Source of the DNA: Thermoplasmata archaeon
GTDB taxonomy: Archaea > Thermoplasmatota > SW-10-69-26 > JACQPN01 > JAJPHT01
Direction: 5' to 3'
Assembly: GCA_034667685.1 (NCBI GenBank)
Contig: JAXDQU010000081.1
Span: 1-36,942 of the forward strand
DNA length: 36,942 nucleotides
Position numbers and translations under genes: made by a program. Each line of letters starts with the position of its first letter. The first letter of the stretch is position 1. This document shows positions 1-36,942 of the stretch, one piece after another. Below the pieces are notes generated by a model. The model saw nothing but the letters and a program-made list of their open reading frames with translations, was not told the origin of the DNA and made no database searches.

Positions 1-9
1 ACGCTCGGT

Positions 10-44
10 CTTCGTGCTCTTCGTGGCTTCGGGCTCTTCGTGTG
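10..44. repeat. Right arm of a CACGAAG/CTTCGTG periodic palindromic element (left arm presumably outside the window)
   Basis: cttcgtg-ct-cttcgtg-g-cttcggg-ct-cttcgtg; nearly identical to the right arm at 33948-33980. Confidence 0.75.
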
Positions 45-119
45 ATGTCGAGCCGAACCATTCTTGATATCGACTTTCGGGCCAGCGCAAGCAAGACGCC
101 GAGCGGCGAACGCTCCCGC

Positions 120-311
120 ATGGTCGATCCTCTGGACGATCCGAGCCCGACCGATGCGGAGATCGGCAGCACCGCCGGCCACACGCACGCCGAGGTCCTG
201 GCGCAGACGCTCGGCTTCACGCGCGCCGTTGCCGCGCTCTCGCAGGATGGCCCGCCGCCGGCGCGCGGGAGCGTGCTGCGCGAGCGCCGGGCCCGGGAGG
301 AGTGGCCGTGA
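120..311 (+). CDS. Hypothetical protein (~63 aa)
   Basis: ATG at 120 in ORF 42..311; host-like codon usage; stop overlaps next start (GTGA, 308-311). Confidence 0.45.
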   Translation: MVDPLDDPSPTDAEIGSTAGHTHAEVLAQTLGFTRAVAALSQDGPPPARGSVLRERRAREEWP

Positions 312-496
312 GCATCACGATGGGGCACGTCATGATGCTGGCCGGCGCCGTGATGGTGGTCGGGCCGCTCGTCGCGCCGTCGCTCTACGACGCGGCCGCC
401 GCGCCGATCACGGTGACGTTCGGGATCGACTTCCTGCTGCTGGGCGCGCTGATGCGGAAGATCATGCCGCGCATGGACGGCGGACGCGCCGCGTGA
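308..496 (+). CDS. Small membrane protein, 2 predicted TM helices (~62 aa)
   Basis: Hydrophobic segments VMMLAGAVMVVGPLV and ITVTFGIDFLLLGAL; GTGA coupling with upstream ORF. Confidence 0.6.
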   Translation: MSITMGHVMMLAGAVMVVGPLVAPSLYDAAAAPITVTFGIDFLLLGALMRKIMPRMDGGRAA

Positions 497-632
497 GGAG
501 CAGGCCGGGCGCCCCCGAGGGGGGACAGAGAAACGGGGGGAGGGGCGCCCAGCTGGCCGCCGCACGTCTCCCAGGTTGGTTCAGCGTATCGGCGCGGCAC
601 CCCGCCGGCTTCGTTTGCAGCGGCCCGGGTGC

Positions 633-848
633 TCACGCGTCGGGGAGCGGCGGCGAGCAGCCGCGGTGGTCGTCGAGGAAGCGCGTCAGCACCTGGACGC
701 GGCTGACCACGTCGAGGGCGTGCGGCGCCTCCGCCTGGTGGCCGCAGTGGCGGCAGAGCGCGACGTAGCGCGAGGAGCCGGGCGCCTGGCGGAACGAGAC
801 GTGCGGGACGAAGCCGTCCTCGTCGTCCTCCGCGTCGCTGGGCCCCAC
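633..848 (-). CDS. Small hypothetical protein, possible Zn-binding (CRHC...HRGC), ~71 aa
   Basis: Acidic N-terminus, CxxC and HxxC motifs; GTG at 848 has AAAGCTTGAC about 30 nt upstream. Confidence 0.5.
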   Translation of the reverse strand: MGPSDAEDDEDGFVPHVSFRQAPGSSRYVALCRHCGHQAEAPHALDVVSRVQVLTRFLDDHRGCSPPLPDA

Positions 849-1002
849 GGGCCGGCGACTCCCGAATGGTGAGTCAAGCTTTGTGGAGCCCCGCTCCAGA
901 GCAGGAAGAGTGTCCCCTCGCGCACGGAACCCGATCTCATGGTTAGATACGATCAACCGGGGCCAGTCGGCGGAGGGGTGGCCGTGCCAAGCCGCGCCCC
1001 CA

Positions 1003-1848
1003 TCATGAGCCTATCCGGAAGGCCCGCGCCCCGTTCTCCCAGAGGATGCGCCCCTTGGCGGCGTCGGAGAGCGGGAGCGCGAGGACCGCCTCGACCTGCT
1101 TGCGCAGCGAGCGCACGCCCATGCTGGGCCAGTCGCTGCCGTAGACGACCTTGTGGTCGATCTCGGGGAGCCGGGGCAGCGCGTCGAGCAGCTTCGCGGG
1201 CGGGATGCCGCTGATCTCCAGGAGCAGGTTCGGGTGGCGCCGCGCCAGGAAGAACGCCGCGTCGTGCCAGAGCGGCCGGCCCGCGTGCGCCAGGAGGATC
1301 GTCACGTCGGGGAAGTCCACCGCGACGTCGTCGACGAAGATCGGATCGGTGAAGCGGTTCTTGGCGCCCGGGAAGACGCTCGTGCCGCTGTGGATCGTGA
1401 CCGGCATGCGCCGGCGCGCGGCGACCTCGTAGAGCGGCGCGAGGCGCGGGTCGTTGGGATAGAGGAGCTGGTGCGCCGGGTGCACCTTGAAGGCGCGCGC
1501 CCCGAGCGCCACGAGGCGCTCCGCCTCGGCGCGCACGTCGGGCGTGGCGTCGGGGTGCAGACCGCCGAAGGGCACGAGGCGCGGGCTCGCGCGGGCGAAC
1601 GCCGCCACGAAGTCGTTGCTGTCGGGCCGGTAGCCCATGACCTCGGGCGAGACGTAGCTGATCAGGCAGGCCGCGTCGATCCCCTCCTCGTCGAGGTGCG
1701 CGAGGAAGAGCCGCGGGTCCTCCTCGAACGCGCGCAGGCGGGCGACGTCGCCGCGGCCCGCCTCGAACATCGCCTTCACCGGCGGGCGCATCTGCGCGCT
1801 GGGCTGCAGGTGCACGTGCGCGTCGAGGACGCGATGCCCTTCGATCAA
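1003..1848 (-). CDS. Amidohydrolase family protein (amidohydro_2 type metal-dependent hydrolase)
   Basis: DAHVH metal motif, FKVHP, IHSG, LAHAG, YGSDWP, ENGARAF; TTG start inferred. Confidence 0.9.
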   Translation of the reverse strand: MIEGHRVLDAHVHLQPSAQMRPPVKAMFEAGRGDVARLRAFEEDPRLFLAHLDEEGIDAACLISYVSPEVMGYRPDSNDFVAAFARASPRLVPFGGLHPDATPDVRAEAERLVALGARAFKVHPAHQLLYPNDPRLAPLYEVAARRRMPVTIHSGTSVFPGAKNRFTDPIFVDDVAVDFPDVTILLAHAGRPLWHDAAFFLARRHPNLLLEISGIPPAKLLDALPRLPEIDHKVVYGSDWPSMGVRSLRKQVEAVLALPLSDAAKGRILWENGARAFRIGS

Positions 1849-1871
1849 CGCGGGGGCATCGCGAGCCGGGC

Positions 1872-1884
1872 GGAAAGGCTTTCC
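1872..1884. promoter_or_regulatory. Palindromic putative bidirectional promoter core between divergent amidohydrolase and MFS genes
   Basis: GGAAAG-G-CTTTCC; CTTTCC lies 30 nt before GTG 1909 (+) and 29 nt before TTG 1848 (-). Confidence 0.5.
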
Positions 1885-1908
1885 CGGCCGCGGCCCGCTC
1901 GACGCGCC

Positions 1909-3051
1909 GTGCCGCGCTTCCCGCGCAACGTCGTGGCGCTCTCGATCACGAGCTTCCTGGCCGACGTGTCCGGCGAGATGCTCATGGCCGTGCTGCCCTT
2001 CCTGCTCCTGGCGCAGGGCGCGACGGGCTTCGACGTGGGAATCACGGGCGGCGTCTCGGACGCGGTCGGGCACCTGCTCAAGCCCGTCTTCGGCGCGTTG
2101 GCGGACCGCACGCGCCGGCGCAAGCCGCTGGTGGTGGGCGGCTATCTGCTCGCGGCCTCGGCGCGCTTCGGCATCAGCGCGTCGACGCAATGGTTCTGGA
2201 GCCTCGCCTACCGCAGCGCGGACCGCGTGGGCAAGGGCATGCGCACCGCGCCGCGCGACGCGATCCTTGCCGAGAGCGCGACGAAGGAGACGCGGGGACG
2301 GAGCTTCGGCCTGCACCGCGCGGCCGACACGGCGGGCGCCGTCGTGGGCGTGGGCCTCGCGCTGCTCGCGCTCCTCGTGCTGCGGGCCAGCGACGCGAGC
2401 ATCGTCTTCGTGGGCGCGCTCATCGGGCTCTCGACCGCGATCCCGCTCTTCTTCGTGCGCGACGAAGGCCCCCTCGCGCCGGCCGCGGCCAAGGCGATCG
2501 CCGAGCCGCTCTCGCCGCGCTACCGCCGCTATCTCGTCGTCGCGGCCATCTTCGCCGCGGGCAACGTGAGCTATCTTTTCTTCGTGCTGCGCGCCTCCGA
2601 CGCGGTGGGCGGCGCCGTCGGCGCGGTCGCGCTCTACCTCGTCTTCAACGTCGTCTACGCGGCGGGGGCGTATCCGATGGGGGCGCTCTCCGACCGCGTC
2701 GGAAAGCCTCGCGTCCTCGCGGCCGGCTTCCTGCTCTTCGCGCTGGCCGCGGCGCTCATGGCGATGCCCCCGACGTGGTGGCGCGCGCTCGCCGCGTTCG
2801 TCGTCATGGGCGGCTCCTTCGCGTGCGTGGACGGCGTCGAGCGCGCGTTCGCAGCGGACCTCGCGGGGAGCGTGGCGCGCAGCACGCGGCTGGGCGTGTT
2901 CCAGGGCGTCGTGGGCGTCGCGACGGTGCTCTCGGGCATCGCGGCGGGCCTGCTCTGGGACCAGGTCGCGCCGTGGGCCGCCTTCGCATGGGGCGCGGGC
3001 GTGGCGCTCGTCGCGCTGGCGGCGCTGGCCCTAGGCGGGTTCCTGCGATAG
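1909..3051 (+). CDS. MFS transporter
   Basis: About 12 hydrophobic segments; motif A GALADRTRRRK and GALSDRVGK; DRVGKGMRTAPRDA and GRSFGLHRAADTAGA signatures. Confidence 0.92.
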   Translation: MPRFPRNVVALSITSFLADVSGEMLMAVLPFLLLAQGATGFDVGITGGVSDAVGHLLKPVFGALADRTRRRKPLVVGGYLLAASARFGISASTQWFWSLAYRSADRVGKGMRTAPRDAILAESATKETRGRSFGLHRAADTAGAVVGVGLALLALLVLRASDASIVFVGALIGLSTAIPLFFVRDEGPLAPAAAKAIAEPLSPRYRRYLVVAAIFAAGNVSYLFFVLRASDAVGGAVGAVALYLVFNVVYAAGAYPMGALSDRVGKPRVLAAGFLLFALAAALMAMPPTWWRALAAFVVMGGSFACVDGVERAFAADLAGSVARSTRLGVFQGVVGVATVLSGIAAGLLWDQVAPWAAFAWGAGVALVALAALALGGFLR

Positions 3052-3561
3052 CAATTCGTCTAGGCTGGGCTCGATCCAGCCTTCGATGCGCGCGCTGGGC
3101 TCGCCCAAGACGGCCGGGTCGAGCATCGCCTCGATCCGCGGCGCGCGGGTCGCCGACTCGGCCTTGAGCCGCGCGAGCGTCTCCTCCAGGATCGCGATCA
3201 TGCGCTCGCGCGCGGGCGTCTGGCCGCGGTATTCGCTCGACCACCTGCGCCAGCCGGGCCGCCGGTGCGCGAGCTTCCACTTGGCGCCTTCGAGGAACGT
3301 CTCGTAGGTGTTCGCGTCGACCTTGCGCACGCGCTGGTGGGCGAGGAGCAGCCAGTGGAACATCGTCCCCGCGGGCGCGCCGCTTCCCTCGGGCGCGGCC
3401 CACCTCCGGCGCTTGGGGCTGCGGAACGCGACGGACCATGCGTCGGGCGAGAGCTTCGTCTCCTCCCAGCGCCCCTCCGTGTAGTCCCAGTCGTGGCGGC
3501 CGCCCACGCGCATGCCGGTGTAGCGGCGATCCCCGAACGACTTGGCGTCGTCGTAGCCCAC
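3031..3561 (-). CDS. Uncharacterised Trp/Arg-rich 'YTGMxVG-APEGSG' protein, paralog 1 (176 aa)
   Basis: Aligns over ~120 aa with 5072..5572 (YTGM.VG, EG.W.E.KL, APEGSGAP.GT, K.DAN.YET, G.KWK, AR.RMI.IL..TLA.L.AE); CTTCAAG at -30. Confidence 0.85.
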   Translation of the reverse strand: MGYDDAKSFGDRRYTGMRVGGRHDWDYTEGRWEETKLSPDAWSVAFRSPKRRRWAAPEGSGAPAGTMFHWLLLAHQRVRKVDANTYETFLEGAKWKLAHRRPGWRRWSSEYRGQTPARERMIAILEETLARLKAESATRAPRIEAMLDPAVLGEPSARIEGWIEPSLDELLSQEPA

Positions 3562-3593
3562 GCCGTCGGGTCAAGCCGCATCGGCTTGAAGAT

Positions 3594-4316
3594 TCAGGGA
3601 AGGGGAATCCCGAGAGTACGGAGCTGCGCCTCGGCCTTGGGCGCCCACCCCTTGTTCGCCTCGGGGCTCGCGGGGCTCGGGTGGAGCACGCGCCCGACCG
3701 GGATCGCCAGGCGCTCGGCCTCCAGCACGGCGCGGGCGCGCTCCTCCGCGTACTGGCCCACGCCCACGACGTGCGAGGGGCGCAGCGCGCGGATCGCCTC
3801 GGCGAGGTGCCGGTCGCACGCCTCCTCGATCGCGGCGTTGGCGCGCGCTCCGAGCTGAGGCGGCGTGAGGTTCTTGCCCTCCGCGTCGAAGAAGAGGAGC
3901 GGGCAGTAGTTCGCGATGAAGAATCGCCCGAAGAACGCGTCCGCGGTGCCGAAGCGCTCCGAGGCCCAGCCGTAGAGGCGGCTGCCCGAGGGCTCGCGGC
4001 GCGTCGTGCTGAAGCCGGTGACGGGGCGCTTGGGATGCAGCTTGGTGGGCTGGGCGTGCTCGCCCGTGATGCGCATCCAGTCGCGCACGTACACCACGTC
4101 GCCGAAGGGCACGCCCGTCTGCCCCATGCCCCACGGGCCGGGGTTCATGCCCACGAGGAGCGCGCGCCCCGCGGGCTGGGCATCGCCGTAGCGCTGGGCG
4201 TACGCGGCGTGCGCGTCCCAGGCGTACGCGAGCGGGTTGTAGACGTAGGGCGCTCCGGGCACGCGCAGGGCGTCGCACGCCTCACGCAGGCGGTGGGCCG
4301 CGGCGAGCAGGGACAC
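3594..4316 (-). CDS. smug1: SMUG1-family (family 3) uracil-DNA glycosylase, copy 1
   Basis: YVYNPLAYAW, GMNPGPWGMGQTGVPFG, REPSG, NYCPLLF, NLTP, HPSPASP. Confidence 0.93.
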   Translation of the reverse strand: MSLLAAAHRLREACDALRVPGAPYVYNPLAYAWDAHAAYAQRYGDAQPAGRALLVGMNPGPWGMGQTGVPFGDVVYVRDWMRITGEHAQPTKLHPKRPVTGFSTTRREPSGSRLYGWASERFGTADAFFGRFFIANYCPLLFFDAEGKNLTPPQLGARANAAIEEACDRHLAEAIRALRPSHVVGVGQYAEERARAVLEAERLAIPVGRVLHPSPASPEANKGWAPKAEAQLRTLGIPLP

Positions 4317-4322
4317 GGCCGG

Positions 4323-5012
4323 TCAAGGGGGCGACCCGGCAAAAAGGTCCTCGCCCCAGCCGCGGTTGTTGCGCGGGTTCGCGGGGCTCGGGTGGAGGGC
4401 GGCCTGGACGGGCACGTCGAGGTCGAGCGCGCGCAGCCGCGCCGCGACGTACGACCCGAGCGCCACGAGCCTCGTGGGCCGGAGCGTGGCGACGAGCGCG
4501 CGCATGTGCTCATCGCACGCGGGCTCGAGCGCGGCGCGCGCGGCGCGGGGCAGCTTGTCGGGCGTGAGGTTCGCTCCCTCCGCGTCGAGGAAGAGCAGCG
4601 GGCAGTAGTTGTCGACGAACCAGTCCGCGAAGAACGCCTGCGCGGTGCCGTAGCGCGCCCGCGCCGCGCCGTAGAGCCGCCGCCCGCTGGGGTCGGGCCG
4701 GCGCGACGCGAAGCCGAGGATCGGGAGCTTCGGGTGCGTGCGCGCGGGCGCGCTGACGGGGCCCTCGACGCCCATCCAGCCGCACGCCGTCTCGGGGTCC
4801 GCGAAGGGGACGCCCGTCTGCGCCATGCCCCAGAAGCCGGGGTTCATGCCCACGAGCACGCTGCGCCCGGCCCCCGCGCCGAACCTGCGCAGGTACGCCT
4901 CGTGCGGCGCCCAGGCGTAGCCGAGCGGGTGATAGCACCACGCGGCGCGCCCACCCGGAGGGAAGCCCGCGAGCGCGTCGCGCAGCCGCGCGGAGGCGTC
5001 GAGGAGGTCCAC
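4323..5012 (-). CDS. smug1: SMUG1-family uracil-DNA glycosylase, divergent copy 2
   Basis: YHPLGYAW, GMNPGFWGMAQTGVPFA, PDPSG, NYCPLLF, NLTP, HPSPANP. Confidence 0.9.
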   Translation of the reverse strand: MDLLDASARLRDALAGFPPGGRAAWCYHPLGYAWAPHEAYLRRFGAGAGRSVLVGMNPGFWGMAQTGVPFADPETACGWMGVEGPVSAPARTHPKLPILGFASRRPDPSGRRLYGAARARYGTAQAFFADWFVDNYCPLLFLDAEGANLTPDKLPRAARAALEPACDEHMRALVATLRPTRLVALGSYVAARLRALDLDVPVQAALHPSPANPRNNRGWGEDLFAGSPP

Positions 5013-5071
5013 GCGGCCGCAACGGGAGTTCGGCCAGAAGAGCCTATTCGCGGCGCCGCAAGCCGCCAGGC

Positions 5072-5572
5072 ATGCCGTACACGGGGATGAAGGTCGGCCG
5101 CGGCCACCACTGGACCTACGAGGGCGAGTGGATCGAGCGCAAGCTGGGCAAGGACACGTGGGAGGTGGACTTCCGCGCGCGCAAGACGCGCAAGGGCAAG
5201 GCGCCCGAAGGAAGCGGCGCGCCGGTGGGCACCGAGTACCTCTGGTTCTTCGCGCCCACGCTCCAGCGCGCCATGAAGCTCGACGCCAACGCCTACGAGA
5301 CGCGGATGACGGGGCTCAAGTGGAAGGTGGGCTTCCGCCCGGCCACCGCGAAGACCTGGGACTTCGAGTGGGCCAAGACGGGCGAGACGGCGCGCCGGCG
5401 CATGATCCGCATCCTGCGGCAGACGTTGGCCGATCTCGTGGCGGAGGAGAAGGCGGGCGAGCCGCAGCCCGAGCTTCCCGGGATCGAGATGGCGCGCCCG
5501 GCGCCCGCGCGGAAGCCCCGGAGCCGGAAGGCCAAGCCCGCGGCGCACGCGCGCAGCAAGGCGGAAGCGTAG
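5072..5572 (+). CDS. Uncharacterised Trp/Lys-rich 'YTGMxVG-APEGSG' protein, paralog 2 (166 aa), basic C-terminal tail
   Basis: Clear paralogy with 3031..3561; strong codon bias; tail ARKPRSRKAKPAAHARSK. Confidence 0.87.
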   Translation: MPYTGMKVGRGHHWTYEGEWIERKLGKDTWEVDFRARKTRKGKAPEGSGAPVGTEYLWFFAPTLQRAMKLDANAYETRMTGLKWKVGFRPATAKTWDFEWAKTGETARRRMIRILRQTLADLVAEEKAGEPQPELPGIEMARPAPARKPRSRKAKPAAHARSKAEA

Positions 5573-5590
5573 GCGCCGCGCTGGCCCCGC

Positions 5591-6988
5591 GTGGACGCGC
5601 CGCTGCACGAGATCGCGTGCGACAGGCAGGACGCCGCCGCGCCCGCGCTGGCGCACCACTGGGCCGACGGCAGCGTGGACCGCCTCTCGTTCGGAGACCT
5701 CGCGCTCGCCTCGCGCGCCCTCGCCTCGCGCCTCTCGGAGGCGGGCGTGCGCGCCGGCGCCCGCGTCGCGATCGCGCTGCCGCAGGCGCCGCTCCATCCC
5801 GTCGCGCACCTCGCCTGCTCGCGCGTGGGCGCGATCACGGTGCCGCTCTCGCCCATGCTCGGCGCCGACGCGCTGACGCCCCGGCTCGCGCGCGCCGCGC
5901 CAACGCTCGCCCTCGTCGACGCCTCGCGCGCCGAGGCGTTCCGCGCCGCCGATCCCGCGCTGCCGCTCTGGATCGCGCAGGGGCGCAACCTCCGCACGAC
6001 GCGCGGTACGCTCCCCGCCCGCGAGGCCGCGCCCCTCTCGCCGCGCCCGCTCTCCCTGTTCTTCACGAGCGGCACCACCGCCGAGCCCAAGTGCGTCGCG
6101 CTGCCCCGCGGCGTCGTCGCGGGCCGCATGCCGGGCTTCCGCCGCGCGCACCCCGAGGCCTCGCGCTTCTGGAGCCCCGCCGAGTGGAGCTGGATCGGCG
6201 GGCTGCACGACGCGCTCTTCGCGCCGTGGATCGCCGGCCTCTGCGTCGTGAGCGCGCAGCGCGAGGGCCGCTTCGACCCGGCCGCCGCGGCGCGCCTGAT
6301 CGAGGCCGAGCGCGTCGATGCCGCGTTCCTTCCGCCCACCGCGCTGAAGCGCTGGCGCGCCAGCGGGCTCCCCGCGCCGCGCCTCGCCTCGCTCCACGCG
6401 GCGGGCGAGCCGCTCCAGCCCGCGGCGCGCGCCTGGGCCGAGGCGGGAGCCGCCGTGCGCGAGGTCTACGGGCTCACCGAGTGCGCGTTCGTCCTCCTGG
6501 ACGGCGAGCCCGTCAACAGCGCGCGCGTCGAGCTGGACCGCGGGGAGGTCCGCGTCGCGGCGGGCGCGCCCACGATGATGCTCGGCTACGTCGAGGATGG
6601 CGAGGCGCGCCTGCCGCTCGACGCGGACGGGTTCTTCCGCACCGGCGACGAGGCGCGCGAGGAGGGGGGCCGCCTGCGCGTCGTCGGACGCCTGGATGAT
6701 ATCATCAAGTCGAGCGGCTACCGCATCTCGCCCGGCGAGGTCGAGGCCGCGCTCCTGCGCCACCCCGCCGTCGCCGAGTGCGCCGTCGTGGGCGTTCCCG
6801 ACGAGGCGCGCGGGCACGCGGTCAAGGCGTTCGTCAAGCTCGCGGACGGGGCGCGGGCCGACGCGGAGGCGCTGCGGGCGCACGTGCGCGACCACGCGGG
6901 CGCCTACATGACGCCGCGCGAGGTCGTCTTCGTGGACGCGCTCCCGCAGACCGTGAACGGGAAGCTGCTGCGCCGGCACCTTCGGTAG
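5591..6988 (+). CDS. AMP-binding acyl-CoA synthetase (ANL superfamily)
   Basis: FTSGTTAEPK P-loop, YGLTE, RTGD, GRLDDIIKSSGYRISPGEVE, LPQTVNGK. Confidence 0.92.
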   Translation: MDAPLHEIACDRQDAAAPALAHHWADGSVDRLSFGDLALASRALASRLSEAGVRAGARVAIALPQAPLHPVAHLACSRVGAITVPLSPMLGADALTPRLARAAPTLALVDASRAEAFRAADPALPLWIAQGRNLRTTRGTLPAREAAPLSPRPLSLFFTSGTTAEPKCVALPRGVVAGRMPGFRRAHPEASRFWSPAEWSWIGGLHDALFAPWIAGLCVVSAQREGRFDPAAAARLIEAERVDAAFLPPTALKRWRASGLPAPRLASLHAAGEPLQPAARAWAEAGAAVREVYGLTECAFVLLDGEPVNSARVELDRGEVRVAAGAPTMMLGYVEDGEARLPLDADGFFRTGDEAREEGGRLRVVGRLDDIIKSSGYRISPGEVEAALLRHPAVAECAVVGVPDEARGHAVKAFVKLADGARADAEALRAHVRDHAGAYMTPREVVFVDALPQTVNGKLLRRHLR

Positions 6989-7098
6989 CGGCCTCGGCGG
7001 GTGATATCACGCGGCGCGTCAGCCGGTCCTTCCGGGAGCGCGCGGGCGGCCCCGCCCGGAAGGGAAGGCATTTTCCCCGCGCCGCGACCTGCGCGGGT

Positions 7099-7977
7099 GT
7101 GCGCCCGCGCGACCTGGCGGCCCTGGCGTTCGTCCTCGCCTCGTTCGCGGCCAACAGCCTCGTGACGCGGCACGTCGTGGGCTCGGGCCTGCTCGACCCG
7201 GGCCTGCTCACGTGCGTGCGCTTCGTCGCGGGCGCCGCGATGCTGGCGATCCTCGCGCTCGCCACCGGCCGCGCCGGCATGCTGCGCGTGGGCCGCGCGA
7301 ACGTCCTCCCCGCGCTCGCCCTGGGCGCGTACGCCTTCGCGATCTCGTACGGCTATGCGTTCATCCCCGCCGCCGCGGGCACGTTCGTCTTCTACGCCGC
7401 GGTCTTCCTCACGCTCGTCGCGTCGCAGCGCCGGGCGCCCACGGGGCGGCAGGCGGCCGGCGCGGCGCTGGCGCTGGCGGGGCTCGCGGTCCTCGCGGCG
7501 TCGAGCCTCGCGGGCGTCACCGCGCTGGGCGTCGCGCTCCTCGCCGCCACCGGCATCGCGTGGGGGCTCTACACCGCCGCGGGCCGGAGCCGGCCGGACG
7601 CGCAGGCGTTCACGACGGGCAACTTCGCGCTCCTCGCGCTGCCGCTCCTGGTCGCGGGCGGCGCGTTCGTGGCGCGCGGCGCCGTGGTCACGCCGGCCGG
7701 CCTCGCGTGGGGCATCGCCATGGGCGCGGGCACGACGGCGCTGGCCTACGTCGCGTGGTACGCGCTCCAGCGCCACCTCGGCGGAGCCCAGGCCGGCCTC
7801 GTGCAGCTCGCGATCCCGATCCTCACGAGCCTGGGCGCCGTCCTCGCGCTGGGCGAGGCGTTCCCGCCGCGCCTGGCCCTCGCCGCGCTCCTGGTGATCG
7901 CGGGCCTCGCGCTGGGCGTTGGAAACGGCGCGACCCGAAAGGTGGAGCCCCCGGCCGCGCCTCGACGCGGCGCATGA
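7099..7977 (+). CDS. EamA/DMT-family transporter
   Basis: About 10 TM in two repeats; FAANSL, RFVAGA, AWGLYT, LAYVAWY, LGE motifs; GTG start with CATTTT at -30. Confidence 0.88.
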   Translation: MRPRDLAALAFVLASFAANSLVTRHVVGSGLLDPGLLTCVRFVAGAAMLAILALATGRAGMLRVGRANVLPALALGAYAFAISYGYAFIPAAAGTFVFYAAVFLTLVASQRRAPTGRQAAGAALALAGLAVLAASSLAGVTALGVALLAATGIAWGLYTAAGRSRPDAQAFTTGNFALLALPLLVAGGAFVARGAVVTPAGLAWGIAMGAGTTALAYVAWYALQRHLGGAQAGLVQLAIPILTSLGAVLALGEAFPPRLALAALLVIAGLALGVGNGATRKVEPPAAPRRGA

Positions 7978-8213
7978 GAGCGATCCTCGTCTTCGCCATC
8001 CTCGCGCTGAGCCTCGTCGCGCTGCCCTCCGCCTCCGCGGGGGTCCCTGGCAACGGATGCGTCGGCTACTACAACGACAAGCAGGTCGACCCCGGCCAGC
8101 ACCCCACCTGCACGGGCGTCAGCAGCATGGGCGGCGGCTACGCCTGCATCGGCCAGAAGGATTCCAGCACGGGCCAGTGCGACGGCGGCGTCGTGTACGT
8201 CCCCATCGGATGA
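7974..8213 (+). CDS. Small secreted Cys/Gly-rich protein (79 aa)
   Basis: Signal peptide MRAILVFAILALSLVALPSASA, 4 Cys in mature part, ATGA overlap with the EamA stop. Confidence 0.75.
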   Translation: MRAILVFAILALSLVALPSASAGVPGNGCVGYYNDKQVDPGQHPTCTGVSSMGGGYACIGQKDSSTGQCDGGVVYVPIG

Positions 8214-8228
8214 GCGCGCGCCGCGATC

Positions 8229-11132
<2,904 letters not shown>

Positions 11133-11296
11133 CGCGGAATCGCGCGCCCATCCCCAACCATCGTATTTGAGCGTTCGTGGGGGGCGGCGAATGTGCGCCT
11201 GCTGGGGTGCCTGACAGGGGTTTCACAGGATTCCTCGCCTCCGGCGGGATGCCGGGCCGCCAATCCTATGACGGGCGGCCTCGTTCCGGACGGCGC

Positions 11297-12955
11297 ATGA
11301 AGCTCCTCGCGGTCCTCCTGCCGCTGGCCCTCGTCCTTCCCCTGGCGCCCCTGGGCGGCGCCCTCACCGGCGGCGTCGTGGCGCGCGCCGACTCCCTCCC
11401 GCCCCTCGCGGCCCAGGCGACCGACCTGGGCGTCGCGGCGCCCGGCACGCCCGTCTCCGTGGTCGTGGGCCTCGAGCTGCGCAACCGCGCGGACATGGAC
11501 GCGCTGATCCAGCGCCTCGCGGACCCCGCCTCGCCCGACTTCCAGAAGTTCCTGACGCAGGACGAGATCAACGAGCGCTACGGCCCCACGCAGGCGCAGG
11601 CCGACCGCGTCGTCCAGTGGCTCTCCGACGCGGGCTTCCAGAACGTCGTCGCGGCGCCCAACCGCCTGCTCGTCACGGCAGATGGCACCAACGCCAACGT
11701 CGTGAGCGCCTTCGGCGTCCCCCTGCACGACGTGCTCCTGGGCGGCGAGCGCCACGTCTCCATCGTCCAGGCGCCGCTCCTCCCCACCGACGTCTCGGTG
11801 TTCACGACGGGCGTCCTGGGCCTCGACGACCTCACGCGCCTGCACCCGATGCACGCCACGCCGACCCCCGCGCCGGCCCCGCACGACAGCGTGGCGGGCA
11901 ACTGCTGCGCCTTCAGCCCGGTCGACCTCGCGACGTTCTACAACGACCCCAACACCTACACCGGCTCCTCGCAGACGATCGTCATCGCCGGCGCCTACGC
12001 CTGGAAGGACTCGGACAACACCGCGTTCAACAGCGGCTTCGGCATCGCCTCGCTCCCCAGCGGCAGCGGCCAGGTCTGCGCGGCCGCCTCGGGCGCCGCG
12101 TGCGTCTTCGACGCGTCCAACTCCATCGAGGTCGCGCTGGACGTCGAGTACGCGCACGGCACCGCCCCCGCCGCCGTCATCAAGAACTACATGACGAAGA
12201 CGACCGCCATCTCCGACTTCACGACGATGTACAACAAGATCGTCACCGACGACCCCGGCCACTCCGTCACGACGAGCTGGGGCCTCTGCGAGGTCCTCAC
12301 CGGCTCCGGCGTCGTCGCCACCGATGATAGCATCTTCGCGAGCGGCGCCGCCAAGGGTCAGAGCTGGTTCGCGGCCTCGGGCGACTCGGGCGCCTATGAT
12401 TGTGGCGCGCTGGGCGTCCCCGGCGCCCCGGGCGTGGACTACCCCGCGTCCTCCAGCTACATCATGGGCGTCGGCGGCACGACCGCCTCGTGCAGCTCGG
12501 GCATGACCACCTCCTCGCCCAAGTGCGGCGGCTACGGCAGCGAGCTCGCCTGGGCCCAGGGCGGCGGCGGCGTGAGCGCCTACAGCCTGCGCCCCTCGTG
12601 GCAGACCGGCTGCGGCATCCCCGTCACGCAGTCGCACCGCCTCGTCCCCGACGTGGCGCTCGAAGCCGACCCCAACTTCTACGGGAACCTCGTGTACTTC
12701 AACGGCGGCTGGAACTACGTCGGCGGCACCTCCGACGCCTCGCCCCAGTGGGCCGGCTACTTCGCCGAGATCAACCAGAAGAAGGGCGGCACGGGCCTGG
12801 GCCTCCCCGGCGTCCGCCTCTACGGCCTCTGCGGCACGACGGCGTTCCACGACGTCACCGTGGGCTCCAACGGCGTCTACCCCGCCACGAGCGGCTACGA
12901 CATGGCGACGGGCCTGGGCACGATCAACGCCGCGAACATGATCGCGACGTACTGA
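11297..12955 (+). CDS. S53 sedolisin/kumamolisin-like serine-carboxyl protease with signal peptide and prodomain
   Basis: Prodomain (DPASPDFQKFLT...YGP), catalytic EVALD, ASGDSG, GGTSDASP, Ca-binding FHDVTVGSN...GYDMATGLG. Confidence 0.95.
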   Translation: MKLLAVLLPLALVLPLAPLGGALTGGVVARADSLPPLAAQATDLGVAAPGTPVSVVVGLELRNRADMDALIQRLADPASPDFQKFLTQDEINERYGPTQAQADRVVQWLSDAGFQNVVAAPNRLLVTADGTNANVVSAFGVPLHDVLLGGERHVSIVQAPLLPTDVSVFTTGVLGLDDLTRLHPMHATPTPAPAPHDSVAGNCCAFSPVDLATFYNDPNTYTGSSQTIVIAGAYAWKDSDNTAFNSGFGIASLPSGSGQVCAAASGAACVFDASNSIEVALDVEYAHGTAPAAVIKNYMTKTTAISDFTTMYNKIVTDDPGHSVTTSWGLCEVLTGSGVVATDDSIFASGAAKGQSWFAASGDSGAYDCGALGVPGAPGVDYPASSSYIMGVGGTTASCSSGMTTSSPKCGGYGSELAWAQGGGGVSAYSLRPSWQTGCGIPVTQSHRLVPDVALEADPNFYGNLVYFNGGWNYVGGTSDASPQWAGYFAEINQKKGGTGLGLPGVRLYGLCGTTAFHDVTVGSNGVYPATSGYDMATGLGTINAANMIATY

Positions 12956-13010
12956 TGGGGAAAACGCGGGCTATCATCCTCAAGCCCTCGCATGCGCACG
13001 AAGGTCGCGC

Positions 13011-13862
13011 ATGCGAGGCTTGGGCCTGCTCGTCGTCGCTTCCCTTCTGATCACCCCCTTCGCCGCCGCGGTCGCGCTCCCCGTCCAGGACGACGCGGGG
13101 AGCGGCCGCGACGCGAGCGCCCAGGCGCCGGTGCCGGTGCTGGCCGGCGTCTCCTACCGCGGCGCCGTCGAGCACGCCTTCTTCCCTGATGGCGAGGACA
13201 CGTTCTCGTTCGACGCCGCCGCGGGCCAGACGCTCTACCTGGGCGTCCTCTCGGCGGACAACACGTGCTGGACGCTCCTCGAGCCCTCGGGCGCCGCGGC
13301 GGACCTGCAGTGCCTCAACGCGCAGGGGGAGCTCTCCGACCCCACGCCCATCCTGGCCGAATCGGGCACGCACCTGCTGCGCGTGGTCACGCCCGACGTC
13401 GCCACCTACGCCTTCACGTTCACGCTCTCCCGCGACGCGCGCATCCACGTGCCCACGCCCGTCCCCTCGGACGACGCGGGCTCCGGCGCGGACGCGCCCA
13501 ACGTCTGGCCCGACGCGCTTCCCATCCACGCGGGCATCGCCTACCCGGGCGACCTCGACGGGGGCCTCTTCGACAACGCGGACCTCTACTCCTTCGACGT
13601 GGCGGTCGGCCAGGCCATCCACGCGGCGGCGCGCGGCGTGGCGGGATGCTATCAGCTCGTCCGCCCCGACGGCTCCGTCGCGGACGAGACGTGCCCGGTG
13701 GGCGAGACGATCGGCGCGATCGACGCGACGGCCGACGTGGGCGGCGCCTGGAGCGTCGTCTACCGCCTCGCGGCCGGCGGCCTCGTGCGCGAACCGCAGC
13801 GCTACGCCTTCGGCGTGGGCCTCGACGCGCCCGCGCCCGATCTCGGCGCCCTCACGGGTTGA
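13011..13862 (+). CDS. Secreted protein with two tandem PPC-like (pre-peptidase C-terminal) beta domains
   Basis: Signal peptide; internal repeat DDAGSG.DA ... D.(F/Y)SFD.A.GQ ... L..P.G ... YAF occurs twice. Confidence 0.7.
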   Translation: MRGLGLLVVASLLITPFAAAVALPVQDDAGSGRDASAQAPVPVLAGVSYRGAVEHAFFPDGEDTFSFDAAAGQTLYLGVLSADNTCWTLLEPSGAAADLQCLNAQGELSDPTPILAESGTHLLRVVTPDVATYAFTFTLSRDARIHVPTPVPSDDAGSGADAPNVWPDALPIHAGIAYPGDLDGGLFDNADLYSFDVAVGQAIHAAARGVAGCYQLVRPDGSVADETCPVGETIGAIDATADVGGAWSVVYRLAAGGLVREPQRYAFGVGLDAPAPDLGALTG

Positions 13863-14838
13863 GGCGGAGCACCGGCCTCGTCTCGCCCACGAGCCGGCCG
13901 CTCCAGTTCGTGATCGCGGGGCGCCACCAGTCGCCCAGCACCTCGAACGCGCGCCCTTCGAGCCACGCGAGTTGCCGGAGCGCCTCGACCGTCGCGGGCG
14001 CCACGGCGCGGCTCGCGCCATCTTCGACCTTCAGGAGCAGGCCCATACCGGTCGCGGTGTCGCCCACGCCCTGCACGCCCTCCGCGCCGGCCTTCGTCAC
14101 GAGGCGCTCGTCAGCGGCGCCCATGAGGTCGGTGTCGAAGCGCTCGCTCCCGCCCACGTTCTCGGGGTGCGCCATCATCACGTCGCGGAGGCGCGCGAGC
14201 TTTCCCTCGCCCGCCGCCAGCCGCGCGAACATGCGCGCGCCGGCCCGCAAGGGCACCGCGAAGTTGGGCACGCTGCACCCGTCGGTCCCCGTCCGCACCT
14301 CGCTGAGATCAAGGCCGGCGGTGCGCGCCACGGCCGCGAGGATGGCCTGCTGCGCGGGGCTCTTCGGATCGAGGTAGTCCGCGGGGTCGGCGCCCAGGTG
14401 CTTCTGGAGCGCCATCATGCCGGCGTGCTTGCCGCTGCAGTTGTGGTTCTTCGGCGTGGGCTTCCCGCCCGCGAGCCCCTCCTTCGCCGCCTTGCTCCAG
14501 AGCGGGTGCGTCCCGCATCGGAGGAGGTCGGCGCTCACGCCCGCCTTCGCGAAGATGCCTTCCACGACGCGCACGTGCCGCGGCTCGCCCCCGTGGCTCC
14601 CGCAGCAGAGCGCCAACTCCTCCTGGGTAAGTCCGAACGCATCGGCCGCGCCCGACTCCACGAGCGGCAACGCCTGGAACGGCTTCGCGGCGCTGCGCAG
14701 GAACGTGACGAAGTCCGGATCGCCCACGTGCTGCACGAGGTTTCCTTGGACGTCCACGACGGCGACGTGGACGCGGTGGACGCTCTCGGTCGTGCCGCCG
14801 CGCGTGAGCTCGACGCCGATGGGTGCCCCGGTCTGCAT
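13852..14838 (-). CDS. L-asparaginase II (Rhizobium etli AnsA-type)
   Basis: TRGGTTESVH, RSAAKPFQA, SHGGE, HNCSGKHAG, DGC, KAGAEG. Confidence 0.92.
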   Translation of the reverse strand: MQTGAPIGVELTRGGTTESVHRVHVAVVDVQGNLVQHVGDPDFVTFLRSAAKPFQALPLVESGAADAFGLTQEELALCCGSHGGEPRHVRVVEGIFAKAGVSADLLRCGTHPLWSKAAKEGLAGGKPTPKNHNCSGKHAGMMALQKHLGADPADYLDPKSPAQQAILAAVARTAGLDLSEVRTGTDGCSVPNFAVPLRAGARMFARLAAGEGKLARLRDVMMAHPENVGGSERFDTDLMGAADERLVTKAGAEGVQGVGDTATGMGLLLKVEDGASRAVAPATVEALRQLAWLEGRAFEVLGDWWRPAITNWSGRLVGETRPVLRLNP

Positions 14839-14876
14839 GGCGGCGCGACGTCTGGCTCCGGGCATCAGGATTGTGC

Positions 14877-15233
14877 TCACGACACCATCGCGCTCTCCAC
14901 GAACGCCTGGCCCGCGTAGCGGATGTAGGTCATGTTCACCACGCCCTGCCGCTGCGCCGCCGCCTGCAGGACCGCGAAGTAGGCCGTCTCCTCCTCGCGC
15001 GTCACCGTGAAGTTCGCCGAGCCACGCGCCGCGGCCTCCGCCCATGCCGCCGCCGCCACGCGGGGCATCTTCGCGACGTCGTCGGGCGTGATCTCGAACG
15101 TCTGGTTGGGATCGGAGCGGAGGGCCGTGTCGAGGTAGTACGTACGCGGCTCGTCGTTGCCACCCCGAGACGTGCAGCCGGCCAGCCCCGGAGCCAAGAG
15201 GAGGGCAACGATGAGCACGCGCGCGTCGCTCAT
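14877..15233 (-). CDS. Putative lipoprotein (118 aa)
   Basis: MSDARVLIVALLLAPGLAGC lipobox; ATGA coupling with upstream metalloprotease. Confidence 0.75.
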   Translation of the reverse strand: MSDARVLIVALLLAPGLAGCTSRGGNDEPRTYYLDTALRSDPNQTFEITPDDVAKMPRVAAAAWAEAAARGSANFTVTREEETAYFAVLQAAAQRQGVVNMTYIRYAGQAFVESAMVS

Positions 15234-16447
15234 CGCATCCTCGGCACGCCGTAGCCGTTGACCAGCGAGATCGTGCCCGAGGTACGCCAAACCCCGCGGC
15301 AGGATGGGGACGCGCTGGCGATCATGAGATTGTAGGTGTCGAAGAACAGGCAATCGCCGTTTCCAGGGTGGCCGTACTCGCCAGCGTTGTGCGTCAACTC
15401 GTGGGCGGCGCCCTTGCCAACCTGGTCGGGACTGCTGGGATCGTACACGTCGGAGGTATAGAGATCGACCGCCTCGATCGCGTGCACGGCGCTCTTCATC
15501 GCGAATACGTCCGTGTATCCTTGGAGGCAGCCGGAGGTTTGGCTTTGGCATTGGACCTTCGCGCAACCACTGATGTCCGGCGCTCCATCGTACCCATGCC
15601 AGAGCCCATACGCGTTCACGCCGCGCTCGTTCATGAACTGGACAAAGTTCATGAAATTGCCCAGGCCGAGGTCGAGGCCTCCGCACGAGCCCGCCTGAGA
15701 TGCGTAGTTCGTGCCCAACGCCCAGTAGTTCGCGAGATTGATCGCGACCGACGTTTCGCACGCCCACATGTCGGAGGCGTAGAGATAGGCGTTCATCATG
15801 CGGTTGGCCCAGTCGGGGGTCGAGCTTTGGAACGAAGGCTCGGCGGCCGGCTGCACGATGAGCGTGTGCGTCCTCGCGCAAGCGGCGCTGCTGGCGCTTG
15901 GCACGGGGTTTGGCAATGGGGACGCCGCGAAGGACGCGGAGAGCGTGGGGGCCGCGGCATCGTGCTCGACGCGTTCCACGACGCGTGCCGACGTCCAACT
16001 CTCGGGGTGGAAGGCATACTGCGTGCCCCGGTACGTCAGGACGCCATAGAGCCCCTCGGGGGCGATCGTGAACTCGGCGCGCTCGCCAGAGTTGGCAACG
16101 GTGCCAAGGTACGTGCGGGCGAGGATGCGTTCGCGCCTCAGCTCATGGCCTTGGGCATCGAGATAGATGATGGAATCGTCACCTGGCCGCATGATGGGGT
16201 GCTCATGCAGGCTCACCTCGACGTGGTTGAGGTCGTCGAGGGGGAGCGCCAACGTGACGTCCGCGCCGAGGCCGGCAAGGAGCGGCCTCGGATCGAGATC
16301 GTAACGGTACACGACGCGGCTCGCGCTCGAAGACGCGATCGAATCCCCGAGCAGCACGCCTTGCGATTCGACTGCGGGGGCCGGCGCGGCGAGAGCGATC
16401 GCGAGCAAGGCGGCAAGGAGAACGAAGGCGCATCCTGCGACGTGCAT
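15230..16447 (-). CDS. Secreted metzincin (reprolysin/M12B-like) zinc metalloprotease with prodomain
   Basis: Signal peptide, prodomain-like RTYLGTV, HELTHNAGEYGH zinc motif followed by YNLM Met-turn; Cys-rich; visibly lower GC. Confidence 0.75.
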   Translation of the reverse strand: MHVAGCAFVLLAALLAIALAAPAPAVESQGVLLGDSIASSSASRVVYRYDLDPRPLLAGLGADVTLALPLDDLNHVEVSLHEHPIMRPGDDSIIYLDAQGHELRRERILARTYLGTVANSGERAEFTIAPEGLYGVLTYRGTQYAFHPESWTSARVVERVEHDAAAPTLSASFAASPLPNPVPSASSAACARTHTLIVQPAAEPSFQSSTPDWANRMMNAYLYASDMWACETSVAINLANYWALGTNYASQAGSCGGLDLGLGNFMNFVQFMNERGVNAYGLWHGYDGAPDISGCAKVQCQSQTSGCLQGYTDVFAMKSAVHAIEAVDLYTSDVYDPSSPDQVGKGAAHELTHNAGEYGHPGNGDCLFFDTYNLMIASASPSCRGVWRTSGTISLVNGYGVPRMR

Positions 16448-16548
16448 GGAGCTCGCGCCATCGAGCAGCGTGATGAGCATATGGGTTTCCGTTACGCGGT
16501 GCGCGGCGCAAGAATCCACCCACGTGGCCGCCTGACCGCTTCGGTGCC

Positions 16549-17334
16549 CTAGCGCGACTGCCTGAACCGCGGCGCCCGCTTCTCGCGGAACGCCCGCGCT
16601 CCTTCGGCGAAGTCGGCGGTGGCGCCCGACTCCGAGTTCAACCGTCGCTCCAACGCAAGCTGCTGCGCGACGTCGTTCGAGGTGGTCTCGGCGAGCAGCT
16701 TCTTCGCGGCGGCGAGCGCGAAGGGCGGTCCTTGCGCGAGGGCGGAGGCCTCCTCCAGCGCGCGGCGCATCAGCGCGGCCGCGGGCGCGACCTCGTGGAC
16801 GAGCCCGAGCGCCATCGCCTCCTGCGCGTCGACGACGCGGTCGTGGTAGAGCAGCTCCTGCGCGCGCGTGAAGCCGACGAGCCGCGGCAGGAGCCACGTG
16901 GAGCCGCCGTCGGGCGCGACGCCCAGGCGGAAGTACGCGGGCTTGAAGCGCGCGGCCTCGGAGGCGATCCTGATATCACCGCACAGCGCGAGGCCGAAGC
17001 CGCCGCCCGCCGCCACGCCGTTCACCGCGCAGACGACGGGCTTGGGTCCTTCGACCAGCAGGCGGACGATGGCGTGGTGCTCGGCGGTCAGGTCGAGGAA
17101 GTGGTCGTGCGCGCGGGCGAGGTTCGCGTCCATCTCGGCCACGTCGCCCCCGCTGCAGAACGCCGAGCCCGCGCCCGTGAGCACGATGGCGCCCACGGCC
17201 GGCTCGTGCACGAGGTCGCCCAGCGCCGCGCGCAGATCGCGCGCCATCGCGAGGGTGAACGCGTTGTAGACGGGGGGCCGGTTGAGCGTGACGATGGCGA
17301 CGGCGCCCTCGCGGCGCGTCTCGACGTCGGGCAT
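16549..17334 (-). CDS. Enoyl-CoA hydratase/isomerase (PaaG-like crotonase)
   Basis: TLNRPPVYNA, AFCSGGD, NGVAAGGGFGLALCGD, GVAPDGGSTW, DFAEGARAFREKRAPRF. Confidence 0.93.
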   Translation of the reverse strand: MPDVETRREGAVAIVTLNRPPVYNAFTLAMARDLRAALGDLVHEPAVGAIVLTGAGSAFCSGGDVAEMDANLARAHDHFLDLTAEHHAIVRLLVEGPKPVVCAVNGVAAGGGFGLALCGDIRIASEAARFKPAYFRLGVAPDGGSTWLLPRLVGFTRAQELLYHDRVVDAQEAMALGLVHEVAPAAALMRRALEEASALAQGPPFALAAAKKLLAETTSNDVAQQLALERRLNSESGATADFAEGARAFREKRAPRFRQSR

Positions 17335-17444
17335 CGCAGCGCGAAACCGCCCGCGGCGCTTGAACTCCTTCATCCCCCTTGCGCTCCGCCGGAGTCGGCC
17401 CTGGGATGAGTCGTGATGGCCTTCCGCGGAGGGGACATGGGAGC

Positions 17445-18032
17445 ATGGCTGCCGCGCAGGGCGCGATGCAGGCCGCGCCGCGGCCGCAGGTCACGCCGAC
17501 GATCAAGGGCATCTTCGTCAACAGCCACGTCCAGGCGGTGCGCCGCCAGAAGGGGCCCGAGGGGCTCGCGCGCCTGGAGGCGGCGATGGGCCGGTCGCTC
17601 GACTTCGGCGACTTCGACGACGTGCCGATCCGCGAGGAGGTGCGCCTCATCGAGGCGGCCAACGACATCCTGCGCGAGGCGCCCCTCCCGGAGCGCGAGC
17701 GCGCCTTCGAGGGCGGCCGGTTGCACTTCCGCAACTTCAAGGGGACGCCGATCGCACGCATGATGTTCGCCGTCTTCCCGCGCAACTACCGCTACCTCAT
17801 CCTGCACACGCCCTCGATCGCGCAGCGGGTGTTCAAGGGCGTCGCGTTCGAGGCGCGCGAGGTCGGGCCCCGCGCCCTGGAGGTCGTGATGGGGAACAAC
17901 GACTACCCGCTCGACCACTTCCGCGGCCTCTTCCAGGAGTGGATGGACGACTTCGGCTACCACGGCGTCGTCGAGGGCCACGAGAGCGGCCCCGCGCAGT
18001 ACACCTACATCATGCGCTGGACGGACCCATGA
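17445..18032 (+). CDS. DUF2378 / TIGR02265-like protein (start could be 17466)
   Basis: TIKGIFVNS N-terminal motif, DFDDVP, G...F..F..TPIAR, YPLDHFRGLFQ, terminal YIMRW. Confidence 0.7.
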   Translation: MAAAQGAMQAAPRPQVTPTIKGIFVNSHVQAVRRQKGPEGLARLEAAMGRSLDFGDFDDVPIREEVRLIEAANDILREAPLPERERAFEGGRLHFRNFKGTPIARMMFAVFPRNYRYLILHTPSIAQRVFKGVAFEAREVGPRALEVVMGNNDYPLDHFRGLFQEWMDDFGYHGVVEGHESGPAQYTYIMRWTDP

Positions 18033-18397
18033 GCGCCTCCGTCCTGGGCGTCGCGACGGGCTTCCGCGAGGAGGGCGACACGCTCGTGTACCTCACCTCG
18101 CCCGTGCCCGACGTCTCGCACGACACGGCGTGGTTCTTCGACGAGATCGGCAAGCGCGGCCAGCGCAAGCTGCTCATCGACATGCGCGGAAGCGGCGCGG
18201 TCACGCAAGGGTTCCGCACCGTCGTCTACAAGCGCCACCACGAGCTGGACGCCCACCGCATCGCGGTGCTGGGCAACAGCCGCTTCCAGGAGTTCGTCGT
18301 CTCGTTCCTGCTCGCCGCGACGGGGCACGCGGGCGCGCGCTACTTCCACGAGGAGGCGGCGGCGCGGGCGTGGCTGCGCGAGGAGCGGCATGGCTGA
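18029..18397 (+). CDS. STAS/SEC14 (SpoIIAA-like) domain protein
   Basis: LLIDMR, IAVLG, RYFHEEAAARAWL C-terminal signature; ATGA coupling. Confidence 0.75.
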   Translation: MSASVLGVATGFREEGDTLVYLTSPVPDVSHDTAWFFDEIGKRGQRKLLIDMRGSGAVTQGFRTVVYKRHHELDAHRIAVLGNSRFQEFVVSFLLAATGHAGARYFHEEAAARAWLREERHG

Positions 18398-19409
18398 ACC
18401 TGGCGCCGAACTGCGGTTCGGCTCATCCTCCCCTGGCGGGTCGGACGACCGCGAGACGCGCGTGGCGGAGCTCGTGCGCATCCTCGCGAAGGTGGCCGCC
18501 GGCGACTTCAGCGAGAAGCCCGAGATCATCGAGGTCGACGACGAGGTGGGCAGGTTCGGCCTCGCCGTGCGCTTCATGCTCGACGACCTGGAGGCCGCGC
18601 ACACCGAAGGCGAGCAGCGGCGCGTGGAGCTGGAGACGGCCAACGCGCGGCTGCGCGAGCTCTCCGAGATGAAGACGCGCTTCATCAACGCCGCGGCGCA
18701 CGAGCTGAACACGCCGCTGACCCCCATCCGCATCCAGCTCCACCTCCTGCAGGGGGGAAAGCTGGGCGCGCTCAACGAGAAGCAGCGCGCCTCGGTCGAG
18801 GTGCTCGGGCGCAACCTGGAGCGGCTGAGCCTCCTCGTGGGCGACGTGCTCGACGCCGCGCGCGTCCAGACGGAGCACATGCGCATCACGCCGCGCGTGG
18901 CGGACCTCGCGCACCTCGTCCGCGAGGCCGTCGAGACCACGCGCCCGCAGGCCGAGGCCGTCGGCGTGGCGCTCCACCTCGACGTCGAAGGCGACGAGCT
19001 GATCCTCCTCGACGCGCACCGCGTCACGCAGGTCATGGTCAACCTCCTCTCCAACGCGCTCAAGTTCACGCCGCGCGGCGGAAGCGTCCGCGTCACCCTC
19101 GCGCGCACGCGCACCGAGGCGCGCGTCAGCGTCTCCGACACCGGCGCGGGCCTCACGCAGGCGCAGCGCGACCGGCTCTTCGTCCCCTTCTCGCAGGTCC
19201 ACGACCCGCAGCGCCACAACACGGGCGGCACCGGGCTGGGCCTCTTCATCTCGCGCGGCATCCTCGAGCAGCACCAGGGGCGCCTCTGGTGCGAGAGCGA
19301 AGGGCCGGGCCGCGGCGCCACGTTCGCCTTCGCGCTGCCCCGCCTCGCCGTGGCGCCGCGGGGCGAGGGCGCCGACGCGCCACCGCACGCCGAGCGCGTC
19401 TCCACCTAG
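18390..19409 (+). CDS. Cytoplasmic sensor histidine kinase (HAMP-like + HisKA + HATPase)
   Basis: H-box AAHELNTPL, N-box NLLSNALKFT, G1 DTGAG, F-box LFVPF, G2 GTGLGL; no TM segment. Confidence 0.95.
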   Translation: MAEPGAELRFGSSSPGGSDDRETRVAELVRILAKVAAGDFSEKPEIIEVDDEVGRFGLAVRFMLDDLEAAHTEGEQRRVELETANARLRELSEMKTRFINAAAHELNTPLTPIRIQLHLLQGGKLGALNEKQRASVEVLGRNLERLSLLVGDVLDAARVQTEHMRITPRVADLAHLVREAVETTRPQAEAVGVALHLDVEGDELILLDAHRVTQVMVNLLSNALKFTPRGGSVRVTLARTRTEARVSVSDTGAGLTQAQRDRLFVPFSQVHDPQRHNTGGTGLGLFISRGILEQHQGRLWCESEGPGRGATFAFALPRLAVAPRGEGADAPPHAERVST

Positions 19410-19912
19410 AGCCGGATCCACCAGAAGCTCGCCGCGCGCCAGACGCCCGCGGGCCGCTCGGACCAGGCGGGGATCGCGCCGGCGCGCGTGAAGCCCGCCC
19501 CCGCGTAGAGCCGCTCCGCGCCTTCGCCTTCGGTGGTGCAGAGCCACACCGTCGAGCGCCCCGCTCGCCTCGCCTCGGCCAGCGCCGCCGCGACCAGCCG
19601 CGCGCCCAGCCCGCGCCCGCGCCGGTCGACGCGCACCATGAGCTTCACCAGCTCCGCGCGGTGCCGCGCGTTCTGCGCCTGCGCGAGGTCGAGCTGCACG
19701 GACCCCACGACCGCGCCCGCCTCGCGGGCCACGAGCACGATGCGCTTCGGGTCGCGCGCCCAGCCGCGCCAGGCTGCGAGCGCCTCCTCATGCGCGGGCA
19801 CGTCGCGGAAGCCCAACGCCGCGCCGCTTGCGACCGCCTCCACGAGCAGGTCCGCCAACGGCGGGAGCGCCGCGTCCCACGCCAGGCCTTCGAGGCGCGC
19901 GATCTCCTGCAT
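19406..19912 (-). CDS. GNAT acetyltransferase
   Basis: VVGSVQL, NARHRAELVKLMV, RGRGLG, AERLY...GF. Confidence 0.9.
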   Translation of the reverse strand: MQEIARLEGLAWDAALPPLADLLVEAVASGAALGFRDVPAHEEALAAWRGWARDPKRIVLVAREAGAVVGSVQLDLAQAQNARHRAELVKLMVRVDRRGRGLGARLVAAALAEARRAGRSTVWLCTTEGEGAERLYAGAGFTRAGAIPAWSERPAGVWRAASFWWIRL

Positions 19913-19961
19913 GGGCGTTGGAGCCGCCCTTCCCGCTTGGATGCATCGTCCCGCGCTTCGC

Positions 19962-20042
19962 CTCCAGCCACGGAGGACACAGAGGACACAGAGGCGAGTT
20001 TCCCTCATCCCTCTGTGCCCTCTGTGTCCTCTGTGGCTGGAG
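19962..20042. repeat. Palindromic element built from 9-nt CACAGAGGA units (33-bp stem, 15-nt loop)
   Basis: 19962-19994 is the reverse complement of 20010-20042 with 2 mismatches; intergenic. Confidence 0.9.
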
Positions 20043-20084
20043 TGGAGCCGGAAGACCGATCCGGGACGGCGCGTTTGCCTGGAC

Positions 20085-20447
20085 ATGGCCACGCCCGCCT
20101 CGCCGCAGAACCTCGCCTACGTCCTCGTCTCGACCATGAACGACGTGCCCGGCTACGAGATCGTCACGGTGCACGGCGAGGTCTTCGGCCTCATCGTCCG
20201 CGCTCGCAACGTCTTCTCCAACGTCGGGGCCGGCTTCCGCACCATCTTCGGGGGCGAGGCGAAGGGATACACGGAGCTGCTCAGCGACAGCCGCAACCAG
20301 GCCATCCAGCGGCTGCGCGAGGCCGCCGTCGCGCGCGGGGCCAACGCGGTCATCGCGACCCGGTTCGACTGCAACGAGATCGCCGACATCATGAGCGAGG
20401 TCGCGGCCTACGGGACGGCCGTGACGATTCGGCCCAAGGGCAGTTGA
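20085..20447 (+). CDS. ybjQ: YbjQ/UPF0145 family protein
   Basis: TMNDVPGYEI, GEVFG, IFGGE..GYTELL..SR..A, GANAV, AYGTAV. Confidence 0.93.
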   Translation: MATPASPQNLAYVLVSTMNDVPGYEIVTVHGEVFGLIVRARNVFSNVGAGFRTIFGGEAKGYTELLSDSRNQAIQRLREAAVARGANAVIATRFDCNEIADIMSEVAAYGTAVTIRPKGS

Positions 20448-20507
20448 ACAAGAGGTTGCCGAGAAAAGGTATAGCCAACCGGGCACCTCCGAGGCCGGGG
20501 GAGCCCC

Positions 20508-21035
20508 ATGCGCGCCACGCTGCCCGTCCTGCTGATCCTCGGCGTCCTGCCCAGCGCGCTCGCCGGCGCGTCCTCCTTCGACGCGCAGGGGGACGACTGC
20601 CAGGTCGACCTCGTCGCCACCTCCTTCCAGAGCCCCGCGCCGGCGTGCGCCATCGAGGTCCACGTGAGCCTCGGGTTCGACGCGCAGCGCTGCTCGTCCA
20701 CCACCTGCACGTTCACGACGCAGGGCAACGCCACCTACGTCTCCTCCGTCCCGGGCTTCCAGCAGGCGCTCTTCGAGGTCTACAACCCGCAGACGGGCTC
20801 GCCCGCGACCTGCATCGGCGCCGGCGCGCTCCCCGACACGGCCGTCACCTGCGAGGGCGCCACCGGGGGCAACGTCGTCACCGTCTCCGCCGGCCAGTGC
20901 CGCCCGCTCTTCCTCTACGCGTTCGGCTACACCGCGGTGGCGCCCTCTTTCGGCGCTCCGTCCATCCTGCACGTCACCGCGTCGCGCCAGCTCGCCTTCT
21001 GCCGCGACTCGCACGGTAACCCCAGCATCTCGTGA
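20508..21035 (+). CDS. Secreted 8-Cys protein, paralog A
   Basis: Signal peptide; Cys spacing and S.VPGF, NPQ, C.GATG, CRD..G.PS motifs shared with the next gene. Confidence 0.85.
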   Translation: MRATLPVLLILGVLPSALAGASSFDAQGDDCQVDLVATSFQSPAPACAIEVHVSLGFDAQRCSSTTCTFTTQGNATYVSSVPGFQQALFEVYNPQTGSPATCIGAGALPDTAVTCEGATGGNVVTVSAGQCRPLFLYAFGYTAVAPSFGAPSILHVTASRQLAFCRDSHGNPSIS

Positions 21036-21045
21036 GGTCCCCCGC

Positions 21046-21582
21046 ATGCGCGCCCTCGTCCTCCTGACCCTGCTCGTCCTCTTCACGCCCCAGGCCGCCG
21101 CCGCCCCCAACTTCGCCACCGGCAGCTCCGCCTGCCAGGCCGCGATCCCCATGGCCGGCACCGCGCCCTCCCCGGTCGGGGTGTGCGCCATCCAGGTCAG
21201 CGCCACGATCCACCTCGACGCCTCCACCTGCGACGCGACCTCGTGCTCCTACACCACCGAGGCCGTCGTCTCCTACGCCTCGCAGGTCCCCGGCTTCCTC
21301 GTCACGTACGCAGGCGTCCACAACCCCCAGCACGACACGCCGCTCGACTGCACCGCGTCGGGCCAGTCGGTGGGCACCGCCATCTCCTGCTCGGGCGCCA
21401 CCGGCCCCCAGACGATCGCGCTCTCCCCCGGCGCGTGCGTCCCCCTCGACCTGCGCGCCTACGGCTGGACGCAGGCCAGCACGGGCCTCCCCGTGGGCGC
21501 CTCCATCGTGGGCGCGTGGGTCGTCCAGACCCTCGAAGCGTGCCGCGACGCGCAGGGCGTGCCGAGCGTGAGCGCTGCGTAG
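21046..21582 (+). CDS. Secreted 8-Cys protein, paralog B
   Basis: Signal peptide; full-length paralogy with 20508..21035; GAGG upstream. Confidence 0.85.
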   Translation: MRALVLLTLLVLFTPQAAAAPNFATGSSACQAAIPMAGTAPSPVGVCAIQVSATIHLDASTCDATSCSYTTEAVVSYASQVPGFLVTYAGVHNPQHDTPLDCTASGQSVGTAISCSGATGPQTIALSPGACVPLDLRAYGWTQASTGLPVGASIVGAWVVQTLEACRDAQGVPSVSAA

Positions 21583-21589
21583 GCTGGCC

Positions 21590-22256
21590 TCAGAGCTTCT
21601 TGGGATATCGGCAGAGGCGACAGACCCTCCACGTGGTGGCCGCTCCGTCCACGACCCGCTCTCTCGCCTCGAAGCGGTGCTCGCCGTCGGGTGCCCGCGC
21701 GCACCGGCCTTGCCGTACGTACAAGCCGCTGCCGCCCGTGACGCGGATCTCGACCTCGCCAAGGGGACGCGCGGCCTCGTCGCGGGCCCGCCGCCACCGT
21801 CGCTCGTTCCGGGCGCTCAGGATCGCGTGGCGAACGCGTTGCGCGCCAACCAGGATCACGATGCCACCGAGCACGATACCCGCGGCGACGAGCGTCTCTC
21901 GCTGCGTCAGGATGCTGTCGGGCGAGTCGCCGCGGGTGACGACCTTGCTTTCAGGATCCATGACATCGGCGGGATTCGCGCTGTGGAGGACGGAATCTGG
22001 GTCGCGAGCCAAACCTCGCCTTGGCGGGTGGCGTACGCGGGCCACCGCCGCCGTTCCCGCCGGCTTCCCACCACGCCCACGCCGCCCGCACGGTGTCAAC
22101 GTAGGGCTGGGTCGTCTGCGTCAGGTTCGAGGCGTCGACGAAGACGAGGATCGGGACGTGCCCGTAGGGATTGAACGCGCCGCCGGGCCACGCCGCGGGC
22201 TGCTGCGCAAGCGCAGCGGGCGCCACGAGCACGAGAGCGAGTAACAGCGCGCGCAC
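21590..22256 (-). pseudogene. Disrupted matrixin-like (M10) membrane-anchored metalloprotease
   Basis: Frame 1: signal peptide + VPILVFVD...AWAWWEAGGNG; frame 2: LHSANPADVMDP (third His + Met-turn), TM helix and C-terminal C..H..CxxC; HExxH absent and frame shifted between 21989 and 22049. Confidence 0.6.
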
Positions 22257-22344
22257 GGCGGGGCACGCGCAGGAGGAGCAAGAAGGCTCCGTGGCGGCCG
22301 GGCACGTCGCAACCTCCAAGCCAAAGGGGGCGCTCGCCGAGCCG

Positions 22345-24363
22345 ATGAATCGTCTCGCGGGCGAAGCCTCGTCGTACCTTCGTTCGGCCGCCCACCAGCC
22401 CGTCCACTGGCAGCCCTTCGGTGAGGCGGCGTTCGCGCAGGCCAAGCGCGAGGACAAGCCGATCCTCCTGGACGTCGGCGCGGTGTGGTGCCACTGGTGC
22501 CACGTGATGGACCGCGAGAGCTACGAGGACGCCGCGATCGCGGAGCGGCTCAACCGCGCCTTCGTGGCGGTCAAGGTCGACCGCGACGAGCGGCCCGACG
22601 TCGACGCGCGCTATCAAAAGGCGGTGCAGGCGTTGACGGGGCAGGGGGGCTGGCCGCTCACGGCGTTCCTCTTCCCCGACGGGCGCGTCTTCTATGGGGG
22701 GACGTACTTCCCGCCGCGCGACGCGCACGGCCGGCCCTCGTTCGGCCGCGTGCTCGACGCGATCGCGGAGGCGTGGCGCGAGCGGCGCGACGAGCTGGTC
22801 CAGAACGCGGACGCCATCGGCGCGTTCCTGGGCCGGGACGCCGGCGCGCCGCGCGAGCCCGCGCCGGAGGAGACGTGGCCCGCGCTGCTCGACCACGCGG
22901 CGATGCACATCCGCGGCGACTTCGACGTCGCGCACGGCGGCTTCGGACATGCTCCGAAGTTCCCGCACCCGGCGGCGCACGACTTCCTCCTGGCGCGGGG
23001 GGACGCGGCCTCGCGCGACGTGGCGATGGCGACACTCCAGGCCATGCGCGCGGGCGGCGTGTACGACCAGCTCGCGGGCGGCTTCCACCGCTACAGCGTG
23101 GACGCCGAGTGGATCGTGCCGCACTTCGAGAAGATGCTCTACGACAACGCGGGCCTGCTGCGCAACTACACGCGCGCGGGTCTGCTCGACACGGCGCGGG
23201 AGATCCTCTTCTTCCTGCGCGACGTGCTCGCGCAGCCCGAGGGCGGATTCGGCGGGAGCCAGGACGCCGATATCAATCTGCAGGACGACGGCGACTTCTT
23301 CACGTGGACGTTGGACGAGCTTCGGGACGCGGTGGGCGACCCCGCGCTCGCGAAGCTGATGACGGCGCGCTATGGCGTGCGAGAGCAGGGAGACATGCAC
23401 CATGATCCCAAGCGGTGCGTCCTGCGCCTGGCCGCGGAGCCGGAGGCGCTGGCGGCGGCCTTCGGGCGGCCTGTCGAGGCGGACCTCGCGAAGGGGAAGG
23501 GGCTCATGGTCGCGGCGCGCGAGACGCGCCAGGCGCCGTTCGTCGACCCGACGCGGTACGCGAGCTGGAACGGCATGGCCGTGGGCGCGATCCTGGAGTA
23601 CGCGGGCGTCTCGGGCGACGAGAAGGCGGAGGCGTTCGCGCTGCGCACGCTAGACCTCTTCCTCGCGCGGGCGTACGCGCCGGAGCGGGGCTTCGCGCGG
23701 ACGCTCGACGCGCGCGCGTGGGGGATCCTCGACGACGACGCGCAGATGATGGATGCGCTGCTCGAAGCGCACTTCGCCACGGGCCAGGAACGATATCTCC
23801 GCGCCGCGCGGGAGGTGGCCGATCTTTTGCTGTCTCGGTTCCGGCACCCCTTGGGCGGCTTCGCGGACCGGGCGGCGGACCTCGCGCCCCAGGCCGTCGC
23901 GGCGCCCGTCGCGCAGGCGGAGCGCCCCCTGCAGGACGCGCCGACGGCCAGCGCGAACGGCGTGGCGCTGCGCGCGCTCCTGCGCCTCTCGGATGCTTCG
24001 GGCCAGCCGCGCTATGCCCAAGCCGCGCGGGCGGACCTCGCGAAGCTCGCGCCCGACGCGCCGCGCCTGGGACTCTTCGGCGGGGCTCTCCTGCTCGCGC
24101 TGGACGACGCGGTGAATCCGCCTCCGCGCATCGTCGTGGCGAGCGGCGATTCCGCCCCGTGGCGCGCCCTCGCGCGGCGGCACGCGAAGCCCGGCGCGAC
24201 GTTCGCGGGTCCGGACGACCCGGGCCTGCCGGAGGAGGCGCGCGCGTTCCGCGGCGAGGGCGCCATGGTCTGCCTGGGCACGCGCTGCCTCGCGCCCGCG
24301 CGGACGCCGGCGGAGCTGGTGGCGCGGCTGGCGGAGGCCCGCAAACCTCAAATCCCCCCGTAG
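22345..24363 (+). CDS. yyaL: Thioredoxin-domain protein YyaL/SSP411 (SPATA20-like)
   Basis: MNRLAGEASSYL, WCHWCHVMDRESY, KVDRDERPDVD, GGWPLT, GGFHRYSVD..W.VPHFEKMLYDNA. Confidence 0.95.
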   Translation: MNRLAGEASSYLRSAAHQPVHWQPFGEAAFAQAKREDKPILLDVGAVWCHWCHVMDRESYEDAAIAERLNRAFVAVKVDRDERPDVDARYQKAVQALTGQGGWPLTAFLFPDGRVFYGGTYFPPRDAHGRPSFGRVLDAIAEAWRERRDELVQNADAIGAFLGRDAGAPREPAPEETWPALLDHAAMHIRGDFDVAHGGFGHAPKFPHPAAHDFLLARGDAASRDVAMATLQAMRAGGVYDQLAGGFHRYSVDAEWIVPHFEKMLYDNAGLLRNYTRAGLLDTAREILFFLRDVLAQPEGGFGGSQDADINLQDDGDFFTWTLDELRDAVGDPALAKLMTARYGVREQGDMHHDPKRCVLRLAAEPEALAAAFGRPVEADLAKGKGLMVAARETRQAPFVDPTRYASWNGMAVGAILEYAGVSGDEKAEAFALRTLDLFLARAYAPERGFARTLDARAWGILDDDAQMMDALLEAHFATGQERYLRAAREVADLLLSRFRHPLGGFADRAADLAPQAVAAPVAQAERPLQDAPTASANGVALRALLRLSDASGQPRYAQAARADLAKLAPDAPRLGLFGGALLLALDDAVNPPPRIVVASGDSAPWRALARRHAKPGATFAGPDDPGLPEEARAFRGEGAMVCLGTRCLAPARTPAELVARLAEARKPQIPP

Positions 24364-24393
24364 GCTCCGCGACTACAACCGAGGAATATCTCC

Positions 24394-25476
24394 GTGCGTG
24401 CCCTTTCCCTCCTGCTCGTCGCCGCGCTGCTCGCGGGATGCACCGTTGGCGCACCCGCGCCCGGCTCGCCCACCGCGAGCAAGACGGTCACCGTGATGAC
24501 CTACAGCGCGTTCGGCGTCAACAAGTCGATCTTCACCGACTTCGAGAACCTCACCGGCATCCACGTCGCGCTCATCACGCAGGACGACGCGGGCGCCGTG
24601 GTCAACCGCGCCATCGCGACGAAGGACCACCCGGTTGCCGACCTGCTCATCGGCGTCGACAACTCGCTGATCAGCCGCGCGAAGACCGCGGGGCTCTTCG
24701 AGCCGTACAACACGACCGCCGCCGCCTACGTGCCCGAGCGCTACAAGGCCGACTTCCGCGACGCGCAACGCGACCTGCTCGCGGTGCCGTTCGACTACGG
24801 CTACATGGAGATGAACGTCGACGCCGCGTGGATGCAGGCGCACAACGTCTCGCTCCCCGTCCGGTTCGAGCAGCTCGCCGACGCCACGTACGCGCCGCTC
24901 ACCGTCGTCGAGAACCCGCAGACCTCCACGCCGGGCCTGGGCTTCCTCCTGGCGACCGTCGCGCACTTTGGCCAGAACGGCTCGTACACCTACCAGGACT
25001 TCTGGCGCGACTACGCGGCGCACGGCGGCAAGATCTCCACCTCGTGGGACGATGCCTACGGCAAGGTGTTCACGCAGGGCTACGATGGCACGGGCTCGCA
25101 CGACCGCCCCATCGTCTTCTCGTACAGCTCCAGCCCCGCCTACAACCCGATGGAAGGGTACGGCAACGCCACGAGCCAGGACCTCGACCTGCGCGACGCC
25201 TCGTGGTTCCAGGTGGAGGCGATGGGCGTCCTCGCGCACGCGCAGAACCCCGCGGGCGCCAGGAAGCTCATCGACTACCTGCTGAACGTCGACATCCAGG
25301 GCGAGGTCGCCTACGACCAGGTGATGTACCCCGTCGTGGCCGGCGCCAGCGCGCCCGACGCGTATCTCCAGTACGGCCCCGAGCCGCTGGAGCCCGCGCA
25401 CCTCGACGCCGACCAGATCGAGGCGCACCGCGAAGCGTGGATCGCCGGCTGGCGCGAGGCCACCGGAAGCGCGTGA
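24394..25476 (+). CDS. thiB: Thiamine ABC transporter substrate-binding lipoprotein
   Basis: LAGC lipobox; VMTYSAF, GDAG-like DDAG, ADLLIGVDN, PFDYGY, NPQTSTPGLGFL, WDDAY, SYSSSP, FQVE, MYP. Confidence 0.9.
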   Translation: MRALSLLLVAALLAGCTVGAPAPGSPTASKTVTVMTYSAFGVNKSIFTDFENLTGIHVALITQDDAGAVVNRAIATKDHPVADLLIGVDNSLISRAKTAGLFEPYNTTAAAYVPERYKADFRDAQRDLLAVPFDYGYMEMNVDAAWMQAHNVSLPVRFEQLADATYAPLTVVENPQTSTPGLGFLLATVAHFGQNGSYTYQDFWRDYAAHGGKISTSWDDAYGKVFTQGYDGTGSHDRPIVFSYSSSPAYNPMEGYGNATSQDLDLRDASWFQVEAMGVLAHAQNPAGARKLIDYLLNVDIQGEVAYDQVMYPVVAGASAPDAYLQYGPEPLEPAHLDADQIEAHREAWIAGWREATGSA

Positions 25477-25482
25477 GGCACG

Positions 25483-27045
25483 ATGCGGCGCGTCGCGTGG
25501 GCGCTCCCGGCCGCGTTCCTCGCCGCCTTCCTCGCGTGGCCGCTGCTATCATTCCTGCGCCTGGCCGGCCCGCCCGCCGCGCTGGGCGCCTGGGAGCAGG
25601 GGCGCCTCGCCGCGAGCCTCAAGCTGGGCCTTCTCACCGCCGCGCTGGCCCTCGCCTTTGGCATGCCCCTCGCGTGGCTCCTGGGGCGCCACCGCTTTCC
25701 CGGGCGCAAGCTCCTGCGCGCGCTCGTCACCGTCCCCTTCGTGATGCCCGTGGTCGTCGTCGCGAGCGGCGTGATCGTCCTCATGGGCCCGCGCGCCTCG
25801 GGGACGTATGCCGCGCTCCTCGTCGCGCACGCGGTCTACAACGTGCCCCTCGTCGTCCGGCTCGTGGGCGACGCGTGGGCGCACCTCGACCCGCGCGCCG
25901 AGGACGCCGCCGCCACCCTGGGCGCCGGGCCGCTCCTCCGCTTCACGCGCGTCACGCTGCCGCGCCTCGTCCCCGCGATCCTCGCCGCGACGATGCTCGC
26001 GTTCCTCTTCGGCTTCACCGCCTTCGGCACGATCCTGCTGCTCGCCGATCCGGTGCGCGACGCGACCCTGGAGGTCGCCGTCTACCACGAGGGGATCCTC
26101 GTCTACGACCTGCCCGTCGCGGCGACGCTCGCGCTCATCCAGCTTGCGGTGACGTTTCTGGCCGCCCTGGCCTATGCGTGGCTCGCGCGCCGCGCCGCCG
26201 CGCAGGAGAGCGCCGCGTCCGAGGCCGAGACGCTCCGGCCGCTCTCGCCGCGCGCGTGGCCGCTCATCGCCCTCGCCTTCGGAGTCGCCGCCGCGCTGCT
26301 ATCACCCCTCGCCGCCGTCCTCGCGCGCGCCCTGGAGACGCCCGCGGGCTTCGGCTTCGAGGCGTTCCATCGCGTGTTCGTGGACACCGGCGCGCTCCTC
26401 TACGTCCCGCCGGTCGACGCGCTGCGGCATTCGCTCCTCTTCGCGCTCGCCTGCGTCGCGATCGCCGTGCCCCTGGGCGCGCTCGCCGCCCGCGCCGCCG
26501 CCGAGAGCGGCCCGCTGCTCGATGCCGTCTGGATGCTGCCCCTGGGGGCCAGCGCCGTCACGCTGAGCCTCGGCCTCCTGCTCGTCTTCCCCTGGCAGGC
26601 GGGGCCCTTCGGCCTCGACCTGCGCGGCACCGCCGCCATGCTCGTGCTGGTCCACGTCCTCGTCGCGTTCCCCTTCGTCGCGCGCGCCATGACCGGCCCG
26701 CTGCGCGCCCGCGACCCCGCGCTCTCCGACGCCGCGCGCGCGCTGGGCGCCAAGCGCTGGCAGCGCGTCCTCTGGATCGAGGCGCCGCTGCTATCACCCG
26801 CCCTGCTCGTGGGCGCCGTCCTGGCCGCGAGCGTGAGCCTGGGCGAGTTCGCCGGCGCGCTGATCCTCCTGCGCCCCGAGTACGCGACCGTGCCGGCCGA
26901 GATGTACCGATATCTCTCGTCGACGCGCCCTGACCCGTGGGTCCTTCCCGAGGCGTTCGCGCTCGCCTCCATGCTGATGCTCCTCGACCTCGCCATCTTC
27001 GCCCTCCTGGAACGCATCCGCCCCGGGCGCACCGGAGGATTCTAG
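25483..27045 (+). CDS. thiP: Thiamine/iron-type ABC transporter permease (two fused TM modules)
   Basis: Two EAA loops (EDAAATLGA, DAARALGA), FPG, PFVMP, SLGEF. Confidence 0.88.
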   Translation: MRRVAWALPAAFLAAFLAWPLLSFLRLAGPPAALGAWEQGRLAASLKLGLLTAALALAFGMPLAWLLGRHRFPGRKLLRALVTVPFVMPVVVVASGVIVLMGPRASGTYAALLVAHAVYNVPLVVRLVGDAWAHLDPRAEDAAATLGAGPLLRFTRVTLPRLVPAILAATMLAFLFGFTAFGTILLLADPVRDATLEVAVYHEGILVYDLPVAATLALIQLAVTFLAALAYAWLARRAAAQESAASEAETLRPLSPRAWPLIALAFGVAAALLSPLAAVLARALETPAGFGFEAFHRVFVDTGALLYVPPVDALRHSLLFALACVAIAVPLGALAARAAAESGPLLDAVWMLPLGASAVTLSLGLLLVFPWQAGPFGLDLRGTAAMLVLVHVLVAFPFVARAMTGPLRARDPALSDAARALGAKRWQRVLWIEAPLLSPALLVGAVLAASVSLGEFAGALILLRPEYATVPAEMYRYLSSTRPDPWVLPEAFALASMLMLLDLAIFALLERIRPGRTGGF

Positions 27046-28002
27046 ATGGCCGCCGTCGCCCTCCAGGGCGTCGCGCGCCGCTACGACGATTTCGCGCTCC
27101 ACCCCACGAGCCTCGACCTGCCCGCGCGCAGCTTCACGGTGCTCCTGGGCCCCAGCGGCTCGGGCAAGACGACGCTCCTGCGCATGATCGCCGGCCTGGA
27201 GCGCCCCGACGCCGGTGATATCACGATCGGCGGGCGCGACGTCACGGCGCTTCCGCCCGAGGCGCGCGGCGTCGGCCTCGTCTTCCAGGAGGGCGCGCTC
27301 TTCCCGCACCTCGACGTCGCCGGCAACGTCGGCTTCGGCCTGCGCGTGCAGGGCGTCCCCGCCCGCGAGCGCGCCACGCGCGTGGACGAGGCGCTTGCGC
27401 TCGTGGGGCTCGCGGGCTTCGGCGCGCGCAAGGTGGCGCGCCTCTCCGGCGGCGAGCGGCAGCGCGTCGCGCTCGCCCGCGCCCTCGCCCCGCGCCCCGC
27501 CGTCGTCCTTTTCGACGAGCCCCTCGCGAGCCTCGACCGCGCGCTGCGCGAGGAGCTGCGCGTCACGCTGCGCCGCGTCCACGACGAGGCCGGCCTCACG
27601 AGCGTTCTCGTCACGCACGACCGCGAGGAGGCGCTCGCGCTCGCCGATCGGCTCGTGCTGATGCGCGAAGGGCGCGTCGTCGAGGAGGGCGCGCCGCGCG
27701 CCATGTTCGAGCAGCCGCGCACCGCGTTCGCCGCGCGCTTCCTGGGCGCCGCCAACGTCATCGGCGACAAGCTCGTCCCGCCCGACGCCATCCGGCTGAC
27801 CGAGGACGCGCGGGGCGACGCCGTCGTGCTCGCGCGCCGCTTCGCCGGCTTCCACGAGGAGGCGCGCGTCCGGCTCGCCGACGGCACGGAGATCGACGCA
27901 CGCGGCGCGGTGGGCACGCTCCCCGCGGCGGGCGCCAAGGTGCGCGTGGCGTGGGACGAGGCGAGGGCGAGGAAGCCCCAGCCGGCTGATCCGCGGGATT
28001 GA
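27046..28002 (+). CDS. thiQ: ABC transporter ATP-binding subunit
   Basis: GPSGSGKT, VFQ, LSGGERQRVALARAL, DEP, VTHD; directly follows the permease with GGAGG upstream. Confidence 0.88.
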   Translation: MAAVALQGVARRYDDFALHPTSLDLPARSFTVLLGPSGSGKTTLLRMIAGLERPDAGDITIGGRDVTALPPEARGVGLVFQEGALFPHLDVAGNVGFGLRVQGVPARERATRVDEALALVGLAGFGARKVARLSGGERQRVALARALAPRPAVVLFDEPLASLDRALREELRVTLRRVHDEAGLTSVLVTHDREEALALADRLVLMREGRVVEEGAPRAMFEQPRTAFAARFLGAANVIGDKLVPPDAIRLTEDARGDAVVLARRFAGFHEEARVRLADGTEIDARGAVGTLPAAGAKVRVAWDEARARKPQPADPRD

Positions 28003-28027
28003 AGGTACCGGCCTGGGCTTCCCGGGC

Positions 28028-29884
28028 GTGCTCCTGTTCGAGGGATCGAGCCCGCGCTTCTGCGAGGAAGCCGAGGCGGGGCGGCTCGCGTCACACCTGT
28101 CCCAGCGTTACAGGATGGTCCTCGGCCACACGCCCTCCCCGGGCGAGGTCAGGGCCTGGCGGAACTCGCTCGCGGCGTTCGCATCGCGTCTGCGTGCGGT
28201 CCCGAGCGCGACCGCCCATGTGCTGGTCGAATACCAGCTGCCGCTCTCGTCGAGCCGGCTTGACTGCATGGTGCTCGGCCACGATGCGGCTGGGAACGCG
28301 AACGCGGACATCGTCGAGCTCAAGCAGTGGGAGCAGGCGGACGAGTCACCGTTCGAAGACTGCGTATACGTCTTCGGAGAGCACAAGCTCCACCCGAGCG
28401 CGCAGGTCGGAGGATACACGGAGTACCTCCGCGACACGCTTTCCGTCTTCCAGGATGCGCCCGGCATCGACCTGCGCGGATGCGCGTACCTCCACAACCT
28501 GCGGAGCGTGGAGGTGAGCATCCTCGGGCTGGAGCGTTATGCGCCGCTCTTGCGGGACTATCCCATCTACGACGAGCGTAGCGAGGGAGCGCTCACGGAG
28601 CGGCTCGCGGAACGGATCGGCCAAGGAGACGGGGAGGAGCTGTTCGCGAAGGTCATGCGCAGCCGCTATCGCCCAAGCCTGAAGCTCCTGGACCACACGG
28701 CGCGAATGATCGAGGGAGACCCGATCTACCGCCTGCTCGACAACCAGCAGGTCGCGTACAATGCCGTCAAGTCCGCGGTCGAGAAGGGCATCAGCGGCGC
28801 GGCCACGCGCTCGGTCTTCGTCGTCGAAGGCGGGCCCGGCTCCGGCAAGAGCGTCATCGCGATGCGGCTCTTCGCCGACATGGCGCGGCGCGGCTACAAG
28901 GTCAACCACGCGACGGGCTCGAAGGCATTCACCACCAACGTCCGGGCGCGCGTCGGGCGCAAGGGCCAGGTCTTGTTCCGTTACTTCAATCAGTTCATGG
29001 CGGCCGCGCCGCAGATGCTGGATCTTCTCATCTGCGACGAAGCCCACCGCATCCGCGCGACGTCGAACAACCAATACACCGCCAGCGACAAGCGCTCCAC
29101 CCGGAGCCAGGTCGAGGAGCTCATCGCGGCAAGCCGCGTCTCCATCTTCTTCCTGGACGCGAACCAGACCGTGCGCCCCGGAGAGGTCGGCTCGACAAGC
29201 CTCGTCCGCGCGACAGCCGAGGCGATGGGCGCAAGCGTGACGACGCTTCGCCTGGAGTCCCAGTTCCGGTGCGCGGGAAGCCAATCCTACGTCGAATGGG
29301 TCGAAGGCGCCCTCGGGTTGCGCGAGGGCGCGAACCTCGGTTGGCGAGAGGCAGGGGACTTCGACTTTCGTCTGGTCGACTCTCCCGGCGAGATGGAGCG
29401 GCTCCTGCGCGAGCGCATCGCGAAGGGCGACTCGGCCCGCATGGTCGCCGGATTCTGCTGGCCTTGGTCCCGAACGCCCGGCTGGGACCTCCCCGAGGAG
29501 GTCGTGATCGGGGATTGGCGGAAGCCTTGGAATCCCTTTCAGATCGGGACCACGCCCGCCCAGGACGCGTACTTCCTGTGGGCCTCGACCCCCCGCGGAT
29601 TCGACCAGGTCGGCTGCATCTACTCGGCGCAGGGATTTGAATGGGATTACGTCGGCGTGATCGTCGGGCCTGACCTCGTGTGGCGCGAGGGGCGATGGGT
29701 CGCCGATCGCGCGAAGAGCGAGGACACGGCAGGCGCGAGGCGCGAGAAGGACCCCGCGCGCCTGGCGAGCCTGCTTGAGAACACGTATCGCGTCCTCTTC
29801 ACCCGCGGCATGCGCGGCTGCTTCGTCTACTGCTGCGATGCCCAGACGCGGGAGCACTTCGAGGCGATGCTCCGGGGGATCTAG
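28028..29884 (+). CDS. DUF2075 (Schlafen group 3-like) SF1 helicase with N-terminal PD-(D/E)XK-like domain
   Basis: EYQLP..RLD...IVELKQW; Walker A GGPGSGKS; Walker B ICDEAHR; QFRC.GS; GCIYSAQGFEWDYVGV; NTYRVLFTRG. Confidence 0.9.
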   Translation: MLLFEGSSPRFCEEAEAGRLASHLSQRYRMVLGHTPSPGEVRAWRNSLAAFASRLRAVPSATAHVLVEYQLPLSSSRLDCMVLGHDAAGNANADIVELKQWEQADESPFEDCVYVFGEHKLHPSAQVGGYTEYLRDTLSVFQDAPGIDLRGCAYLHNLRSVEVSILGLERYAPLLRDYPIYDERSEGALTERLAERIGQGDGEELFAKVMRSRYRPSLKLLDHTARMIEGDPIYRLLDNQQVAYNAVKSAVEKGISGAATRSVFVVEGGPGSGKSVIAMRLFADMARRGYKVNHATGSKAFTTNVRARVGRKGQVLFRYFNQFMAAAPQMLDLLICDEAHRIRATSNNQYTASDKRSTRSQVEELIAASRVSIFFLDANQTVRPGEVGSTSLVRATAEAMGASVTTLRLESQFRCAGSQSYVEWVEGALGLREGANLGWREAGDFDFRLVDSPGEMERLLRERIAKGDSARMVAGFCWPWSRTPGWDLPEEVVIGDWRKPWNPFQIGTTPAQDAYFLWASTPRGFDQVGCIYSAQGFEWDYVGVIVGPDLVWREGRWVADRAKSEDTAGARREKDPARLASLLENTYRVLFTRGMRGCFVYCCDAQTREHFEAMLRGI

Positions 29885-30081
29885 CGCCGGAACCGCAGCC
29901 GCGGTCGACTCATGAGGATCGTCGCGCCCAAGGCCACGGCGCCGGCGGCAAGCGCGAAGCCGAAGTGCGTCGCGCCGGGGCCGGAGGGCGAGGCGGCGTG
30001 CGCCTGGGCCCCGCCCGTCATGACGCCGTAGACGCCCACGACCAGGAGCACCCCGACGAGGGCGGCAAGCGCGCGCAGCAC
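29881..30081 (-). CDS. Small 2-TM membrane protein (66 aa)
   Basis: Two hydrophobic helices, basic C-terminus; convergent CTAG overlap with the DUF2075 gene. Confidence 0.55.
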   Translation of the reverse strand: MLRALAALVGVLLVVGVYGVMTGGAQAHAASPSGPGATHFGFALAAGAVALGATILMSRPRLRFRR

Positions 30082-30153
30082 GGGGCCAACTTCGGGTCGG
30101 GGCGGTGTTGTTCGTTCTGGAACAAGGATCGCAGCCGCGGCTGCCTGCTTGGG

Positions 30154-30342
30154 CTACATGAACAGCAGCTTCACGTAGAACCACGCAGAGGCGAACTCTT
30201 CCTTCTTCGGCTGGCGTACCAGCCGGCAATACGCCCTACGCGCCCCCTGCGCCGCGCTGAAGCGCGGCTTCGGGGGCGATAAGCCGCGTCACATGAACAG
30301 CAGCTTGACGTAGAACCACGCAGAGGCGAACTCTTCTTTCTT
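30154..30342 (-). repeat. 54-bp direct repeat of the 3' end of the reductase gene (30154-30207 vs 30289-30342), att-like scar
   Basis: Both copies encode KKEEFASAWFYVKLLFM*; differences are only AAG/AAA, GTG/GTC and TAG/TGA. Confidence 0.9.
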
Positions 30343-31551
30343 CTCGCGATCGGCAAGCATCGCGGAGATCGTCTCGCGGACCTTCGGCCTCTTCGCGGCG
30401 CGCCGGAGCACGAAGTTGAGCAGCACGCGGTGGCGGCCGAGCTGCTGGAGCTTGTAGCTCATCTGCAGCTCCTCGTCGAGCTCGGCGCGTAGCGGCTTCT
30501 CGTACGCCTCGGCGAGGAAGGGCTTGCTGACGTTGTTGGCGGCGATCGCCTTGGTGGCCGCGGCGGCGGCGAGGCGGCCGCTGACCATGGCGTTGCCGAT
30601 GCCTTCGCCGCTGAAGGGGTCGATGAGCGCGGCGGCGTCGCCCACGAGCATCCAGCCGTCTCCCGCGACGGGGCGGTGCTTGCTGCCCAGCGGGAGCACC
30701 CAGCCGCGCTTGCTGCCGGGCACCTCCCTCGCGTCCGCGAAGCGCTCCTTGAACGCGGGGTGCTCGCGCATGATGCGCTCGGTGTCGGCGATGAGCTGGA
30801 CCTTCTTCGCGCCGTCCTTGCGCATGGCTTGCAGGTCCGTCTCGATCATGCCGCTGCCGACGTTGGCCATGCCGTCGTCGAGCGGGAAGATCCAGAAGTA
30901 GCCGGGGATCAGGCCCTCGACGAAGTGGATCTCGATATCACGGGTCATGCCGGTCACGCCGGTCATGTAGACGCGGTACGCGCCGATCCAGTGGTCGCGG
31001 TCGCGCTCGAAGGCGCCCGTCTTCTGCGCCACGACGCTCATGGCGCCGTCCGCGCCGATCACGAGCCTCGCGCGCGCCTCACGCCCGTCGCCGATCTTGA
31101 TCCCGACGGCCCGGCCGTTCTCGAAGATGACGTCCTTGACCTCGGCGTCCTCCCACGTCTCGATGGACTTGTACGACTGCGCGTGGCGGAACACCATCTC
31201 GTCGAAGACGAGGCGGCGCGCGACCCAGCCCGCGGTGACGTAGTTGTACTTCTTGCTGTTCTTGATGCCCGTCGGGTCGACGTCCCGGGGGAAGGGGATC
31301 TGCACCTTGTCGTCGCGCGGGCCGCTGAAGAGCACGCCCTCGGCCACGGCGTGCGGGCGCTCCTCGACGAGGTCCGCGATGCCCAGCTCGCGCAGCACGG
31401 CCGCGCTCTTGCCGCTGATGGCGTCGCCGCACGTCTTGTCGCGCGGGAAGCGCGCCTTGTCCACGAGCAGCACGCGGTGCCCGTCGCGCGCCAGGAAGCT
31501 CGCGCACGCCGAGCCGCCAGGACCGGCGCCCACGACGATGACGTCGTACAC
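30289..31551 (-). CDS. Geranylgeranyl reductase family FAD-dependent oxidoreductase (start GTG 31551 or ATG 31563)
   Basis: DVIVVGAGPGG, FPRDKTCGD, GADGA, GYFWIFP, GDAAALIDPFSGEGI. Confidence 0.93.
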   Translation of the reverse strand: MYDVIVVGAGPGGSACASFLARDGHRVLLVDKARFPRDKTCGDAISGKSAAVLRELGIADLVEERPHAVAEGVLFSGPRDDKVQIPFPRDVDPTGIKNSKKYNYVTAGWVARRLVFDEMVFRHAQSYKSIETWEDAEVKDVIFENGRAVGIKIGDGREARARLVIGADGAMSVVAQKTGAFERDRDHWIGAYRVYMTGVTGMTRDIEIHFVEGLIPGYFWIFPLDDGMANVGSGMIETDLQAMRKDGAKKVQLIADTERIMREHPAFKERFADAREVPGSKRGWVLPLGSKHRPVAGDGWMLVGDAAALIDPFSGEGIGNAMVSGRLAAAAATKAIAANNVSKPFLAEAYEKPLRAELDEELQMSYKLQQLGRHRVLLNFVLRRAAKRPKVRETISAMLADREKKEEFASAWFYVKLLFM

Positions 31552-31697
31552 GGCGCGGCGCATTAGGGCTCTGGGCTTTGAACATTGCCTGGATAATGGC
31601 CTTGGTCCGGCACCCCCTGTGGTCCCAAGGCATTGAGAACAGCGAATTCCGCGCGTGTTTCGTCAGTCAGAGGTAGGGCGGATCCGCCATGAACAAG

Positions 31698-31931
31698 TCA
31701 CGGCGGGGGTTTGGGGTCCTCGCGCTCCCAGTAGATGTAGGAGTCACCGTCCTTCACTTGGAACTTGGATGAATCGCGCTTGAGCAACGCGACGAGCAAC
31801 AGGCGATAGCCCAACACGACGGCCCCTACAGACAGTCCAATGAGCGCAATTTTCGCGCTGCTGAGGATGTCAACTGCGGCTACAGCGCCAACTGCGATAC
31901 AGATCACCAACACCCAAGGATTGCGGTTCAT
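31698..31931 (-). CDS. Small 2-TM membrane protein in a low-GC segment (77 aa)
   Basis: Two hydrophobic helices; GGGAG upstream; atypical codon usage. Confidence 0.55.
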   Translation of the reverse strand: MNRNPWVLVICIAVGAVAAVDILSSAKIALIGLSVGAVVLGYRLLLVALLKRDSSKFQVKDGDSYIYWEREDPKPPP

Positions 31932-32051
31932 GACTTTTCTCCAACTGTCACGCCATCATTTGTGGTCGGAAGTTGGCCGCGCAGGTTCGTTCCGCCGGAC
32001 CCGCCGCAATACGCGTTGGGATATTTGAGTCGAGCGTTTTCCCCGAGTGTC

Positions 32052-32090
32052 TGTGCTATGCTTGGTGTGCTATGCTTGGTGTGCTATGCT
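32052..32090. repeat. Tandem 14-bp repeat (TGTGCTATGCTTGG x ~2.8)
   Basis: Directly visible, perfect units. Confidence 0.9.
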
Positions 32091-32369
32091 CGACGCCCAA
32101 CATCTGCGCTAACTCGTATTGGAGAGGGATGTGCAATGCCTTGCGACGTAGGTGGCGAGAAAACGGCGGTCTTCGCATGACGGATTTCTTGCCCTCGCTC
32201 ACCAGGGCCGTTGCCGCGTGCAGGGCGGCTGATTACCAAATGAATCCGCGAGAGGGCCCGGGCCTAGGAGTAGATACCCGCCTCCCGATGGCATAGACCC
32301 CTCCGAAACAACGTCCTGGGATAGTGGGTGACAGGAAACGCCTAAGGTCCCAGCGGAGGTCCCCGCCCC

Positions 32370-33890
32370 ATGCGCCTCGGCCTCGCCCTTCTCCTCCTGA
32401 CTGCGTTCGCCGGCTGCGTCACGCCCTCCGCGAGCGTGCAACCCGCCTCGACGACCGTCGCGCTCCCCGCCGGCACCGCCGGCGTGCTCCACGACGCGAT
32501 GGGGCACGTCCTCGCGGCCAACGCGACCACCGTCGCGGGCGTGGGCGGGCTCTACCACATCGGGGCCGCGAGCGCGGAGCCCACGATCGGCGTCGCGAAG
32601 GACGGCGCGGTCTTCATGACGGCCGAGGTGCCCAACCCCGACTGCGCGGCGTGCCCCGCGCTCCCCTACGCCAACTTCCAGATGGGCCCGACGCTCATGA
32701 AGAGCAGCGACAAGGGGCAGACGTGGAAGGACGCCTTCCCCAAGCTCCCCACCGGCGACTCGTACAAGCTGCGCTCGTGGGACCCGATGATGCACGTGGA
32801 CCCCGACACCAACCGCGTCTTCATGGATGATATCTATCCGCTCGGCTGCGGCTTCCTCTCGTACAGCGACGACGAGGGCGCCACGTGGACGCACGACCCC
32901 GCCTCGTGCGGCAACCCGAACGTCAACGACCACCAGACGCTGGGCACGGCGAAGCCGCACACGCTCCCCACCGTGGGCTACCCGAACCTCGTCTACCGCT
33001 GCGTCAACAACCTCCAGTTCATCGGCTGCGCGATCTCGGTCGACGGCGGACTCTCCTTCCTGCCGCAGGTCCCCGTGACGGAGGCGATGCAGGCCGGCTG
33101 CGACGCGATCGTGGGCCACCTCGAAAGTGATGGCACGGGCCGCGTCTTCCTCCCGCTCACCTGCGGCGGCGTCCCCACCGCGGCCATCACCGAGGACGAC
33201 ATGCAGAGCTGGACGCTCGCGCCGATCAGCAAGGACGCGCCCAGCACGGGCCTGCACGTCGACCTCGCCCTCGACGAGGCGGGCAACGTCTACGCGCTCT
33301 GGGAGAGCAAGGGGCTCCCCGCGTACAGCTTCAGCACCGACCACGGCAAGACGTGGAGCAAGGCGATCATGGTCCAGGCGCCCGGCGTCACGGCCATCAA
33401 GTTCAACGCCATCGCCGCGGGCGCCGCGGGCAAGGTCGCCTTCGCGTACGTGGGCACCACGCTCCCGGGCGGCTACAAGAACCCGGCTCCGTCGTGCGGC
33501 GCGCTCCCCGCGCTCCCCTGCGACGAGCCCGCCGAATGGAAGAACGCGACGTGGAACGGCTACCTCGGCGTCATGACCGACGCGCTCTCCGCGAGCCCCA
33601 CCCTCCAGACCGTCACCGTCAACGACCCGGCCGACCCGCTCTCGCGCGGCGCGTGCGGCGACCGCTGCCACGGCATGACCGACTTCCTCGACGTCGCCAT
33701 CGACCACGACGGGCGCCCCTGGGCCGCCTTCGTGGACGTGTGCACGCAGAAGTGCGCGACCGATCCCTCGGTCCTCTATGACGCGGACGTGGGCGCCGTG
33801 GGCACGCTCGTCTCCGGTCCCGCGCTGCGGGGCGAGGCTGGCGCCCTGACGCCGATCCTTCCGCCTCCGGCGCCGAAGGCCGCCTCCTGA
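32370..33890 (+). CDS. Lipoprotein with BNR/Asp-box repeats (sialidase-like beta-propeller), Cys-rich
   Basis: FAGC lipobox; Asp-boxes SSDKGQTW, SDDEGATW, SVDGGLSF, STDHGKTW; EPTIG, DPMM. Confidence 0.88.
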   Translation: MRLGLALLLLTAFAGCVTPSASVQPASTTVALPAGTAGVLHDAMGHVLAANATTVAGVGGLYHIGAASAEPTIGVAKDGAVFMTAEVPNPDCAACPALPYANFQMGPTLMKSSDKGQTWKDAFPKLPTGDSYKLRSWDPMMHVDPDTNRVFMDDIYPLGCGFLSYSDDEGATWTHDPASCGNPNVNDHQTLGTAKPHTLPTVGYPNLVYRCVNNLQFIGCAISVDGGLSFLPQVPVTEAMQAGCDAIVGHLESDGTGRVFLPLTCGGVPTAAITEDDMQSWTLAPISKDAPSTGLHVDLALDEAGNVYALWESKGLPAYSFSTDHGKTWSKAIMVQAPGVTAIKFNAIAAGAAGKVAFAYVGTTLPGGYKNPAPSCGALPALPCDEPAEWKNATWNGYLGVMTDALSASPTLQTVTVNDPADPLSRGACGDRCHGMTDFLDVAIDHDGRPWAAFVDVCTQKCATDPSVLYDADVGAVGTLVSGPALRGEAGALTPILPPPAPKAAS

Positions 33891-33907
33891 TCGTCCCGCC
33901 CGACCTC

Positions 33908-33980
33908 AACACGAAGGCACGAAGCCACGAAGAGCACGAAGCGGTCGTTCGTGCTCTTCGTGGCTTCGTGACTTCGTGTT
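33908..33980. repeat. Palindromic element built from CACGAAG units (33-bp stem, 7-nt loop)
   Basis: 33908-33940 is the reverse complement of 33948-33980 with 1 mismatch; just after a stop codon. Confidence 0.92.
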
Positions 33981-34042
33981 CCGGCGACCCGGGGAAGCGC
34001 CGGAGCAGAAGCGCTCAAGAAGGGGTCCCGCCTCCCCAGAGG

Positions 34043-34354
34043 ATGATGGCGGCGTCCCTCTTCTGCGAGCACAAGAAGCTCAGGACCGCGTGCGCGCTCT
34101 GCAAGGCGACCGCCGTGCCGCCCGCGTCGCGCGACCTCAAGCCCGTCGTGGAGGAGAAGCCGAAGCGCGAGGCGAAGCCCAAGGCCGAGCCGAAGGCGTT
34201 CGACCCGACCGACGCCGAAGCGATGAGCACCGACGCGGCCCCGACCGGGCGCCGGGGACCGGGCAAGCCGCTCATGCCGACGCGCCAGAAGGCCAAGAAG
34301 GTCGACAGCCGGGCCGAAGCGGAGCACGCCGAGGCCTGGTGGGTGAAGAAGTGA
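34043..34354 (+). CDS. Small basic hypothetical protein with N-terminal CEH-x6-CxxC motif (~103 aa)
   Basis: FCEHKKLRTACALCK, Lys/Pro-rich linker, ends WWVKK; CTCAAG about 30 nt upstream; strong codon bias. Confidence 0.75.
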   Translation: MMAASLFCEHKKLRTACALCKATAVPPASRDLKPVVEEKPKREAKPKAEPKAFDPTDAEAMSTDAAPTGRRGPGKPLMPTRQKAKKVDSRAEAEHAEAWWVKK

Positions 34355-34503
34355 GGGGTCCCGTCGGGGCGTGAATCAGCAAGGTCATATGCTTCCAGTG
34401 GCAACAAGGGTCTGGACTTCGAGCCGCCCGCGCATGCCCCGCGCGCCGCCACACGACGTGGCCTGCCCGCGAATGGCCACTGCGCGCGGCCCTCGATCCG
34501 ATC

Positions 34504-35130
34504 CTATTCTCGCGGAACGATGACGATCAGGCGTCCCTTCCGCACGCGGATGCGCTGCGGGGGCGCGCCGGCGAGGTTGCTCACGCCGTAGGGCTCGCCC
34601 GCCACCATCATCGCTTCGACGAGCGGGTAGCGCAGGCCGTCGTAGGTGATGCCCTCCACGCGCGCGTCGAAGGGGATCGCGGAGAGGAGCGCGCCCTCGG
34701 GCAGGTCGAGGCGCAGCTCGCGCTCCGGCGTGACCACGTACGTGTCGCCGTCCTCGTCCGCGGCGCGCACGCGGGCCCAGGCGCTCGCGGCGGCGAGAAG
34801 GTGCAGGTTGGCGAGCGCGTGGTCGGGCCGCCCGCCGCCGGGCCCGAGGAACAGGACCTCGTCGCACCCCTTGGCGTGGGCGAGCGCGAGCGCCGCGTCG
34901 GTCTCGTCCTTCTGCGCGGGGTGGCGCTCGAGGGGCACGCCCTCGGCCTCGAAGCGCGCGAGCGTCTCCGCGCTCACGGAGTCCATGTCGCCCACGATGC
35001 GGTCGGGACGCGCGCCCGCCTCGCGCAGCGCCTCCGCGCCGGCGTCGACGGCGAGGACACGGTCGCCCGGCCGCACGTGCGCGCGCACGAGGGCGGCGGT
35101 GGCGCGCGGGAAGACGAGGACCGCCCTCAT
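34504..35130 (-). CDS. thiN: Thiamine diphosphokinase
   Basis: AVDAGA, VGDMDSV, KDETD, GGRPDHALAN, GLRYPL, GVSN. Confidence 0.92.
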   Translation of the reverse strand: MRAVLVFPRATAALVRAHVRPGDRVLAVDAGAEALREAGARPDRIVGDMDSVSAETLARFEAEGVPLERHPAQKDETDAALALAHAKGCDEVLFLGPGGGRPDHALANLHLLAAASAWARVRAADEDGDTYVVTPERELRLDLPEGALLSAIPFDARVEGITYDGLRYPLVEAMMVAGEPYGVSNLAGAPPQRIRVRKGRLIVIVPRE

Positions 35131-35206
35131 GCGGCCGCCACCGCGCCCTCCCGTCTTGAACCCGAGGCGAAGGAGCCATATCCAGGAGGGCGCAGAGGGC
35201 TGGGGC

Positions 35207-35743
35207 GTGGCGCATCGGCTGGGCGCCTGCGCGGCGAGCCTCGCCGCGTTGGGGCTGGGACTGGCAGCATACGCGATCCTCTGGCCGCCGGCGGGGCCCG
35301 ACGTGATGGGCCGTCCGCTGGCGTGGGCGCTCGCGCTCTGGGGCCTGGGCCTCGCCGCCGGCGGCGCGCTCGCGGGGCTCCTGGGCGCGGGCCACCCGGA
35401 CCACGGCGAGGGCATGCTCGGGACGATGCTCCTGCGCACCGACCGCCCCGCGCTCGCGCTCTCCGCGCTGGGCCTGGGCGCGCTCTCCTCGACGCTCGTC
35501 GCCGCGGCCGCGGGCTTCGTGGCGCCTGACGTCCCCGTGCTGGGCCTGCGCGCGTCGGACTGGACCTTCTACGCGGCGCTCAGCCTCCTCTCGCTCTCGC
35601 TGGCGCTCCCCGCGCTCGCGTCGTACGTCTGGAGCGGCGGGCGCGGCTCGCGCGCGCGGAAGGCGGCCGCCGGGCGCCACCACGCGATGGCGATCCTCAC
35701 GGCGCTCGCGCCCTGGGCGTTGCGCGCCCTTTTTGGCGCATGA
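35207..35743 (+). CDS. Hypothetical multi-pass membrane protein (~178 aa)
   Basis: About 5 hydrophobic segments; CCATAT about 30 nt upstream of GTG. Confidence 0.65.
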   Translation: MAHRLGACAASLAALGLGLAAYAILWPPAGPDVMGRPLAWALALWGLGLAAGGALAGLLGAGHPDHGEGMLGTMLLRTDRPALALSALGLGALSSTLVAAAAGFVAPDVPVLGLRASDWTFYAALSLLSLSLALPALASYVWSGGRGSRARKAAAGRHHAMAILTALAPWALRALFGA

Positions 35744-35758
35744 GCCCGCTCGCGGCGC

Positions 35759-36283
35759 GTGCGGAGCCTCCTGCTCTTCGTCGTGCTCGTCGCGGGCTGC
35801 ACGCAGAGCGCGCCGCCCACCACGAGCACGCCGAGCGCGCACTTCGTCGAGCCTCCCCTTCCGGGCGGCGCGTGGCGCGAGCCGTGCCCCGCGCAGAACG
35901 CGACGCCGCTCGCGGTCGACTTCGTGGCGCAGCCGCGCAACGACTCCGCGGGACACGGCCCCGGCCTCCACCGCCTCGACCCCGTCACGTTCCTCTGGGT
36001 CTACGCGACCTACAACCAGACCGACCGCCAGGACCGCGTCAGCCGCGTCAACCCGGTGGACGTCGCGCGCGACCCGGACGGAACGCTCGAGGTCTGCACC
36101 CGCGTGGACCTCGTCACCCCCGTGGAGGTCGACGGCAAGCTCCGAACCTACGACGTGGCCGCGCGCTTCACCGCCACGCAGGGCCTTCCGGCCGGCAGCG
36201 TCCGCTTCACGGTGAACTGGATCGCCGGCTGCACGCCGTGCGATCCGCTCCCCCGCGGGAACGCGACCGTGGACTTCCCTTGA
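35759..36283 (+). CDS. Putative lipoprotein (174 aa)
   Basis: LLLFVVLVAGC lipobox; CTTTTT at -30. Confidence 0.8.
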   Translation: MRSLLLFVVLVAGCTQSAPPTTSTPSAHFVEPPLPGGAWREPCPAQNATPLAVDFVAQPRNDSAGHGPGLHRLDPVTFLWVYATYNQTDRQDRVSRVNPVDVARDPDGTLEVCTRVDLVTPVEVDGKLRTYDVAARFTATQGLPAGSVRFTVNWIAGCTPCDPLPRGNATVDFP

Positions 36284-36320
36284 TCCGCGGAAGGGCAAGC
36301 TTCTCCCGTTGTCGTTTGCC

Positions 36321-36395
36321 GGCGCTCCTTTCCCGACACCGAGAATCCCGGAATCCGCGGATGGCTCGGATGCGCGGTGTTGGGAAAGGAGCGCC
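36321..36395. repeat. Long intergenic hairpin (21-bp stem)
   Basis: ggcgctcctttcccgacaccg / cggtgttgggaaaggagcgcc, one G-T pair. Confidence 0.8.
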
Positions 36396-36480
36396 ACGAG
36401 CCGCGCATGGATGGGAACGCGCCCTCGCCCTTCGAAGGCTGATCCCAAAAAGACGAGCCCTGGGAAGCCGGCGGCCCCGC

Positions 36481-36864
36481 ATGCGTCGCCTCCTCGTGCT
36501 GCTCGTCGTCGCGGTCGCGCTCGCCGGGTGCAGCGCCCGCGCCAACAAGGACGCTCTCTTCGGCTACATGAAGAAGCCCGTGTTCGCCAGCAGCTTCCCG
36601 CTCGCCGACGCGCGCGCGGTGCCGCAGTCGCAGCAGTTCTTCGTGGAGGACGGAAGCATCGCGAGCCTCCAGATCCAGGTGTGGGTCAACGCGACCGCGG
36701 GCGGCGCGACTGTGAGCATCGTCGACGCGCACGGCGACGAGGTGCTGCGCACGACCCAGAGCACGACCGTGGCGGCGCCCCTGGACCTGGGCGCGTGGAA
36801 GGTCACGGTCGCGGGCACGCGCGACGCGACCGGCCAGGTCGACATCCTCGTGATGCGCCACTAG
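36481..36864 (+). CDS. Putative lipoprotein (127 aa)
   Basis: MRRLLVLLVVAVALAGC lipobox; beta-rich mature part. Confidence 0.8.
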   Translation: MRRLLVLLVVAVALAGCSARANKDALFGYMKKPVFASSFPLADARAVPQSQQFFVEDGSIASLQIQVWVNATAGGATVSIVDAHGDEVLRTTQSTTVAAPLDLGAWKVTVAGTRDATGQVDILVMRH

Positions 36865-36883
36865 AGGCTGTTTCACAGCCTCT
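36863..36883 (+). terminator. Hairpin overlapping the stop codon (possible terminator or IS-end relic)
   Basis: AGAGGCTG-tttca-CAGCCTCT. Confidence 0.4.
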
Positions 36884-36942
36884 GTCGCAGTCGCGCAGGG
36901 TTTTCCCCGTGGCTTCGCTTTCCGCCAACACGCCCAGACGCC

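Follow-up and report, generated by a model that had tools for sequence, protein, structure and literature searches.

Accounts of the uracil-DNA glycosylase SMUG1 (UDG family 3) have mostly dealt with animals and a small number of bacteria. For bacteria and archaea, base excision repair is usually portrayed as the work of a glycosylase, an AP endonuclease, a polymerase and a ligase that few dedicated helpers accompany. Among the factors that deal with the product of a glycosylase, AP endonuclease stimulates SMUG1 turnover, while proteins of the SRAP/HMCES-YedK type shield abasic sites. Here, we analyse a stretch of 36,942 nucleotides (the window) from the genome of a soil Thermoplasmatota archaeon, in which a gene that we call X stands on either side of a pair of SMUG1 genes. 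Both SMUG1 copies keep the GMNPG, NYCP and HPSP segments of the solved enzymes, but the setting differs from that of known SMUG1 genes in its archaeal host, in the presence of two diverged tandem copies and in the neighbours, which are uvrA and the uncharacterised X genes. Several hints point to X as an undescribed helper of DNA base repair.

The arrangement X1-SMUG1a-SMUG1b-X2, first read from the sequence in the initial annotation, is confirmed by four open reading frames with the coordinates and strands given in Table 1. Since only 6 bases separate SMUG1b from SMUG1a and 32 bases separate SMUG1a from X1, these three genes look like a single transcription unit. The sole AT-rich patch of the divergent intergenic region, CCTATTC (5043-5049), lies 23-29 bp 5' of the X2 ATG and may, by inference only, be regarded as a candidate promoter. 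X2 begins at ATG 5072 without some 13 N-terminal residues that are otherwise conserved in the X family, and no in-frame start codon was found upstream of this ATG. In this genome, SMUG1b is separated from uvrA by a plus-strand block that begins with X2, continues with the AMP-dependent ligase and ends with the EamA transporter.

Table 1. Features of the SMUG1 locus, in positions of the window.
Feature	Coordinates	Strand	Description
X1	3031-3561	-	176 aa ORF; final gene of the co-directional SMUG1b-SMUG1a-X1 run
SMUG1a	3594-4316	-	240 aa; family-3 uracil-DNA glycosylase; PF03167
SMUG1b	4323-5012	-	229 aa; diverged tandem paralog of SMUG1a with the same motifs
Divergent intergenic region, SMUG1b/X2	5013-5071		59 bp; sequence read
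X2	5072-5572	+	166 aa; X2-type clade; N-terminus truncated relative to the X family
AMP-dependent synthetase/ligase	5591-6988	+	PF00501 and PF13193; 18 bases 3' of X2
EamA-type transporter	7100-7977	+	PF00892; start codon uncertain
UvrA	8229-11132	-	ORF

SMUG1a and SMUG1b share 51% identity over 225 residues (E 2e-74), and both match the UDG family of Pfam (PF03167). The solved SMUG1 enzymes (5H93, 1OE4 and human 9GGS) align end to end with SMUG1a at E values of 2.5e-67 to 4e-56, including the enzymes of Geobacter metallireducens (5h93, E 2.5e-67, residues 22-237) and Xenopus (1oe4, E 6e-60, whole length). Motif 1, GMNPG (G56-M57-N58-P59-G60 in SMUG1a numbering), which in SMUG1 carries the water-positioning Asn, is invariant in all 50 rows of an alignment that includes SMUG1b. 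The same holds for motif 2, HPSP (H212-P213-S214-P215), with its catalytic His, and for N136, Y137 and P139 of the NYCP segment, so that the initial annotation was right to see all three segments in both genes. Judged by sequence, this archaeon thus has two intact UDGs of family 3 that look functional, and activity is predicted for both. The duplications in the locus are old, as had also been proposed, since two genomes of the same genus (G001 and G004) have separate orthologs of SMUG1a (69-70% identity) and of SMUG1b (57%); the SMUG1b copy of G004 contains an in-frame TGA. At least 7993 homologs of SMUG1a were found at E <= 1e-20. SMUG1 is common in this archaeal class, where 11 of 21 genomes have a strong match and where uvrA or uvrC adjoins it. 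No paper came up in a full-text literature search for the combination of SMUG1 and Thermoplasmata.

The X genes are less easily placed. X1 and X2 are paralogs, as supposed, with 47% identity over 152 residues (E 5e-34), and a third paralog, X3, resides on a separate contig of the genome (G000:C51). Neither X1 nor X2 has a match in Pfam at E <= 0.01 or in NCBIfam at E <= 1, X3 has no Pfam match at E <= 1e-4, and the profile of a family member (A1) reaches a best E of 0.9 against PDB sequences. With 691 clusters at 50% identity, the family is a rare one, but it ranges over bacteria, archaea and fungi, usually with one copy per genome, rarely more, and with no expansion. Bacterial and archaeal members have 25 invariant columns in 22 sequences, among them numerous Trp, Tyr, Lys and Arg positions, and a conserved APEGSGAP loop; X1, X2 and X3 contain no Cys, and no metal-site motif was found in X. 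The earlier description of X as an uncharacterised, basic, Trp-rich and beta-rich protein is supported, as the family is absent from the curated collections, its median pI is 9.96 (120 members), and two confident AlphaFold models (pLDDT 82.4 and 86.7, the latter that of X1) consist of four long beta strands followed by one helix. Many bacterial members also have Lys/Ala/Pro-rich, histone-H1-like tails, and one member is fused to two Rho_N/SAP-like motifs.

Structure prediction followed by Foldseek, which had been suggested as a way of placing X, yielded no relative among solved structures, the best E values for the two models against the PDB being 1.7 and 2.1. With VIA-align the models reached best Z scores of 3.7 and 3.6 among 48,161 chains, with no chain at Z >= 5 and with the N-terminal hairpins barely covered by the listed rows. 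Single-strand DNA binders of the PC4/Whirly type have a four-stranded sheet and a helix, an order of secondary structure that the modelled X shares, and small basic nucleoid proteins carry Lys/Ala/Pro-rich tails, which recalls the pI of about 10 and the tails of many bacterial X proteins. However, proteins of these kinds appeared in neither fold search, and so we do not claim that X belongs to them. The likeness of X to AP endonuclease and to SRAP/HMCES-YedK is one of proposed function, namely dealing with what a glycosylase leaves behind, whether abasic or single-stranded; X matches them neither in sequence nor in fold, and it has no conserved Cys and no metal-site motif. Nor did the searches reveal in X any DNA-binding fold or motif that is already known.

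In a tree of the family, every X copy of the phylum Thermoplasmatota falls into one clade, so that this genome did not acquire its three repair-adjacent paralogs independently. X1 belongs to an X1-type clade that is common to other Thermoplasmatota, with orthologs at 54-65% identity in G001, G004, G008, G010, G014, G015 and G017, while X2-type proteins form a clade of 30 rows (SH-aLRT 100) on a long stem branch. Within the genus, X1 follows SMUG1a in three of five genomes (G000, G001 and G004), where the X1-SMUG1a-SMUG1b(-UvrA) arrangement is kept. In G001 (locus L123) SMUG1b is preceded on its own strand, at a distance of 48 bases, by the uvrA ortholog, and this order, uvrA-SMUG1b-SMUG1a-X1, probably represents the older form of the locus. 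The X2 side is found again on a metagenome contig (L122), where an X2-like gene (73% identity) and a SMUG1 gene, of which the contig has the start, are arranged head to head, and where the X2-like gene precedes an AMP-ligase gene, as in this genome. Altogether, X2-type and SMUG1 genes are placed on the same contig in at least 12 metagenomic relatives, directly by reading the DNA for L122 and putatively, from equal contig sizes, for at least 11. Of the 26 X2-type proteins for which contig data exist, ten match a SMUG1a-type protein in exact contig size (mean of 0.71 matches in 120 shifted-size controls), there is one further pair beyond these ten, and the source was identical in all five pairs that were looked up; the common contigs include ones of 1.2-3.5 kb.

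This linkage does not extend to X as a whole. Among 41 relatives, five have both X and SMUG1, eight have X only, eight have SMUG1 only and 20 have neither, and in two genomes with both (G015 and G017) the genes are on different contigs. In 80 X loci from other phyla, SMUG1 was not found within up to 8 kb of X in any. A dedicated X-SMUG1 module, as the initial annotation envisaged, is not supported by these distant loci or by G015 and G017; what is supported is a link between X and glycosylases that goes beyond a single coincidence, being kept in three of five genus genomes, found again in metagenomic relatives and recurring with other glycosylases elsewhere. In the neighbourhood comparison that had been recommended, glycosylases account for 4 of 150 immediate neighbours of X and for none of 131 second neighbours in these 80 loci, but 76 of the loci lack an immediate glycosylase neighbour, and even the most frequent neighbour family occurs at no more than 9 of 80.

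In the Chitinophagaceae, 201 genomes were drawn evenly, of which 20 carry X and 27 carry one particular Fpg/Nei subfamily. The two form a two-gene unit, as X lies directly upstream of the Fpg/Nei gene on the same strand in eight of the nine genomes that have both, counts that ignore shared ancestry; in a tenth genome X adjoins Fpg/Nei fragments. The genes flanking the pair vary between loci, and the identity of the paired Fpg/Nei proteins drops to 53%. One of them (L072) matches the solved Fpg structures 4cis and 1tdz at E of about 2e-18. Fpg/MutM/Nei enzymes of the H2TH type resemble SMUG1 here in that the gene of a base-excision enzyme directly adjoins an X gene, but they are bifunctional glycosylase-lyases of unrelated fold and chemistry, and, being absent from the window, they are linked to X rather than to SMUG1. 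In a Methanocella bin, the gene immediately upstream of X encodes a family-4 UDG; this case consists of one contig of a metagenome bin, the sole X carrier among 151 genomes of its class. Adjacency of X and a DNA glycosylase thus recurs in unrelated lineages and survives changes of the flanks, yet it is absent from 76 of 80 diverse loci.

Given that three mechanistically different glycosylases adjoin X in three distant lineages (SMUG1 in Thermoplasmatota, Fpg/Nei in Chitinophagaceae and family-4 UDG in Methanocella), X becomes a testable candidate for a missing helper that may hand over the product, protect abasic sites or target single-stranded DNA. In our best reading, the locus is a DNA-repair gene cluster in which SMUG1a and SMUG1b would excise uracil and related damaged pyrimidines to leave abasic sites. 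X, rather than being a SMUG1-specific subunit, would bind nucleic acid, be it DNA that is damaged or single-stranded or the abasic product itself, and would take part in base excision repair alongside the DNA glycosylases or immediately after them. The genes, their paralogy, the intact motifs of SMUG1 and the repeated linkage of X with three types of glycosylase are shown here; we infer both the binding and the step at which X acts, the hints of binding being the high median pI, the Lys/Ala/Pro-rich tails and the Rho_N/SAP-like fusion. A direct partnership of SMUG1 and X would be hypothetical. We give slightly less than even weight to this reading, in which X is a nucleic-acid binder with a role during base excision or afterwards. 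Against it, most X genes adjoin no repair gene, eight X1-type orthologs elsewhere in the phylum stand beside unrelated genes, such as those for peptidases, FBPase and radical SAM enzymes, and the distribution of X among the 41 relatives does not follow that of SMUG1. More tentative is the broader proposal that X constitutes a new class of base-excision-repair accessory protein, with a fold absent from the PDB, that recognises single-stranded or abasic DNA and partners whichever glycosylase is adjacent (SMUG1, family-4 UDG or Fpg/Nei), with X-glycosylase cassettes moving between soil bacteria, archaea and even fungi.

It is possible, though on balance unlikely, that the synteny is coincidental or inherited, with X being a general nucleoid-associated or stress protein, or unrelated to DNA, and the adjacency reflecting descent in a few lineages and clustering of accessory genes. 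Should X have nothing to do with repair, the locus would be a repair cluster of the ordinary kind that an unknown gene has joined as a hitch-hiker. Such a view accommodates the usually single-copy, stand-alone nature of X, its heterogeneous neighbours, the lack of SMUG1 at the 80 distant loci and of co-occurrence in the relatives, as well as two genomes in which the SMUG1 neighbourhood exists without the X gene: G002 keeps the methyltransferase-SMUG1 order without X, and in G003 (L102) the AMP-dependent ligase follows SMUG1 with no X2 between. Chance adjacency does not explain why eight of nine Chitinophagaceae keep X directly upstream of such diverged Fpg/Nei genes amid differing flanks, why three glycosylase families stand beside X in three distant lineages, or why glycosylases make up 4 of 150 first neighbours and none of 131 second neighbours. 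Perhaps X is instead a small DNA-binding transcription regulator of the adjacent gene, with X2 controlling the divergent SMUG1b-SMUG1a-X1 unit. X is small and basic, X2 diverges from SMUG1b across a short spacer, and its neighbours vary between genomes in the manner typical of local regulators, but we consider this improbable: the number of invariant columns is very high for a local regulator, profile and fold searches turned up no regulator fold, whether HTH, RHH or another, the glycosylase is co-directional rather than divergent in the case of X1 and of the X genes of Chitinophagaceae, and the family has not expanded within genomes.

The flanking of two SMUG1 genes by two X genes, and the long-stemmed X2-type clade that travels with SMUG1 in many relatives, could also suggest that X is an obligate physical subunit or an inhibitor of SMUG1, in pairs X1-SMUG1a and X2-SMUG1b. 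This is quite improbable, as X1-type orthologs exist in five genomes (G024, G027, G035, G037 and G040) without any UDG-superfamily match to the SMUG1a query and in three others (G008, G010 and G014) with only a distant UDG on another contig, and the family also pairs with the structurally unrelated Fpg/Nei; moreover, UDG inhibitors of the DNA-mimic type are acidic, unlike the basic X. Defence glycosylases are known, and the initial annotation had raised an anti-viral role, in which glycosylases attack viral DNA containing uracil, hydroxymethyluracil or other modified bases and X senses or holds that DNA. X and Fpg/Nei are indeed patchy accessory genes in Chitinophagaceae, and the surroundings of X3 could be read in the same direction, but the suggestion went unsupported and strikes us as very improbable: X1, X2, X3, SMUG1a and SMUG1b have no PADLOC match (2023 library, E <= 0.01), X was not found in 72,556 plasmid and 50,697 phage records, no other defence genes adjoin the module, and a place beside uvrA or uvrC is expected of housekeeping repair.

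The region of X3 looks like a mobile element: its third-position GC is lower, and besides a Prim-Pol gene it contains a partial C5 DNA methylase and a zinc-finger protein of the phage type. The overlap of X3 with the Prim-Pol gene amounts to 35 bases, and the distance to a gene for a WGR and ATP-dependent DNA ligase protein is 2.4 kb; we count these neighbours in favour of a repair role for X.

The four open reading frames of the initial annotation are real, and its pairing of them holds: X1 and X2, the window's two copies of the small basic protein family X, are paralogs (47% identity over 152 residues, E 5e-34), as are the family-3 UDGs SMUG1a and SMUG1b (51% identity over 225 residues, E 2e-74). 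Both glycosylases also keep their motifs, with GMNPG, NYxP and HPSP invariant throughout 50 aligned rows, SMUG1b among them, and SMUG1a aligns end to end with the solved SMUG1 of Geobacter (5h93, E 2.5e-67) and Xenopus (1oe4, E 6e-60). Since the gaps between SMUG1b and SMUG1a and between SMUG1a and X1 are only 6 and 32 bases, these three genes seem to form a single transcription unit. X2 and SMUG1b are divergently oriented, with 59 bp between them; X2 lacks some 13 N-terminal residues that are conserved in the X family, and an in-frame start codon is absent upstream.

Features of the window and X-associated genes elsewhere
Feature	Location	Strand	Description
X1	3031-3561	-	176 aa; ORF confirmed; no Pfam, PADLOC or NCBIfam match
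SMUG1a	3594-4316	-	240 aa; ORF confirmed; Pfam UDG match
SMUG1b	4323-5012	-	229 aa; ORF confirmed; Pfam UDG match
X2	5072-5572	+	166 aa; ORF confirmed; no Pfam, PADLOC or NCBIfam match
X3	G000:C51 8572-9072 (locus L006)	-	third X paralog of the window's genome, on another contig; no Pfam or PADLOC match
Family-4 UDG	L043, Methanocella bin		directly upstream of X (Pfam survey)
Fpg/Nei	L072, L074, L086, Chitinophagaceae		directly downstream of X (Pfam survey)

The host is an archaeon, as had been thought: an archaeal RNase P RNA scores 86.2 bits against the Rfam cut-off of 84, and the closest named SMUG1 homologs carry the label 'Candidatus Thermoplasmatota archaeon'. Its genome (3.48 Mb) is 99% complete. 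SMUG1 is common in this archaeal class: 11 of 21 genomes match strongly (E <= 1e-57), and it also occurs in 2 further genomes of a 41-genome sample of the phylum. Matching passages of two reviews describe SMUG1 for animals and bacteria, and a full-text literature search for SMUG1 together with Thermoplasmata returned no paper. In G001, a genome of the same genus, uvrA precedes SMUG1b, SMUG1a and X1 co-directionally; the genes are spaced by 48 and 27 bases and, at one junction, putatively overlap by ~11 bases (the start codon is uncertain). In our reading, the SMUG1 genes of the window encode conventional repair enzymes in an unusual host and are grouped with nucleotide-excision genes. A parallel to the uvrA linkage is seen in a sister family of the class, where a lone SMUG1 lies beside uvrC in G015 (L138) and G017 (L139), a PIN-domain gene intervening in G015. 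The SMUG1b ortholog of the congeneric genome G004 (G004:C206 4056-4754, L118/L124) carries one in-frame TGA and may be a pseudogene or reflect a sequencing error.

X was proposed to be basic, Trp-rich and beta-rich, and this description is borne out by a median pI of 9.96 (120 members), by Trp among the invariant columns and, for the fold, by predicted structures. Across 22 diverse members 25 columns are invariant, rich in Trp, Tyr, Lys, Arg and Gly and including the APEGSG loop. Three loci (L025, L060, L086) whose tree rows are probably wrong-frame ORFs were kept in the tree and excluded from the pI statistics. The AlphaFold models of X1 (70 rows, pLDDT 86.7, pTM 0.74, pLDDT at least 90 at 122 of 176 residues) and X2 (22 rows, pLDDT 82.4) concur in long beta hairpins followed by a helix. 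The Foldseek search suggested earlier gave no convincing relative of the two models among solved structures (best E 1.7 and 2.1), VIA-align reached a best Z of 3.7 and 3.6 with none of 48,161 chains at Z of at least 5, and PDB sequences were matched neither by X2 nor by the X-family profile. PC4/Whirly-type and HU-type binders are absent among the fold-search matches listed. The ESM Atlas offered no usable feature match, only rows with TM 0.29-0.39 from a poor Atlas model. X is a strongly conserved basic family for which the AlphaFold models show no structural relative among solved structures. Listings and abstracts on glycosylase accessory proteins contain nothing about it. The family is rare, since its profile found only 691 clusters at E <= 0.001 among 1.84 billion representatives (439 at E <= 1e-10, 128 at E <= 1e-30). 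It is also widespread: the best 80 of 287 loci confirmed in species-representative genomes, which form our locus survey, span Acidobacteriota, Bacteroidota, Myxococcota, Gemmatimonadota, Nitrososphaerota, Planctomycetota, Chlamydiota, Legionella and others.

All Thermoplasmatota X copies form one clade (support 100), X3 being a long branch within its X1-type part. X1, X2 and X3 therefore arose by duplication within the lineage, and their independent acquisition is rejected. X3 shares 35 bases with an overlapping Prim-Pol gene and comes one base after a gene for a 273-aa unknown, in a stretch (G000:C51 7353-18222) where every gene is on the minus strand. Its run, with a third-position GC of 0.78-0.88 against mostly 0.92-0.98 in neighbouring genes, also holds several unknowns, a WGR plus ATP-dependent DNA ligase gene 2.4 kb from X3, a 684-aa phage-type zinc-finger protein and, at the contig end, part of a C5 DNA methylase. 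This region looks like an integrated mobile element.

The proposal of a general X-SMUG1 module fails at a distance, as SMUG1 occurs in none of the 80 distant X loci (within up to 8 kb), where no neighbour family is seen in more than nine. However, the linkage itself persists within the genus, where G001 and G004 retain X1 directly after SMUG1a and SMUG1b. That X is an obligate subunit of SMUG1 we consider very improbable. Among 41 related genomes X occurs in 13 and strong SMUG1 in 13, both in 5, X alone in 8 and SMUG1 alone in 8; X and SMUG1 lie on separate contigs in G015 and G017. A complex prediction for SMUG1a (alignment A3) with X2 residues 1-135 (alignment A2) scored 0.00 in two runs without controls and speaks neither for nor against binding. 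Outside the window's genome, the X2-type clade (30 rows, support 100) has only metagenome proteins as known members. Metagenome scans found no relative with X2 alone as query and one locus with A2, the contig L122, where a SMUG1 gene, present by its initial 13 codons, diverges from an X2-like gene (73% identity) that is followed by an AMP-dependent synthetase/ligase gene (60% identity), the gene order of the window. Of the 26 X2-type proteins for which contig data exist, ten come from a contig of exactly the same size as that of a SMUG1a-type protein (size-shifted controls: mean 0.71, maximum 4 matches), a shared contig being judged here from equal size and source; the source agreed in all five pairs looked up, and there is one further, eleventh size-matched pair. 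Since several of these contigs measure only 1.2-3.5 kb, adjacency of the X2-type and SMUG1 genes is implied. X1-type orthologs in other Thermoplasmatota adjoin unrelated genes, G002 has the same methyltransferase-SMUG1 order without X, and in G003 SMUG1 is followed by the AMP-dependent ligase gene without X2.

The neighbourhood check proposed earlier, negative for SMUG1, did bring out other glycosylases: 4 of the 150 genes that directly adjoin X in these 80 loci encode one, against none of 131 second neighbours. Among the latter, PolA, a UvrB-interaction-domain protein, Ham1, DinB and DUF488 occur once each, roughly as expected by chance. The UDG-X case is a single event, since X is found in 1 of 151 genomes of the Methanocella class. 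Fpg/Nei also lies near X in L056, a fourth locus from Chitinophagaceae, at a distance of 1.7 kb. In 201 evenly drawn Chitinophagaceae genomes X occurs in 20, this Fpg/Nei subfamily in 27 and both in 9, of which 8 have X immediately before a co-directional Fpg/Nei gene (counts uncorrected for shared ancestry); the ninth has them on two small contigs. It is possible that the function of X is unrelated and that the synteny is simply inherited. This is unlikely, though the most serious of the alternatives: the flanking genes vary among X-Fpg/Nei loci, bar one closely related genome pair, and the Fpg/Nei proteins of these pairs share only 53-67% identity. An additional genome, G172 (L151 5660-6035), has an intact X beside Fpg/Nei fragments, and in G188 (C5 418337-418821) X is split by a TGA, both being signs of decay of the pair. 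That X and a glycosylase form an anti-virus module is the most doubtful reading, and X was not found in the plasmid and phage collections searched. That X is a local regulator is also improbable. X is linked to three glycosylase types in three lineages, is tied to none and mostly stands alone. The most economical explanation, which we favour tentatively, is that X would be a nucleic-acid-binding protein acting in or just after base excision.

Several further observations concern the neighbours and the architecture of X. A gene for a phosphatidylethanolamine-binding protein (PBP/YbhB-type) is a second recurrent neighbour, following X-Fpg/Nei in L153 and L155 (Chitinophagaceae) and directly adjoining X in L014, L019 and L032 (one Flavobacteriales and two Myxococcota loci). 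DUF488, which adjoins SMUG1 in G002 (L135 5524-6195) and is the second neighbour of X in the Polarisedimenticolia locus L025 (5085-5477), may be another repair-linked unknown. In the window, a 694-aa protein (27800-29884, plus strand) carries a Schlafen group-3 helicase domain (E 1.4e-86) and weakly matches PDC-S41, Nhi and AbiO in PADLOC; its gene may be a defence gene, with no connection to X and SMUG1. Many bacterial X members bear Lys/Ala/Pro-rich tails, and Chitinophagaceae X proteins (L072; e.g. P0055, P0093, P0100) have an additional C-terminal domain of ~70 residues with conserved Cys (…QTCHDGVC…GWKMD…), which is not in the archaeal copies and has no Pfam match. The family also has intron-bearing, fungal-looking members; the fungal P0356 and P0381 stop just past their HWLIV motif, which would fit an intron at that point. 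None of the three longer proteins found in a search for fused forms joins X to a glycosylase: P0245 has a partial FAD_binding_4 match, P0246 resembles a read-through gene call, given that its X part starts at a Met, residue 620, and P0247 (670 aa, from the fungus Bifiguratus adelaidae) has its X domain flanked by a DinB-family domain and a RING finger. A Pfam scan of 26 extra-length X representatives detected a domain in P0263 only (272 aa), where the X core is followed by two Rho_N/SAP-like helix-extended-helix motifs, the sole fusion found to a known nucleic-acid-binding module.
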